Assembly (NCBI GenBank): GCA_965249555.1
Contig: OZ252243.1
Location: 128,001 to 192,000, forward strand
DNA from: Nitrosopumilus sp.
Lineage (GTDB): Archaea; Thermoproteota; Nitrososphaeria; Nitrososphaerales; Nitrosopumilaceae
DNA: 64,000 nt
Reading direction: 5' to 3'
This document shows positions 1 through 64,000 of the stretch, piece by piece (within the stretch, counting starts at the first letter, position 1; each line of letters begins with the position of its first letter). The position numbers and the translations under genes are program-made. The notes under the pieces were generated by a model. The model worked only from the letters and a program-made list of their open reading frames with translations. It was not told where the DNA came from and did not search any database.

Positions 1-173
1 AAAGCAGGAAAGGGCAAGGTATGCAAACAGAACCAAAAAGCAAATAGAAAAACGAACAAAATATTTGAAGAAATTAAGAACTAAGAGTTATAATAAAATT
101 CGAAATGCAAAAAAATCATGAAATAATTTTATTTTTAAAATATTAAATTATTTTTTAGTTAACAGGCAGTAGA

Positions 174-1181
174 TCAATTCCAATTAACTCGAACAAAGTT
201 AGACCTTTCACTGTTTCCTAGATCATTGACTGCAACTACTCTATACACATATTTGCCATCATTATTAGGAATAGTAAATGCATTGTCAACTGTATCACTA
301 GTGTAACATACAGATAGATGTCTAGTTCCTCTCTCCTTACAAAGTATTTCGTAACCAGTTATGGTATCATCATTTGACTCATCCCAAGATAATACAATAG
401 AGTTTTCATCAACTGTATAAACTAAATTCGTTGGTTTTTCAGGTATATCTAAAGTAATGTATTCATTAATTATTTCATGTGCAATAGATTGTTGTGTAGT
501 TAGTTTATGATCCGTAATTACTGTAACAGCATTAGAAGTTCTTGATTTTATTTCTTCATCATGTATTGCCCAGATGTAAAGTATGTATTTTTCATTTGGA
601 GTTAGACCTGTTACTGTAAAATTAGTATCACCACTGTTAGATGTTGTATCACATCTATCACGCTTAGTACCGTTTAAATGAATAATATCATTATCTCCTT
701 TATCAATATTAAAACAACCTATATGATATCCTGTTACTCTATCATCTTCAATTTTCCAGTTTAGAGTAATTGAATTATGAGTATTAGTATATATCAAATT
801 TTTAGGTGCAGAAAGTGGAAAAGCAAAATAATTTCCTGTTAGTTTATTGTCATTTCTATATTCTTCAAGGTTACTAGTATGATTTGCAATATTATTATTA
901 ACATATTCTAACATGGAAATAGCCCGTGCTTTCATATTCTGAAAATAATCACTATCTTCAGTATATAACCCAAACCCATTTGAAGTAAAGTTAGCATGAT
1001 TGGCAACTACTTCTTCCACTATTGCTTTATTATACTCAGAATAAGCTATTCTATTTTCCAGAGCGTCTATTTTTTTTAATTTCACTTCATCAGTATGTTC
1101 TGCATATGCAGATACCCCAATACTGACAACAAAAATCAATGAAAAAATTATTCCTAATTCTAACTTCACAATAATAATCAA
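174..1181 (-). CDS. Secreted/surface protein with two fibronectin type III domains
   Basis: N-terminal signal-like hydrophobic stretch; two FN3-like units (APKNL...ITLNW...GY...VTGLTPNEKYILYIWA; PTNL...LSWD...GY...YVYRVVAVNDLGNSERS). Confidence 0.75.
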   Translation of the reverse strand: MIIIVKLELGIIFSLIFVVSIGVSAYAEHTDEVKLKKIDALENRIAYSEYNKAIVEEVVANHANFTSNGFGLYTEDSDYFQNMKARAISMLEYVNNNIANHTSNLEEYRNDNKLTGNYFAFPLSAPKNLIYTNTHNSITLNWKIEDDRVTGYHIGCFNIDKGDNDIIHLNGTKRDRCDTTSNSGDTNFTVTGLTPNEKYILYIWAIHDEEIKSRTSNAVTVITDHKLTTQQSIAHEIINEYITLDIPEKPTNLVYTVDENSIVLSWDESNDDTITGYEILCKERGTRHLSVCYTSDTVDNAFTIPNNDGKYVYRVVAVNDLGNSERSNFVRVNWN

Positions 1182-1237
1182 TTTTATTGATTAATATAAT
1201 TTACTAAAAGACGTAATGTGAATGAGGGGAAGCGTAA

Positions 1238-2830
1238 TTAAAAGACCTCTTTTGGACGATACTCACCAAATACTTCACGGAACGTGTTACTGATTTCACC
1301 AGTGGTAGCAAATGCTTTTGCAGCTGTAACAATGTATGGCATAAGATTCTCTTCTGTTTCTGCTGCACTTTTCATAGCAGAAAGTGCTTTTTCCCATTTC
1401 TTTGTGTCACGTGATGAACGTAATGCTTTGAGTGCCTTTTTCTGTTGAATCTCAACTTCACCGCCAACTCTAAGCAAGTCTGGTTGTGTTTCTTCTTCAG
1501 AATACTTGTTTACACCAACTAGAATTCGGTCATTAGCATCAACTTCTTTCTTTAGACGATAGGCATTTTGTCTGATTTCCGATTGGAAGAATCCTTTCTC
1601 GATTGCCTTAACAGAGCCACCCATTTTTTGAATTTTTTTGAGATATTTCCATACACCGTCCTCAATCTGATCACACAAATCTTCGAGATAGTATGAACCT
1701 GCCAATGGATCAGCAGTCTTTGTAATACCACTTTCATGAGCTACAATTTGCTGGGTTCTAAGGGCAATTTTTGCAGATTCCTGTGTAGGTAAAGCAAGGG
1801 CCTCATCTCGAGAATTTGTATGGAGTGACTGTGTACCGCCGGCAACTGCTGCCATGGTCTGAATTGCAACACGTACAATATTGTTATTTGGTTGTTGTGC
1901 AGTTAATGATTCACCACTAGTTTGAGTATGGAATTTTAGCTGTAAAGAACGCGGATTTTTTGCATGAAACATTTCTTTCATGATTTTGGCATAAACTTTA
2001 CGTGCAACTCTGAACTTTGCAACTTCTTCAAAGAATTCTATAGTACAGCAAAAGAAGAATGAAAGACGTGGTGCAAAGTCATCAATCTCTAGTCCCTTGT
2101 CCAAACAAGTCTGGATATAGGCAATTGCATTTGCCAATGTAAATGCAACTTCTTGTGTTGCAGTACAGCCAGCTTCTCTCATGTGATAGCCAGATATTGA
2201 GACAGGATACCAAGATGGTACTTTTTCTGCACAGTACTCTATCATGTCACCGATTAATCGCATTGATGGTTGAGGAGGATAGATGTAGGTGTTTCTTGCA
2301 ATGTATTCTTTTAGAATATCATTTTGAGTAGTGCCACGAAGTTCATGGCTTTTGAATCCCTGTGATTCACCAACTGCAATATAGTATGCAAGAAGTGTTG
2401 ATGCAGTGGAGTTGATAGTCATTGAAGAACTTACCTTCCCAAGTGGAATGCCATCAAAGGCAGTCATCATATCTTTAATTGATGTTATTGATACGCCGAC
2501 TTTGCCTACTTCGCCTTCTGCTTGTGTAGAATCTGAATCATAACCAATCTGAGTTGGCAAGTCAAATGCCATACTAAGACCTGTTTGACCTTTTTCAAGC
2601 ATGAATTTGAATCGCTCATTGGTAAGTTTCGCATCACCAAAACCAGAATACTGTCTCATAGTCCAAAATCTTTCACGAAACATTCCAGGATGGATTCCTC
2701 TAGTAAACGGATATGTTCCTGCATCTTCTGTTGGTCTCTTTTTAGAAGATTTTTGATATATTCTTTTAACTAGAAAAGCAGAGTCTGTAAATATTTTCTT
2801 GTCAGGTGCTTTTGATTTTTTTGATGCCAT
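1238..2830 (-). CDS. mcmA: Methylmalonyl-CoA mutase, large (substrate-binding) subunit
   Basis: YPFTRG, WTMRQYSGFG, GLSMAFDLPT, QNDILKEY, GGTQSLHTNS motifs. Confidence 0.97.
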   Translation of the reverse strand: MASKKSKAPDKKIFTDSAFLVKRIYQKSSKKRPTEDAGTYPFTRGIHPGMFRERFWTMRQYSGFGDAKLTNERFKFMLEKGQTGLSMAFDLPTQIGYDSDSTQAEGEVGKVGVSITSIKDMMTAFDGIPLGKVSSSMTINSTASTLLAYYIAVGESQGFKSHELRGTTQNDILKEYIARNTYIYPPQPSMRLIGDMIEYCAEKVPSWYPVSISGYHMREAGCTATQEVAFTLANAIAYIQTCLDKGLEIDDFAPRLSFFFCCTIEFFEEVAKFRVARKVYAKIMKEMFHAKNPRSLQLKFHTQTSGESLTAQQPNNNIVRVAIQTMAAVAGGTQSLHTNSRDEALALPTQESAKIALRTQQIVAHESGITKTADPLAGSYYLEDLCDQIEDGVWKYLKKIQKMGGSVKAIEKGFFQSEIRQNAYRLKKEVDANDRILVGVNKYSEEETQPDLLRVGGEVEIQQKKALKALRSSRDTKKWEKALSAMKSAAETEENLMPYIVTAAKAFATTGEISNTFREVFGEYRPKEVF

Positions 2831-2834
2831 ATTA

Positions 2835-3752
2835 TCACTTTAACAAAGATTTTGTAATTTTATCTCCAGCTTCAAAGGGATCAATACTTTTTGATTGTAA
2901 TTTTTTAAGATATTTCGAAAATATTTTATCAGAATCCAGCATGCCGTCAATCTTTTCTTTAAAGTTATTTAAAACAATATCTTTTAGTTCTGCTTCAAGT
3001 CGTTCTTGGTTTTTATCGTTCTTGAATTTCTTTTTAGATTTCATCATATCTTTGAGAGTCTTTGCAAATACTGTAATTCCAGAATTCTTTTTCACAGATG
3101 TTTTTAAAATTATTGGATTTCGTTTTGTACCTCCAATATAGTCCAATACTGCATCAAATAGTTGGTTTGTCCCACTAAGATCACTTTTGTTTACAAGGTA
3201 AATATCGCCAATTTCAGTCAGACCAGCTTTGATTGTTTGAATACTGTCGCCAGTATTAGGATTAAAGACCACAACTGTAATGTCTGCAATGTTTGAAATT
3301 TCAACTTCAGTTTGTCCAGCTCCAACGCTTTCAATAATTATTGGGTTGAATCCAGAGTATTCCAAAATGCGAATACTGTTTCGCAGTGAATTAGAAATTG
3401 CGCCAGATGCTCCGCGTGATGCAATACTTCGAATATACGTACCTGAATCAGTAGATTCAGTCATTCTAACTCTATCTCCCAATATGGCTCCGCCAGTAAT
3501 ATGACTAGTTGGATCAACTGCCAGTACAGCTGGTTTTGTGCCTAATTTTTTCATAGCAATTACAGTTTTGTCAATCAAAGAACTCTTTCCAGAACCTGCA
3601 GATCCAGTAATTCCTATCACACTAGAGTTGCCAGAATCTTTGAAAATTTTCTTTACGAGTTTTCTTGCTTCTTTTGGGTTATTTTCTACTATAGAGATTG
3701 CTTTTGCAATTGCACCGCGTTTCCCTTTTTTTAGATCCACAAGTAAATCCAA
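2835..3752 (-). CDS. meaB: MeaB/ArgK GTPase chaperone of methylmalonyl-CoA mutase
   Basis: GITGSAGSGKSS, AVDPTS..TGGAILGDRVRM, ESVGAGQTE, NKSD; adjacent to mcm. Confidence 0.95.
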   Translation of the reverse strand: MDLLVDLKKGKRGAIAKAISIVENNPKEARKLVKKIFKDSGNSSVIGITGSAGSGKSSLIDKTVIAMKKLGTKPAVLAVDPTSHITGGAILGDRVRMTESTDSGTYIRSIASRGASGAISNSLRNSIRILEYSGFNPIIIESVGAGQTEVEISNIADITVVVFNPNTGDSIQTIKAGLTEIGDIYLVNKSDLSGTNQLFDAVLDYIGGTKRNPIILKTSVKKNSGITVFAKTLKDMMKSKKKFKNDKNQERLEAELKDIVLNNFKEKIDGMLDSDKIFSKYLKKLQSKSIDPFEAGDKITKSLLK

Positions 3753-3796
3753 TATACAGTAAGTTTTCAGAGGTGCAATAAAATCTTGTGTCCGAT

Positions 3797-4204
3797 CTAC
3801 GGTCTAGAATAGATCACAGAAGGAACAGGTTCGCCAAGTGGATGAATTTCAGTTTTTAGTTGAATGTGACCAAACTCTTTATGATCAATTTCCAAAACTA
3901 TGGGATGAATTGGCCAACCATATTTTGGTATATTTGAAAATGGAACAATTTCAATAAACTCAGAGTCAGAAAACGTTCTTTGAAAAGATTCCTCCATTCC
4001 AAGAATTTCCATAACAACAGAGTTTGTTTTACCAGATTTATCAAAATAAGAAATCTCTACATAACCTGAATCATAGTATATGGCATCTATCTGAAACGTT
4101 TGACGGAGAACATCTTTGTCATCAGTCCCACCACCTACTAGAAAGATTATAGCCAAAACAGTGATTATACCAAGGAAGATGGGAGCCCGGATTCTTCTAG
4201 CCAT
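3797..4204 (-). CDS. Membrane-anchored hypothetical protein
   Basis: N-terminal TM helix; overlaps the stop of the aminopeptidase gene. Confidence 0.7.
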   Translation of the reverse strand: MARRIRAPIFLGIITVLAIIFLVGGGTDDKDVLRQTFQIDAIYYDSGYVEISYFDKSGKTNSVVMEILGMEESFQRTFSDSEFIEIVPFSNIPKYGWPIHPIVLEIDHKEFGHIQLKTEIHPLGEPVPSVIYSRP

Positions 4205-6698
4205 CTTTGAACTCTTTTCTCATACTTTTAAGGAATTTTGAGTTTATTCGTATTCGCTCAAGGGTTTGAGTTTGAGTTCGCTCTGTGCCAGGGGTTGGAT
4301 TTTTCTTGAAAAATTGTATTATTTCTTTTTCCATAGAATCATCAGCTACAAAAGTGATACTAGATACAATTCGATTAAACAATGGGTTTCCATGTCCAAC
4401 TTTTTTGTTTAATTTTTTCCAATTTTTCTTTAACCACGGCCACAATACTTTGTCACCATATGGATTTGCAGCAACTTTCATAATTGGTAACTGCATATTT
4501 TGAGAACGGACTTTGGATGTTTGAGAAAAGTTAAGGGATTTTAAGAGTAATTTTGTATCTTTAAACCCACACATTGCACCTAAGAAACGAAGTTTTTCTT
4601 CCATGGTTTTTGCATTTTTGTATAGTTTTGTCAGTTCAGCATGAGTTTTTGCATTTCCATTCCATGCTGCAATTGAGCATATTGGTTCTACTAAATCAGG
4701 TGACAAAGAACTAGGAGATTTTAAGAATTTTTTATACCATCCAAGTGCCTTTTCTGTAACTTCTTCATCATCCATTTTTCCCAATGCAGAGATTGCAAAT
4801 GAACGAAGTAGGGCATCAGTATGTTTGTCTGATTTTTTAGAATCCCATCCCACATTAAATAAAATTTTTCTGAAATAATTTACTGCATATCCACGAATTT
4901 CTTCTACAAATTTTTCATTAAATGCACGAAAGTACAGTAAAGCTAAATTGTGTGCCACATTAACTGATGCAAGATAGCTATCTTCATCAAAATATGCATC
5001 AGAAAAGTCAAGATAATTTCTTACATCTTCATCACCTGAAACACAAAGTGAAAATAAGTCATTTTGAATTGCCCATCTATCAATGGCAGGAATACGTTTT
5101 TCATCTACTAGCATCTTCAAATCAAGTAAAATTCCTTCATCATACTTTACGCGATAGAATCCTTGTCGTCCATAGTTTGCAACAAAACCTATTGTATTAT
5201 TTGGAATCTTTATTGACATTGATTTTTTTGAAAATAGTCTTTTAGAAATTTCACTTTCTAGACCTAGTGATAAGGGAATGGACCATAAACCTTTGCTGAA
5301 TTTTTTATCAGATTCAAGCAAGTATCTCTTTTGTTTGAGTTTCAGGGTATTGCCATCTTGGTTAATCTCAACTAATGGAAACCCGGGTTGTTTGAGCCAG
5401 GTATTTATCATAGAAGTAACAGGCATCCCTGATGCTTTGCCAATTGCATTCCACAAATCTGCACCTTCAGCATTTTTGTATTTGAAATCAGAGAGATATT
5501 TTTTGAGTCCTTTGCGGAAGTTGGGCTCGCCTACATAATGCTCAAGCATTCTCAATACACACCCGCCCTTGTCATAAGAAATGGCATCAAAGATTTCTCG
5601 AACTTCAGCGGGTGAATTTACTTTAACATCAATTGGATGGGTTGTCTTTAAAGAATCAAGGTCCATTGCAGTATTCATTGCATCCTCAACAAACTGATTC
5701 CACAAATCCCATTCAGGATAGAATTTATCAACAAACTTTGTTGCCATAAAAGTTGCAAAGCTTTCATTTAGCCACAAATCATTCCACCATTTCATGGTAA
5801 CAAGATTTCCAAACCACATATGTGCAATCTCATGGGAGATTACTTCAGCAATGAATTGTTTAGTTCTAGTGGATGATGTTTTTGGATCATAAAGTAGAAT
5901 GGTTTCTCTAAAAGTTATTGCACCCCAATTCTCCATTGCACCAGCTGCAAAGTCTGGAATTGCAATCAAGTCAAGTTTGGGTAACGGGTATTTTATTCCA
6001 AAATATTTTTCATAAGATGTAAGAAGTTTTTTACCTAATTCTAATGAGAATTTGCCTTTTGATTTATTTCCTTTTGTAGTTATTACCCTAATCTGTATTT
6101 TACCAGTCTTTCCAGTTAGATATTCAAATTCACCAACACCAAGATAGATCAAATAGGTTGAAACAGTGGGGGTCTTGTAAAATTTGTAAATAGTTTTACT
6201 TTTAATTTTTTTCTTTGATTTTATTGGCATATTTGAAATTGCAGTGTATTTGTTCTCTGCAATAATTGAAATCTCAAATGTTGCCTTTGTTTGGGGCTCA
6301 TCCCAACAAGGAAATGCACGTCTAGCGTCTGCTGCCTCAAACTGTGTTGTGGCAAGATACTTTGTTTTTCCACCTTGTTTGTACTGACTACGATAAAATC
6401 CAAGTAGTCTGTCATTTAAAATTCCTTGAAACTCCAAGTTGATTGTTGCTTTGCCTTTAATTTTTGATCCTAGTTTGATTTGTAATTCTTCTTTTTTCTC
6501 ATTTGTTTTTAGAGTAGATTTGATGGGTTTTCCTGCAGATTTCACTTTACATGACTTTATCTTTAGTTCAGCGCAATGCATTGTAATTGTACTAGTAGGT
6601 TTTTTGCAAACTACCGAAATTAATTCAGTTCCATTAAAGGTGAATTTTTTAAGATCAGGCTCAAAAGTTAATTCATAGTTAATTGGAGTAGTATCCAC
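4197..6698 (-). CDS. M1 family (puromycin-sensitive/APN-like) aminopeptidase
   Basis: GAMENWG, HEIAH-x18-E zinc motif, TQFEAADARRAFPCWDEP. Confidence 0.97.
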   Translation of the reverse strand: MDTTPINYELTFEPDLKKFTFNGTELISVVCKKPTSTITMHCAELKIKSCKVKSAGKPIKSTLKTNEKKEELQIKLGSKIKGKATINLEFQGILNDRLLGFYRSQYKQGGKTKYLATTQFEAADARRAFPCWDEPQTKATFEISIIAENKYTAISNMPIKSKKKIKSKTIYKFYKTPTVSTYLIYLGVGEFEYLTGKTGKIQIRVITTKGNKSKGKFSLELGKKLLTSYEKYFGIKYPLPKLDLIAIPDFAAGAMENWGAITFRETILLYDPKTSSTRTKQFIAEVISHEIAHMWFGNLVTMKWWNDLWLNESFATFMATKFVDKFYPEWDLWNQFVEDAMNTAMDLDSLKTTHPIDVKVNSPAEVREIFDAISYDKGGCVLRMLEHYVGEPNFRKGLKKYLSDFKYKNAEGADLWNAIGKASGMPVTSMINTWLKQPGFPLVEINQDGNTLKLKQKRYLLESDKKFSKGLWSIPLSLGLESEISKRLFSKKSMSIKIPNNTIGFVANYGRQGFYRVKYDEGILLDLKMLVDEKRIPAIDRWAIQNDLFSLCVSGDEDVRNYLDFSDAYFDEDSYLASVNVAHNLALLYFRAFNEKFVEEIRGYAVNYFRKILFNVGWDSKKSDKHTDALLRSFAISALGKMDDEEVTEKALGWYKKFLKSPSSLSPDLVEPICSIAAWNGNAKTHAELTKLYKNAKTMEEKLRFLGAMCGFKDTKLLLKSLNFSQTSKVRSQNMQLPIMKVAANPYGDKVLWPWLKKNWKKLNKKVGHGNPLFNRIVSSITFVADDSMEKEIIQFFKKNPTPGTERTQTQTLERIRINSKFLKSMRKEFKDG

Positions 6699-6814
6699 GT
6701 CTGAGGTACTTTAGTTACGCTTTAAGTAGATTTTCTATTTTTGAAATAATATATTATTGTCACAGATTGGAAAATCAAATAAAGTTTTAAAATACATAAT
6801 ATTCAATTACAATT

Positions 6815-7237
6815 ATGAAGCAAAAGACTGCATCACGAAGCATCAAAATTTTAGTTGCTAAACTAGGTCTTGATGGTCACGATAGAGGAGCCCTGGTGTT
6901 ATGTAGAGCATTTAGAGATGCAGGGATGGAGGTAATTTATTCAGGACTTTTTGCAACTCCAGAAAGAATTGCACAGATTGCAGAAGATGAAGATGTTGAT
7001 GCAGTAGCAATGAGTTTGCTTAATGGTGCACATGGAACACTTTTTCCCAGAGTAGTAAAAGCAATAAAGAAGAAAGGAATCAGCGACGTTCTTATTGTTG
7101 GTGGAGGAGTAATTCCAGATATTGATCACAAAGATTTGATCAAATCAGGAGTGAATCATGTGTTTGGTCCAGGTACATCACTACCAACAATCATTGATCA
7201 TATTACCATTGGCGTTTCTAAATTAAGAAAAATATAA
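6815..7237 (+). CDS. mcmB: Methylmalonyl-CoA mutase small, cobalamin-binding subunit
   Basis: KLGLDGHDRG B12-binding motif, GGGVIP, FGPGT. Confidence 0.95.
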   Translation: MKQKTASRSIKILVAKLGLDGHDRGALVLCRAFRDAGMEVIYSGLFATPERIAQIAEDEDVDAVAMSLLNGAHGTLFPRVVKAIKKKGISDVLIVGGGVIPDIDHKDLIKSGVNHVFGPGTSLPTIIDHITIGVSKLRKI

Positions 7238-7241
7238 GAAA

Positions 7242-8240
7242 TTATTCTGTTGAATCAGGCCACATCATTTTACGCATTTCTTTACCAACTTTTTCAATTT
7301 GGTGTTCGTCATATTGTTTCATGTATTTGTCAAATGCGTCTTTACCACTTTTCTGATATTCAGAAATCCACTCTTTGTTGAATGTACCGTCTTGAATCAT
7401 GGTAAGGATATTTTTCATTTTTTCTTTGCTTGCAGAGTCCATCACCATTGGTCCACGAGTTAGACCGCCATATCTTGCAGTTTCACTAACGCGTCTCCAC
7501 ATTCCATTGATTCCATATCTCTGAATCATATCTACAATGAGTTTGAGTTCATGTAAAACTTCAAAGTATGCAATTTCTGGCTGATATCCTGCTTCAACTA
7601 GAGTTTCAAATGCATTAGTCACCATAGAAGCTGCACCACCACATAGGTCTGCTTGCTCACCAAACCAATCAGTTTCTACTTCTTCTTTGAATGTAGTTTT
7701 AATTAATCCGGCTCTAGCACTTCCGATTGCTTTTGCAATTCCTAATGTTCTATCCCATGCTTTTCCTGTAAAGTCTTGCTCAACTGCAACAATAGATGGA
7801 GTTCCAAAGTTGTCAAGATATGTTTCGCGAACTTTGGAGCCAGGCCCCTTTGGTGCAACCATGATAAGATCAACATTATTTGGAGCTTCAATCCATTTCC
7901 AATAGATTGCAGCTGCATGAGAAAATGACAATGCTTTTCCTTCAGAAAGATTTGGTTTAATTTCATCTTTGTATACTTTAGCTTGAATCATGTCTGGAAT
8001 CAATACGTGAATAATGTCTCCTTGCTTTGTTGCATCAGCCACTGACATTACTTTGTGACCATCTGCTTCTGCCTTTTTCCAGCTGTTACCGCCTTCCTTA
8101 AGACCAATTATCACATTTAGACCAGAGTCTTTCATGTTGTTTGCTTGTGCACTACCTTGAATTCCATAACCCAGTACTGCAATAGTTTGATCTTTTATTG
8201 GATCAAGACTGATATCATTATCTTTCCATGTTTTTGCCAT
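7242..8240 (-). CDS. ilvC: Ketol-acid reductoisomerase
   Basis: GYGIQG, MVAPKGPG, EEVETDWFGEQ, AYFEVLHE, SETARYG. Confidence 0.97.
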   Translation of the reverse strand: MAKTWKDNDISLDPIKDQTIAVLGYGIQGSAQANNMKDSGLNVIIGLKEGGNSWKKAEADGHKVMSVADATKQGDIIHVLIPDMIQAKVYKDEIKPNLSEGKALSFSHAAAIYWKWIEAPNNVDLIMVAPKGPGSKVRETYLDNFGTPSIVAVEQDFTGKAWDRTLGIAKAIGSARAGLIKTTFKEEVETDWFGEQADLCGGAASMVTNAFETLVEAGYQPEIAYFEVLHELKLIVDMIQRYGINGMWRRVSETARYGGLTRGPMVMDSASKEKMKNILTMIQDGTFNKEWISEYQKSGKDAFDKYMKQYDEHQIEKVGKEMRKMMWPDSTE

Positions 8241-8278
8241 GATGTTGACTGGAATATTGCAAATATTAACTATGAAAT

Positions 8279-8398
8279 TTAGATTTCTATAATTTTATCA
8301 CATGAACGACATTTTACACGTACCCCATTACCAGGTAATTTAACAAATCTCTTGGAACCGCATTTAGGACAAATAGGACAAGCACGTACTGGTTCCAT
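8279..8398 (-). CDS. 39-aa zinc-ribbon microprotein (not in ORF track)
   Basis: Manual translation MEPVRACPICPKCGSKRFVKLPGNGVRVKCRSCDKIIEI; CPKC...CRSC pairs; fills the gap between co-oriented genes. Confidence 0.65.
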   Translation of the reverse strand: MEPVRACPICPKCGSKRFVKLPGNGVRVKCRSCDKIIEI

Positions 8399-8421
8399 CA
8401 ATGCTTAGTAGAATGAGGTCA

Positions 8422-9342
8422 TTATTTGATTTTACCACTACCTAAAATTCTGATACTAGTAGATTCTGGTTTTAAAATCACAGCAATTTGATCCTTTTTG
8501 CATACAACTGGTTTTTCAAAGGTTAGTTTTAGAGGAGAAATTGATGAGAATTTGGCAGCTTTGATTTGCAATCCAATATTGACCAGACAGCCTTGGTTTT
8601 CTGCAATTTCACTCTTGTAGAAAGGATTCTTTTGAAAATCAAGCTCGATTTCTGTTTTTACATCTACTGCTCCTTCTTCAGAAATCACGTCCCCACGTCC
8701 GACTTCTTCAGGTTTTGCACCTTTTACGGCAAGCCCCACTCTTGCAGGACAGACAGATTCAGTTACCGGATCATCGTGCATTTGAATTGACTTTATGAGA
8801 ACATCAATTCCTGCAGGATACAGTTTAAGATTATCATATTGCTTTACTTTTCCGTTAGTTACTTTACCCAAAATTACAGTTCCGACACCTTTCACATCAA
8901 AGCAATGATCAATTACCATTTCAGCTTGTCCGTCATTTGAGATTACTGCAAGTTTATCCATCTCTTCTTTGATTTTATCCTGATCAACTTTTGTATATTT
9001 TTCAACTACTGTACCTTTGATCATTGCATCTAACTTTGAATCATCTACCTCAAAAGTATGAGACAGAATTCCTTTTTCTTTTTTTAGTGAATCAAGTGCG
9101 ATAATTTGCTCCCCAGTAAATTTATCTAATTTATCTACATGAAAAATCACATATTCTGCTAAATTAATTGCTTGAAATAATGGTTGTATTTTTTCAGGAA
9201 ACCCACTTGGAGTAACCCAAGTTTTGATTACATCAGATTCTTTTCTATCATAAAGAGTAAGATCAGTCTCTGTTCCTTTTTTTCCAAACTCAGATGCAAT
9301 ATCTTGCTTACCTAAAACCACAAAGTTTACAGATTCTACCAT
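8422..9342 (-). CDS. SelB-like/EF-Tu domain 2 protein lacking a canonical P-loop
   Basis: IDHCFDVKGVGTVILG, KSIQMHD, RVGLAVKG, RGDVI, IRILGSG. Confidence 0.85.
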   Translation of the reverse strand: MVESVNFVVLGKQDIASEFGKKGTETDLTLYDRKESDVIKTWVTPSGFPEKIQPLFQAINLAEYVIFHVDKLDKFTGEQIIALDSLKKEKGILSHTFEVDDSKLDAMIKGTVVEKYTKVDQDKIKEEMDKLAVISNDGQAEMVIDHCFDVKGVGTVILGKVTNGKVKQYDNLKLYPAGIDVLIKSIQMHDDPVTESVCPARVGLAVKGAKPEEVGRGDVISEEGAVDVKTEIELDFQKNPFYKSEIAENQGCLVNIGLQIKAAKFSSISPLKLTFEKPVVCKKDQIAVILKPESTSIRILGSGKIK

Positions 9343-9443
9343 TAGTTTTGAGTAAAAAAATTGGTTTAATGTAGGTTATTGTAATGCTTGAATGTTATTT
9401 TCAGGGGCATTGATTCAACCCCATATGGAAGCATCCCATTTTA

Positions 9444-9935
9444 ATGACTAAGATAGATGCAGCATCTAATAGAAATATGAAGATAGAACTGACTACAATG
9501 AATGAAAATACTTGTGTTAATTTTATAGAATCAATTAGAAGCCCACAAACAAAACGTAACTATACAAGGGATCTTAAAGTATTCTTGAATTTAATTCCAA
9601 ATAACATCTATGAAGATTATGATATAAAATCTCCAAAATCACATGAATTAGAGGATCTTTACACATCATTTGTAAACTTGGCAAAAAAAGATACCAGTAT
9701 AATTAAAACAATAATTAAATCATATGTATCAGAAATCAAGAAAAAAGTAGAATCAAAAGAACTCAATCCGAATTCAGTATCAAACAGAATAAAACCAATA
9801 AAGGTATTACTTACTGCAAATGAGATTGATATTTCTTGGAAGCTAATCAACAAGATGTTTCCACGTGAGACCAAGAGTGAAGATCTTAATGATGAGCTAC
9901 CCACGATTTCCAAAATAATTCACATAATAGTATAG
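9444..9935 (+). pseudogene. Truncated tyrosine integrase (N-terminal part only)
   Basis: Resembles the N-terminus of the 58989 integrase (ESIRS..T..NY, NPNS, EIDISWKLINKMFP) but stops before the catalytic domain. Confidence 0.75.
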
Positions 9936-9972
9936 CCAACAGAACCCTAATTGACAAATTGTTAAATACTAT

Positions 9973-10227
9973 ATGTATCTATATGCATCTATGGAACAGT
10001 CAAGTATTGCAGTTTCTAAAAAATCAAAAGAAGCATGGGAGCAATTTAAAAATTATCCAAAGGAATCGATGGAAACCATGATTAATAGAATTTTAAAATC
10101 AAAAGCCGAGGAAGATGCAGATCTGCTTACAGAAAAAGACATTCTAGAAATCAAAGCATCAATTTTAGAAATTGAAAATGGCAACTACAAGACCCAATCC
10201 CAAATGAAAGAAAAGTATGGATTATAA
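9973..10227 (+). CDS. Antitoxin (RelB-like) of a type II TA pair
   Basis: Small protein directly upstream of a RelE-like gene; typical acidic C-terminus (EIENGNYKTQSQMKEKYGL). Confidence 0.7.
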   Translation: MYLYASMEQSSIAVSKKSKEAWEQFKNYPKESMETMINRILKSKAEEDADLLTEKDILEIKASILEIENGNYKTQSQMKEKYGL

Positions 10228-10229
10228 CT

Positions 10230-10490
10230 TTGGCACGTGTTTGGAGGGTGATTTATTCTTCTCGAGCCCAAAAAGATCTTCATGGTTTTGGAGAAGATCT
10301 TGCTAAAAAAATTATTTTATTAATGGACAAGATTGCTTTAGATCCTTACAAAATACTTGAAAAAATGACAAATTCACCGTTTTACAAATTTAGAATAGGA
10401 GTCTATCGTGGAATTGCAAATATTGTCAATGACAAACTGGTCTTACATATAGTCAAAACAAAACATCGTTCTCAGGTTTATAAAAAATAA
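10230..10490 (+). CDS. relE: RelE/ParE family toxin
   Basis: WRVIYSSRAQKDL...YKFRIGVYR...HRSQVYK. Confidence 0.85.
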   Translation: MARVWRVIYSSRAQKDLHGFGEDLAKKIILLMDKIALDPYKILEKMTNSPFYKFRIGVYRGIANIVNDKLVLHIVKTKHRSQVYKK

Positions 10491-10551
10491 CCCTGTAATG
10501 TGTGGTGAAAGATAACGAAACTCGTATAGAATATACTTTTGAATAATTATC

Positions 10552-11972
10552 GTATGTATCAACCTTCACGCACAAATCAACACTATTACACAAAAAGATC
10601 TAAGATCAACTAAATCATCATACAAAACATGTCAGGTTGTGGTCATGAGAAAATCATCATACAGCTGCAAGCAGAGATAAAACAACTAAAACTAATCATA
10701 GAAAATCTCATAGAATCAAACAAGGAACTGCAAAAAAAGCTGTCATATTATGAGAATGCGCACTCTCCGCCATCAAAGAATTCCCTTGAATGGAGAAAGC
10801 AAAAAAGACAACACAGACAGCCAGGCAAATCAAGACGTGGTGGAATAGCAGGACACGTTGGCAAGACACAGAAATTCAGACCAACTAGCACCAAACACCA
10901 CAGATCAGATGCATGTCCCAAATGCGGTAGTGAAAATATTCATCAAACCAAAACCTGCAAAAGGATAATGGTTGAGATTCCTCCACCAACACCCTACGGT
11001 ATAACTGAGCATGTTTTGAATCAATACATCTGCATGGACTGTTCTGATAATTTTCAAACCACGGGAAACCTTCCACTACATGGATGTTTTGATGGTTCAG
11101 TGATACGTGAGGTCGTCTCACTGTTCTCAAAGAGATTGACATACGATGCTATCAGAACCACACTCTATGAAAGATATGGATTAGAAATCAGCAATACAAC
11201 CGTACAATCCATTCTTCGCAACGGTAGTGTGATGTTAGAGTCATTTTACAATACAATCCACAGCGAAATCGTGACTGAAAATATTCTCGGAATCGATGAG
11301 ACAGGATTTTCAATTGATGGAAATACTGGATGGATGTGGGTTGCAAGAAGCAAGACTAGTGCACAGTATGCCTTGGAGTACAGCAGAGGTGCCAATGTTC
11401 TAAAAAAGTACTGGAAGAAATTCAAAGGAACCCTAGTGTCTGACGGATATGCTCCGTACAGGACAGTATTTTGTGATAACACAAAGCAGAGATGCACCGC
11501 ACACCTGCAGCGCGATGCCAAATATCTGGCAATAAAATCACAGGACAAAAAGGCCAGGATTCTATATGAGAAACTCTCAGGGATGCTAGGTCATGCCAGG
11601 GTTTGGAGTGTAGGTAATCGTCATACAAAACGGCGGGAAACGTACAGGAATGATTTACTAAAACAGCTGGACCGTATCATTGCACGATATTTGAAAGGTG
11701 ATACGGAGATGGTTCAGTTTGGCAAGAAGCTAAAGACTGCAAGGAACAGCATGTTTACGTTTGTCATGGATGGCGATGTCCCGTCAACTAACAATGATGC
11801 AGAGAATTCCATTCGAAAGTGCGTGATGCAGAGGAATGTTCGCGGGCAGATGAAGAGTGATCAGGGCATGAGGATGATCTCAGTCTTTCTCACATGCTTT
11901 GAGACATGGAGAATAAGGGAATTGAACATGTTTTCTGAGATGGCAAAATACATCTAAGTGCTTGATTCATAC
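10552..11972 (+). mobile_element. Intact single-ORF IS66-family element with 8-bp target site duplication
   Basis: Imperfect terminal IRs GTATGTATCAACC (10552) and GCTTGATTCATAC (ends 11972), 11/13 match; flanked by TAATTATC at 10544-10551 and 11973-11980. Confidence 0.9.
10629..11957 (+). CDS. tnp: IS66 family transposase
   Basis: Coiled coil, NAHSPPS, CPKC zinc finger, IDETG, SDGYAPY, QRCTAHLQR, TNNDAENSIR. Confidence 0.93.
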   Translation: MSGCGHEKIIIQLQAEIKQLKLIIENLIESNKELQKKLSYYENAHSPPSKNSLEWRKQKRQHRQPGKSRRGGIAGHVGKTQKFRPTSTKHHRSDACPKCGSENIHQTKTCKRIMVEIPPPTPYGITEHVLNQYICMDCSDNFQTTGNLPLHGCFDGSVIREVVSLFSKRLTYDAIRTTLYERYGLEISNTTVQSILRNGSVMLESFYNTIHSEIVTENILGIDETGFSIDGNTGWMWVARSKTSAQYALEYSRGANVLKKYWKKFKGTLVSDGYAPYRTVFCDNTKQRCTAHLQRDAKYLAIKSQDKKARILYEKLSGMLGHARVWSVGNRHTKRRETYRNDLLKQLDRIIARYLKGDTEMVQFGKKLKTARNSMFTFVMDGDVPSTNNDAENSIRKCVMQRNVRGQMKSDQGMRMISVFLTCFETWRIRELNMFSEMAKYI

Positions 11973-11979
11973 TAATTAT

Positions 11980-12186
11980 CTATTTTAAATTAACATATTG
12001 AATACAACAACGCAGACATACTGATAGACGTTGATTAGTTCCTAGTTTTAGACCCCTTTTTTCTTTATCCTGCATTTCTTGAATTGTGAAATAATTATGA
12101 ATCAATTTTCTAGTACAGTGTGGGCATGATTCTAGGGTATTAAAAATTGATTCAGTTGATATAATTTCGATTCGTTTTTTAGACAT
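11980..12186 (-). CDS. Small Cys-containing hypothetical protein
   Basis: CPHC...CLRCC motifs. Confidence 0.5.
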   Translation of the reverse strand: MSKKRIEIISTESIFNTLESCPHCTRKLIHNYFTIQEMQDKEKRGLKLGTNQRLSVCLRCCIQYVNLK

Positions 12187-12397
12187 TATACAATTTCATT
12201 TGTATAGCATATTATTCAAAGTTAAATATTTCCTTAAATGGGTTCGGGTAATCCACTTTTTTCAATAACATTTTGACTTGGCAAGTGATTTCGATTTTAA
12301 TATTAAACAAAAAATCTGCATCATAATTAGGGGGGGTTGTTACAAATAGCGAATTTACACAAAGTGCAAAGCATCTAGGTGTGAAAATAAAAGAAAG

Positions 12398-12847
12398 TTA
12401 GTAGTTATTCAATACCACTAATTGTCCTGTCATTGTAGGTTCATGATATGTACACACATACTCAAAAACACCTGTTTCTGTAGCAGAAAATTCTATGATT
12501 GTGTCTTCTCCTGCATTAATATCAGCATCTATGTCATATGGTGCAGACAAAGTAAATGTGTGATGTTCCTGAGTTTCTACAGGTTCTAGATTAGTAAAGT
12601 GAATTCGTACTGTATCACCTTTGTTTACCACAATAGAACCAAGTGAGAATTGATCAGGTGGGATTCCAAATTTATCCTCATCAATGTTTTCGTCAACTTG
12701 ACTAAACAGGTAGATATCTCTTGTTTGTGGATTGTATGAATTGGTGTTTCCTGTATATTCATCCATAATGGAGAATAAAGCCACAAAAATTGCAGCTATT
12801 GCTATAACAATTGCAGCAATTGAAAGACCGACAAGTTTTGTACTCAT
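12398..12847 (-). CDS. Membrane-anchored cupredoxin (blue copper) protein
   Basis: N-terminal TM; VNKGDTVRIHFTN, H in HHTF and CTYHEPTM give a type-1 Cu ligand set. Confidence 0.88.
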   Translation of the reverse strand: MSTKLVGLSIAAIVIAIAAIFVALFSIMDEYTGNTNSYNPQTRDIYLFSQVDENIDEDKFGIPPDQFSLGSIVVNKGDTVRIHFTNLEPVETQEHHTFTLSAPYDIDADINAGEDTIIEFSATETGVFEYVCTYHEPTMTGQLVVLNNY

Positions 12848-13154
12848 TAATGCGGTTTGAAATATACATTCTATTTAATTGCCAAGATATTTCTTAGAAT
12901 GTACTCTACAAAGATAAAACAAGTCTTATCTCAGATGAAAATTAGGCTCTAAAAACTATACTAGTGAATTTTAACAAGGATATTCAGAAAGATCAATTGA
13001 AACTTCAGAATTTTCATCCAAAACTTGCAGATGATACAGTATGGACTTTCTATTAGAGGAGGGAGACACTCTAGGTTCCATAATAAAACATGAATTTTAC
13101 TATTCTATTAAAAACTAACGGATGAATCATACCATACCAATAGTTTACAGAAAG

Positions 13155-13907
13155 TTATGGAAATGAGTTTAGCACTGCAGCATAACTGGCAAATCTATGA
13201 TTTTTTGGCTTTACTAATTTTTGATGATACTTGCTGATTGGCTTTCCAATTGCACCCTTGAGACCAAGCGGCCCTTTCACATAACTTGCCTTATCAGCCC
13301 AATAAAGAACATCATCTGTAGGTGCATAATGATTAACAATTTTTTTGTTTATAATATTTTGAAGTAATTTACCATATTTTTTAGAAGATGGAATATCTTC
13401 AGTGATTGAGGCACCAAAAAAATAAACACTGTCTATAATTCCTGAATTTTGTCTCTTTTTTGCAAGATATTCAACAGTACTCAATATCACCTGAGAGCCC
13501 AAAGAGTGGCCTATTAATCGAATTTTGGTCTTTGGACTGATAATTTTAAAATCTTCAATAAACTTTCCAAGATTGCGTCCATTTTTCTTTGCAATTATTT
13601 GGCCAACTGCAAGTGCGTGTTTTGCATGAATTAATGAATAAGAACCTGTAGTGTTTGAATCATAACTAAAGCCAATTACTGGATGAGAATATCCTAATTT
13701 ACGCAGTCGATTTCTTGCCAAGACAACTTTGGCAACTGCCCCTGCACGGTCATTTTGTAGACCATGAATCATTATTGCAAGTTCTTTTGATCCAATTAAT
13801 TTTTTAAAATCTTTTTTTGGATACAAATAGTAGAAATTAGTTTTGATTGTTTTTCCAGTAGATAGATCATAATATCCCCTAGTAGAAATTCTTGTGACAG
13901 GTTTCAT
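13155..13907 (-). CDS. Alpha/beta hydrolase family protein
   Basis: MIHGL and GHSLG nucleophile elbow. Confidence 0.8.
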   Translation of the reverse strand: MKPVTRISTRGYYDLSTGKTIKTNFYYLYPKKDFKKLIGSKELAIMIHGLQNDRAGAVAKVVLARNRLRKLGYSHPVIGFSYDSNTTGSYSLIHAKHALAVGQIIAKKNGRNLGKFIEDFKIISPKTKIRLIGHSLGSQVILSTVEYLAKKRQNSGIIDSVYFFGASITEDIPSSKKYGKLLQNIINKKIVNHYAPTDDVLYWADKASYVKGPLGLKGAIGKPISKYHQKLVKPKNHRFASYAAVLNSFP

Positions 13908-13910
13908 TTT

Positions 13911-15566
13911 TTACTCAGACGGCCCTAGCTGTTTTTTGTATTTTGTAATATCGGATTCTTCAACTTTTACAAACAAAGGAGACGCATCACCTAATACATG
14001 ACCAGAAGAAATGCCTAAAACAGAAATATCATTCCAAGAAAATTCATTGACATTCCCATCAAGACCTAATTGGTTCCAAATTTTTTGAGCAGATTTTGGA
14101 AGAAATGGGAAAAGTACAATTGCCAGGCTTCGAACAGCATTAACTGAAAGATATACACAATTTGTAGTTCCAGGACCATTGTTCCAAGGTTCTTTGTGTT
14201 GGAAATATTGGTTAAAGAAGGACGAAAATTCCATTACTTTCTTCAAAGCCCTGTCAAGATGATTCTGTTCCATAAGTGAGCCTACATCAGTTGCGAGTGT
14301 TTTGATTTTTTGTTCTGCATCAGAGTCTTTCTCATCAAAGGATTCTATTTCAGGAATTTTTCCATCAAATGCTTTTTTAGTAAATCCTAAAGCACGATTA
14401 ACAAAGTTGCCAAGATTTGCAATCAATTCAGAATTGATTCTAGTGGTAAAATCATTCCAATCAAAATTCAAATCATCCTGAGAATACGGATTAATAGATA
14501 CAAGATAATATCTAAGATAATCTGCAGGATAGTATTCTAAGAATTCTTTTAGGCCAATGTACCAATTTCGGCTTTTAGAAATTTTCTTTGCCTGAAGTGT
14601 TAGATGGCCACGAGTTGGAATGTAATCAGGTAATTTGTACTCACTATTTATCCCCAATCTCATTGCAGGCAAGAAAAGAAAATGATGATACACGATATCC
14701 TTTCCAATAAAATGATAAATGTCAGCAGAATTCCAAAATTCTTTTCCATCAATTCCTTTATCGTTTAGAAATTTTATTGCAGTTGAAATGTATGCCAAAT
14801 GGTTATCAAACCACCCATAGAAGACTTTGTCCTTGGAATCATCAAGCGGTACTGGGACACCCCAAGAGATGTCTCGAGTGATATCCCAATCAATTAAACC
14901 AGATTTAATCCAGTTTTGAACATATTTTTTGACATCTTTTTGGAGATGTTCATTTTCATCTAGCCATTTAGACAAAGAGTCACTAAAATTTGTGAGTCTG
15001 AAAAAATAATGGTTTGTTTTTTCTTTAGTTGGAGGTTGACCGCAAAGAGAACATTTTGGATTACTAATTTCATCAGGAACACGACCGCAACTTTCACAAA
15101 GATCAGAGTATTGATCTTCGGCATTACAATAAGGACATGTACCTTTGACGTATCTGTCAGGTAAGAATTTCTTATCATTATTACAATAAAATTGAATAAT
15201 TTCTTTCTCATAGATGTGTCCAGCATCATTTAATTTTTTGAAGACTTGCTGAACAAATTCTATATTTTCAGCAGAGCTAGTCTTGTAAAAATAATCAAAT
15301 TCAATGTCAAATGCAGTAAAATCGTCATAGTCACGCTTATTCCAATGAGCAACATATTCAGCAGGAGTCTTGCCCTCTTTTTCTGATTGAATTAAGATAG
15401 GAGTTCCAAAATCATCAGATGCACAAACATAGTAAACCTCGACACCATTTAGTTTTAAAAATCTGGTAGTAACATCTGCAGGAAGATATGTTGATGCAAC
15501 ATGTCCCAAATGAATCTCTCCATTTGCATAAGGTAAGGCACTTGTAATGATGGCTCTTTTGTTCAT
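13911..15566 (-). CDS. metG: Methionyl-tRNA synthetase
   Basis: LPYANGEIHLGH (HIGH), zinc knuckle CPYC/CESC, GKDI, KISKS (KMSKS). Confidence 0.97.
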   Translation of the reverse strand: MNKRAIITSALPYANGEIHLGHVASTYLPADVTTRFLKLNGVEVYYVCASDDFGTPILIQSEKEGKTPAEYVAHWNKRDYDDFTAFDIEFDYFYKTSSAENIEFVQQVFKKLNDAGHIYEKEIIQFYCNNDKKFLPDRYVKGTCPYCNAEDQYSDLCESCGRVPDEISNPKCSLCGQPPTKEKTNHYFFRLTNFSDSLSKWLDENEHLQKDVKKYVQNWIKSGLIDWDITRDISWGVPVPLDDSKDKVFYGWFDNHLAYISTAIKFLNDKGIDGKEFWNSADIYHFIGKDIVYHHFLFLPAMRLGINSEYKLPDYIPTRGHLTLQAKKISKSRNWYIGLKEFLEYYPADYLRYYLVSINPYSQDDLNFDWNDFTTRINSELIANLGNFVNRALGFTKKAFDGKIPEIESFDEKDSDAEQKIKTLATDVGSLMEQNHLDRALKKVMEFSSFFNQYFQHKEPWNNGPGTTNCVYLSVNAVRSLAIVLFPFLPKSAQKIWNQLGLDGNVNEFSWNDISVLGISSGHVLGDASPLFVKVEESDITKYKKQLGPSE

Positions 15567-15593
15567 TAATAATGCTCAAGAGCAGTATTGAGG

Positions 15594-15608
15594 TTAAGAA
15601 GTTTTAGA
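15594..15608 (+). repeat. 15-bp direct repeat TTAAGAAGTTTTAGA, copy 1 (copy 2 at 19321-19335)
   Basis: Exact match read in the sequence; lies ~28-42 bp upstream of the metG start, where BRE/TATA would be. Confidence 0.8.
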
Positions 15609-15792
15609 TGAAATTAATACCCAAGTTAAATTAATTTTTTATAAATAATTTAGGATTTTAGTTAACTTGACTGTTCATACAGTTTGTGGAGTTTTAGACA
15701 AAATTAACACTCAGGTCAAATCCCTATGAGAGAATTAAACAAAATCAAAATTCACTAAAATTCCTAGCTTTGAGATATGTTTTGCGTGTAAA

Positions 15793-16785
15793 TTAATTGG
15801 TTTTGAGAGGATTTTCAAATATTGGGTTTACAGGATAACTGAACAGATATGTTCGTCCCTTACCTTGAGAAGCTGGAAAGGTTTTATCACCTTCTGGCAA
15901 TTTTTGTTTCCATTGATAAGGTTTGGGATATAAAATTTGAACTTCTGGATGACGTAAGGCAAATTCAGAAAATGCAAGACATTGAATTTTTGGTCCTCCA
16001 TTAACTAAACAGATATCATATTCATTGTTATATCTCTCATAAATCTGTTCTAAATTAGCTAATGTCTCTTTAGGCCTCAATGTTGGAACTCTGAAAAAAT
16101 CAGATTTCTCTATCAGATCATAGCATTGACGAATTGTAATTCCGTTCCATTGTTCTCTTTGTTCATCATCAGAATATTCTGCTATTGTAATCAATTTATC
16201 AGGTTCCCATTCTTCAACAACAGATCCTATACGTCTTGATTCCCATCCTAAAAATAAAATCATCAAAATCTTTTTTGATTGGTCAGGAATTCCAGGATTT
16301 GTAGGCATTATTATAATGTCTTCTAGTCCTTGAGCAAAATTCATTGTATAAGCAGCTGGTTCTGAATAAAGAATATGTGTCTTGATGTTATTTTGGACAC
16401 AAACATTCAAAATTGAATAAAGGAACAATCGGGTAAAGGAGGTAGTATCTATAAGTATACTTTTGGCATCTTGTAAATGACTTTCTAACAATTGATCAAA
16501 AAGAAAATGATCTGTTGGTCTGTGTTCAAAAACTGATTGGTTATCACAAATTTTAGATATAATATTTTGAATTTTTTCCAGATTCTGTTTATTGCTTTCA
16601 TAAAGTTCAGGTTCAGAGGGTCGGAAAAGATTGATTATAGTTTTTTTGAATTTGGTAACATCACTAATTTTTTCAATTCCAGCTAAACTTCTATCTTCAA
16701 ATCCCGCTGAGCATATGAATAAATCATAAGAATCAAGCAGACTTAGATTTGGTTCCTTAGAGATTATACCTTGATTCAGACTCAT
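15793..16785 (-). CDS. Uncharacterised Rossmann-like (possibly CARF-like) partner of the ATPase-SIR2 protein
   Basis: Two similar halves (LFICSAGFEDRS...IDTTSFTR...ILYSEP; ILFLGWESRR...LVNGGPK...ILYPKP); 4-bp overlap with upstream gene. Confidence 0.6.
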   Translation of the reverse strand: MSLNQGIISKEPNLSLLDSYDLFICSAGFEDRSLAGIEKISDVTKFKKTIINLFRPSEPELYESNKQNLEKIQNIISKICDNQSVFEHRPTDHFLFDQLLESHLQDAKSILIDTTSFTRLFLYSILNVCVQNNIKTHILYSEPAAYTMNFAQGLEDIIIMPTNPGIPDQSKKILMILFLGWESRRIGSVVEEWEPDKLITIAEYSDDEQREQWNGITIRQCYDLIEKSDFFRVPTLRPKETLANLEQIYERYNNEYDICLVNGGPKIQCLAFSEFALRHPEVQILYPKPYQWKQKLPEGDKTFPASQGKGRTYLFSYPVNPIFENPLKTN

Positions 16786-19088
16786 TTTTCCATTACTCCC
16801 ATGTGTATGGCATCAATTAGTGTTTCCCCCTTTATCGATAATGGTATAATTCCTTTAGCTTTTAACACACCCAATTTATCCTCTGAATCAATAATTGTTG
16901 CAGCATACGAAGTAAGAGGCAAGTCTCCTTGAATATCTTTTATTAAGTGAAATATTGTCTTGAAGTCAAGATCTTCCATACTATAACCCAAAAATAAGAA
17001 ATGCTTTCTGGCAAGACTATTTTTTAGTGAATTCACTAATAATGGTCTGGTTTTTTCCAAAGAAATAGAATCATCATTAGTAATCACAAACATATCAGGA
17101 TGATCAAAATCTCCATGCATTTTGTAAATCAAAGGTTTTCTATTTCCAGCTAAAGTGATATGATCATCTCTAACAATTTTTTCTGTACTCACAAACTTCT
17201 TTTTGAATTCATCTTCAATAGAACTATCCCAATTAGTAGTATAGATTTCATCTAAATTAAAATCTGTAAGTTTTTTATAAGATTTTGACTCTCTCGTTTT
17301 AGATTTTTCTAAAACATTTCGGATATATTTGATAAGATCTCCTCGTTCTCTTTGAACTAAAACTCTTTCAGATATTGTTGGTAAATCATCTCCAACATAT
17401 TCAATGTTAAAATGATTTGCAATTTTTTGTGCCAAAACAGTTCCAGTAGGATAACCCAATTCTGTAGATAGGCCTGAACCTACAAAAATCCCTAAATCAT
17501 TATTTTTTGCATGATCAACTATTTCCTGAACAACACTCAAGTACGGATCTAAGGTTTCCAATAATTTTGTAGGTTGAATTTCACCTTCTAACATTATTTT
17601 AATTCCTGAAATTACACTTCTTCGATCAAATAATTTGTCAATGTCAGTATATGACAATTCACATACTTGATGTGTCTGTAAGGGAAGATCAAAATATGGC
17701 AATAATGCATTTGAAAGAGTAATTGATAGAAGTTTAAATCCACCACGTGAATATCTTTCTACAGCTGGAGCCATCAGATAATTTTTTTTCATTGCTAAAA
17801 AAATGAATTTTAGAGATTCATCGGATAGATTTTCTGGATCTTTAATTCCTATTTGTAGATAATTACGCTGTGTTTCTTTAAGATAATTTTTAAAAAGTAG
17901 TCCAATTTTTAAAATTATTGAGCGAAATACGTAAGGAGAAATACGAGGTATAAACTCAATTCCATCCATCAACTGACTAGCAAATTTTTTGATTGCAATA
18001 TTTTGAGTATCCATAGAAATAACACCACGTCCATTCCATTCTTTAAAAACTGCATGTAACATTTTCAGAAAAATTCTTACATTTCCAGAGGATAGTAAAA
18101 CTAAATTATCCAAACCAGAATAATTATTCTCTTGAGATGTTGGAGGTTCTGAAGGATTATAAACAAGAAATTTGTCAACATCGTATCCAAATGTTTTCAA
18201 TCTTTTATTTGCAATAATTTTAAAAAAATCTCTAACATCGTTGAATTCTGTAGAATTTGGGGTAAGATTATGAGTTCCGATGTTTATAGTGATAAAATCA
18301 CTTAGTAGATTGATGGATTTCCCAAATTCTTCTCGTTGAGTATTGAGTTCTGGTGGCAGTGTCGCAACTTTAAAAATCGGTTTTCTAACAGATACTATTT
18401 CACTAATAACTTGTTTTTGAAAAAAAGATAGTTCTTGATATTCATCTAACAATATCACAATCCATTTATTTTTAAAATCAGCAATAGATTCAGTTAAAAC
18501 TTCTTGTAATTCGGATAAAAAAGAACTAATTGTCAATATTGAATTGAAATCTTCATTAATATTTTTCGAGTGATTCCTTATTTCTTCTCTAACCATATCT
18601 TTTACTTCAAGAAATTTATTTTTATTTTCAATTTCTAAAATACTGCAAATTTCTTTGCATACTGTTTGTTCTTCGAAAGGATCTATTACAATCAATGGGT
18701 AATGTTTCATTCGTTCTAAATCTCTTAGAACAAGTTCACATGCAGTTAAATTAAATAAATGTGTAAATTTTTTTTGCCATAATTCTTCAGGGTTTCCATT
18801 TTTATCTAAAGTTTCTTTAACTGTTCCAAAATAATGTTCAGTACCACGAATGTAAATTCCTAAATTGTTTTTGTCATAGTCAATTAATGAATCAGATTTG
18901 AACCTTTCAATTTGAATTCGAGTTGATAAATATTGTAAAATCATAGATTTGCCAGACCCTCGTGGCCCCATTATGTATACTGTATCTTGTTCTGTTACAG
19001 ATTCAGATTTTTTTGAAGGTGTGAAAAAAATTTTAATTTCTTCTTCTCTTAATCTTTCAGTTGGAATAGATCTTACATCAATACCCAT
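16782..19088 (-). CDS. ORC/CDC6-like P-loop ATPase fused to C-terminal SIR2-like domain
   Basis: Walker A GPRGSGKS, Walker B ILLDE, SSGNVR; SIR2-like motifs FVGSGLS, YTTNWD, KMHGD, FLGYSMED. Confidence 0.85.
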   Translation of the reverse strand: MGIDVRSIPTERLREEEIKIFFTPSKKSESVTEQDTVYIMGPRGSGKSMILQYLSTRIQIERFKSDSLIDYDKNNLGIYIRGTEHYFGTVKETLDKNGNPEELWQKKFTHLFNLTACELVLRDLERMKHYPLIVIDPFEEQTVCKEICSILEIENKNKFLEVKDMVREEIRNHSKNINEDFNSILTISSFLSELQEVLTESIADFKNKWIVILLDEYQELSFFQKQVISEIVSVRKPIFKVATLPPELNTQREEFGKSINLLSDFITINIGTHNLTPNSTEFNDVRDFFKIIANKRLKTFGYDVDKFLVYNPSEPPTSQENNYSGLDNLVLLSSGNVRIFLKMLHAVFKEWNGRGVISMDTQNIAIKKFASQLMDGIEFIPRISPYVFRSIILKIGLLFKNYLKETQRNYLQIGIKDPENLSDESLKFIFLAMKKNYLMAPAVERYSRGGFKLLSITLSNALLPYFDLPLQTHQVCELSYTDIDKLFDRRSVISGIKIMLEGEIQPTKLLETLDPYLSVVQEIVDHAKNNDLGIFVGSGLSTELGYPTGTVLAQKIANHFNIEYVGDDLPTISERVLVQRERGDLIKYIRNVLEKSKTRESKSYKKLTDFNLDEIYTTNWDSSIEDEFKKKFVSTEKIVRDDHITLAGNRKPLIYKMHGDFDHPDMFVITNDDSISLEKTRPLLVNSLKNSLARKHFLFLGYSMEDLDFKTIFHLIKDIQGDLPLTSYAATIIDSEDKLGVLKAKGIIPLSIKGETLIDAIHMGVMEK

Positions 19089-19320
19089 GTTAATAAAAAT
19101 AATAAGTTCTCACTATAAATGAGATCTATACATTCAACAATGGATATGAATTCAAAATTGAACATGATAGAGATTTTAACTAAAGTAAAAAGCCACTTAA
19201 GAGAATACGACATATTTATTATAGGCGATCTTGTTTTTACAAATTCACGTGTAAAAACAATTAGAAACAGATTTTGAATATCTAAAAACACCAGTCACTT
19301 AACTTGATTGATCATTCAAA

Positions 19321-19335
19321 TTAAGAAGTTTTAGA
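19321..19335 (+). repeat. 15-bp direct repeat TTAAGAAGTTTTAGA, copy 2
   Basis: Exact match to 15594-15608. Confidence 0.8.
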
Positions 19336-19444
19336 CTAACGCTGTATAATGTGTCGTTCAATGTATTTGATAGGCATTGTTTCGGAACAGCACCCGCAAG
19401 TTATCAAACGATTTTACCTTGGAAGAAATTATCTAACAATTTTA

Positions 19445-19723
19445 TCATCTACTAATATTTTCAAAATAAGAATCAGAAAAAGTAGCAGACATCATAAAGT
19501 CATTATAAAATTTATGTAAAAATGAAGGATTTGCTGAAAAATAATCATCAATTAAAATAAGATCGTTTACAGAAATTCCATCAACATCAGAAACAACGTA
19601 TTTCAATAATATTTCTACAGTTTCAGATCTACCAGATATAGAAGAATCCTTATGAAGTAATTTTTGAACAGTGGCGAGATGGTCTAAAATCCCATCAGAT
19701 AAAACACATTCACATATAGCCAC
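19445..19723 (-). CDS. Hypothetical protein
   Basis: 92-aa ORF filling the gap downstream of ahcY; no motif recognised. Confidence 0.5.
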   Translation of the reverse strand: MAICECVLSDGILDHLATVQKLLHKDSSISGRSETVEILLKYVVSDVDGISVNDLILIDDYFSANPSFLHKFYNDFMMSATFSDSYFENISR

Positions 19724-19791
19724 ACATTCATTTAAAGAAAATTAGATATAACATATGGTTAGCTGATCTGCTAAAATATTAGCTCAGATAA

Positions 19792-21033
19792 TTACCAACT
19801 ACTGGCATATTTTACCTGTTCAGCAGTAAGTTTATCGATTTTTACATTCATTGCCGCTAGAGCATCAACTGCAACTTGCATATCAATTTCTTCTGGAACA
19901 TTAATGATTTTATTTTCCATTTTTTTGTGGTTTTTAAGAATATACAAAACAGAGAGAATTTGATTTGAGAAGGATTGCGCCATTACTTCTGGAGGATGTC
20001 CTTCTGCTGCAACTAAATTTGCAAGACGGCCCTGACCAATCAGATAAACTTTTTTTCCATTTTTCAAAGTGCATTCATCAAGGTTTGGTCTTACTTCTCT
20101 AACAGATTTTGATTTCTTTAGTAAGAATGCACTATCAATTTCTACATCAAAGTGACCAACATTTCCCATAATGGCTCCATTTTTCATTTGTAAGATGTGC
20201 TCTTTTCTAATTACACCAGTCATACCAGTACATGTAACGAAGATATCGCCAATCTTTGCAGCTTGTGCCATTGGCATTACTTCAAATCCATCCATATGAG
20301 CTTCAAGAGCTTTAATTGGATCTATCTCAGTGACAATTATTTTTGAACCCATTCCATGACATCTTGATGCAACGCCACGACCAACCCAACCATATCCAAC
20401 TACTACCACGCGTTTTGATGCCAAAAGTAAATTCATGGCACGGAGATACCCATCAACAGTGCTTTGTCCTGTACCATATCGATTATCAAACATGTGTTTT
20501 GTATATGCTTCATTAACTAAAATTACAGGATATCGAAGTTGTCCCTTATTCTCTACTGCTCTAATTCGAGTAACACCTGCAGTGGTTTCTTCAGTTGCTC
20601 CAAGAATTTTCATGTTCTTGAATCTTTTATCAAAATGAGCTTTGATATTCATGTCAGCTCCATCATCAGTTAGAATGGTTGGTTTGTGTTTCAATACTTG
20701 ATCAATACACCAATCATATTCTTTGACAGATTGTCCATGCCATGCATAAACATGGATTCCTTGAGATGCCAAAAATGCAGAGATGTTATCCTGAGTAGTT
20801 AATGGATTGCCACCACAACATGCAACAGTTGCACCTAGTTCTTTGGCCCCAATTAGTAAAACTGAAGTCTCTTTTGTGATATGCAAACAAAATCCAAGGG
20901 TTATACCCTTTAGTGGTTTTGATTTTTTAAAGCGATTAATGGTATTATCTAGAATTTGCATATGAGATCTAGCCCACTCATAAGACAATTTGCCTTCTTT
21001 GATCAATTTTTGGCTAGTCTTTACTTTACTCAA
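19792..21033 (-). CDS. ahcY: S-adenosylhomocysteine hydrolase
   Basis: CLHITKET, EETTAG, FDNRYGTGQS, GYGWVGRG, GHFDVEID, AEGHP. Confidence 0.97.
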   Translation of the reverse strand: MSKVKTSQKLIKEGKLSYEWARSHMQILDNTINRFKKSKPLKGITLGFCLHITKETSVLLIGAKELGATVACCGGNPLTTQDNISAFLASQGIHVYAWHGQSVKEYDWCIDQVLKHKPTILTDDGADMNIKAHFDKRFKNMKILGATEETTAGVTRIRAVENKGQLRYPVILVNEAYTKHMFDNRYGTGQSTVDGYLRAMNLLLASKRVVVVGYGWVGRGVASRCHGMGSKIIVTEIDPIKALEAHMDGFEVMPMAQAAKIGDIFVTCTGMTGVIRKEHILQMKNGAIMGNVGHFDVEIDSAFLLKKSKSVREVRPNLDECTLKNGKKVYLIGQGRLANLVAAEGHPPEVMAQSFSNQILSVLYILKNHKKMENKIINVPEEIDMQVAVDALAAMNVKIDKLTAEQVKYASSW

Positions 21034-21108
21034 CGATCAGATTCTTGAATTAGACTATAAAATTCTATCATACGAATGTAAATAAATGACAAGGATTCCA
21101 CAGAATTA

Positions 21109-21417
21109 TTGACTTGGAAGAAGATTGCCGAGAAGGGAGAAATTGCTACAGGAAAAGGCAAAGCTTTCAAAATTGATGGAAAACAAATTGCAATATTTAA
21201 TCAAGATGGATATCATGCATTAGATGATCTTTGTGTTCATCAAGATGGCTCAATTGCACCTGGAAAACTAGAGGGAGATATCGTAGAATGCCCATTACAC
21301 TTTTGGCATTATAACATCAAAACAGGCCAACTTAATGACTATCTAAAAGATGTCAAACTGGAAACATATTCTGTAGAGTCAAGAGACGACGGCATCTACG
21401 TAGATATCAAAGAGTAA
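21109..21417 (+). CDS. Rieske [2Fe-2S] ferredoxin
   Basis: CVH and CPLH ligands. Confidence 0.92.
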   Translation: MTWKKIAEKGEIATGKGKAFKIDGKQIAIFNQDGYHALDDLCVHQDGSIAPGKLEGDIVECPLHFWHYNIKTGQLNDYLKDVKLETYSVESRDDGIYVDIKE

Positions 21418-21667
21418 AAAATTTCTTGATAATTTACAACAAGATAGATTCTAAATATTAAATGCAAAGTATGTGAATGTGATGGAAAATTATCCATCAG
21501 TTCAAATCTGCCAAGATTAACACATTGAATCTTTGAAGATATTCGTAAAACTAAAAAATTCTTTTAATTCACATTCAATCTATTTTTATTTTCATACATA
21601 ACCAAGTATTAGTATATATAATTTATGGTTATTTTATTATCAAAAAACCACATAACTATATAACTAA

Positions 21668-23785
21668 TTGGGATATAATGATAATAAAATGAACATAACT
21701 ACAATAAACATCATAAAACACTTGGCGAATGGGGTTTCTGATGTCCAAACTCTAATGGACATCACAAAAATCAAAGAATGGCAAATTAATTCACAATTAA
21801 AAGATCTAACTCAATTTGGTTATGTTGTAAGAGAAGGAAATACTGTAAAATTAAAAGATGAATTGAAACCTGTTACCATTAGAGAATTAACAAAAAAAAT
21901 CAACATTGAAAAAATTCTACGTGGTGCAAACGAAACAATATTTTCATATCTTACAGAACCAATATCTGTCAACGAAATAGTTTTGAAAGCTGAATTATCG
22001 CCATCTACTGTATACAGAGCTATTTCTGATTTTGAATCAGTTGGAGCAATTACTAGAACTGGGGATAAAATTAATGTTAACAGTTCTAATGAACAACTAG
22101 TACTTTTAGCAAATTCGTTAAATGCTGAACGAAAAAACTTGTATGAACCTAATGCCGAAATTTTGTTCAAAGATTCAACTAAGATTCTCAAGAGAGTACA
22201 AAAAGGTAAAATTACAGAAGGAGAACTTACTGGATTTTCTTTGTTCACTGAATATGGAATTGATTATGATATACATTATGATTATTACATTAAACAGGAA
22301 GATTCGTTAGATCTTCAACATGTTCTAATTCATGCAATATTTGATGCTCAAAGAAATATGAATAAACAAGGAATGATGATGGCCATAATATTTTATCTAG
22401 CACATAAAGAAAAGATGGATGTTCTTAATCTACGAAGAATCGCAGAAACATTTCAAATTGCACATGTATGGATAGATGTAGAAGGATACATTAGAAATAA
22501 TGAACTCAAAAATCCTGCCTTGTTCTTACCTAGAGATGAGTTTATGGAAAAAACCAATTTATATGAAATTCCAACTACTCTGTATGTTTTACCAGAAGGA
22601 TATCCTAAACTATTTGAAGACATTGGGAAAAACTTGCAAAGAAAAACCAAAGCATTTGTTATTGGTGGGGAGAATATGAGAATTAAGGGACTAAAACCAC
22701 GAACAAAAGATATAGACATTGTTGTTGAAAATGAAGAAGATTACAACTCAATTATGGATGCATTAACAAAACTTGGTTATCAGCCAAAAGGCAATGTTGA
22801 TTTTTCCACAGAAGATTTGAGACTTTATCCATCAATAATAATGGAGCATACTAATCGAAGCAGAATTGATTTGTACACTAAAAAAATTCTAAGAACTTTA
22901 TCTCTATCGTCAAAAATGATTTCTCGTGCAGATTTATCTGATTTTGGTAATTTACGCCTAGGAATACTGAAAAATGAGGATGTTTTTCTTCTTAAATCGG
23001 TTACTAGTAGAGAAGGCGATGTCCAAGATATGGCGGCATTAGTAAACATGAGTTATGCTGGAGATGGTCAATTTAGACAGACTGATTTTGATTGGAACAT
23101 TGTATGGGATGAGATAAATGAACAAGAAAAAGAATCTCATTTACAAAGCTTTAGTGAAATCATACGAGACAATATTGAATGGTTAGTACAACAAACTGGA
23201 ATAACTCCTCCAATTCGTAATAAGTTACAAAGATTTGTTTTAGATCAACAAATTAAAAAATTACTTCGAGAAGGAATGATTTCAATAAAAGAAGTAGTTG
23301 AACAATTGATCGACGAAAATAATTCTGAACAAACTATAAGAAATCGAATTAATGCATTAGTCAAAATAGATGTAGTTAAGAAAGAATCTCAAAACAATGA
23401 AATTCTAATATGTTTTTCAAATAATTTATTTTATCCTGAAAATACTTCAAAAATCACTTCTAATAATTTAGATTCATATCTTCAATGGAGATTTACAACC
23501 AGAGAAGGTCCAACTCCACTTAAGCTTGAACAAGTTGCAGACGAATTAATATCATTAGGTTATGAAACAATTGAAGAAATAGACAATATTGTAAACAAAA
23601 TGTTAAATGGATTACATGAATATGAAAAAGAATACTATCAAATAGATAAAAAACTTTCTACTAAAAGTAGGATAAAACAAGTTGGTGCTATGAGGATATG
23701 CATAGGATTATCTAATCCAAAATTTGGCAAAAATGGCACTACCAATTTCTATATAGCAAACTTTGAAAAATTCTCAAAAATTTAG
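21668..23785 (+). CDS. Multi-wHTH + DUF6036/AbiEii-like nucleotidyltransferase fusion
   Basis: Two N-terminal wHTH (e.g. SVNEIV...LSPSTVYRAI); Pol-beta-type motif VIGG...TKDIDIV; LLKSVTSREGDVQD; a further wHTH near aa 530-575. Confidence 0.72.
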   Translation: MGYNDNKMNITTINIIKHLANGVSDVQTLMDITKIKEWQINSQLKDLTQFGYVVREGNTVKLKDELKPVTIRELTKKINIEKILRGANETIFSYLTEPISVNEIVLKAELSPSTVYRAISDFESVGAITRTGDKINVNSSNEQLVLLANSLNAERKNLYEPNAEILFKDSTKILKRVQKGKITEGELTGFSLFTEYGIDYDIHYDYYIKQEDSLDLQHVLIHAIFDAQRNMNKQGMMMAIIFYLAHKEKMDVLNLRRIAETFQIAHVWIDVEGYIRNNELKNPALFLPRDEFMEKTNLYEIPTTLYVLPEGYPKLFEDIGKNLQRKTKAFVIGGENMRIKGLKPRTKDIDIVVENEEDYNSIMDALTKLGYQPKGNVDFSTEDLRLYPSIIMEHTNRSRIDLYTKKILRTLSLSSKMISRADLSDFGNLRLGILKNEDVFLLKSVTSREGDVQDMAALVNMSYAGDGQFRQTDFDWNIVWDEINEQEKESHLQSFSEIIRDNIEWLVQQTGITPPIRNKLQRFVLDQQIKKLLREGMISIKEVVEQLIDENNSEQTIRNRINALVKIDVVKKESQNNEILICFSNNLFYPENTSKITSNNLDSYLQWRFTTREGPTPLKLEQVADELISLGYETIEEIDNIVNKMLNGLHEYEKEYYQIDKKLSTKSRIKQVGAMRICIGLSNPKFGKNGTTNFYIANFEKFSKI

Positions 23786-23829
23786 GGGAATGCAATTTAT
23801 GCATAGTGTTTACATGAAGCTAAACTGAT

Positions 23830-24246
23830 ATGAGTGTTCAAGAACGCTTAGCCAGCATAATTGCTCAAACAAAAAAAGAATATGAAAATAAAAATTATGT
23901 TGCAGTTTTAGGTTATTCAAGTGTTGGCAAGACTGTGTTACTTACCCTCATCAGTAATGCTCTAGACAAACATTTCTCAGATAGACATCCTGACATTGAT
24001 GCTAGAATTACTGCTGGTGATGTACACCTAAAGAAATGGGAAAATAATATGATTGAAGGTAAATTTCCTAAAAGAACAGAAATACTTGAACAAGAAGAAA
24101 TTATTCTCAATATGAGAGGTACTGGTGCGACTACCAGTATTCCTATAGATTTTCGTTTCCCAGATATTTCAGGAGAAGATTTTCAAACTCTTTGCATTGG
24201 GGTAGAGTCTTTGTGTTTGTCAATAAACTCTGCAGGAGAAAATTGA
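23830..24246 (+). pseudogene. Truncated TRAFAC-class GTPase-like protein
   Basis: G1 GYSSVGKT, G2 FPKRT, G3 DISGE; the ORF ends shortly after G3 with no G4. Confidence 0.7.
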
Positions 24247-24488
24247 TATCCAACTGTATCAAATTTTGCTAATAGTATACGATATCGTTTTGTAATTTTT
24301 GTCTTACATTTGGATTTATCAAAAGGTTTTATGACTGAATATACTGCAGTTTTGGCACCCATTAGATTCTAAAAAAATACATGGTATAAAAAACACTGAA
24401 AGTACTATGCACTATGTGTGTTCAAAATGAACTTAATTAGATTCAATATTAGGCACAATTTTTATTCACATATTCTTCAAATTAGTTA

Positions 24489-25283
24489 TTGAATCAAGAT
24501 ATCATTAATGAAATAAAAAATAACGACTATGCTTCAATAACTGAAACAATTGAGAAATTCGTATCAGAGCAAATAGAAAAAAATAATGCAAAAGGCGTCA
24601 TCCTTGGATTAAGTGGAGGGATTGATTCAGCAGTTTTAGCATATATCTGCAAAAGAAAACTAAAAGAAAAGACATTGGCAATTATAATGCCAGATACGTC
24701 CATCACACCATCAGAAACAGAAGACGCCCTCAAAATGATTTCATTAACAGGAATCGAACACAAATTAATTGACATCAAACCAATTGTAAATGAATATTCC
24801 ATGTATCTTGAACCAAATGAAAAAGCTAAAGGGAATCTTCGTGCAAGAATTAGAACCAATATTTTGTATTACTATGCAAATTCCAAAAACTATCTAGTTC
24901 TAGGTTCAAGTGACAAAAGTGAAAACCTAATTGGTTATTTCACAAAATTTGGAGATGGGGCATCAGATATTACTCCAATTATATCTCTATACAAACTACA
25001 AGTAAGAGAGATTGCAAAGTATCTTGGGGTTCCAGATAAAATTATTTCAAAAAAGAGTAGTCCACATTTATGGAAAGAACATGATGCAGCAGAAGAATTA
25101 GGTGCCTCATATGAGGAAATAGATTCTATTCTGTATTGTTTATGTGACAAAAAATTATCTATTGATGAAACAGTAAAAATAACTCAAATTGAAAAGTCAA
25201 TCATAGATAAAGTCCACAAATTAAACATAAACAGTGAACATAAAAGATTGCAAGCACAAAAACCAGATAGAGAACAAGAATGA
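24489..25283 (+). CDS. nadE: NH3-dependent NAD+ synthetase
   Basis: GLSGGIDS, NLRARIR, GYFTKFGDG. Confidence 0.96.
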   Translation: MNQDIINEIKNNDYASITETIEKFVSEQIEKNNAKGVILGLSGGIDSAVLAYICKRKLKEKTLAIIMPDTSITPSETEDALKMISLTGIEHKLIDIKPIVNEYSMYLEPNEKAKGNLRARIRTNILYYYANSKNYLVLGSSDKSENLIGYFTKFGDGASDITPIISLYKLQVREIAKYLGVPDKIISKKSSPHLWKEHDAAEELGASYEEIDSILYCLCDKKLSIDETVKITQIEKSIIDKVHKLNINSEHKRLQAQKPDREQE

Positions 25284-26668
25284 AACTTCAAGATACGTTA
25301 TCAAATTCAGAACAAGAGTTAGATATTTCAAAAAAAGTTAGAATTTATCTATGTGGAGTGACTGTTTATGATGAATCTCATATTGGGCATGCAAGAACCA
25401 TCATAGTTTTTGACGTATTAAGAAAATATCTAGAGAGAAAAGGAGCAGAAATTGATTTTATTCAAAATTTTACGGATGTAGATGACAAAATCATTAATCG
25501 TGCACAATCAGATAACACAACTGCAGAAAAAATCAGTACAAAATACATTGAGAATTATTTCAGAGATTTTGATGGATTAAATGTAAAACGTGCAACAAAC
25601 TATCCTAAAGCCACAGAACACATTGAAGATATAATCAAATTTATTGAAAAACTGGTAGAAAAACAAATTGCATATATTTCAAAAAATGGTGTCTATTTTT
25701 CAATATCAAAATTTCCAGAATATGGGAAATTATCAAAAAAGAAAATAGATGAACTTCAATCAGGGGCAAGAATTGAAGTAGATGAGACAAAAAATGATCC
25801 ATTGGATTTTGCAGTATGGAAATTCTCTGATGTAGAGCCTGTGTGGGACAGTCCATGGGGAAAAGGTAGACCAGGATGGCACATAGAATGCTCTGCAATG
25901 AGTATAAAGTATCTTGGAGAAAACTTTGAGATTCATGGTGGCGGAAGAGACTTGATATTTCCTCATCATGAAAACGAGATTGCACAATCAGAATCTCACA
26001 CAGATTCTACATTCGCAAAAATTTGGATGCATGTAGGAATGGTGACAATTAGTGGAGAAAAGATGTCAAAATCCCTTGGAAACATAAAATCAGTCAAACA
26101 TGTTTTAGAGAATTGGGGATCTAACATTATCAGATTATTCTGTCTGTCAGGACATTATTCAAAACCAATTGATTATTCAGAAGAGTTGTTAAATGAAAAT
26201 CTCATCAAGTGGAGGCAAGTTGAGACATGCTACTATGAACTAATTCATGCAGATAGTGAAAACTGTGAAGATGTCAATCAAATAATCCAAAAGATCAGTA
26301 GTGAATTTGATAATGCATTGGAAAGTGATTTTAACACACATCTTGCATTGTCATCTTTTTTCCAACTAGTCAAAGAGGCAAACAGATCAGCAGCTGAAGA
26401 AAAACTTGGAAAAGAAGATGCGCAAATTATCAAAACAGAATTGCAAAGAATGTTAGATATTTTAGGATTACGTATTCCAGAAATGACAGAAAATGAAAAA
26501 AAAGAGATAGACAATCTAATTAAAAATAGAGAGCGATTTAGAAAAGAAAAACAATTTGAAGATGCAGACAAAATTAGAGACAAACTAAATGAGATGAATA
26601 TAGAATTAATTGATCATAAAGAAAAAACAATTTGGATGAAAAAAGAAAACATTAAAGCTGAAAATTAG
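25280..26668 (+). CDS. cysS: Cysteinyl-tRNA synthetase
   Basis: CGVTVYD..HIGH, GRPGWHIECSAM, HGGGRDLIFPHHENE, KMSKS. Confidence 0.98.
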   Translation: MKLQDTLSNSEQELDISKKVRIYLCGVTVYDESHIGHARTIIVFDVLRKYLERKGAEIDFIQNFTDVDDKIINRAQSDNTTAEKISTKYIENYFRDFDGLNVKRATNYPKATEHIEDIIKFIEKLVEKQIAYISKNGVYFSISKFPEYGKLSKKKIDELQSGARIEVDETKNDPLDFAVWKFSDVEPVWDSPWGKGRPGWHIECSAMSIKYLGENFEIHGGGRDLIFPHHENEIAQSESHTDSTFAKIWMHVGMVTISGEKMSKSLGNIKSVKHVLENWGSNIIRLFCLSGHYSKPIDYSEELLNENLIKWRQVETCYYELIHADSENCEDVNQIIQKISSEFDNALESDFNTHLALSSFFQLVKEANRSAAEEKLGKEDAQIIKTELQRMLDILGLRIPEMTENEKKEIDNLIKNRERFRKEKQFEDADKIRDKLNEMNIELIDHKEKTIWMKKENIKAEN

Positions 26669-26767
26669 TTTGAACTAATTATTTTTGAGCCCAAAAAAAT
26701 TAGCTGAATCTAATTAGTTGTATCTAATTTTCGTAGTGTTTAATAGAATTATTCACCAATATAATAC

Positions 26768-27049
26768 ATGAATGCATGGAATAAATTTTGGCAATGGTAT
26801 GAAAATAAAATTCTAGGGAGTATAGTAATTATTGCAATAATACAATTCATTCAAGTTCCACATATGATATGGAATGCAGACATTATGTTAGAAGCAGGAA
26901 TTGTATCTAGAATTCATCCAGTGATTGATTGGTTCTTGTACGGAGTAGACCTGATTGAAATTATTTCAATAATTAATGTTGGAATGATAATGTTTAGCCT
27001 GATCAAAAAAAGACGTGCAAAAAAACAAGTTGCTACAGAGATGGCATAA
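26768..27049 (+). CDS. Small membrane protein
   Basis: Two hydrophobic segments and a basic tail. Confidence 0.7.
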   Translation: MNAWNKFWQWYENKILGSIVIIAIIQFIQVPHMIWNADIMLEAGIVSRIHPVIDWFLYGVDLIEIISIINVGMIMFSLIKKRRAKKQVATEMA

Positions 27050-27074
27050 ACACCATCAAATTTTTTATTAAAAT

Positions 27075-28274
27075 CTAAAAGAAATCAGATAGAGTTTTTT
27101 GTCTAATAATTTGTGAGATTTTTCCATGCGAAAGCCATTCAGTTTTACTGATACTCATCTTATTTGATGCCAAAATGAGTGCTTGATCAAAGGTATTAGA
27201 TATTGCAGGTTTTTGCTTCATTGCCTCACGAATTCCTTCACGGACTTGCCACACACCAACAGGAATAGCATATTCTGGCCTAATTTCTCTAAGAATTACA
27301 ACTCCGGCTTGAATTTTCTTTTCAGACAAATATTCTGCAACACCTAATTTGGCTGCAAAATAAGCACCGGCTATAGCAGGAGGATGATTAATCCCACGAG
27401 CGTCCTCAGAGTCAGACCCAAATCCCAAAATTCCATTTGAATACCAAGCTTCAATCATTTCATATATCCACCTATGAGGAAACAAGACAATTGAGAAAAC
27501 ATTTCCTAGATGTTCATATGAAAAAACTCTACATGAATCAATCAAATTATAATCTAAAATTTCATCTGTAAGAGATTTAGAAATGATATCATCAGTTGCA
27601 GTTATGCTCCATTTTGTTGGAACTAGTTTTCTTTTTTGCCCAAGCATTCCAATACTGAAGCATTTTTGAATTTTGGAAATTTCAATTCCGGAATTATATA
27701 AATTCAAAACTGCATCTTGTGCTTTCAAATCTTTATCATAAAATATTTTTTCAATTGATTTGACAGAAGAAGTGCCAGAAAATTTTGCAGATTTTATTTC
27801 ACCAATTGGACCAAAGGGTGCACTTTCACCATCAAGGGATACACTTGGAGAAGTTGCTTTGTGAAATATCAAATCAGAATCAGTAGGTTTTGATGACATT
27901 GTTACCTCTTGAAGGTTTTCAATGTAACGTCCATCTGTTTGAGTTATAGGAGTTTTCTGTATTCCACGAATCAAGTTTAATCTAAAATTAACAATTTCTT
28001 CAAGGGATTTGCCTTTCCATTTTTCAGGACTGTCAAGTAAACTGGTATCACCATGAATTGGCGGAACCATTGGACCAACAAAGACTTTGGGATAATTGTA
28101 AGAACCAACAAAAACAGATGGAGGGCTAGTTCCGCTTAATGAATCAGAAGAGAAAAGATTTCCATATTTTGACAGAGACTCGTGCCATTTTGCCAAAATT
28201 GAACGTCGGATATCTTGAGAATCAGAAGACATGTTTTTTGTGCCTAAATTATGCCTATTAACTTGCCTGATCAA
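27075..28274 (-). CDS. nreA: Nre family archaeal DNA repair protein (start probably at MSSDSQ, ~28232)
   Basis: SPPSVFVG..YPKV..GP, RKLVPTKWSITATDD, PVGVWQVRE; C-terminal PIP box QKTLSDFF. Confidence 0.9.
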   Translation of the reverse strand: MIRQVNRHNLGTKNMSSDSQDIRRSILAKWHESLSKYGNLFSSDSLSGTSPPSVFVGSYNYPKVFVGPMVPPIHGDTSLLDSPEKWKGKSLEEIVNFRLNLIRGIQKTPITQTDGRYIENLQEVTMSSKPTDSDLIFHKATSPSVSLDGESAPFGPIGEIKSAKFSGTSSVKSIEKIFYDKDLKAQDAVLNLYNSGIEISKIQKCFSIGMLGQKRKLVPTKWSITATDDIISKSLTDEILDYNLIDSCRVFSYEHLGNVFSIVLFPHRWIYEMIEAWYSNGILGFGSDSEDARGINHPPAIAGAYFAAKLGVAEYLSEKKIQAGVVILREIRPEYAIPVGVWQVREGIREAMKQKPAISNTFDQALILASNKMSISKTEWLSHGKISQIIRQKTLSDFF

Positions 28275-28331
28275 AGATTTTGACGATTAGTTAACGTATG
28301 ATGTTTAAGGATCAACACAGTTCAAAACAAC

Positions 28332-29249
28332 ATGTCAATTAAGAGAATAGTCTCTTTTTTGCCTAGTGCAACAGAATTGCTTTACGAGTTTGGAGTACAA
28401 GGCAGTCTTTATGGTGTAACGCATGAATGCAAATACCCACAAGATGCAACTTCAAAACCAAAAGTTATAGATTCTGTAATTAATTCAGATGAATTAACCA
28501 GTAAAGAAATTGACACAATGACTTGTCAGTTATTAAACGATAAAAAAGATATTTTTATTTTAAATGAAAAAAATCTTATAGAATCTAATCCTGATCTAAT
28601 TATTTCACAAGAAACATGTAAAGTATGTGCAGCATATACAAATCAAGTAAACAAAGCATTGCAGATTCTTCAAAAGAAGCCAATGCTATATTCAATGGAT
28701 CCACACAACTTGAATGAAATAATAAATTCAGTGACAGAGTTGGGAAAAATTTTAGAAAATGAAAAGAAAGCAAAAGAGATCACTAATTCGCTTGAAGAAC
28801 GAATCCAGAACATAAAAAAAATAGAGAATGATAAAAAACCCAAGGTTCTTGCAATTGAATGGATTGAGCCATTTTTTACTGCAGGTCACTGGATTCCAGA
28901 AATGATACAAATTGCAGGTGGAATTAACATGATAAGTAAAATTGGAGAACACTCAAGACGGCTAGACATTCAAGAAGTTATCAAATCCGATCCTGACATC
29001 ATCATCATGATGCCTTGTGGCTTTGATACAAAACGTACAATTTTAGAATACAACATTCTAAAAGAAAATAAAATATGGAATTCTTTAAAGGCTGTAAAAA
29101 ATAATAAAATTTTTGCAGTTGATGCAAATTCATTTTTCAGCAAACCAAGCATTAGGACTATAGAAGGATTGGAAATACTTGCTAAAATCATCCAGCCAGA
29201 CAATTTTGAAGACATTCATGTCTCTGAAGAGTCATTTTCAAATATTTGA
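28332..29249 (+). CDS. Cobalamin/iron-siderophore ABC substrate-binding-like protein (BtuF-like)
   Basis: RIVSFLPSATE, GVTHEC, EW..P.FTAGHW, PCGF. Confidence 0.85.
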   Translation: MSIKRIVSFLPSATELLYEFGVQGSLYGVTHECKYPQDATSKPKVIDSVINSDELTSKEIDTMTCQLLNDKKDIFILNEKNLIESNPDLIISQETCKVCAAYTNQVNKALQILQKKPMLYSMDPHNLNEIINSVTELGKILENEKKAKEITNSLEERIQNIKKIENDKKPKVLAIEWIEPFFTAGHWIPEMIQIAGGINMISKIGEHSRRLDIQEVIKSDPDIIIMMPCGFDTKRTILEYNILKENKIWNSLKAVKNNKIFAVDANSFFSKPSIRTIEGLEILAKIIQPDNFEDIHVSEESFSNI

Positions 29250-29433
29250 TTAAAAACTCATTATAGGCTCAAAAATATAGATTGTTACACAAAACAACAT
29301 ACTACCTGCCATATCCACTTTTGGAAATAACATTGTATGGCAATGAGTTTTGCAATAGACCAACAAATGGATGGTTTGTTAAAAATGACTAACGATGTTT
29401 TGGCAAAATTAAAGAGAAAAGTACAGTAATTAA

Positions 29434-30645
29434 TTATTTTTTTGCGGCGCTAATTAGAGACACGACATCCCTATCTCTTAGTTGATAATCAATTGGTAGT
29501 CTCAAATTATTCCTCAAATCTTTTCCATAAAGAAGACCTTTAGTCAAGTCAGAATGAATTTCTTTTGCGAGATCATTTACTGTAGATCCGTCTTTTAGCA
29601 GGATTAAATCAGGAAGTATTCTTCCCTTTTTATCAGAAAGATTTGTTTCATTTGCAACAGGATAAATGGAATTCATCTTAAGCAGTTTGAAGACTGCAAC
29701 GTTGATTGCAAATTGAACCCCAGTTCTCATATATTCACCCATAATTCCTTTTTCAATAAAGTTTAGCGCATTGGTTTGCTTTTCATTTAGCTCATCTGAT
29801 TTAATTATTTCAAATTGCTCAGAACCAGGAGAATATTTTATCAGTCCTTTTTGTTCTGCACGTCTGAGACTAAATTCACTATCACCACTAACAGGAACAA
29901 CGATAGAGTCATTATATTTCTCTCTTAGTCGAGCAAAATTTTTGTCTGCACCTTCAACATCAATTTTATTAGCTACAATCAAGGTTGGTTTTGAGAGTTT
30001 TCTTAGGTATGATGAAAATTTTTTGCCATCACCTATATCAAAATCATCAAAATTTTTGTCCTCAAGTTTAGTTGCCAAAAGTGTTTCTTTAACATGAGTT
30101 TTGGTTACACCAATACCTCGATAAAGATCAGTTACTGCATCTACAATATTAGAACCTGTTCTGATTAATTTTGATACCTTATCTCTATTTCCTTCTAAAA
30201 TTTTATGATACCACATGATTAATTCTTCTTCTATATCTGCAAAATCAGAAATAGGATCACCAGTTCCAACTTCGCTAATTTTTCCAGTTGAATCAATTCC
30301 GCCAGAAGCATCAACGACATGAAGTAGTGCATCAGATTGTGCAGCAATGGACAAAAACTGATTACCAAGCCCTTTACCTTTCCATGCATCCTTGATGAGC
30401 CCAGGCAAATCTATTAATTCAATTGGAATATACCTCCATCCTTCAACACATTTGGAATTATTCGGATTATCTTGAATTTTAAATTCCTGATGAACACAAA
30501 GCGTAATTGCATGTGCTATGCCAGACATTGGTTTTTTGGTAGTAAAAGGATAAGATGAAATTTCTTCAGAAGACAGTGTAGCAGAATTAAAGAATGTGGT
30601 CTTTCCAGTGTTTGTTTTGCCAATTAATCCAAGCTTGATTGTCAC
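29434..30645 (-). CDS. YchF/Obg-related GTPase with TGS domain
   Basis: GKTNTGKTT, YPFTT, DLPGL, GLGNQFL, ANKID. Confidence 0.92.
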   Translation of the reverse strand: MTIKLGLIGKTNTGKTTFFNSATLSSEEISSYPFTTKKPMSGIAHAITLCVHQEFKIQDNPNNSKCVEGWRYIPIELIDLPGLIKDAWKGKGLGNQFLSIAAQSDALLHVVDASGGIDSTGKISEVGTGDPISDFADIEEELIMWYHKILEGNRDKVSKLIRTGSNIVDAVTDLYRGIGVTKTHVKETLLATKLEDKNFDDFDIGDGKKFSSYLRKLSKPTLIVANKIDVEGADKNFARLREKYNDSIVVPVSGDSEFSLRRAEQKGLIKYSPGSEQFEIIKSDELNEKQTNALNFIEKGIMGEYMRTGVQFAINVAVFKLLKMNSIYPVANETNLSDKKGRILPDLILLKDGSTVNDLAKEIHSDLTKGLLYGKDLRNNLRLPIDYQLRDRDVVSLISAAKK

Positions 30646-30679
30646 ACCATAATTGTTAGTTTAGAATATTTATCTCTGC

Positions 30680-31078
30680 CTAGGAGTTGGAAGAATTTTT
30701 ATTTTTGATTTTTTCAAGTGATTGATTAAGTTCTTTGATGGCCCATTCAATATCAGACAAATCATCTGCAGATAGGGATTCTTTCCATTTTTCCAAAACA
30801 CTACTTGCAATTTCTGAGCAATTATACAACAAATTCCAATATGGATGATGCTCAGCTGTAGCATATGCAAGTTCTGATACATCATTAAGACCATTTCTTG
30901 CTCTTGCTAAAGATGTAATTTTTTCACCAAATATTTTGACAATATCATTTTCAAGATCGTTTTCAATTTTTAGAGGAATATTTTGTTGTTCATATTTTTT
31001 TGCCAACTCAAGTAAATCATCATAAAAATTTTCAAAGTTAGTCATCTTGACAGTCTCTGATGTTCTGCCAACATACAT
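30680..31078 (-). CDS. Conserved hypothetical protein (start probably MTNFENF, ~31045)
   Basis: Co-oriented ORF within an apparent operon; helical and acidic. Confidence 0.7.
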   Translation of the reverse strand: MYVGRTSETVKMTNFENFYDDLLELAKKYEQQNIPLKIENDLENDIVKIFGEKITSLARARNGLNDVSELAYATAEHHPYWNLLYNCSEIASSVLEKWKESLSADDLSDIEWAIKELNQSLEKIKNKNSSNS

Positions 31079-31464
31079 CTGTTGTAAACTACTTTGATTC
31101 CTTCTTTTCTTGCTAATTCTTCAGCTTCAGAATTGTGTATTCCCTCTTGTAACCAAATTACTTTTGGTTTTTTCTTTATGGCATCTTGGATAACTGGTAG
31201 AACTTGGTCTGAAGGTCTGAATATATCTATAATTTCAATTTCTTCATTTATTTCTAAAACAGAATCATAGCATTTTTTACCCAAAATTTCTTCAGCTGTT
31301 GGATTTACAGGAGTAATATCATATCCATTATCAGACAAATATTTAGGCACATAATGAGCTGCTTTGGAAGAATGCTTAGACATTCCTATAACAACCACTT
31401 TTTTTAAAGAAAGTATATCACGAATTTGTTCATCAGAATTATTATCTTGTTCCACAAAAAACAA
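31042..31464 (-). CDS. CoA-binding protein (YccU-like)
   Basis: VVVIGMS, PVNP, DIFRPS, WLQEGI, NRC. Confidence 0.9.
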   Translation of the reverse strand: MFFVEQDNNSDEQIRDILSLKKVVVIGMSKHSSKAAHYVPKYLSDNGYDITPVNPTAEEILGKKCYDSVLEINEEIEIIDIFRPSDQVLPVIQDAIKKKPKVIWLQEGIHNSEAEELARKEGIKVVYNRCMLAEHQRLSR

Positions 31465-31542
31465 ACAGGCATGCTGAATATAATTTTTAAAGGATTTGCA
31501 AGTAAGCGAAGAATTTTTTAGTCATAGTAAAAGCAATACAAC

Positions 31543-32034
31543 ATGAACGAAGAGTCAAAAGAGATCATAGTACTAGGAGCAATAAAAGCAGGAATTAAAA
31601 AATTTGATAAAATTCAGAAAATAAGACATATTGACCCTGAAGAATTGAATTCAATTTTGGAACAACTGGAAAACAAGGGGTTTATTCGCGTAGAAGAAAA
31701 AAAAGGATTACTAGGGACGAAAGTAGAGATTAGGGTTACTGAAGAAGGCTCCATAGAAGTAGACAAACAAGTTCACGAATTACAGGCAAGGTGGAATCAA
31801 ATGTCTACACTGTACAAAACAAAAGACAAAGAGAATCTAAAACAATACATGGATGATAACAAATCAGTCTTACCCATGATGATATTCTTCGGAGTAATGG
31901 ATATGATGATGTTTTCAATGATGTTTAGTATGATTGGGATGGCAGCATCAGATTATGTTCCATTGGAGAGTATGCCAGAAGGATGGGATGAAACTGTCGG
32001 TGAGGGAGAATTTGATATGGATGTAGGGTTCTAG
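31543..32034 (+). CDS. wHTH (MarR-like) hypothetical protein with Met-rich C-terminus
   Basis: ILEQLENKGFI wing motif. Confidence 0.65.
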   Translation: MNEESKEIIVLGAIKAGIKKFDKIQKIRHIDPEELNSILEQLENKGFIRVEEKKGLLGTKVEIRVTEEGSIEVDKQVHELQARWNQMSTLYKTKDKENLKQYMDDNKSVLPMMIFFGVMDMMMFSMMFSMIGMAASDYVPLESMPEGWDETVGEGEFDMDVGF

Positions 32035-32070
32035 TGTGTATTTTATACTTGAAGTAAAAATAAATCATAG

Positions 32071-33078
32071 TTGATATACAAGTCGTTTGATAATCCAGGA
32101 TTAGTAAAAGTACTTAGATTTTTGCAAACCCACAACACAGAATATCTATCAGGTCAAGATTTGAGTGATGTCTTAAGAATAAGCAGAGTTGCAGTATGGA
32201 AACATATCAAAAAAATTCAGGAGTTAGGGTATATTGTTGAGTCAAAACAGAAACTAGGTTACAAACTAACATCAAACTCTGATGCTCTTTTTCCATGGGA
32301 GATTACTTCAGAACTTGGAACAAAGATAATTGGACAACAAGCTTACTATTTTGATTCAATTGATTCTACTCAAAACCAGGCATTAAAAATTGCAGATGAT
32401 CCTGTAAATAATGGCACCATAATAATTGCAGGAAGACAGACAGGAGGAAAAGGAAGATCTGGAAGAGCGTGGATTTCACCCAAAGGAGGTATTTGGTTTT
32501 CAATAATTTTACATCCAAAATTTGATATTTCTATTACAACTTTATTTCCAATTGCGTCTGCACTAGCATTATCAATAGCAATAGAGAAAACAATGAAAAT
32601 TTCACCAGAATTAAAATGGCCAAATGACTTGACTATCAAAGGCAAAAAGATAGCAGGAATTCTAGTTGATGCATCACTAGAATCAAACAGAATTGAAAAT
32701 ATAGTATTGGGAGTAGGCATAAATTTTGATGTAGATGTAAAACAGATTGAAAAAACACTCGAAGGTTCACCAAATTTTTATGGGATAGCATCACTTAATG
32801 AACAAAAAAACAAAGTCAAAGCAATTCAATTAGTTCAAACGTTTCTGGTGGAACTAGAAAAAATTTATGAATTACTAAATACAAAACAAACAAATAAAAT
32901 CATTTCAGAATGGACTAAAAGATCATCAACAATTGGAAAGAATGTGAAATTAGACACCAGAGATGGGAAAATTAAAGGAAAAGCAATTAAAATTGATGAT
33001 GATGGGGCATTAATTGTATCAGATAACAACAAAACTAACAGAATAATTGCAGGCGATATTATTCATTTATCAAAGTAG
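32071..33078 (+). CDS. birA: Bifunctional biotin ligase/repressor
   Basis: HTH SRVAVWKHI, DSTQ, QTGGKGRSGRAW, KWPND, KIAGIL. Confidence 0.96.
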   Translation: MIYKSFDNPGLVKVLRFLQTHNTEYLSGQDLSDVLRISRVAVWKHIKKIQELGYIVESKQKLGYKLTSNSDALFPWEITSELGTKIIGQQAYYFDSIDSTQNQALKIADDPVNNGTIIIAGRQTGGKGRSGRAWISPKGGIWFSIILHPKFDISITTLFPIASALALSIAIEKTMKISPELKWPNDLTIKGKKIAGILVDASLESNRIENIVLGVGINFDVDVKQIEKTLEGSPNFYGIASLNEQKNKVKAIQLVQTFLVELEKIYELLNTKQTNKIISEWTKRSSTIGKNVKLDTRDGKIKGKAIKIDDDGALIVSDNNKTNRIIAGDIIHLSK

Positions 33079-33079
33079 G

Positions 33080-33424
33080 TTATTTTTTAGTAATTCTGGA
33101 TTTAGTTTTTGTCTTTGATCTTTTTTTTGTTTTAGAAAGCATGGAAGATTGGTGTTCCAGTATTTCTTTGAGATCATTTTGAATGTCAAAAACAGTAGAG
33201 AGTAGTTTCTCTAGAGCAGTAGAATATTGCTCATATGCAGATAATAGTTCAGTTTTCTTTTCATTGGACTTTGATAGATATTCATTTGAGCGTAGCAGAT
33301 TTGCCGAAGTAATTAATTCAGGTATTTCAGATGCCGGATCGCCTAATTGCTTCAAATCTGCTTGAATTTGTTGAATTTTTTTACGCAAGTCATAAACTAA
33401 CTCTCCAGATACAATTGAGGTCAA
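33080..33424 (-). CDS. Coiled-coil hypothetical protein
   Basis: 114-aa helical ORF convergent with birA. Confidence 0.65.
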   Translation of the reverse strand: MTSIVSGELVYDLRKKIQQIQADLKQLGDPASEIPELITSANLLRSNEYLSKSNEKKTELLSAYEQYSTALEKLLSTVFDIQNDLKEILEHQSSMLSKTKKRSKTKTKSRITKK

Positions 33425-33549
33425 TGCAAAAATACGTAATTATGAATAAATTAAAGATTGTCTAACAGCAAAATATTGTTTAATATGAAAATAGTAAATG
33501 TGAGCCTGAATTTAGTATAAAATAGAAATAGACATTAAACAAAGAATCT

Positions 33550-35112
33550 ATGAAAAAATATACAATGATAATTCCTTATTTGTTAGTCATAATTTTATTG
33601 AGTTCATCTGTTCTTATAGGAACAGTATTTGCACAAACAGAAGAAGATACAGAATTAATGTTCAATCAAGCTAATGAGCACTTTGTTAAGAGTGAATACA
33701 AAGAAGCCATAACAATCTATGACAAGATCTTAGAGATCATACCAAACAATATTTCGACTCTAAAAATGAAAGGAATAGCGCAAAGCAATCTTGAATACCA
33801 CACTAATTCATTAAAGCAATTTTTCAAAGTTTTGCAATACAAACCAAATGATGCCACATCATTAACAGGTATGGGAGTGGGATTTGGAAATCTAGGGGAA
33901 TATCAAGAAGCAGCATCATATTTTGACAAGGCATTAAAAGTAAAACCCAATAGCACTGTAATTAAAAATTATAAAGAATTTGTAGAAAAAGTAATTTCAA
34001 AATATCCATACACACCAACTGAGAAACCAGCAGAATTGGAAAAAGAAGATACCATAACTATTCCAGAAGAATTGGAAAAAGAAGATACCATAACTATTCC
34101 AGAAGAATTGGAAAAAGAAGATACCATAACTATTCCAGAATGGGTAGAACCAATAGTAAAATGGTGGTCAGAAGAAAATATTGATGATTCAGAATTTATT
34201 TTAGCTGTATCATACCTAATGGAAAATGAAATAATACAAATTCCACCCATAGAAATACAAAGTATTTCTGAAGACAAAATTCATGAATGGATAAAAAATA
34301 ACATAGGATGGTTGACAGATGAACAAATAGATGATTCAGGTTTTGTTTCAGGTATTGAATATTTAATAGAAAAGGAATTAATTGCTGTAAATGTTCAAGA
34401 TTCAACTCAATTACAAGATTCAACTCAATTACAAGATTCAACTCAATTACAAGATTCAACTCAATTACAAGAACAATTAGATCGTGAATTTTACTTTTTT
34501 GAAAAATATCTTAGAGATATTTCAAAAAATATTTCTAAAGAGACCAGATATATTGAATATCCAAACCCCAGCCAAGATGTGATAAAAAAATTCCTCAGAG
34601 ATTATGTTAAATGGAATTTTGAAGAAGAGGTGAAAAAAGCATCTGCAAAATTTCCCGATCCAACATATGAAGTAATAGATAACATAATCATTATTTACTA
34701 CAAAGTATTCATCAATGATCAACCAACTGGACTTCCATTAGATCATGTCAGTACATTAGAAGACTCTTTTGCATTTTGGAAAGAACAAGATTTGAATATT
34801 AACAATCAAACAGCTAAAATACAATTTGAAATTACAAGTTCAAAATATGAAGCAAATGTTTGGATAACTTGGGTAGTTCGAGATCTTGGAGCAGGGGTTC
34901 TGGGACATGCACATATTGGAAAAGGAGTTGTAGAAGTAACATTAGGAGATTACAATTGTGATGGAAGTTTTCAATTGTATAATGTTAAAAGTGTCGAGAC
35001 AATCATGACACACGAATTAGGACATTCTATTGGTTTGAAACACGTTACAGAACAAAGTAATATCATGTATCCATCATATACTCCATCGTATGCATATTGT
35101 CTTCTAAGTTGA
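33550..35112 (+). CDS. Secreted TPR + matrixin (M10-like) zinc metalloprotease
   Basis: Signal peptide, TPR repeats, IPEW...WW modules, HELGHSIGLKH and Met-turn IMYP. Confidence 0.88.
   Translation: MKKYTMIIPYLLVIILLSSSVLIGTVFAQTEEDTELMFNQANEHFVKSEYKEAITIYDKILEIIPNNISTLKMKGIAQSNLEYHTNSLKQFFKVLQYKPNDATSLTGMGVGFGNLGEYQEAASYFDKALKVKPNSTVIKNYKEFVEKVISKYPYTPTEKPAELEKEDTITIPEELEKEDTITIPEELEKEDTITIPEWVEPIVKWWSEENIDDSEFILAVSYLMENEIIQIPPIEIQSISEDKIHEWIKNNIGWLTDEQIDDSGFVSGIEYLIEKELIAVNVQDSTQLQDSTQLQDSTQLQDSTQLQEQLDREFYFFEKYLRDISKNISKETRYIEYPNPSQDVIKKFLRDYVKWNFEEEVKKASAKFPDPTYEVIDNIIIIYYKVFINDQPTGLPLDHVSTLEDSFAFWKEQDLNINNQTAKIQFEITSSKYEANVWITWVVRDLGAGVLGHAHIGKGVVEVTLGDYNCDGSFQLYNVKSVETIMTHELGHSIGLKHVTEQSNIMYPSYTPSYAYCLLS
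34033..34140 (+). repeat. 3 x 36-bp in-frame tandem repeat (ELEKEDTITIPE)
   Basis: gaattggaaaaagaagataccataactattccagaa repeated exactly. Confidence 0.95.
34396..34467 (+). repeat. 4 x 18-bp in-frame tandem repeat (QDSTQL)
   Basis: caagattcaactcaatta x4. Confidence 0.95.
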
Positions 35113-35233
35113 ATTTGTAAAAATATGATTATATTCTAAAAAATTAGAATAAAGATTAGCTTCACCTACACACAATTAACCTGTGGAGATTAGGTAAAAC
35201 GAATAATAGTCTAACTAATCATTTTTTGTAATT

Positions 35234-36145
35234 ATGCTTAAAAATACAACTGCTATTGGGCCTAAATGTCCAGCCTGTGGAGGTAGAAAAATGATCACAG
35301 ATCAAAGTACAGGAGAGTTGTGTTGTGAAAAATGTGGATTTGTGGCTACAGACAAAATTTCAGATACAGGTGCTGAATGGCGTTCATTTGCAAATGATGA
35401 AAGCAGCAGAGCCAGAACAGGAGCTGGAACTTCATTAACAATACACGATATGGGCTTGTCTACAATAATTGGTAAAGCCAACAAAGATTCAACAGGAAAA
35501 CCACTATCTTCAAGTGTAAAGAGTTCTATTGAAAGACTGAGGACATGGGACAGTAGATCACAAGCACATTCTTCTGCAGATAGAAATCTCAGACAAGCAC
35601 TTAATGAAATGGATAAACTAAAAGACAAACTTGCGTTAACAAATGCAGTAATAGAAAAAGCTGCTTACATTTACAGAAAAGCAATGGAGAGAAAATTAGT
35701 CAGAGGTCGTTCAATTCAAGGATTAGTCGCAGCATGCATTTATGCATCATGTAGAAATACAGAAACACCTAGAACTTTGGATGACATTGCTAAAGGAATC
35801 AATATTAGAAGAAAAGAAGTTGCCAGAGGTTATAGATTAATTTTCAGAGAACTTGATCTGAAAATGCCAGTAGTTGATCCAGTAAAAGGAGTTTCTAGGA
35901 TTGCAAGTATTGCAGAATTAAGTGAGAAAAGCAAGCGCAAAGCAATCATAATTTTAAATCAAGCGAAAAAAATTGGTTTAGTTGCAGGAAAGGATCCAAT
36001 GGGAATAGCCGCTGCTGCGCTATATCTTGCATGTATCAGTACAGGAGAAACAAAATCACAAAAAGATATTTCAATTGCATCGGGAGTTACTGAAGTAACT
36101 ATAAGAAACAGATGCGCAGGATTGAGAAAAATGCTTAATGATTAG
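35234..36145 (+). CDS. tfb: Transcription initiation factor IIB
   Basis: CPAC...CEKCG zinc ribbon, AEWRSF, HDMGLST, cyclin repeats, GVTEVTIRNR. Confidence 0.96.
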   Translation: MLKNTTAIGPKCPACGGRKMITDQSTGELCCEKCGFVATDKISDTGAEWRSFANDESSRARTGAGTSLTIHDMGLSTIIGKANKDSTGKPLSSSVKSSIERLRTWDSRSQAHSSADRNLRQALNEMDKLKDKLALTNAVIEKAAYIYRKAMERKLVRGRSIQGLVAACIYASCRNTETPRTLDDIAKGINIRRKEVARGYRLIFRELDLKMPVVDPVKGVSRIASIAELSEKSKRKAIIILNQAKKIGLVAGKDPMGIAAAALYLACISTGETKSQKDISIASGVTEVTIRNRCAGLRKMLND

Positions 36146-36534
36146 AATGTCTTCATAGGGGTTTTTTTCAGAGGTTCGATAATTTTAAGAATTTTAAAGG
36201 AAAGTTTGCCAAAATCAGTCTCTTTTTCACACGATATCAACATTACATCATAATTAGTTAAGGGGAAACTCATTACAATGACTTTATCTCTATAAGACAT
36301 AGAAAAGTGAACTATGCCAAATTCATTATCAAATTCATGCCTCATTCTTACACGTAAAGAAAGTTCCATGAACATCATTTCATCTTGTTTTTGAGCTTCA
36401 AGTGAGAGCAAGCCTTCCTTCATCCCACCAGACACCAAATGACCTCGACTGTTGATGATTCTGGCTGAACGCATCTTGGAATCTAATTTAATGATTTTCT
36501 GACAGATTTTTTCAAGCTTTTCTACATCAACCAT
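36142..36534 (-). CDS. Roadblock/DUF6659-like thaumarchaeal protein
   Basis: RSARIINSRGHLVSGG...; similar to 41641-42039. Confidence 0.7.
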   Translation of the reverse strand: MVDVEKLEKICQKIIKLDSKMRSARIINSRGHLVSGGMKEGLLSLEAQKQDEMMFMELSLRVRMRHEFDNEFGIVHFSMSYRDKVIVMSFPLTNYDVMLISCEKETDFGKLSFKILKIIEPLKKTPMKTF

Positions 36535-36587
36535 TTGTATAGTTAAACAAGCGATCTATTTATTGCGATCTGTGTTATTAGATATCT

Positions 36588-37166
36588 GTGCAATCAGAAT
36601 CACCTAAAAATATAACCGATTATTACAAACATTTGTCCCTTTTCTGGACAGACATCATTCATTTGATGTCAAGTAAGCCACAAGCACTAACATCAATTGG
36701 TCCAATGAGAGCATTTGCTGCAAATTCAAAAAAAATTACTACAGAGTTAATTGACATCAATGAGACATTATTTGGATTTAATCAATATCTTACAGAATAC
36801 TACAAACAGCTCTCAGATACTTGGAAAGATGCACAAAAGAAAGTCAATCTAAAAGCCCCAGAAGTTCCTCAAGATGTAGAGCAAATTGAAGCATTCAAAA
36901 GAATTTGGATAGATATTTTCGATAATGATTTTACAGAATTGTTTGATTCTAAAAAATTTGGTGAAAACTATGGAAGACTAGTTTCAAAAGAGCTTGAATT
37001 AACTAAACATTGGAATAACATCACTAATGTAATTTTACAATCAGCTAATCTTCCAAGTAAAGAAGAGATGGATGAAGTGTACAAAGAAATTCATTCTCTT
37101 AAAAGAAGAGTTGTCAGACTAGAGTTAGAATCAAAGAAAAGGGAAGCGAAAAAAAATGCAACCTGA
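36588..37166 (+). CDS. phaE: Class III PHA synthase subunit PhaE
   Basis: C-terminal NLPSKEEMDEVYKEIHSLKRRV; overlaps phaC. Confidence 0.85.
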   Translation: MQSESPKNITDYYKHLSLFWTDIIHLMSSKPQALTSIGPMRAFAANSKKITTELIDINETLFGFNQYLTEYYKQLSDTWKDAQKKVNLKAPEVPQDVEQIEAFKRIWIDIFDNDFTELFDSKKFGENYGRLVSKELELTKHWNNITNVILQSANLPSKEEMDEVYKEIHSLKRRVVRLELESKKREAKKNAT

Positions 37167-38220
37167 ATCAAAAATAGACCCAAAAATAATTGAAGAGATT
37201 TTAAAATTCAGTAATAATGTCATTAAAGCCCCAGAGTTAGTTGCAGCACCTGATGAAATTAGTTTGGAAGTAACAGAACATGATATTGTACTGGAGATAG
37301 ATAAAACAAGACTATTACATTACAAACCGCTTACAGAAAAACAACATAAAACACCATTGTTAATTTCATATGCATTAATTAACAGATACCACATACTTGA
37401 TATCCATCCAGAAAAAAGTTGGGTTAGAAATCTTCTGCAACAGGGATTTGATGTATACATGCTTGACTGGGGAACACCAACTAGTATGGACAAATATCTT
37501 GATTTTGATGATTATGTAAATGGGTATTTGGATTCTTGTGTAGAATATATCAAAAATGAATCATCTGTTGAAAAAATTTCATTACAAGGATATTGTACCG
37601 GGGGAACAATAGCAACGGCATACATCACATTGCATCCAGAAAGTGTAAAAAACTATGTCGCAACAGCCCCAGTAATTGATGGATGGAGAGACACTACAGT
37701 GATTAGCAATCTTGCAAAACACATGGATGTGGATAAAATGGTAGAAACCATAGGAAATATGCCACCTGAATTCATGTACTATTGTTTTTCAGTCCTTAAA
37801 CCATTTGAGCAGGGAATTGAAAAATATGTCAAGTTTTTCAAAAATATAGATAATAAAAAATATGTTGATAATTTCCTCAGAGTTGAAAAATGGCTAGGAG
37901 ACACACCTCCCATTCCTGGCGCGTTGTTCAAACAGTGGATAAAAGACATCTATCAAGATAATTTACTCATTCAAAACAAGATGTACGTAGGGGGGGAACA
38001 CATAGATTTGAAAAAAATCGATATGCCACTTTTTACACAAGTTGCAGTAGGGGATCATTTGGTATCACCTGAATGTAGCATGCCACTTCATTATGCGGTA
38101 GGTAGTGAAGATAAAACGTTGAGAATGTATCCAACAGGACATGTTGGAATGATTGCAAGTTCATTGTCTCAGAAAAAAGTACTGCCTGAGCTAGGACAGT
38201 GGTTAGCTAAAAGATCATAA
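37156..38220 (+). CDS. phaC: Class III PHA synthase subunit PhaC
   Basis: YALINRYHILD, DWG, GYCTGG lipase box, DHLV, GHVG. Confidence 0.95.
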   Translation: MQPESKIDPKIIEEILKFSNNVIKAPELVAAPDEISLEVTEHDIVLEIDKTRLLHYKPLTEKQHKTPLLISYALINRYHILDIHPEKSWVRNLLQQGFDVYMLDWGTPTSMDKYLDFDDYVNGYLDSCVEYIKNESSVEKISLQGYCTGGTIATAYITLHPESVKNYVATAPVIDGWRDTTVISNLAKHMDVDKMVETIGNMPPEFMYYCFSVLKPFEQGIEKYVKFFKNIDNKKYVDNFLRVEKWLGDTPPIPGALFKQWIKDIYQDNLLIQNKMYVGGEHIDLKKIDMPLFTQVAVGDHLVSPECSMPLHYAVGSEDKTLRMYPTGHVGMIASSLSQKKVLPELGQWLAKRS

Positions 38221-38261
38221 AATAAAATTGATAAAAAAAAGAAAAAAAGAAAGTTTTGCCA

Positions 38262-38690
38262 CTAGTTATTCTTCGTGGTGAATGCAGAAATCCAAGATTG
38301 TAGAATGCTTCTGTTTAGGTCAGCAAATGATTTTGCATTATCGTTGAATGTTTTAATATTTTGTTGTGTTGCATCGATGGTTGCAAGTGCTACTTGATTT
38401 TGTATTGAAGCTGCCTTGACAATTTCTTCTGTTGTATCATGAATTACTTTTAATGTTGCTTCAGGAATGTTAGTTGCGATACCTGCTTTCTTTACATATT
38501 CTTTTTGTAGTGCAATAGTTGAATCAACTATGTTTTCATATGCTTGTAGGTATTCCTGTTGTACATTAGTAATGGATTGATGATATTGTGGTACGGATTG
38601 TTTAATACCATTGAAGAGTTTGTCTACATTTTGCTGATATACAGAAAATACATCTTTTGAATTTCTGGTTGTTGTTGTTTCGTTACTCAT
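38262..38690 (-). CDS. phaP: Probable phasin (PHA granule protein)
   Basis: Gln/Thr-rich amphipathic helical protein next to phaEC. Confidence 0.65.
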   Translation of the reverse strand: MSNETTTTRNSKDVFSVYQQNVDKLFNGIKQSVPQYHQSITNVQQEYLQAYENIVDSTIALQKEYVKKAGIATNIPEATLKVIHDTTEEIVKAASIQNQVALATIDATQQNIKTFNDNAKSFADLNRSILQSWISAFTTKNN

Positions 38691-39112
38691 TGTTTCACCT
38701 CCTTATTTTTTGATTTTTTTGCTATTGGCAGGATAATTACTTGAACCAAGTCGCCGTCTCCCAAACCAAGTGCATTACGTTCAGCTTCAGGGATTGAGAT
38801 TCGCCCATTACTACTGATGGTAGTTTTGTAAGCACCCCAATTCATGAAGGATGGAAGCATTTGTCCGATGTTAAACATTGTATCCATACTTTTACTTTGC
38901 ATGGATGACATGTTTTGCATCATATTGGATTGAGTTTGTCTAGTACTGTCAGAAACTTCTCTTAGAGTATCTAAGGGATTGAATGTTTGGCTGGTTTGAT
39001 TGGTCATCAAAGAGCCAAAATTTTTAATAAATTCTGTTTGAGCACGTCCACTTTTTTGGATCCAGTCCTTGAACATTTCAGTTGGATCATACTGGTAATT
39101 ATTACCACTCAT
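38687..39112 (-). CDS. AbrB-domain regulator (PhaR-like)
   Basis: C-terminal SSNGRISIPEAERNALGLGDGDLVQV; coupled to the phasin gene. Confidence 0.8.
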   Translation of the reverse strand: MSGNNYQYDPTEMFKDWIQKSGRAQTEFIKNFGSLMTNQTSQTFNPLDTLREVSDSTRQTQSNMMQNMSSMQSKSMDTMFNIGQMLPSFMNWGAYKTTISSNGRISIPEAERNALGLGDGDLVQVIILPIAKKSKNKEVKQ

Positions 39113-39148
39113 TGGTAATTAATGGATTTAAGAGGTATATAAATCCAT

Positions 39149-39943
39149 CTAGACGTTATTCAAAAACTCCTTTACTTTAGAGGCAAAAGTGAAGGGGTCA
39201 TGAACATATGGCGTATGACCACATCCATCCATTCTAAAAAATCGACAATCCTGAATTGTGGATACAAAACTATCTGCATAATGAATTGGAATAACAGGAT
39301 CATTGGAACCCCAAATAATCATGGTGGGGGTAGAAATTGTTTGAAGTTTAGACGTGATTAATTCGGAGTTTTTTATTCCTAGTAATGTAGACATGAAAGC
39401 AAGTTTTGCATTAGGTAATCGCATTCTTTCTATAAATCCATTAACAACTACTTTAGTGATATTTTTTCCAGAACCTTCCATCAATTCAAATGCATTTTTT
39501 GCATTTGTTTCATTTGGATATAGTGCTGCCATGATATATGCATCAAGTGCAGGAGTAGATTGCCTCATAACTCCAGAAGGAGAAACAAGAATAAGTTTTT
39601 CAATGTCTTGAGAATGAGAAACTGCAAATTCAGCACATATTTGTCCCCCTAATGAAGAACCAATTAGATTAGGTCGTGCAATATCAGAGGCAACTAAAAA
39701 TTGTTGCAGAAAATCTGAAAAGAATTCAAGAGTGTAGTCTACAAGAGGTTTATCACTATAACCAAACCCAATAAGATCAGGAACAACAACACGAAATTCA
39801 TCTGCAAAAAGAGGAATTACTTGATCCCATCTTTCAGCAGATGCTCCCAATCCATGAACAAGTACAAGTGTTTTTTTAGAATCACCAGACTCCAGATAAC
39901 GGATCTTGTTTCCATCTATCTGAAGGAATTTTTCTTCCAACAT
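39149..39943 (-). CDS. Alpha/beta hydrolase
   Basis: VHGLG, PDLIGFGYSD, GSSLGG, WGSNDPVI, CGH. Confidence 0.9.
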   Translation of the reverse strand: MLEEKFLQIDGNKIRYLESGDSKKTLVLVHGLGASAERWDQVIPLFADEFRVVVPDLIGFGYSDKPLVDYTLEFFSDFLQQFLVASDIARPNLIGSSLGGQICAEFAVSHSQDIEKLILVSPSGVMRQSTPALDAYIMAALYPNETNAKNAFELMEGSGKNITKVVVNGFIERMRLPNAKLAFMSTLLGIKNSELITSKLQTISTPTMIIWGSNDPVIPIHYADSFVSTIQDCRFFRMDGCGHTPYVHDPFTFASKVKEFLNNV

Positions 39944-40037
39944 TTAATCGTCAATTATTATCACTAGATAAGTTTTAGTTAATTTAGCGATCAAATACAT
40001 TTATGGTTTTTTGATATATTCAAAATTAAAGTAATTT

Positions 40038-40493
40038 TTATGATAAACCGTGTTTCTTGAAATATTTTTGGTGATATTCTTCTGCAGCATAGAATGTAGG
40101 AGTAGGAATAATTTCAGTAACAATAGGATGTTCATACCGTCCGGATTTGTCAAGTGTTTGTTTTGACTTTTCAGCGATTTCTTTTTGTTCATCATTGTGA
40201 TAAAAAATTGCTGAACGATATTGAATTCCAATATCAGGTCCTTGGCGATTCAATGTTGTGGGGTTGTGATTATTCCAAAATACATCAAGAAGGTCTTCAT
40301 AAGATATTTCATTAGGATCGTATTCTACTTCCACAGCTTCGACATGTCCTGTTTTATCTGTACATACTTCTTCATATGTTGGATGGGGTAATTGGCCACC
40401 AATGTATCCTACTTTGGTAGACTTGATACCCCTAGTTTTACCAAGTAAATCTTCAACATGCCAAAAACACCCTGCACCAAATGTTGCTTTCAA
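40038..40493 (-). CDS. msrA: Peptide methionine sulfoxide reductase A
   Basis: GCFW, YEEVC..TGH.E, RQGPDIG.QYRS, AEEYHQKY. Confidence 0.97.
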   Translation of the reverse strand: MKATFGAGCFWHVEDLLGKTRGIKSTKVGYIGGQLPHPTYEEVCTDKTGHVEAVEVEYDPNEISYEDLLDVFWNNHNPTTLNRQGPDIGIQYRSAIFYHNDEQKEIAEKSKQTLDKSGRYEHPIVTEIIPTPTFYAAEEYHQKYFKKHGLS

Positions 40494-40545
40494 TTCAATT
40501 AATGTGAATGTATATCAAATTAAAACTATTTGTTAAAATTGAGAA

Positions 40546-41583
40546 TTATTTAATTCCAATTATTCCTTCTTGAATAAGAAATTTCAAAGAATTTACAAAT
40601 TCATATTCTGAAATCAAATCCTGTGACCACCATAATGCATTGTTTCTAATCCAATTAGGAATTTCATCTCCAGATACATCTCCAGAAGGGATATCTGAAA
40701 TCATGACGATGTTATTTTCTAGTAAAAATTCAATTCCAGATGCAAATGTAGAATCAGGAATTGCACCTGTTGCCCATTTTCCTGCATCAAGCTTCATTTC
40801 AGGAGGTAAAGGAACAGGATCTTCATAACCTAAAATATTGTAAATGGAGATATCTGAGAATTGAGAATCAAACCAAGATTTGTAATCAGGTTCATTATAA
40901 TATCGGTCAATATAGTATTGTGGTGATTTATCAAAAGATGGGAAACCATCAAGCGAAGTTGTTTTGTAGCCAACTACATCAGTAATAGAATTAAAAGGGA
41001 ATTGAGAATCAAACCAAGATTTGTAATCAGGTTCATTATAATATCGGTCAAGATAGTATTGTGGTGATTTATCAAAAGAGGGAAAATTTGGGATTTGGAA
41101 TTTTAGTGTAACAAAAGTAGATGAAGGTTCCAGAGTTGGTTCTGGAGTTGGTTCTGGAGTTGGTTCTGGAGTTGGTTCCAGAGTTGGTTCCAGAGTTGGT
41201 TCTGGATCCGGCGGAAGTGTAGTTGTAGAATATTCTTGGTATTCTATCGAGTTGTCCTTACTTCCATCATAGGTAACTGTTATCGGATAAGTGCCATCAG
41301 ACGACCAAGTAGGACCACCCACATGAAACACAGCTGAAAAACTGCCATCAGAATTTACAGGAACAGTGTTAAAATCTGCAAAATTTAATTTCTCAGGAGT
41401 AAAGATCTGAATAGTCACAAATGGAATATCGGGATCAAAAGAAACATTTCCAGAAATATTCAATTGATCATCCTTATGGTAAAGAGATTGATCAGTTGTG
41501 AAATCATATACTATTCCATACGCTGATGAAAAGCCCAGAGGGATTAGCAAAGATATGAAAAAAATTGAAAAATAACTATTCAT
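40546..41583 (-). CDS. Secreted thaumarchaeal protein with Pro/Thr linker and duplicated module
   Basis: Signal peptide; PEPT repeats; FPSFDKSPQYY.DRYYNEPDYKSWFDSQF twice; C-terminal IPNWIRNNALWW. Confidence 0.8.
   Translation of the reverse strand: MNSYFSIFFISLLIPLGFSSAYGIVYDFTTDQSLYHKDDQLNISGNVSFDPDIPFVTIQIFTPEKLNFADFNTVPVNSDGSFSAVFHVGGPTWSSDGTYPITVTYDGSKDNSIEYQEYSTTTLPPDPEPTLEPTLEPTPEPTPEPTPEPTLEPSSTFVTLKFQIPNFPSFDKSPQYYLDRYYNEPDYKSWFDSQFPFNSITDVVGYKTTSLDGFPSFDKSPQYYIDRYYNEPDYKSWFDSQFSDISIYNILGYEDPVPLPPEMKLDAGKWATGAIPDSTFASGIEFLLENNIVMISDIPSGDVSGDEIPNWIRNNALWWSQDLISEYEFVNSLKFLIQEGIIGIK
41126..41206. repeat. ~6.7 x 12-bp tandem repeat (PEPT/LEPT linker)
   Basis: ggttccagagtt and ggttctggagtt units. 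Confidence 0.9.
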
Positions 41584-41640
41584 ATTCTAAAAATCAATTT
41601 TCCACATAATTAAAGAATTCGTCAGATTGTTCAATTATAT

Positions 41641-42039
41641 TTAGTTGACATCAGTAAATATTTCAACAACTTTTTTGGCCAAGATCTCAATGTTGACAGT
41701 AGGTTCTGCAGATATCAGTAATAGAATTTGCGTGATAGGAAATGGGAAACTTACTAAAACCGCCTTGTCTCGTCTTGCAGCAAGATAATTAATCGGACCC
41801 AAGCTTGCATCTAGTTCTTTTCGAATAGATGCTTTTGAGACAAACTCAAAAAATGACTGTAATTTGGTTTCATCATTTTCATAAGGGGTAATTCCTTTTT
41901 TAAAACCACCTGCTACGAGTTTCCCATTTTCATTAACAATTCCTGCAAATCGGATCTCAGCTTCTTCAAGCAAGTGGTCGCATCTATCAGCATACAATTT
42001 CAAAGTAACATCAAGATTGGACATGACAAACTTATTCAA
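41641..42039 (-). CDS. Roadblock/DUF6659-like protein
   Basis: IRFAGIVNENGKLVAGG, LGPINY..ARRDK. Confidence 0.75.
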   Translation of the reverse strand: MNKFVMSNLDVTLKLYADRCDHLLEEAEIRFAGIVNENGKLVAGGFKKGITPYENDETKLQSFFEFVSKASIRKELDASLGPINYLAARRDKAVLVSFPFPITQILLLISAEPTVNIEILAKKVVEIFTDVN

Positions 42040-42083
42040 GATACCAAAAATAAAAACCTAGCCTATGAACGCATAGAATTTCA

Positions 42084-42929
42084 CTACAAATGACATTTTA
42101 ACAACACATAATCAATTATCTTCTCTTTTGATGCTTTTTTCATTTTTTGAATAGACTTGAAAAGAAGTGTTTCAACATATTGAGGATATTGTTGTAAAAT
42201 TAATTCTTTCAATTGTTTTCTTTTTTGAAGGTAATAATCAGCCAAAGGATCATAAACAAAAGAACCAATTAATTTTTCTTCAGAAATCGTAAATCCACCC
42301 AAAGTGATCACCTGCCGAATTTGTTCTAAACTATAATGTTCTGATGACCAAGTAAATTTTAAAATTCCTAATTTTGAAATCGAAGATGTATTTAGAGTAA
42401 CAGGAATTGCTAAAACAAGTAATCCAGAATTAGATAATACTCTTTTTGATTCAGAGATAAATTCTGAAATAGGTTTGAAATGTTGTGCCGATTCCAATGC
42501 CAAGACACGGTCGACAGAATTATCAGAGAAAGGCAGTTTTGTAGAAGATGAGTTGACGAATTCGATATTTCTTTGAGTACCTGAATAAAGAAGCTGAGAA
42601 TAATTGATATTTACACAATAGATTGACAGATTTTCAAAACTATCTCTCCAAAAAACTGCTGGCGCAGATAACCCACTTCCAACATCAACAATGGTTTTAG
42701 CAGTTTCTAGTTCTGCCATTTTTGCAAAACAGGAACACAGATTTTTTTGTGCAGAGATTGGATCAGAGTTTTCATTATTCCAGTATCCAAAATTTAACAT
42801 GGAACCACCAGTTGCAAGTTGCATTACAGGGGATAGTGTATTGTAAAGATTTACAACATCTTTTTCATTTCGACGAAGAGTCCATAGAAAAACATCAAGT
42901 GGGTTTATTGAGACCAAAAATAATTTCAA
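42084..42929 (-). CDS. SAM-dependent methyltransferase
   Basis: LNFGYW, VDVGSG, LPFSDNSVDRV, ESAQHF. Confidence 0.9.
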   Translation of the reverse strand: MKLFLVSINPLDVFLWTLRRNEKDVVNLYNTLSPVMQLATGGSMLNFGYWNNENSDPISAQKNLCSCFAKMAELETAKTIVDVGSGLSAPAVFWRDSFENLSIYCVNINYSQLLYSGTQRNIEFVNSSSTKLPFSDNSVDRVLALESAQHFKPISEFISESKRVLSNSGLLVLAIPVTLNTSSISKLGILKFTWSSEHYSLEQIRQVITLGGFTISEEKLIGSFVYDPLADYYLQKRKQLKELILQQYPQYVETLLFKSIQKMKKASKEKIIDYVLLKCHL

Positions 42930-42958
42930 ATTTATTTGAAACTAGAGACTAATAATTT

Positions 42959-43088
42959 TTAGGGTAATCCTTCTGAATCTTCAGCACAGTGCTTATGAAC
43001 AGTGCTCATCATTATTTTTAGTGATCTCTTTTCCAGGCTGAATCTTATCACCGCAAGATACACAGGATGTTGCAAATTTTGCTTTCAT
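42959..43088 (-). pseudogene. Small zinc-binding protein gene with an apparent frameshift
   Basis: MKAKFATSCVSCGDKIQPGKEITKNNDEH, then the frame switches to VHKHCAEDSEGLP*. Confidence 0.6.
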
Positions 43089-43175
43089 AGATGTTCATTT
43101 GGTACTGTAGCGTTGTCGTTACCTGAAATGTGGATCTTCTAAGGATTGAGATTTTACACAAGTCCTAAATGATGA

Positions 43176-43461
43176 TTATTGGTATTGACTCAAAGAGGCA
43201 TTTTGTATGATAGTTTTCCACTTGCTATTTCCATCTAGAACACCAGCACATTCAGCTGGGAGTCCTCTTGCCAATTCCACCGTGTTTCTTTGAGAAATTA
43301 TAATATGTCTGAAACCCATCAAAGAGAGGACTATCCATCTTCTTTATCCCCCTGTATGCAACCTCTCTATCCCTGATAGTTCCGTTTAGGCGTTCCATTT
43401 GATTATTATTTTTATCACCTTTCATGTGAATATGTCGGATATGTTCCGTATCTTTCTTATT
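43176..43461 (-). pseudogene. IS6-like DDE transposase C-terminal remnant (not in ORF track)
   Basis: Manual translation HIRHIHMKGDKNNNQMERLNGTIRDRE...YYNF...RTP / AECAG...KWKTIIQNASL, parallel to the 53890-54186 ORF. Confidence 0.8.
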
Positions 43462-43703
43462 CTGACAATCAAACTCACAAACAAAAGTTCATTTGTTGTG
43501 GAATAGGATCAAAAAAAGAGTCCAAAATAAAAGCATTGGAACTTGAACTTAAATTATTTACAGGAACAGACAAACTCATTTTTAAGAGAATCCAATAAGA
43601 CTAAAGATCAGATTCGAAAATTGAGATAGTCAAACTTTTCAATATTATATCGTAATAACCTAGTCTAACTACATATTTATCATTTACATTTCAAAAAAAT
43701 ACG

Positions 43704-44168
43704 TTGAATCAGCAGGTAGTAGATTTAGGTTTTATACTAAACCAAATTCAAGACTATGATTTTTCTATGGATAAATTTGAAGATAGATTGAAAATTCAAA
43801 AAACTCTCTACCTCCTGCAATCATTTGGAATTTATTTAGGATATGATTTTTCATGGTATCTTAGAGGACCGTACTGTACTTCTCTAACAACTAACGCACT
43901 TGCATTAGAAGATATTTATGATGATATACCAAACACTAAAGTAAAATTTAGAGATTCTGACAAACAAAAATTATTCATAAATTTTCTGAAACTAGTTAAA
44001 GGTAAGAATATAGATGAGTTGGAGATAATGGCTTTATTACATTATCTAAAACAAATTAAAAATGATGATGATAAAATCAAAAAAATGGTTGAGAATAAAC
44101 AAGTTAGATTTACCAAAGATCAAATCACCAATATGTGGAATGAGTTAAAAAAATGGAATCTGTTGTAG
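43704..44168 (+). CDS. YwgA/SocA(Panacea)-like protein
   Basis: RLKIQKTLYLLQ...YDFSWYLRGPY motif; ELEIMALLHYL. Confidence 0.65.
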   Translation: MNQQVVDLGFILNQIQDYDFSMDKFEDRLKIQKTLYLLQSFGIYLGYDFSWYLRGPYCTSLTTNALALEDIYDDIPNTKVKFRDSDKQKLFINFLKLVKGKNIDELEIMALLHYLKQIKNDDDKIKKMVENKQVRFTKDQITNMWNELKKWNLL

Positions 44169-44395
44169 AACAAACAGAGACATTGGATTTTTCTCGTCGA
44201 GTTAACTTTGACCTAAAAAATTATATTGACAGAGCTATGCTTCAAACTATCATAGATTCCAAAGAGGAAAATGACGGACCATTAAGAATTATAGAAAAAC
44301 CTCTATTCAAAGGAACCGAATTAGAAAAAACTATTGACAGACTTGCAATTAAACAATCAGTTTTAGTGTCTTTAATCTATAGAACAAAATCATAA
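44153..44395 (+). CDS. Hypothetical protein overlapping the YwgA-like gene
   Basis: 80-aa ORF with a 16-bp overlap. Confidence 0.5.
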   Translation: MESVVEQTETLDFSRRVNFDLKNYIDRAMLQTIIDSKEENDGPLRIIEKPLFKGTELEKTIDRLAIKQSVLVSLIYRTKS

Positions 44396-44401
44396 TTATA
44401 A

Positions 44402-44831
44402 AGATGGACGGATTTCCTGGCTTGGTTGATTGATTTTATCATAATTTCAATTATTTTAACATCAATAATTTTTGCATCATTTGGAACACTAGACTATGAG
44501 TATGACGAAGATATTTTTGGGCAGAAAGTACACAGTACATTCCAACAAGTATCTTGTTTTTTGCATATTGGGCAATTTTAGAGTATAAAACAGAGCAATT
44601 GGGAAAAAATTCTTAATTTGAAGGGGACTAATATCTATGGGAATAACCCTATCTTGAAAGGGATCATAATTGATAGTTTCGGAAAAGCATTTTTGCTACC
44701 AGTAGATATAGTTCTAGGCTGGATTTTAACTAATGAGAAACGCCAGAGTGTTTAACAAATTAGGAGATACACTTGTTGTAAAAATCAAGATTCCCGAAGA
44801 TGTCTCAGATATCAGTTATTCAAAAGACTAG
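44402..44831 (+). pseudogene. 5'-truncated, frameshifted RDD-family gene (diverged copy of 54870-55358)
   Basis: Collinear nucleotide similarity from agatggac... to ...tattcaaaagactag. Confidence 0.85.
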
Positions 44832-45290
44832 ATTTTGTCATATTTTGTTAAACAGTTACTTTGTAGGTTTAACCAACAGATCTATTAGCAACATTCAATC
44901 TTTTTTGGATAGAATGTCTGACAATAACAAACAGTGGTGGATAGGACTACCAGATGAACTGCAAAATGACATAGAGTTTGAAGAACAAAAGGAGTAATTC
45001 GGGTCACAGTAAGTTTCCCAGAAATTGGTAATTTTAGACAGGCAGTGTGATTCATAAATTTGATTGTAAAATATTAAAAGATACAGTAATGGCCAGAGCT
45101 GAGATGCCAACAAATGCTAAATATTTCCATATTGAATCAAATGATGAATAAAGTTTAAAAAAATATGCAGAAAAGAGGACATGTAAGTGCTAGACTTTGG
45201 TTTTTGATTAACTATCCTTACACTCTCTTGAAAGTTCAGAATTTATTGAAAACAATCTCGAACTTTCCAGTGTAATTCAAAATGTTAGTG

Positions 45291-45325
45291 AAAAATAAAA
45301 AAAAGACTAGTATTTTGAACTAGTA
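45291..45325 (-). terminator. Putative terminator after the microprotein
   Basis: Minus strand ACTAGT-tcaaaat-ACTAGT followed by CTTTTTTTTATTTTT. Confidence 0.5.
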
Positions 45326-45326
45326 T

Positions 45327-45416
45327 TTACTTACTTGGGGGATTATTCCCTCTGCCGCCACCAGAAGGATTACCAGTTTGACTGGGTCCGTTAGATGGAC
45401 CTTTACAATTAGTCAT
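45327..45416 (-). CDS. 29-aa Gly/Pro/Asn-rich microprotein MTNCKGPSNGPSQTGNPSGGGRGNNPPSK (not in ORF track)
   Basis: GC-rich ORF within AT-rich DNA; TATA-like CTTAATA ~28 nt upstream; hairpin plus T-tract downstream. Confidence 0.65.
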   Translation of the reverse strand: MTNCKGPSNGPSQTGNPSGGGRGNNPPSK

Positions 45417-45530
45417 ACAAAATTATACGTTAAAAAGTATTAAGTTGTTTCGGATCATTTACACTATTCAATCTTGGAATATTATTCCAGTATGATCTAA
45501 TAGAATAATGGCACTCAAGTTAACTGTGCA

Positions 45531-46661
45531 CTATTGAACTATAAACGCTGAATTTCTGTGAATCTCTATTGGAAAGTAAAAACCCAAGTCATCATAAATT
45601 TCCTCCAAAATAAAACCATCAATTTCATTAGGGGTATCATTTGTATTCTGATAGTACCCAGAATCTACACCTAAAAGTATAGTTAGAGTCTCCTCATCAA
45701 CAACAACAAAGACATAATCATCATCTATCATTTGGTCAGTGAGATAAGAATGAGCTTGATTCAAAAGAGATAGTTTTTCTGTATAATCTAATTTATTCCA
45801 TGATGGATTAGGCTCTTCTCTAAAGTAAGTTACATATGGCTCGTTTAATCCTGATATTCTTTGATTATTTTTTACTAATTCCCTACATTCATCATAATCA
45901 AATTGATGAAATCCAATATCATATTTTAACTGTTTTTCGCCATTTATGAAACATGAAAACTGTGTATCAGTTGATTCAAACTCTTTAAGATTATAATAAA
46001 ACACCATTACGGCTTTGTGTTTATTATTTATGATTTTTTCAGCTTTTATTGTAATTGAATTTATTGTGATATAATCTGCAGATATGATAGAATTTGGGTA
46101 AAGCTTGTCAAATTTTATAAAATCACTATTCTTTAGAGTCTCATTTATGAAAAATTCACTCATTTGTTTTTTTAACTCTAATTGTTTTTCTAGATTTATT
46201 TTATAGAATTCAAAGCTTCCAGCATCAAACAATAGTTCTTGACAATCTGAAACTAGGAGATATGACAGAATTCCTTCATGAAAAGAAGAATTACCATTTG
46301 GTCCACTACAATGTAACTCAAAATCTGGAAAATCTGAAAGTGAATAGTATGAAACTTCAAGTGATGATTGTACCCTCGTAACTTTATTATAATCAGTAAA
46401 AACAATTGTAAAATTATTTGGTGTATAATCAGCTAGATATGATGTGGCATTAGGGTATATTGTAAAAAATGTTTTAACTTCTTTTGTGTTTTCTGCCTGC
46501 TCTAACCAGTCTTCTGATGATTTTGTTTGAAATGAGAGATCCTTTACTACCACATTAATATCATGATAATTTCTAACTAATTCAAAGGTAACAAAAATAG
46601 ATGTAAAAATTATGGGAATTATTATTGAAGCTATTATTGTAATTTTTATATATTTATTCAT
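45531..46661 (-). CDS. Membrane-anchored extracellular hypothetical protein
   Basis: N-terminal TM helix; two loosely repeated segments with Cys pairs. Confidence 0.7.
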   Translation of the reverse strand: MNKYIKITIIASIIIPIIFTSIFVTFELVRNYHDINVVVKDLSFQTKSSEDWLEQAENTKEVKTFFTIYPNATSYLADYTPNNFTIVFTDYNKVTRVQSSLEVSYYSLSDFPDFELHCSGPNGNSSFHEGILSYLLVSDCQELLFDAGSFEFYKINLEKQLELKKQMSEFFINETLKNSDFIKFDKLYPNSIISADYITINSITIKAEKIINNKHKAVMVFYYNLKEFESTDTQFSCFINGEKQLKYDIGFHQFDYDECRELVKNNQRISGLNEPYVTYFREEPNPSWNKLDYTEKLSLLNQAHSYLTDQMIDDDYVFVVVDEETLTILLGVDSGYYQNTNDTPNEIDGFILEEIYDDLGFYFPIEIHRNSAFIVQ

Positions 46662-46704
46662 TATCTAACTAAAATATTCAAGTATTATACTATTATATTC
46701 TTGT

Positions 46705-47760
46705 ATGTATCCATGTGAATTGTTTTTATACATTTCCCACTTTTTTGCATCCCAAGGCATAGCCTTCGCTAGGGAATGCTTTCAATCAAAAGATGACGGA
46801 CATGTATCCATACGAGGCTTCTTCCTCAATGCTATCTTCATCCCTTCGTTAGAACCTATCCGCAGTTATCAACCGAGGCCTGTCCCTCAACATACAAAAC
46901 GCGACTTGCAGTCCTAACTGTAATTCTGTACAAATTCTCTCCTCTCTTTTAGCATCCAGTAAATCACTCGCAGAATCTTTGATGATGCGGCAACTGCGGC
47001 CTTTGATGATCCTCTCTTCTTTTTAATGCGATTGTAAAATTTTGTAATGTCACTGTTCTTGGCATGTATTGCATGAGAATGGACGCATTGGATAAGGACC
47101 CATCGTAGTGTCATGCTTCCCCTTTTGGTTATGCTGCCATGATGTATCGTGTCTGCAGAATTTCTGACTGATGGCACGACTCCTGCATATGCACATAACT
47201 TGTGAGAGTTGTTGAATCGGCTAATACCTGCAATTTCTGATGCGATAACTAGTGATTAGTCACCAATTCCGGGCATTGATTTTATTATCATGGCATCAGG
47301 ACTGGTCTTTACAGCAGGCATACACTCTTGAATCAATCTCTTCAATTTGCAGATTAAGATGGCCTATCTGTCGTACGAATCCGTCTATGCGATAGTCACC
47401 TAGTGAGGTGAGTCTTCTGTTGTATGTTACAGTGAACGTGACTCTTGGTATCTTGATTCCCTCCTGTAACAAAATTCCATGAACAGAATTTTTGAGAGAG
47501 GTTCTCCACTGAACGAGTTTTTTTCTGTATCTTACCAGTTGACGATGTTTTACTATTTTTTTGTTTGGAACATGGCATGTATCCTCCACGCAAAAGATCT
47601 GCTAGTATCATGGCATCAATCTTGTCTGTTTTTTTTGATGCAGCTATTGCTTTTGTAAGATATTGGTTTGACAGTATTACGTTTTTGTATCCCAATTCAT
47701 CTGTAAGAAATCTATACGTGTTATACCAAACTGATGATGATTCCATGACAATGTTTGCAT
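46705..47760 (-). mobile_element. Degenerate IS110-family element (5'-truncated, frameshifted recombinase plus 3' non-coding end)
   Basis: Fragments VMESS...KTDKIDAMILADLL, RQLVRYR..LV..RT.LKN, PSVRNSA...GSITKRG...LRWVL...A.VA...KIL..IY.ML. Confidence 0.88.
46715..46913 (-). ncRNA. Candidate IS110/IS1111 bridge (seek) RNA
   Basis: GC-richer ~200 nt downstream of the recombinase with hairpins (GCATTCCC-TAGC-GAAG-GCTA-...-GGGATGC; GAGG-aagaag-CCTC) and an internal copy of the element-end 10-mer. Confidence 0.5.
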
Positions 47761-48039
47761 GAATTGGTACCCGATAATCCATCTGATGATGAACTTCAAA
47801 GAATAACAAGTTTCTTCTTCTTTTTAAAATCACATGATGTGAATTATCGAAAAAATGCAAAATTTGAAAATATAATGTGTTATTTTAAAAAAGATTATTC
47901 TGTTGAAGAAAAAAATAAAATCTTCAATAGATTTAAAATAGTAGATGAATTGACAAATCCAGATAGAAATATTGAGGGAGAGGTTATTGATTCTATATAT
48001 CGTGTTTTAGAGAAAAAATCATGTCAGAAGAATTACTAG
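47755..48039 (+). CDS. Hypothetical protein, possibly a C-terminal fragment cut at the IS110 junction
   Basis: Start codon lies at the IS110 remnant boundary. Confidence 0.4.
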   Translation: MHELVPDNPSDDELQRITSFFFFLKSHDVNYRKNAKFENIMCYFKKDYSVEEKNKIFNRFKIVDELTNPDRNIEGEVIDSIYRVLEKKSCQKNY

Positions 48040-48605
48040 ATATTATTTTAAAAAGCATAACAATTCCCGTTGTTGTTGGACTTGGATTAACCATCCTAGG
48101 ACTTATTTTAACAATTAATTCTATTAGATATCATAAAACTCATACAAAGCCACTTCTTGACAGACTTGATAATTTTTTAATTAAAAAAGAAATTTTTGAG
48201 AGTAGATATTTAAATACAATATCGAATAAATTTCATGCAGCATCTAAACTACTTGACAGGATAATACGAATTGCAGATGATGAAATAAAAAATGAAACAG
48301 AAATACAATTATCTAAAAAAACACTATCAATAAATACATTAATTTCACAAATCATCACCATTAAAAATGAAAATTATATAATGATGAATGAGATTGAAAT
48401 AAAACCTACAATACTTCATGACATAATTGGATTAAATATTATATTGGATGGTCTTGTTGGCGTTATACAAGAATATATCAAGTATAATTCTACCTATCTA
48501 GGTTTATTTGATTACATAAAAAGTGATTATGATGAATTTAAACAATTGGAGAAAAACTTTGGCATTACAACAAAAAATATTTACAGTTCATTCGGAAAAA
48601 AGTAA
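48021..48605 (+). CDS. Single-TM hypothetical protein
   Basis: N-terminal TM and helical body. Confidence 0.6.
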   Translation: MSEELLDIILKSITIPVVVGLGLTILGLILTINSIRYHKTHTKPLLDRLDNFLIKKEIFESRYLNTISNKFHAASKLLDRIIRIADDEIKNETEIQLSKKTLSINTLISQIITIKNENYIMMNEIEIKPTILHDIIGLNIILDGLVGVIQEYIKYNSTYLGLFDYIKSDYDEFKQLEKNFGITTKNIYSSFGKK

Positions 48606-48732
48606 AAAAATAGATTTAGTGTTAATATTGATAATTACAGAAGATCGCCTAACAAAAGAAAAGTCCCTTAGCAAGTGTATTCAAATTATTTTTTGAAGAA
48701 TGTTTTTATTGTCTTTTTTTAGTGAATAAATA

Positions 48733-49458
48733 ATGCATGATTCTAATAATTCAAACACAAACAAATCAACAGATTCTAAAAATGAAAAAATACCATTGAG
48801 TAGATTTTGGGCTTGTTTCTTTTCATGTTCGATATTTGCATTATTTTGGATTATGAAAATGGAAAAAACTAGAAAGTGGATTCCAATGTTTATTTTTTTT
48901 ATTTTAATTCATTTTGTAATAGGTGAAACTCTATTATATCCAATTTTAAATGATGAGTATGTTTTACAACAATATTATGACATGGAAATACTTGAAACTT
49001 TTATGGATTATGGCATTATTCATATAGATGATGTATCGGATAATGCGTACCCTAAAGATTTGGTTGATTTTCTATCTTTAACTGCAATTGTTTTTTATTA
49101 TCTGATTGTCCCTATCGGTTCTTTTGTATTGGTTGTCGCTTTTATGTTCAAGTGGACTACACAATACAATCTAAAACATTTTGGATACAAGTCAAAAAAA
49201 GAATGGAAAAAATCATTAAATAATGATTACAATATCACACAATCAGTGAAAAAAGAATTAAAGATTATTGGTAATGAAATTACAGATGGTGTTGTAAATG
49301 TGGTATCAAAGCTAAAACCTAAAACAAAGACAGGAGAAGATGAAATAATTGAAAAAATTAACAAATACCATTCCCTGATGGAACAGGGTAAAATTACTAA
49401 ATCAGACTTTGAGAATAAAAAATCAGATCTATTGGATAAATCCTCAAAAATGAACTAG
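48733..49458 (+). CDS. Membrane protein with C-terminal SHOCT domain
   Basis: Three TM segments; IEKINKYHSLMEQGKITKSDFENKKSDLL. Confidence 0.75.
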   Translation: MHDSNNSNTNKSTDSKNEKIPLSRFWACFFSCSIFALFWIMKMEKTRKWIPMFIFFILIHFVIGETLLYPILNDEYVLQQYYDMEILETFMDYGIIHIDDVSDNAYPKDLVDFLSLTAIVFYYLIVPIGSFVLVVAFMFKWTTQYNLKHFGYKSKKEWKKSLNNDYNITQSVKKELKIIGNEITDGVVNVVSKLKPKTKTGEDEIIEKINKYHSLMEQGKITKSDFENKKSDLLDKSSKMN

Positions 49459-49518
49459 TGATCAAAAAAAGTTATGACAGTGTTACCCTTATCCAACATT
49501 GATTTGGGATTTGAATAA

Positions 49519-49941
49519 ATGGAATCTTTGCATAAAGTAACTCTAAAGTGTACTCTAAGATGTTTGCTTGGTTGTAACATTGGTGAAGTAACAGGCATGA
49601 TAATTGGCTCGCTACTAAGTTTAGATTTTATTTCAACTATAATTCTAGCAGTGGGACTGGCATTTATCACAGGTTATATTTTTACGATTGTGCCTCTGCT
49701 AAAAAAAATGTCTATACGACAAGCAGTAAAGGTTTCAATATCGGGAGATACTGCAAGCATTACAGCAATGGAAACTGCTGAAAATTCCATAGCATTTATA
49801 ATTCCTGGATTTATGGTGGCATCTTTGTTTGATTCTATCTTCTGGATTGGACTAGCAATAATGTTGCCATTTGGATTCCTAGCATCATATCCAGTTATGT
49901 ATTGGGTAATGAAACGGGATATGGGATGTACATTAAAATGA
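49519..49941 (+). CDS. DUF4396-like membrane protein
   Basis: TLRCLLGCNIGE, GDTASITAME, GFLASYPV.YW. Confidence 0.75.
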   Translation: MESLHKVTLKCTLRCLLGCNIGEVTGMIIGSLLSLDFISTIILAVGLAFITGYIFTIVPLLKKMSIRQAVKVSISGDTASITAMETAENSIAFIIPGFMVASLFDSIFWIGLAIMLPFGFLASYPVMYWVMKRDMGCTLK

Positions 49942-50888
49942 CAAAGTGTAAAATCCCTCACGATAACATTACAGTTTGTAAAGTATTTTCTAAATGTTAT
50001 TTTCCATTAGAACCATATCTTAATGGCTACAAATATTGCACTCACTGCAGTATTTTTTAAAACAAAAGAGTCCGTGTTGTAGTGTAATATTAAGAATCAG
50101 AACTAAAAAACTAACCATAAAAACCACAGTTAAGGAACAAACTAATTAATTCTTTAATCATCAAAGAATTATATGACCTTACAAATAACTGTCGCACCAA
50201 AACTGTATGTAGATGGTGATGAACTTAACATAGTAGGTGAAAACATTGATGATAACAGCAATCCAATATATGGTACTGCCATAATTCAGATACTTTTTGA
50301 TAATACTCTATAGTTGGAGTTGATCAATTCGATGTAGATACTAAAAGTTTTTCACGTGTAATTATTGTTGGGGGATTATCATACACAAAGTCAGAAACAT
50401 ATACTGTAAAAATATTTCTTGGCGGTAAACAAGTACTACATTTGAATTTCAAGATAGAGATGATACGGTATAGACCTACATCTCCAATTAAGGGATTACA
50501 TGTATTAGATTTTAAGGAGATCAAGGAAATTAATCCAGGAATGAAAAGCATTCATAGGGATGGTGATAATGTAAAATCTAATCTAGTTTTACGTGCTAAA
50601 TTTCAAACAAACCAAGGTAACAACATTGGATGACACTGTACCAACAATACAATTCACACGAGGTGCAGTTGTGTTTGTAACTGGAAATACCATAATTTTT
50701 GATGACAGTCAAGCTTCTATAATGTGATAAAGTGTATAGTATTGAAATTATAAGGTTATTTTTATGGAGACAAGTATTTTTAATATTTTAACACAGTTAC
50801 GGTTGATTCCATAACACAACACTATTCTTTAGATGATGTTCTAATTTTCCCAAAAATAATATTAACTATAATAAATTAAATACTCATC

Positions 50889-51206
50889 ATGGAACCTGTT
50901 GACTACAAAATTGAACTTTATGATAAAGAAGGCATAATACCAGTAACAGATTCAAGATATAAAACTGAGTTTGACAACATATACAAAAATCTAGACAAAT
51001 TTCAAACAGCCAGTCCTGAAAATTTTATATTTGAAAATATCAAAGCATCTGACGGTTTTTATCTAATTAAGATAATCAAACTTGATGCAGAATGTGCTAA
51101 TGGTATGATTGAGATAATTAAAAATTCCACCATTCCAAAAATCCCGAAGAGTTATTTAATTGACATGATATCAAATGCACGTGATTATTTCAGATTTGGT
51201 AAATAA
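50889..51206 (+). CDS. Hypothetical protein
   Basis: 105-aa ORF upstream of the ParB-like gene. Confidence 0.55.
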   Translation: MEPVDYKIELYDKEGIIPVTDSRYKTEFDNIYKNLDKFQTASPENFIFENIKASDGFYLIKIIKLDAECANGMIEIIKNSTIPKIPKSYLIDMISNARDYFRFGK

Positions 51207-51250
51207 TTACACCATGATCACCATAAAAATATTATAAAGAAAGTCCAAAG

Positions 51251-52063
51251 ATGGATTCAGTATTAAGCAAAGATCACCCAATACGAAATATTCAAAGAGA
51301 TAAACTTGAAATTTGGGAGGAATCTAATGTAAGAAAAACACAGGCAAATCAAAATTTAGAAGAGCTTGCTGAAAATATTAAACGTAACGGCATAGAACAT
51401 CCACTCTTAGTAAAAGAAACTGGCAACAAATACAAAGTATTTGCAGGACAGAGAAGATTTTTAGCCTCTGAATTAATAGAATTGGATTTTCTACCATGCA
51501 GAGTCTTTACAAACATCCCACTTGGTAATGCAATGCGCTTATCTCTTAGTGAGAACATATTTTCAAAACAAATGACTGCACTTGATAAAGCTGATGCAGT
51601 AAAAAGACTTATTGAGAAACACAAAGATAAAAAGAAGGTTTGCAATATTCTTGGAATAAAACAATCTACCTTGCAGAGTTATCTGTACTATCATGGATTA
51701 TCAAATGAGATTAAAACATTGGTGGACCAAGAATTTCTAAACATGCAATTTGCTGTTAAAGTTTTTCGGAAATTTTCAAAGATGAATGCAATTGAAATTC
51801 TACGTGAATTTTCAAAAACTAAAAAACTATCGATTCAGAGAAAAATTCTAATGTCTGCTATTTTACGAGCAGACAAGGGCGATTCATTGTATGACATTAA
51901 AGCCAACATTAGAAGATTGGGTTCTTCTGAACTTTCTATCTCTATTATTTTAGAGATTGCTGATTTAAAAATTCTGCAAAAAATTGCGAACAAGAACAAA
52001 CTAACTGTGGAGGATATGGGTTCTAGAATGTTAAAAAAATCAGTAAAGAGAAATAAATTTTGA
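51251..52063 (+). CDS. ParB/Spo0J-like protein (ParB N-domain + HTH)
   Basis: NVRK...LEELAENIKRNGIEHPLLV, AGQRRFLA, SLSEN, HTH VCNILGIKQSTLQSYL. Confidence 0.85.
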   Translation: MDSVLSKDHPIRNIQRDKLEIWEESNVRKTQANQNLEELAENIKRNGIEHPLLVKETGNKYKVFAGQRRFLASELIELDFLPCRVFTNIPLGNAMRLSLSENIFSKQMTALDKADAVKRLIEKHKDKKKVCNILGIKQSTLQSYLYYHGLSNEIKTLVDQEFLNMQFAVKVFRKFSKMNAIEILREFSKTKKLSIQRKILMSAILRADKGDSLYDIKANIRRLGSSELSISIILEIADLKILQKIANKNKLTVEDMGSRMLKKSVKRNKF

Positions 52064-52306
52064 ATCCATACAATGAGAAAAGGCAACTAATGCCAGTTTA
52101 TCTAAACAATTTCATCTGAAACCAAATTAGATTGCAGAGGATGTAATTCCCAGTATTGGAATAAACATAAAGATAATTGAAGGGCAATGATGAGAGCCGT
52201 GACTTTTGATTCTCTTCATTTGAGAAAATGAAAGAATCATTTTCTGAGCCCTTCAATAATTGATAGATTTTATAGCTATTATATCATTCTATACTGTGGG
52301 CTGATA

Positions 52307-53096
52307 TAGCGAAGAGCCAAAGTTCGTGAACTAAAAATCATCAAAACAAAAGACTTTTTGATCACCACACACAATGAAACACATGAACAAGTTAGAACAG
52401 CTTGAAGCAGCATACAAAAAGGAAAACTCCAAAGCTGCAGTCAGGATGCTTGCAGTACTAATGGTTCTCAAAGAGGGTAAGGAATTAGAGTACACCGCAC
52501 AAACACTATACCGCTGTACAAACTGGGTACGCAAATGGGTTGATCGTTTTAAAGTAGATGGCCTTGATGGCCTCTACGATCACCCAAGGAGTTGAAGACC
52601 ATGTGTAATCCCAAAGAAGCAAATGAATTCTATCATGCTCAAAATTATGTTGACACTATTTACACCTGTAATGCTGCAGCAGACAATATTTGATTCTACT
52701 GGAATAAAATTTCACATAACACATGTCAGAAAAATAATGCGTCAGTATGGAATGTCTGCTAAAACTGCACAAAAATATCACATCAATCATGCAAGTGTAA
52801 CAGCTGTGCGCAGCTGGCATCAGTGCACAAATCAAAGAAGGTCAAGGACTTTTTGACAGATAATCCAGATGTTAAACTGATTTGGCTACCAAAAGGACCC
52901 ACCATATCTAAACATGATAGAACAGTGTTGGAAAATAAGCAAGCATGTGTTGTTGGTATCAGAATATTATGCAATGTTTACAATAATGAATAATGCAGTG
53001 TCACAATACTTTGAAACAAAAAAATTCAAACTTGATGTTGTTAATTATATTTTTAGAAATCCTGCAAAGATGTTCACGAACTTTTGATCGTCGCTA
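52307..53096 (+). mobile_element. Degenerate IS630-family element with both terminal IRs
   Basis: TAtagcgaagagccaaagttcgtgaac (52305) vs gttcacgaacttttgatcgtcgctaTA (ends 53098), 24/27 including the TA duplication; HTH fragment RKWVDRF..DGLDGL.D.PRS*RP and PYLNMIEQCW. Confidence 0.88.
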
Positions 53097-53323
53097 TACA
53101 TCATGATTATCAATCAGATAAGATCCAATCAAAATAAACCACATTGGGAAAAATGAAGCAACAAACAAAAATATTCTGGAACGAAAACTAATCATTTCAT
53201 CCATAGTAAGAACAATCTATGTTCTCTCATTCTTGTGTGTTTTATTGAAATGTCAAAATATTTTGTTTCTAATTGATTTGTATTTGACATCGTCTTTTTA
53301 ATCATCAAAGAACAACTAAACTC

Positions 53324-53414
53324 GTCAGGGTCGCATAGTTTGGTCTATTGCGTGAGATTGAAAATCTCTTGATCGACACCCTCGATTTCGTGGGTTCAAA
53401 TCCCACCCCTGACG
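53324..53414 (+). tRNA. Class II (long variable arm) tRNA with Ser-type body and GAA anticodon
   Basis: Acceptor GTCAGGG/CCCTGAC; D-arm GCA..GG..TGC; anticodon arm TGAGA-TTGAAAA-TCTCT; variable stem GATCGA/TCGATT; T-arm GTGGG-TTCAAAT-CCCAC; discriminator G. Confidence 0.9.
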
Positions 53415-53685
53415 GGTTTATGATTTCTGTGATTGGTAATTCCTTAAAAAGTTTCATTGTCTGTTACCCTTTTTTCTGATTTCCGTAATCCAGTCCAGCC
53501 CTTTCTTGGGGTTTGATACCACTCAAACATCTTTCTCTGGATGTTTTTTGTTGCCTCTTCAACCCATTTTTCATACGCTCTAGTCATTGTTGTTTCTTCA
53601 ATTCTATGTCACCATTTACAATGGTGAATACCATGTCTTGTGGTCTTGCATTTTTTGAAGCAATGGTAACTTTCAAGATGTTAAT

Positions 53686-54186
53686 CCAGGATGCAGATAA
53701 AGTATGGTTGAAAATCAAAGGCGATAGAAAGTATTTGTTTGCCATGATGGATAATGATACTAGATTTTGGATAGCCCAAAAAGTTACAGATAGTAAGTTC
53801 AAGCATGACGCTCAAAGTCTTTTGAAGATGGAAAACAAGTAACCAAAAATATTCCTAGTGAGTTTGTAACTGATGGACTGCCAGATTGTATGAAATCCTC
53901 AAAAAGGGTATTTGGTAAGAAGACAGATCATGCCAGACATATTCATCTTGATGGTGATATGAATAACAATAAGATGGAGAGATTTAATGGCGAAATAAGG
54001 GGGAGAGCCTTTAGAGGTCTCAAGAAAGACGATTCTTCTGCAATTACAGGAATCAAACTGTATCATAATTTCATTAGGCCACATATGAGTTTGGATAATG
54101 ATACTCCAGCCCATAGAGCTGGAATTGAGATTAAAGGAGATAACAAATGGCTCGCTATAATTCAAAATGCTAGTTTGAATAGTTGA
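53686..54186 (+). pseudogene. IS6-like DDE transposase remnant (frameshifted, 5' missing)
   Basis: D..WLKIKG..KYLFAMMD..TRFWIA, then VTDGL, NNNKMERFNG, YHNFIRPHMSL..TPA. Confidence 0.82.
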
Positions 54187-54319
54187 GAAATAACAGATCA
54201 TCTTTTAAGAGCAAATTTAGTATTTTGTTAACTAATGCGATCATCAGCATGGAGATAAATAATTTAAAGAGTATAATTGAAATAAAATTATGAAATATCA
54301 AAATGGAAGTAATTAAAAA

Positions 54320-54550
54320 ATGTCAAATTATGAATTTCAAATCTTGTGTAATGATGGGAATGTAACTTGTCAAAATGTAATGAACGGTATGAAAGAAGAT
54401 TTTACAAATGTTGGAAAAAGAAAATTACTGAATGCTGATCATATCGGTGTAAGAATATGTGAAAACATAATGAATGCTGAAAAAATATCTAATGAATTAA
54501 TGAAAAAATATAGAGGGCATATCAAGAGGGTTACTATTGTTCCTAAATAA
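54320..54550 (+). CDS. Hypothetical protein
   Basis: 76-aa ORF after an AT-rich promoter-like region. Confidence 0.5.
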   Translation: MSNYEFQILCNDGNVTCQNVMNGMKEDFTNVGKRKLLNADHIGVRICENIMNAEKISNELMKKYRGHIKRVTIVPK

Positions 54551-54869
54551 AATTGAAGCAAAAATTAGTAAGTGTAAAGATTGACTATATCTTTTTCGTT
54601 TCTTCCAAAAGTCCATAAAAACAAGTCAGGGGGATTTATCATTACCAAAAATAATTCTAATGTTAAAAGATCAGACTATTAATTTCCAAGGCAGCCTCTT
54701 TAGGAATTATCAGCGTTATGAACTCGTCTTTTTTTGAAATTTCCTTTCCAGGCTAGGTAGCAGCTGCCTTTAGGCGTTATTTTAGACACCAAGATATTAC
54801 TATTGAAATAAAGGTTAGTTAAAGATCAACATATTTTATCAACATATTTTATAAATTCACAATAATTAG

Positions 54870-55358
54870 TTGGACATGAGCGATTCAAATCCCGAAGTTA
54901 ACTCAAAATTAGTTTTAGCAAGATGGACAGACAGGTTCTTTGCATGGTTAATTGATTTTATCGTCATCTCAACAATTTCATCAGCAATAATTTTTGCAGC
55001 CTTTGGGGAGATAGATTTGGAAGATGAGGGAGGCATTTTTGGGCAGGGTGCCCTATACATGCAAACAAGCATCTTGTTCTTTGCATATTGGATAATTTTA
55101 GAATACAAGACAGGTCAGACAATTGGAAAAAAAGTTCTCGATTTGAAGGTGACTGACATTTATGGAAACAAGCCAAGCTTGAAGGGAGTCATAGCAAGCA
55201 GTTTTGGAAAAGCATTCCTATTACCAATAGATGTGATTCTGGGTCGGATTCTAACTAATGAAAAACGCCAAAGAGTGTTTAGCAAACTAGGCGATACAGT
55301 TGTTGTAAAAATCAAGAGTCCAGAAGATACATCAAATACCACCTATTCAAAAGACTAG
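54870..55358 (+). CDS. RDD family membrane protein
   Basis: RFFAWLIDF, GQTIGKKVLDLKV, RQR...GDTVVV. Confidence 0.9.
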   Translation: MDMSDSNPEVNSKLVLARWTDRFFAWLIDFIVISTISSAIIFAAFGEIDLEDEGGIFGQGALYMQTSILFFAYWIILEYKTGQTIGKKVLDLKVTDIYGNKPSLKGVIASSFGKAFLLPIDVILGRILTNEKRQRVFSKLGDTVVVKIKSPEDTSNTTYSKD

Positions 55359-55514
55359 GTTTTGTCATATTTTGTTAAACAGTTACTTTGTAGATTTAAC
55401 CAACAGATCTATTAGTAACATTTGATCTTTGGGATTAGAATGTCAGAGAAGAATAAAGAGTGGTGGGTAGGAATGTTTGATGAACTGCAAAATGACATAG
55501 AATGCAGAGAATAA

Positions 55515-55802
55515 GTCAAGGAATTCATTGTTCTGAAAGTGGGAAATTTAGTTTATCCTGCGATATCCATTTCTGGATAAGAAATTAAGTGTAAAATTTG
55601 AATACTGGAGGTGATGTTTACATTAACGGTATTGAAGATTTTTGGAGTTTTGCCAAAGAGAACATGGCAAAGCATCATGGGCGAGTCCAGGTAAATTTTT
55701 ACTATACCTCAAGGAGATGGAATGAATATACAATAACAGAGATTGTAATTTGTTTGATCTATTGTTGAAGTATATGTTAGAGGCAGTAGGTACCTAATCA
55801 CC
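55515..55802 (+). pseudogene. IS1595-family transposase C-terminal remnant (not in ORF track)
   Basis: Manual translation VYINGIEDFWSFAKENMAKHHG / PGKFLLYLKEME*.YNNRD. Confidence 0.78.
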
Positions 55803-56178
55803 AATATCTAATATTATAACGTTCAATTCTGTGACATTTACAATATTCAATTATGGTTCTTGTTGTATTGTCTGGAGTTCAAACACGAAATACAAATTTT
55901 CTCCAAATTATAATTTATGACTAGATAAAATTTCCTTATGTAAACTAGCATTTGTGCATCTCATTCTATCCCTGCTTTTCATGGCGTAGAGGTCTTGTTT
56001 TTGCAAAAAGTACAAAAAAGATTCTTGGTGTATCTTGATGCTAGGAATTGTATTAGGAATTGTATTAGCAATGATTCATCAGAGATTGTTTTTGCAAATG
56101 ATACAAAATCTATCCATTATTTTTGTGAAATATTCAATAATAATCTAGGGGCAGTAGGTACCCAATCATCTGTGTTTA

Positions 56179-57114
56179 TTATTCAACAGATTTAGATGTT
56201 GTAAAATAACTTGTTTCAGTTGCTTTGCTATCCAAATGCGCATCGTTGTAAAAATGCATCATGGCATATGCATCTTTGAATTTTATGGATTTCTTTTTTC
56301 GATCTATTTCGACTGAAGATATTTGCCTTTTCTTAAGAAATTCATCTATCTTTTTAAATGACCACAAATACATTTTCTTTTCTTTAATCGCAGGCAATTT
56401 TCGTAATTTTTGAGAGTGTTTCGATATTTGTCCTTTTATTTTATCAATATCCTCAATAACATAATCTGCATGATTTTCCAAATGAGTAAAAACTTCTTTG
56501 TGGAATTCCATATGAATTTCATGATAGTCAAATAAATCTTCAAAATTATCTGGATGAAAAATTATCATTTCATTTCCATATTTACAGCAGTCATAATCTT
56601 GTGGAAGTTCTACTATTTCGTCTTTATTTAATGTCAGGACTCCAGATATTGCGTTCCATATAGATTTCTTATGAGATAAAATTTTCTGTTTTGTAAATTT
56701 TCCGAAAAAAATAACTGTTTTTCCTTGCATTGTAAATCTAAATTGGATGGATTTTAGATTATTCACAAATTGTTCATCAAGTTCAGTTACTTGATCATTT
56801 GTTTCTTTAAGATATACGTTGGTGTTAGGTATGTGTTTCATATCTTCTATGAGGTATTTTTTAATTAACGTCTCATCTCTGTTGTTACCATAATCTTGAT
56901 AATCCCAATTTTCTCTTTGTGAAACAAAGTTTATACATTGAGTGATGATTTTACTCATATCTTCTATGCGCAAATCCATATATTGCAATTCGACACGGAC
57001 TTCATCATGTTTATTTTCTTTTGTGACAAAAAATACTTGACATGTCATTTCAGATTTAGATATAAATTGAGAAATTTTACGTGTGATTGGAATTAAAATG
57101 TTATTTTCTTTCAA
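56179..57114 (-). CDS. kwaB: Kiwa anti-phage protein KwaB-like (DUF4868)
   Basis: ~310 aa, FEDLFDY, FYNDAHL.S..T...Y...K C-terminus; downstream of a KwaA-like gene. Confidence 0.78.
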   Translation of the reverse strand: MKENNILIPITRKISQFISKSEMTCQVFFVTKENKHDEVRVELQYMDLRIEDMSKIITQCINFVSQRENWDYQDYGNNRDETLIKKYLIEDMKHIPNTNVYLKETNDQVTELDEQFVNNLKSIQFRFTMQGKTVIFFGKFTKQKILSHKKSIWNAISGVLTLNKDEIVELPQDYDCCKYGNEMIIFHPDNFEDLFDYHEIHMEFHKEVFTHLENHADYVIEDIDKIKGQISKHSQKLRKLPAIKEKKMYLWSFKKIDEFLKKRQISSVEIDRKKKSIKFKDAYAMMHFYNDAHLDSKATETSYFTTSKSVE

Positions 57115-57634
57115 AATAAACCCCTGCGCCTATTTTTATGATGGGATTATTTAGGAATTTGTTATTATTTGTAATAACTACAATTTCATCATTAATTGTG
57201 GTCACTTTGTATATTTTATATCCTAATAGTAACAAGGTTGGATTGAGGTATATTAAATCAGATTTTATATAGATTACACCAATTACAAAAAATATTATCC
57301 CATATGTTGCCACGTTCTGCCAATCTAAAACTTCGATAGTTACAAAGGGTATGACATAAGTTAGAAAATATTGAAGAATGCAACTTCCACTATTTTCGAT
57401 CTTACTTTTTGAACTGATTGGCATACCTACTATTTTATTTAATGACGAAAATACTCTGAACAGTGCAACTGATGATATTACAATTATTGGAATCAACACA
57501 TAAAATACTTCTATTTGTTGATAATGACGTATCATAATAATTACAAATAATGGAAAATATGATGTGAGAAATAATAAAATTCTTACGTTATTGTTCAACA
57601 TGATGTTTTCTCTTTTCTCATATTTGTATTTCAA
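57101..57634 (-). CDS. kwaA: Kiwa anti-phage membrane protein KwaA-like
   Basis: 4 TM; LFLTSYFPLF, YFLTYVIPF, YLNPTL..LGYKIYKV. Confidence 0.82.
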   Translation of the reverse strand: MKYKYEKRENIMLNNNVRILLFLTSYFPLFVIIMIRHYQQIEVFYVLIPIIVISSVALFRVFSSLNKIVGMPISSKSKIENSGSCILQYFLTYVIPFVTIEVLDWQNVATYGIIFFVIGVIYIKSDLIYLNPTLLLLGYKIYKVTTINDEIVVITNNNKFLNNPIIKIGAGVYFERK

Positions 57635-57758
57635 ATGATCGTTCCATCACCACCTAATTCGTAATTTTTGAATCTGGATAAGATCGTGATTTCATGTGTC
57701 CCTATAACCCAACAGAACTGTAATGAGGGATATTTAAGAGCCAAAAAGAATTTTTATT

Positions 57759-58343
57759 TTGTTGAGTTTAAAACCTAAAATTTGCAATGTTGTGTGTACT
57801 GCAGATTTAAAGCAAAGAGTCAACATATCAGAATTTGTAAAAATGCCTTGCGGTATTTATGATGAGGCAATATATGGCGGCAGGTGCGGGTATGTCAAGA
57901 TGCCTGAAATGGATGGGCGCGTTACCATTTTTTCAAGTGGCAAGATGATATCGGTGGGTGCAAAGTCAATTAAAAGGGCAAAGGATCAGCTAAACCAATC
58001 TAAATTTTACATGTTACAATATAACATGATAAAAAATACAGTGTTATCTGCAAAGATTAGAAACATTGTAGCTACAGTTGCTACAGGTAAGACAATACCA
58101 ATTGATATCATATCAACAAAGATACCAGGTGCTTCATATGATCCTGAGATATTTCCAGGGATGATAATAAAGGGGGTGAATAGTTGCAGCTGTCTTGTCT
58201 TTGCATCAGGCAAGATTGTAATTGCAGGTGCAAAGTCTGTCAATGAGCTAAACACCACAGCATTTGAGATGGTTCAAAGATTAAATGGATTGCTCAAAGC
58301 AATGGTTATAGAACCAAAGAAAGGTCACACGCTTGTAAGATGA
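57759..58343 (+). CDS. tbp: TATA-box binding protein paralog
   Basis: ICNVVCTADL, IFSSGKMISVGAKS, IRNIVAT, YDPEIFPG, VFASGKIVIAGAKS. Confidence 0.9.
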   Translation: MLSLKPKICNVVCTADLKQRVNISEFVKMPCGIYDEAIYGGRCGYVKMPEMDGRVTIFSSGKMISVGAKSIKRAKDQLNQSKFYMLQYNMIKNTVLSAKIRNIVATVATGKTIPIDIISTKIPGASYDPEIFPGMIIKGVNSCSCLVFASGKIVIAGAKSVNELNTTAFEMVQRLNGLLKAMVIEPKKGHTLVR

Positions 58344-58475
58344 TTCTCGGGCAAAGAGATTTGTGAAATGTTGTAAAATTAAATAAATCATACATCTTGT
58401 CAGTGGATATAACAAATCATAACCAATTAGATATGAATTTGAGCACAAGAATACTTGGTGGAATAATGGTATACA

Positions 58476-58850
58476 ATGAATTCCACAACACAGAAGAAAA
58501 CATACAGAATTGTAATAACTAAGGATCTTGAAGATGGCGGGGGTTTGTTGGCAGATGTCATGAATTGTATGTATACTCACAAGGTGAGACATTTGGTGAA
58601 ATTGTGGAAAACATGAAAGAAGCTGTAGAGGTATCAATTGAAGATGAACATAGTGGGTTTAATTTACTTGTTATAGAAAAATAATCTCAAAACTTTCAAA
58701 AGTATCTGGCAATCAGATATAAAATATTTGATCAAAAAAGAATTTTTTATAAAAAGTAGAAAAGGTAGCCATATTACTCTAACAAATAATATTGCACATT
58801 AGACTGTTCCTGTGAGGAACATGATAAAAACAAGATTATTTTTAAAAATA
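58476..58850 (+). pseudogene. Degenerate hicB-hicA pair
   Basis: MNSTTQKKTYRIVITKDLEDGG, frameshift in a G run, then FVGRCHEL..YSQGETFGEIVENMKEAVE; followed by KSRKGSHITL (HicA motif). Confidence 0.75.
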
Positions 58851-58988
58851 CCAAGCAATAATGATATCCAGAGATGAATTGTGACTGATTATAACAATGG
58901 TTATGGGAAATAATATTTTATAATCCTATTCTAATCATAAAAATCAAAATAATCTAGATTCATAAACATATGTGCAGAAATAAACAAT

Positions 58989-59930
58989 TTGTCACAAGTA
59001 ATAATGAGTATTTTAATAACCAAAACTCGCAGTACACAATTATTTGAGGAATCAATAAAATCAAAATACACTGCAAAAAATTACAATTCACATCTAAAAC
59101 AATTCATTAAATTTGTAAAAGTAAATTCTGTTGATTCATTATTACTATATTCTACATCAGAATTACAACATGAATTAGAAAATTATTTAATACAACTAAA
59201 ACAAACAACAAATCCCAATTCCATACCATCAAAGTTTCAAGGAATCAAACATTTTTGTATCATGAATGAAATTCATATTAATTGGAACAAAATATGCAAG
59301 ATGTTTCCACAAAAACAAAAAACTCCAAATTTGAGATCATACACTACAAATGAAATTCGGAATATAATATATGCAGAAAAGAACATTAGAAACAAGGCAT
59401 TGATTCATTTTCTTGCATCAACAGGTGCAAGAGTAGGAGTTTTTGATCATAATTTATCAATCAAGCACATGAAGAAAATGCCTTGCAATATCTATGCAGT
59501 ATTACTTTATGCTGAAGATGTAGAAGAATATTGGTCATTTCTAACACCGCAGGCATCTAAAATTCTTAATAAATATCACCGTTTACGCAAACAAAAAGGA
59601 GAAATATTTTGCAACAACACTCCAATATTTGGAATTGATAAAACAACACAAAGACAGCTTGGATGGAATGGAGTTAGATCTGTAATGTATCGATCAATAT
59701 TCAAAAGTAATATTGTCAGACAGAAACAAAATTACCGTTATAATGTACAAGTTGATCATGGGTTTAGAAAAAGATTCAACACTATTCTAAAACTAGATAA
59801 TTCAATCAACTACAACATTGCAGAGAAGCTAATGGGGCACAAAAACGGTCTTGACGGCGTTTATTTTACTCCTACATTAAGCGAATTATTTACCGAATTT
59901 AAGAAGGTCATGTTCAAACTAGAGATTTAG
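58989..59930 (+). CDS. Tyrosine recombinase/integrase
   Basis: STGARVG (R), HGFRKRF (HxxR), LMGH, GVYF (Y). Confidence 0.92.
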   Translation: MSQVIMSILITKTRSTQLFEESIKSKYTAKNYNSHLKQFIKFVKVNSVDSLLLYSTSELQHELENYLIQLKQTTNPNSIPSKFQGIKHFCIMNEIHINWNKICKMFPQKQKTPNLRSYTTNEIRNIIYAEKNIRNKALIHFLASTGARVGVFDHNLSIKHMKKMPCNIYAVLLYAEDVEEYWSFLTPQASKILNKYHRLRKQKGEIFCNNTPIFGIDKTTQRQLGWNGVRSVMYRSIFKSNIVRQKQNYRYNVQVDHGFRKRFNTILKLDNSINYNIAEKLMGHKNGLDGVYFTPTLSELFTEFKKVMFKLEI

Positions 59931-59990
59931 GTATAAATCATATTTTGTGAAACTTGAAACGATTTCACATAGTTCAGATTTTTATACTAA

Positions 59991-60221
59991 ATGTATCTAA
60001 CAAATCACATGAAGTTTAGAATATTCATCAAAAAAGATGAGGACGGGATGTTCGTATCAGAGGTTCCAGAACTTCCCGGATGCATATCTCAAGGAGACAC
60101 AAGAGAATTGGCAATAACTAACATCAAGGATGCCATTTCAGGATATATTACAAGTCTAAAAAAACATGATGAACCAATCCCTTTCTCCATTGATGAAGAG
60201 ACTGTAGAAATACATGTCTAA
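59991..60221 (+). CDS. hicB: HicB antitoxin
   Basis: VPELPGCISQGDTRELAITNIKDAI. Confidence 0.92.
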   Translation: MYLTNHMKFRIFIKKDEDGMFVSEVPELPGCISQGDTRELAITNIKDAISGYITSLKKHDEPIPFSIDEETVEIHV

Positions 60222-60438
60222 ACTGCCAATTATTTCTGCAAGAGAGTTACTCAAGATATTACACAAAATTGGATATGGTGTTGATCATCAGACAGGTAGT
60301 CATATAATATTAAGAAATAGAGATTATCCACATAGAAGAATAACTGTACCAAATCACAAAGAAATAGCAAGGGGGACATTACGCTCCATAATAAAACAAT
60401 CTGGATTAACTTTGGAAGAATTTTTGAAAATGAATTAA
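60214..60438 (+). CDS. hicA: HicA toxin
   Basis: QTGSHIIL, TVPNHKEI.RGTLRSI. Confidence 0.92.
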   Translation: MSKLPIISARELLKILHKIGYGVDHQTGSHIILRNRDYPHRRITVPNHKEIARGTLRSIIKQSGLTLEEFLKMN

Positions 60439-60711
60439 GATTAAATTTTTCTGTATCTTGAATTTTTCTAGTGAGATATTTTTAAAAATATCAGACTGTT
60501 ATCTGTTGTATCTAATCACCATATGATATTCCATACCTTGCAATATAATACAATAATTCCATAATTTTGCAACAATTACATGGGATTGATTTGCCATGTT
60601 TTTGATGGTTTTGATTTTTGTTTTAACGGTTATCCAAACTGACTTAAATTAAAGTAAAAAATGAATAGTTTTAGTTGATTTTACAAAAATGACTTTAGAT
60701 TCTAAAAAATT

Positions 60712-60949
60712 AAAATTTGAGAAAAGACTAACTATGCAAGAGTTATCAGGTAGAGTACTTACACCTGACTAAAAGGAATGGCTTGTGTTAATCAAAGATA
60801 ATCTGATAAATTTAATATCTATTAATTTGGATGATCTTGATGAGGCTCTATTTTATCAGAAAGGTGATAGGATATAGTTCTATAAGTTATTTGGAGACGA
60901 GTATGAAAAGATTTTAGAGAAGCTACATGAGGTACTAATTAACTCTTGA
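60712..60949 (+). pseudogene. hsdR: C-terminal remnant of type I R-M HsdR (not in ORF track)
   Basis: Manual translation QELSGRVLTPD*KEWLVLIKD...DDLDEALFYQKG...*FYKLFGDEYEKILEKLHEVL, resembling EcoEI-type HsdR C-termini; abuts hsdS. Confidence 0.7.
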
Positions 60950-62247
60950 ATGAATTAGTTTTTGATAAAAATAATTGCCCTAAAGGATGGGAATATTCTT
61001 CTTTAGGGTTTATCACAAAAAATCATGATGGTAAACGAATTCCTGTAAGTGCTAAATTAAGAGAAAATATGAAAGGAAAATATCCATATTATGGAGCTTC
61101 TGGAATTATCGATTATGTTAACAAATCCTTATTCAATGGAAATTATCTTTTGATTAGTGAAGATGGTGCTAATCTTTTAGCTAGATCATCTCCTATTGCA
61201 TTTATTGCCAAAAGAGAATTTTGGGTAAATAATCATGCTCATGTTTTAACTACTGTGTCTAATATTCAATTAGAATTTGTATCTTTTTTCATTAATAGTA
61301 TAAATATATCAAACTGGGTAACTGGAACAGCTCAACCGAAACTTAATCAAACAAATATGAATAAAATCCCAATTTCCCTTCCTCCAATTCCCGAACAAAA
61401 AAGAATCGTCTCAAAAATTGAATCAATCTTCACACAGATTGATTCAGCTAGAGAATCATTAAAAACGATAAAAAATAATCTGAAATTGCAAAAACAATCT
61501 GTATTAAAATCTGAATTTTATTTATCGGATAAAAAATTTGATTATAAAATCTTAAATGATATGTGCATTGATATCCAATCTGGTTTTGCCCAAGGCATTA
61601 AAAATGTTGAAAATGGAACGATTCATCTTAGAATGAATAATATAACTTCTAATTTTACAATGAATTTTCAATTGTTAAGAACTATTAACGCTAGTAAAGA
61701 CCAAAAAAACAAATACCTGATACAAAAAAATGATGTTATATTTGTTAATACAAATAGTGTTGAATTAATAGGAAAATCTTCTATTTTTTCATCTGATAAA
61801 ACATGTTTATTTAGTAATCATTTGACTCGTTTACGTACTGATCCTAAATTTTTGAAACCAAAATGGTTGTTATATTATCTTTATTTCAGATGGATACGAC
61901 ATGATTTCAGACTTATGTGTAGTAAACATGTTAATCAAGCATCTATTAATACTTCTAAGATAAAATTATTCCAAATACCTGTGATTTCTATATCTGAACA
62001 ACAATTGGTTATCTCAAAAATTGAATCAATCTTTGGTAGGATTGATGCAATTGACAAAAATGTTAATGATGCATTAGTATCCCTTGACAGACTAAAAAAC
62101 AGTGTACTAAAACAAGCCTTTGAAGGTAAGCTTGTATCACAGGATCCAAATGACGAACCAGCTGAGATTTTGCTTCAAAAAATACAACAAGAAAAGCAAT
62201 TAATACAAAATACAAAACCAAGAAAAGGAAAGAAAAATGTCAAATGA
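60946..62247 (+). CDS. hsdS: Type I R-M specificity subunit
   Basis: PKGWE, two TRDs, LPPIPEQKRIVSKIE, SVLKQAFEGKLV.QDPNDEPA. Confidence 0.95.
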   Translation: MNELVFDKNNCPKGWEYSSLGFITKNHDGKRIPVSAKLRENMKGKYPYYGASGIIDYVNKSLFNGNYLLISEDGANLLARSSPIAFIAKREFWVNNHAHVLTTVSNIQLEFVSFFINSINISNWVTGTAQPKLNQTNMNKIPISLPPIPEQKRIVSKIESIFTQIDSARESLKTIKNNLKLQKQSVLKSEFYLSDKKFDYKILNDMCIDIQSGFAQGIKNVENGTIHLRMNNITSNFTMNFQLLRTINASKDQKNKYLIQKNDVIFVNTNSVELIGKSSIFSSDKTCLFSNHLTRLRTDPKFLKPKWLLYYLYFRWIRHDFRLMCSKHVNQASINTSKIKLFQIPVISISEQQLVISKIESIFGRIDAIDKNVNDALVSLDRLKNSVLKQAFEGKLVSQDPNDEPAEILLQKIQQEKQLIQNTKPRKGKKNVK

Positions 62248-63721
62248 AGCCCCAACAATTGTAGCAAAACTGTGGAATTTTTGTAACGTACTAAGAGATG
62301 ATGGAGTATCATATGGAGACTATGTTCAGCAATTGACTAATCTGCTATTCTTAAAAATGGCAGACGAGCAAACAAAGCCACCATTTAAGAAAAAATCAAT
62401 AATTCCTGCAAAATATGATTGGACTACTTTAACTGCAAAGAGTGGCAATGATTTGGAGAAACACTACAGACATGTTTTAGAGAATCTGTCTAGCGAAAAA
62501 GGATTGTTGGGAGTAATTTTCAGAAAATCCCAAAATAAAATCCAAGACCCTGCAAAATTAGAACGTTTAATCAAATTGATAGATGGTAATACAAAAGACA
62601 AGGACAAGATTCTTTGGACTGGAATGGACATCGATATCAAGGGAGAAATCTATGAAGGATTGCTTGAGAAAAATGCAGAAGATGTCAAAAGCGGTGCAGG
62701 TCAATACTTTACACCAAGAGCATTGATTTCTGCAATGGTTGATGTAATTGCGCCAAAACCAAAAGAGACAGTCGGAGATCCTGCATGTGGAACTGGTGGA
62801 TTTTTCTTGTCTGCTCATAAATACATTATCAAAAACTTTAACTTGGATCCTGATGAGAAAAATTTCTTAAAGAAAAAAACCTTCAAGGGTTGGGATATTG
62901 TAACTGAAGTGGTAAGATTGTGTGCAATGAGCATGTACCTGCACGGGATTGGGGATAAGGCAAGTCAGATTGTTGCAGGGGATTCATTAATCTCTGATCC
63001 TAGTGATAGGTTTGATATTGTAATGACGAATCCTCCATTTGGGAAAAAATCAAGCAACATTATATTTAATGAGGTAGGAAAGGCAGAACGTGAAACATTA
63101 TCTTATGAGAGAGATGACTTTTGGGCAACATCCTCAAACAAACAATTGAATTTTTTGCAACATGTAAAGACGATTCTTAAAATAAATGGTAGATGTGCTA
63201 TTGTAATTCCTGATAATGTTCTCTTTGAAGGAGGAGCAGGTGAGACCATAAGGAAAAAAATGCTAGAATATCTTAACTGTCACACATTGCTGCGATTACC
63301 AACTGGAATATTTTATGCAGGCGGGGTTAAAGCAAACGTATTGTTCTTTGATAAAAAGCCTGCAAGAACAGATGGCAAGGCATGGACTGAAAAACTGTGG
63401 ATTTATGATTTTAGAACGAACCAACACTTTACACTCAAAGAGAATCAACTATCAAGAAATAATTTAGATGACTTTGTAAAATGCTATAACACAAAAAATA
63501 TTCTAAAAAGAAAAGAAACTGAAGTATTTCATTCATATCAGTATGATGATTTGATAAAAAGAGACAAAGTATCACTGGATATCTTCTGGCTCAAAGATAA
63601 TTCTTTAGAAGACCTGGAGAATTTACCTCTGCCAAAAACATCTGCCAATGAGATTAAGGAAAACTTGAAATCTGCTTTGGAATCTATAAACAAATTAATT
63701 GTAGATCTTGATAAGAAATAA
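62237..63721 (+). CDS. hsdM: Type I R-M N6-adenine methyltransferase
   Basis: GAGQYFTPR, DPACGTGGF, NPPF, LRLPTGIFY. Confidence 0.97.
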   Translation: MSNEAPTIVAKLWNFCNVLRDDGVSYGDYVQQLTNLLFLKMADEQTKPPFKKKSIIPAKYDWTTLTAKSGNDLEKHYRHVLENLSSEKGLLGVIFRKSQNKIQDPAKLERLIKLIDGNTKDKDKILWTGMDIDIKGEIYEGLLEKNAEDVKSGAGQYFTPRALISAMVDVIAPKPKETVGDPACGTGGFFLSAHKYIIKNFNLDPDEKNFLKKKTFKGWDIVTEVVRLCAMSMYLHGIGDKASQIVAGDSLISDPSDRFDIVMTNPPFGKKSSNIIFNEVGKAERETLSYERDDFWATSSNKQLNFLQHVKTILKINGRCAIVIPDNVLFEGGAGETIRKKMLEYLNCHTLLRLPTGIFYAGGVKANVLFFDKKPARTDGKAWTEKLWIYDFRTNQHFTLKENQLSRNNLDDFVKCYNTKNILKRKETEVFHSYQYDDLIKRDKVSLDIFWLKDNSLEDLENLPLPKTSANEIKENLKSALESINKLIVDLDKK

Positions 63722-64000
63722 TTTCCATCCATGGATGATTCTGCTAAATTATCAATACCTATAACAAATTAGGATTGTTTAGATCTCATAGCTAGACATA
63801 TGATTAAGATGTATGTGAGAACAAAAAAGAGAATTAACATAAAGAGAATGAAAACAATTACAAAAAAAGAGCATAAATTATCATTATAAAATTTACAAAA
63901 AATAAAAAACTTTGAGTTTTTATTCATTATCAAATTTTAGTATCTCTTCCAATGAATCAGATACAGTAAAAAATATTAGTCCACTATCCCATTCCCAATA

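What the first reader, a model, noticed from the sequence alone, without database searches (positions are those of the whole stretch)
15793..19088. Candidate undescribed defence system: ORC/CDC6-like ATPase-SIR2 fusion plus Rossmann/CARF-like partner
Seen: a coupled two-gene operon (4-bp overlap) inserted between metG and ahcY. The 768-aa protein has Walker A/B and an SSGNVR motif followed by a full set of SIR2-like motifs (GSGLS, TTNWD, HGD, GYS) at the C-terminus. The 330-aa partner has two similar beta-alpha halves. Known: SIR2 domains are NAD+-depleting effectors in Thoeris ThsA, DSR, Sir2-HerA, SPARSA and some Avs, usually at the N-terminus. Inference: an ATPase sensor/oligomeriser switches on a C-terminal NADase, and the partner binds a nucleotide signal or restrains it. 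I recognise the ATPase+partner pair from uncharacterised conflict loci, but not with a fused SIR2 and not in Thaumarchaeota.
Basis: partly seen in the sequence, partly recalled or inferred. Interest (0 to 1): 0.88.

Follow-up and report, generated by a model that had tools for sequence, protein, structure and literature searches.

The report
ATPase-SIR2 plus CARF sensor cassette
A 3.7-kb two-gene insertion in an ammonia-oxidising archaeon encodes an ATP-driven switch fused to an NAD-destroying enzyme, together with a nucleotide-sensor-like partner; it is a new effector version of a widespread, catalogued but never tested, probable anti-virus gene cassette.

Summary
Two overlapping genes encode a 768-aa ORC-CDC6-like ATPase (PF24389) fused to a C-terminal ThsA/DSR2/KomC-type SIR2 domain, and a 330-aa tandem CARF-like protein (PADLOC "CARF6").

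New here:
- The pair is a discrete 3,727-bp insertion. It is bracketed by a 15-bp repeat that occurs only twice in the genome, and two relatives carry the empty site.
- The invariant core is ATPase plus a CARF6 gene directly downstream (9 of 9 loci examined). Effectors are swapped: SIR2, kinase, TIR-like, PRTase-CE, HD-CE.
- Relatives sit beside Hachiman, DruA, methylases and restriction-like genes. A sister form lies on 152 plasmids.
- A complex model supports the partner binding the ATPase (0.75 against best control 0.01).
- The genome has only type I CRISPR and no Cas10, so the CARF ligand is unknown.

The parts are catalogued, and SIR2 fusions are common in the family, mostly N-terminal. 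C-terminal fusions form one separate clade.

This scan noted the same family at least eight times on other DNA. Nobody appears to have tested it.

Verdict: a real, probably defensive cassette and a new effector variant of a known but uncharacterised kind.

The parts
16782..19088 (-). Gene for the 768-aa ATPase-SIR2 fusion (stop codon at 16782-16784)
   Evidence: ORF. PF24389 aa 11-304 plus a second stretch; PF13289 aa 614-749. PADLOC ThsA SIR2 match at aa 519-722. 20 full-length orthologues at 42-69% identity.
17589..19088 (-). ORC-CDC6-like ATPase module (aa 1-500): P-loop core, helical insert after strand 2, lid with SSGNVR, winged-helix-like end
   Evidence: secondary structure. Family-wide conserved G41, G44, G46, K47, Y79, D215, E216, Q224, R296, R338, Q362.
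18945..18968 (-). Walker A GPRGSGKS (K47), with a basic residue (R43) inside the P-loop
   Evidence: translation. Conserved. P-loop arginine described for this ATPase type in PMC4012209.
18441..18452 (-). Walker B LLDE (D215, E216)
   Evidence: D215 invariant in A1 and A3. E216 is replaced by N in P0015-P0017 and P0019.
16785..17534 (-). SIR2 NADase-type domain (aa 519-768)
   Evidence: PDB profile hits: ThsA 7uxt 1.3e-41, ThsA 6lhx 4e-37, KomC 8zsf 1.4e-33, DSR2 8k98 3.6e-29. Foldseek TM 0.74-0.80 on DSR2 and KomC SIR2 domains. No cysteine in aa 506-768.
17232..17234 (-). Codon of N619 (TTNWD), aligned with ThsA N112
   Evidence: Alignment. Invariant in A3. Coordinates checked.
17115..17117 (-). 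Codon of H658 (HGD), aligned with ThsA H152. DSR2 H171A and KomC H146N are the mutants named in PDB titles; their alignment to H658 was not printed or checked.
15793..16785 (-). Gene for the 330-aa tandem CARF-like (CARF6) partner
   Evidence: PADLOC PDLC01917 at 7.3e-27, covering aa 18-291 on profile positions 14-284 of 308. AlphaFold pLDDT 88.4 with two six-stranded Rossmann-like halves. Local Foldseek matches to the CARF domains of Can2, Csa3 and Csm6. 20 orthologues.
15594..15608 (+). Left copy of the perfect 15-bp direct repeat (target-site-type duplication)
   Evidence: Present once in the empty sites of G558 and G557, and exactly twice in the 2.23-Mb genome.
19321..19335 (+). Right copy of the 15-bp direct repeat
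15609..19320 (.). Inserted DNA between the repeat copies (3,712 bp; 3,727 bp with one repeat). It carries only the two genes and their flanks, with no recombinase.
   Evidence: Alignment with the empty site of the nearest relative. ORF list.
19114..19119 (-). TATA-like TTTATA 26-31 nt upstream of the ATPase start codon, inside the insert. Possible own promoter of a leaderless transcript (inference only).
   Evidence: Sequence read. No expression data: no RNA holder listed.

Best explanation
The cassette is one version of a modular, horizontally mobile, defence-type system with three parts:
1. A tandem CARF-like protein (CARF6) that acts as small-molecule sensor or gate.
2. An ORC/CDC6-like P-loop ATPase that acts as the nucleotide-dependent switch and assembly platform.
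3. A plug-in effector, here a ThsA/DSR2/KomC-type SIR2 fused to the ATPase C-terminus.

Proposed working:
- In the resting state the CARF6 protein sits on the helical insert next to strand 2 and on the lid of the ATPase, and keeps it from assembling.
- An infection-linked cue changes this. The cue could be a nucleotide-like ligand in the CARF6 pocket, foreign DNA on the ATPase and its winged helix, or both.
- The ATP-bound ATPase then oligomerises and brings the SIR2 domains together.
- The SIR2 domains hydrolyse NAD+, which stops the cell and the virus (abortive infection).

Shown here: the domain identities, the intact catalytic and ATP-binding motifs, the strict ATPase-CARF6 gene linkage, the effector swapping, the insertion with an empty site, and defence-gene neighbours of relatives.

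Supported only by a model: CARF6 binding to the ATPase.

Inferred: NADase activity, the ligand, the direction of regulation, and protection against viruses.
For: Domains and active sites:
- PF24389 at 170 bits and PF13289 at 75 bits.
- The SIR2 part matches solved NADases: ThsA 1e-41, KomC 1e-33, DSR2 4e-29. Foldseek TM is 0.74-0.80.
- N619 and H658 align with ThsA N112 and H152 and are invariant in 26 sequences.
- Walker A/B and R338 are conserved across 42 family members.

Partner:
- It matches PADLOC CARF6 over nearly its full length.
- The model is confident and shows two Rossmann halves.
- S26 at the end of strand 1 and D113-x-T-x-x-x-R119 after strand 4 fit the CARF signature quoted in PMC4012209.
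- E30, R32, D113, R185 and K266 are conserved even among 18-27% identical relatives.

Linkage:
- A CARF6-like gene lies directly downstream of the ATPase in 9 of 9 loci examined: G000, G188, G044, L009, G096, G010, G132, G382, G422.
- PADLOC gave independent confirmation at 1e-151 and 2.5e-86 for two of them.
- The same order holds in two plasmid operons.

Effector swapping:
- SIR2 at the C-terminus, kinase at the N-terminus, an unknown N-terminal domain, and separate PRTase-CE or HD-CE genes.
- Also TIR-like, Mrr, calcineurin-like and ParA-like domains among the representatives.

Patchiness and mobility:
- 3 of 201 family genomes hold the fusion. PF24389 passes its cut-off in 7 of 401 phylum genomes.
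- The cassette has an empty site and a 15-bp repeat. It lies in other contexts elsewhere.

Neighbours of relatives: Hachiman HamA plus helicase, DruA, C5 and MT-A70 methylases, an AlwI-like nuclease, HNH.

Binding: complex prediction scored 0.75 against a best control of 0.01. That mark was reached by 58 of 80 solved complexes and 2 of 110 mismatched pairs. The runs agree in at least 81% of contacts and the partner's pLDDT is at least 80. The interface uses the partner's most conserved segment (aa 153-170) and the ATPase's conserved Y79/H85/F87 stretch.
Against: - No experiment exists for any member, as far as nine literature searches show.
- In this genome the cassette lies between housekeeping genes, not in a defence island. 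The other inserts found at the same spot in 6 relatives are not defence genes.
- The genome has no recognisable cyclic-oligoadenylate source. Cas10 models are not matched, SMODS is below its cut-off, and both CRISPR loci are type I. The classical CARF ligand is therefore unlikely and the real one is unknown.
- Pfam's CARF model is matched only at 14 bits against a cut-off of 24.6.
- R119 of the CARF signature is not conserved outside the close clade.
- The ORC/CDC6 fold assignment rests on the Pfam name and on predicted secondary structure. PDB profile search gave only P-loop-level matches. The Foldseek rows printed were all SIR2.
- The Walker B glutamate is Asn in four orthologues, so hydrolysis may not be essential.
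- The complex score is a model's confidence, obtained with my own alignments.
Confidence: 0.6

Rival explanations
1. The ATPase alone senses the invader, either DNA or a viral protein. The CARF6-like protein binds no signal. It is a stoichiometric inhibitor or antitoxin-like brake, or an off-switch that degrades a messenger, and the system fires when the brake is lost or displaced.
For: - The predicted interface covers the ATPase insert and lid, where oligomerisation or DNA contacts would be expected.
- No messenger synthase was found in the genome.
- The two genes overlap by 4 bp and the partner lies downstream, as in many toxin-antitoxin-like pairs.
- A preprint proposes that ORC-CDC6-like components sense selfish-element DNA in the HINPO system (passages read).
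- CARF and SAVED domains can also be signal-terminating nucleases (same preprint).
Against: - Pocket-type residues (E30, R32, D113, R185, K266) stay conserved across very distant partners. That is more than a pure protein-protein brake would need.
- The CARF signature after strand 4 is intact in the N-terminal half.
Confidence: 0.2
2. The cassette mainly serves a mobile element, for example as an addiction, exclusion or plasmid-competition module, and not as defence of the host against viruses.
For: - It is a recombinase-less insertion with a 15-bp target-type duplication.
- The sister operon sits on 152 plasmids, 133 of them typed conjugative.
- The distribution is patchy.
Against: - In G000 the insert carries nothing but the two genes, and its ends have no other copy in the genome.
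- Neighbours of relatives are anti-phage systems such as Hachiman and DruA.
- Exclusion and anti-virus defence are not mutually exclusive.
Confidence: 0.1
3. It is a chromatin or replication regulator: an ORC-like DNA-binding ATPase that brings a sirtuin deacetylase to DNA.
For: Name-level resemblance only: the ORC-CDC6-like label together with 'SIR2'.
Against: - The SIR2 domain belongs to PF13289 and matches ThsA, DSR2 and KomC NADases.
- There is no hit to the sirtuin deacetylase family at E<=1.
- There is no cysteine at all in aa 506-768, so no zinc module (the role of the zinc module is recalled).
- The fusion is found in 3 of 201 family genomes searched, including the window's own. It is a recent insertion.
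- Its effector is interchangeable with kinase, TIR-like, HD and PRTase domains.
Confidence: 0.03

Closest known systems
Catalogued but untested cassettes of effector + ORC-CDC6-like ATPase (Pfam PF24389) + CARF6 (PADLOC PDLC01910-01923). They are often joined by a DNA methylase and PRTase-CE (PF24390) or HD-CE (PF24391), for example on Klebsiella and Cupriavidus plasmids.
   Same: Same ATPase family, same CARF6-like gene directly downstream and often overlapping, same modular logic.
   Different: Here the effector is a SIR2 fused to the ATPase C-terminus, and no methylase or separate effector gene lies in the 3.7-kb insert.
Zn-ribbon / Ser-Thr kinase / AAA+ / CARF / wHTH fusion proteins noted by Makarova et al. 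2014 (PMC4012209). PADLOC 'CARF6--CARF_STK_AAA' PDLC01925.
   Same: An ATPase with a basic residue inside the P-loop, joined to a CARF6-type domain. The partner matches PDLC01925 at profile positions 1042-1175. A relative's ATPase matches positions 336-729. The passage was read.
   Different: Two separate genes instead of one chain, SIR2 instead of kinase, and no wHTH after the CARF halves.
Thoeris ThsA (SIR2-SLOG NADase)
   Same: Closest solved SIR2 domains (7uxt 1.3e-41, 6lhx 4e-37), with the same Asn/His pair.
   Different: No SLOG domain: the PADLOC match covers profile positions 9-214 of 478. No ThsB/TIR gene lies in the cassette. The regulator is an ATPase plus CARF6.
DSR2, KomC (the SIR2 protein KomC, solved with KomB as KomBC; the system name Kongming is recalled) and other stand-alone defence sirtuins
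   Same: SIR2 fold and NADase-type motifs.
   Different: NCBIfam Dsr2 scores 20.6 bits against a cut-off of 1400. The sensing parts are different.
SIR2-STAND proteins (Avs5-type; recalled, not tested beyond PADLOC and Pfam)
   Same: A P-loop switch ATPase of the wider ORC/Cdc6-STAND assemblage fused to a SIR2 effector.
   Different: SIR2 is C-terminal. There are no sensor repeats. NACHT scores 11.9 bits against a cut-off of 26.7. No Avs model was matched at E<=1. A separate CARF6 subunit is obligatory.
RtcR (CARF domain gating an AAA+ ATPase). Architecture cited in PMC4012209; the gating mechanism is recalled.
   Same: A CARF-type sensor coupled to an oligomerising AAA+ ATPase outside type III CRISPR signalling.
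   Different: RtcR is a single-chain sigma-54 transcription activator with an NtrC-type ATPase. Here the two are separate proteins and the output is an NADase.
HINPO system (HEPN, inactive NTase, ParA, ORC/CDC6 ATPase; preprint 10.64898/2026.10.19.760177, passages read)
   Same: It uses an ORC-CDC6/STAND-clade ATPase as the proposed invader sensor with a second nucleotide-sensing part. A ParA-ATPase fusion (P0128) is among this family's representatives.
   Different: Different partners and effector, and no CARF6 or SIR2 is described in the passages read.

Membership tests
Pfam PF24389 ORC-CDC6-like ATPase | Score above the curated gathering cut-off | tested here: met
   170.3 bits against 27. 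Both halves of the profile are matched in the genome search: positions 9-309 and 411-566.
Pfam PF24389 ORC-CDC6-like ATPase | Intact Walker A, Walker B and lid arginine shared by the family | tested here: met
   K47, D215, E216 and R338 are present and are invariant or at least 90% conserved in 42 members.
AAA+ ORC/Cdc6 clade (fold level) | Structural match of the ATPase core and lid to solved ORC/Cdc6 or STAND proteins | tested here: inconclusive
   PDB profile search gave only P-loop-level matches; ORC4 scored E=0.008 over 26 residues. The Foldseek rows printed for the whole model were all SIR2.
Defence-type SIR2 NADases (PF13289; ThsA/DSR2/KomC class) | Domain score above cut-off and close match to solved NADases | tested here: met
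   75.4 bits against 24.5. 7uxt 1.3e-41, 8zsf 1.4e-33, 8k98 3.6e-29. TM 0.74-0.80.
Defence-type SIR2 NADases (PF13289; ThsA/DSR2/KomC class) | Catalytic Asn and His in place | tested here: met
   N619 and H658 align with ThsA N112 and H152 and are invariant in 26 sequences. The catalytic role of these residues is recalled, and is echoed by the H171A and H146N mutants named in PDB titles.
Defence-type SIR2 NADases (PF13289; ThsA/DSR2/KomC class) | NAD+ hydrolysis | not testable with these tools
   Needs an enzyme assay.
Thoeris | ThsA with a C-terminal SLOG/STALD sensor domain | tested here: not met
   The PADLOC ThsA models are matched only over profile positions 9-214 of 478, which is the SIR2 part.
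Thoeris | Adjacent ThsB (TIR) gene | tested here: not met
   The insert holds only the two genes. The partner is CARF6-like, not TIR.
DSR2 | Full-length match to the Dsr2 equivalog | tested here: not met
   20.6 bits against a cut-off of 1400.
Avs/STAND-SIR2 | STAND NTPase (NACHT/NB-ARC type) with C-terminal sensor repeats and N-terminal SIR2 | tested here: not met
   NACHT scores 11.9 bits against 26.7. No Avs model appears among PADLOC hits at E<=1. The SIR2 is C-terminal.
CARF superfamily | Six-stranded Rossmann-like core | tested here: met
   The AlphaFold model has two halves of six strands each. Local Foldseek matches to the CARF domains of Can2 (8bao, 7bdv) and Csa3 (6w11) have rmsd 2.6-3.8 A over 116-124 columns. 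The top-ranked whole-chain hits, however, were tandem USP-like domains with TM 0.24-0.28.
CARF superfamily | S/T at the end of strand 1 and [DN]X[ST]XXX[RK] after strand 4 (PMC4012209) | tested here: met
   N-terminal half: S26, and D113-T-T115-S-F-T-R119. The C-terminal half has only N262 and K266. R119 is not conserved in distant relatives.
CARF superfamily | Match to curated family models | tested here: inconclusive
   PADLOC CARF6 at 7.3e-27 over nearly its full length, but Pfam CARF_Card1 only 14 bits against a cut-off of 24.6.
Type III CRISPR cyclic-oligoadenylate signalling | A Cas10 (or CD-NTase) messenger synthase in the genome | tested here: not met
   TIGR02577 gave no match, TIGR02578 scored 18.5 bits against 170, and SMODS scored 22 against 26.5. 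The two CRISPR loci are type I-G and I-B. The genome is 99.97% complete.
Casposon-type insertion | Terminal inverted repeats and an element-borne Cas1, besides a TSD of about 15 bp (PMC4046053) | tested here: not met
   The 15-bp duplication is present. The ends show no inverted repeat: 383 of 500 shuffles scored as high. Both Cas1 genes of the genome belong to CRISPR loci.

The most novel reading that the evidence does not exclude
ATPase plus CARF6 is a universal sensor-switch chassis that works without any dedicated messenger synthase. The tandem CARF pocket would read nucleotide debris of infection, for example modified mononucleotides or cyclic-phosphate fragments released when a virus degrades host DNA or RNA. 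In the methylase-linked versions the host would write the signal into its own DNA beforehand. Ligand binding would release the ORC-like ATPase to assemble and fire whichever effector is plugged in, here a SIR2 NADase. That would be a CARF pathway independent of CRISPR and CBASS, present from marine ammonia-oxidising archaea to Klebsiella plasmids.
Probability: 0.15. Interest if true: 0.85.

Novelty: new variant of a known kind. Interest (0 to 1): 0.55.

Why it matters
- SIR2 NADases are a main output of prokaryotic immunity, yet each known one has a different trigger. This cassette joins one to a sensor pair (ORC-like ATPase plus stand-alone tandem CARF) whose signal is unknown.
- The same sensor pair recurs with kinase, TIR-like, HD and PRTase effectors in archaea and on bacterial conjugative plasmids. 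Finding the ligand would explain a whole family at once.
- It would also show what CARF domains do outside CRISPR.
- The natural pair of genomes, G000 with the insert and its nearest relative with the empty site, together with a compact two-gene version, makes this copy a convenient test case. It is also one of the few candidate defence modules in ammonia-oxidising archaea.

Tried and rejected
Casposon or miniature-casposon origin of the insert. The 15-bp duplication equals the median casposon TSD. No terminal inverted repeat was found, the insert ends have no other copy in the genome, and both Cas1 genes are CRISPR type I-G and I-B. The protein-primed PolB search (PF03175) matched nothing, but its controls did not ring either, so it says nothing. 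Rejected.

Defence island at the ahcY|metG junction. Six relatives have other inserts there, but these carry transposases, a histidine kinase, NAD synthase, Nre, binding proteins and a ParB-like protein. No defence genes were seen. The spot is variable, but it is not a defence island.

Fold-level confirmation of the ORC/Cdc6 assignment. PDB profile search gave only P-loop matches. The Foldseek rows printed for the whole model were all SIR2.

Expression. No RNA holder was listed.

ESM Atlas for the partner returned only unnamed bacterial clusters. The listing of cluster members gave no taxon names for distant fusions.

Literature. The Makarova 2020 CARF classification, the presumed source of the name CARF6, is not held; only its reference entry was seen. 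Burroughs 2015 is not held. Kaur 2020 and four other papers had no relevant passage. Supplements of PMC4046053, which list the casposon-borne Sir2-like genes and the TSDs, could not be seen and might bear on the N. koreensis orthologue.

Dropped rows:
- In the extension clustering, the five-member cluster P0137/P0154/P0164/P0185/P0191 was set aside as an artefact of partial phmmer alignment, because P0137 is covered end to end by PF24389.
- The three-member cluster P0024_C/P0132_C/P0166_C and the singleton P0115_C were not examined.
- G441 (a 108-aa fragment at 28.3 bits) was left out of the linkage count.
- The first tree run did not finish. The FastTree run is reported, with its warnings about long branches and midpoint rooting.

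Full report
**1. Observation**

One search lists two minus-strand ORFs. One runs 16782..19088 (768 aa) and the other 15793..16785 (330 aa). They overlap by 4 bp. They lie between metG (13911..15566) and ahcY (19792..21033). GC content of the two genes (0.28-0.31) is slightly below that of the neighbours.

- Walker A GPRGSGKS and Walker B LLDE
- SSGNVR
- GSGLS, TTNWD, HGD and GYS

**2. What the proteins are**

The large protein matches Pfam PF24389 'ORC-CDC6-like' at 170.3 bits (cut-off 27) and PF13289 'SIR2_2' at 75.4 bits (cut-off 24.5). PADLOC matches only its SIR2 part, to ThsA models at 1.6e-31 over profile positions 9-214 of 478. There are also weak P-loop-level hits to GajB and mad8. NCBIfam Dsr2 scores 20.6 bits against a cut-off of 1400.

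A profile of 26 fusion proteins finds solved NADases:
- ThsA 7uxt at 1.3e-41 and 6lhx at 4e-37
- KomC 8zsf at 1.4e-33
- DSR2 8k98 at 3.6e-29

N619 and H658 align with ThsA N112 and H152. Both are invariant in the 26 sequences. The AlphaFold model (pLDDT 83.0, pTM 0.60) matches DSR2 and KomC SIR2 domains with TM 0.74-0.80 (normalised by the target) and EcThsA with 0.46. Residues 506-768 contain no cysteine, and no sirtuin-deacetylase family was matched at E<=1.

The ATPase half has no solved relative by sequence beyond the P-loop. Its ORC/Cdc6 placement therefore rests on the Pfam name and on the predicted core-lid-winged-helix layout.

The small protein matches PADLOC 'CARF6--CARF_CARF_CARF' PDLC01917 at 7.3e-27 over nearly the full length, and 14 further CARF models. 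Pfam gives only a sub-threshold CARF_Card1 match.

Its model is confident (pLDDT 88.4, pTM 0.88) and shows two six-stranded Rossmann-like halves. Foldseek gives two kinds of match:
- Tandem USP-like domains as best whole-chain matches, at low TM.
- Good local matches to the CARF domains of Can2, Csa3 and Csm6, with rmsd 2.6-3.8 A over about 120 columns.

The N-terminal half has S26 at the end of strand 1 and D113-x-T115-x-x-x-R119 after strand 4. This is the CARF signature as quoted in PMC4012209 (passages read). E30, R32, D113, R185 and K266 stay conserved in partners only 18-27% identical.

**3. Relatives and the real unit**

The word-indexed search found 20 full-length orthologues of the fusion at 42-69% identity. 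The named ones come from Nitrosarchaeum and Ca. Nitrosopumilus koreensis. It found 23 relatives of the partner, including Nitrosotalea and a Cenarchaeum symbiont. Thirteen contig lengths recur in both tables, which suggests that the two genes travel together.

In whole genomes the fusion is rare. It occurs in 3 of 201 genomes of the family, including the window's own. PF24389 passes its cut-off in 7 of 401 genomes of the phylum.

I examined nine loci with a full-length family ATPase:

| Locus | Effector |
|---|---|
| G000 | SIR2 fused at the ATPase C-terminus |
| G188 | SIR2 fused at the ATPase C-terminus |
| G044 | SIR2 fused at the ATPase C-terminus |
| L009 | SIR2 fused at the ATPase C-terminus |
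| G010 | Ser/Thr kinase at the N-terminus |
| G382 | Ser/Thr kinase at the N-terminus |
| G096 | N-terminal domain with no family match |
| G132 | Separate upstream PRTase-CE gene |
| G422 | Separate upstream HD-CE gene |

In 9 of 9 a CARF6-like gene follows the ATPase directly. PADLOC confirmed this independently for G132 (1.3e-151) and G422 (2.5e-86).

An exhaustive HMMER search with the ATPase part found 237 representatives at E<=0.001 among 1.84 billion. Among the 150 listed:
- 26 carry a SIR2: 9 C-terminal and 17 N-terminal. P0024 is a further N-terminal case.
- 23 share an unknown N-terminal domain.
- 8 share a domain that PADLOC calls TIR in one member.
- Single cases carry Mrr, calcineurin-like, ParA-like, fused PRTase-CE and an AdoHcyase-NAD-like domain.

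In a FastTree tree of 119 ATPase regions the C-terminal SIR2 fusions form one clade (7 rows, support 99). It is separate from the clade holding the N-terminal fusions, so SIR2 was captured at least twice. That tree is midpoint-rooted, has SH-like support only, and carries long-branch warnings.

The same ATPase family lies on 152 plasmids, of which 130 are from Klebsiella and 133 are typed conjugative. In the two plasmids inspected the operon is N6-methylase, PRTase-CE-like, ATPase, CARF6-like.

**4. Context**

In 20 of 29 same-genus loci ahcY ends 34-59 bp before metG. In 2 loci a 92-aa gene lies between them. In 6 loci other DNA is inserted, and 1 locus is cut by a contig end.

The nearest relative (metG 95% identical) has ahcY, the 92-aa gene, then metG. 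Aligning its intergenic DNA with the window shows a clean insertion. A 15-nt word is present once in that genome and once in a second relative. It stands at both ends of the insert here, at 15594-15608 and 19321-19335, and nowhere else in the 2.23-Mb genome.

The insert holds only the two genes. It has no recombinase, no terminal inverted repeat and no second copy of its ends. The orthologous cassettes in other genomes are not next to metG or ahcY.

Neighbours of relatives include:
- Hachiman HamA plus helicase (G010)
- DruA (G382)
- C5 methylases (G132, G422)
- An MT-A70 methylase (G188)
- An AlwI-like nuclease (G096)
- HNH (G044)
- DUF4145 (L009)

At the G000 site itself the neighbours are housekeeping genes. 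The alternative inserts in relatives are not defence genes.

**5. Mechanism**

The strict ATPase-CARF6 linkage with interchangeable effectors argues that these two form the sensing and switching core and that SIR2 is the output.

Complex prediction, run with the ATPase part (aa 1-510) and the partner, gave 0.75 against a best control of 0.01. That mark was reached by 58 of 80 solved complexes and 2 of 110 mismatched pairs. The runs agree in at least 81% of contacts and the partner's pLDDT is at least 80. My own alignments were used, so those counts hold only roughly.

The interface joins the partner's most conserved stretch (aa 153-170, the linker between its two halves) to the ATPase segment after strand 2 (79-89, with conserved Y79, H85 and F87), to its helical insert, and to the lid. 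This supports binding but does not show it.

The genome has no Cas10, and SMODS scores below its cut-off. Its two CRISPR loci are type I-G and I-B. A cyclic-oligoadenylate signal is therefore unlikely and the ligand is open.

By analogy with solved defence sirtuins, and with CARF-gated AAA+ proteins such as RtcR (recalled), I propose the following. CARF6 holds the ATPase off until a nucleotide-like cue or foreign DNA arrives. ATP-dependent assembly then activates the SIR2 domains, and NAD+ is depleted.

The recurring methylase in sister operons, together with a 2026 preprint on a defence module triggered by methylated dAMP from degraded host DNA (seen only as the start of its abstract in the search listing), suggests a bolder reading in which the cue is nucleotide debris.

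**6. Comparison and novelty**

The parts are catalogued:
- PF24389, PF24390 and PF24391 in Pfam.
- CARF6 models in PADLOC.
- A kinase-AAA+-CARF fusion with an arginine in the P-loop, noted in 2014.
- An ORC-CDC6-like sensor in the HINPO preprint.

The cassette fails the membership tests for Thoeris, DSR2 and Avs-type SIR2-STAND. None of my literature searches that ran found a description or test of an ATPase-SIR2 plus CARF pair. The 2020 CARF classification could not be read.

This scan has noted the same family at least eight times on other DNA, with PRTase, TIR, membrane-protein and methylase versions. Those notes agree with what I found independently.

This copy is therefore a new effector variant of a known but uncharacterised kind. 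Its distinguishing features are the C-terminal SIR2 clade restricted so far to Nitrosopumilaceae-like archaea and some unnamed metagenomic relatives, a minimal two-gene form, and an exactly delimited insertion with an empty site.

Noticed in passing
window 15591-15721 and 19299-19339: Beyond the perfect 15-bp repeat, a degenerate about 41-nt copy of the right junction lies inside the left end of the insert (15662-15702 against 19299-19339, 78%). A second degenerate copy lies at 15681-15721 against 15591-15631 (76%). This could be the trace of an earlier insertion or of cassette exchange. It is unexplained.
   Followed up: partly
window 19445-19723 (-): The 92-aa ORF between ahcY and the cassette is a real conserved gene with no family match. 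It is 70% identical in the nearest relative, which lacks the cassette, and 38% identical in another. It is not part of the insert.
   Followed up: partly
window 21668-23785 (+): A 705-aa multi-wHTH protein lies on the other side of ahcY. In the nearest relative only about 600 bp separate ahcY from the next ORF, so this gene may be a second strain-specific insertion. Only HTH-level family matches were found.
   Followed up: partly
ahcY|metG junction in relatives (L071-L076): The junction is a variable spot. Six of 29 same-genus genomes carry other inserts of 2.3 kb to more than 12 kb. These hold DDE transposases, a histidine kinase, NAD synthase, Nre, a binding protein and a ParB-like protein.
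   Followed up: yes
P0015, P0016, P0017, P0019 (orthologues): One subclade of the ATPase-SIR2 fusion has Asn instead of the Walker B glutamate (LLDNY/LLDNH). It also has an insert of about 20 aa before the SIR2 domain. These versions may bind ATP without hydrolysing it.
   Followed up: no
G000 genome 632-646 kb and 1,609-1,625 kb (outside the window): There are two CRISPR arrays of about 47 and 61 repeats, with type I-G (Cas4/Cas1 fusion, Cas3g, Cas8g, Csb1, Csb2) and type I-B cas genes. A third regularly spaced repeat region lies at 2,136,395-2,155,179 (12 copies of a 20-mer) and was not examined.
   Followed up: partly
L086 (G132), L088 (G096) and this window: In two same-genus genomes the related cassettes lie beside a class I aminoacyl-tRNA synthetase gene, and here the cassette lies beside metG. 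This may be coincidence or a preferred kind of insertion site.
   Followed up: no
L093, L094 (plasmids of Cupriavidus basilensis and Klebsiella pneumoniae): A sister four-gene operon (N6-methylase, PRTase-CE-like, ORC-CDC6-like ATPase, CARF6-like) is present on 152 plasmid records, 130 of them from Klebsiella and 133 typed conjugative. All four genes are annotated as hypothetical or mis-named.
   Followed up: partly
P0047 / NKOR_08030 (Ca. Nitrosopumilus koreensis AR1): The partner orthologue there is only 252 aa, with 68% of the query covered. Its locus tag is not adjacent to that of the ATPase (NKOR_08040), so the partner gene may be split or truncated in that genome.
   Followed up: no
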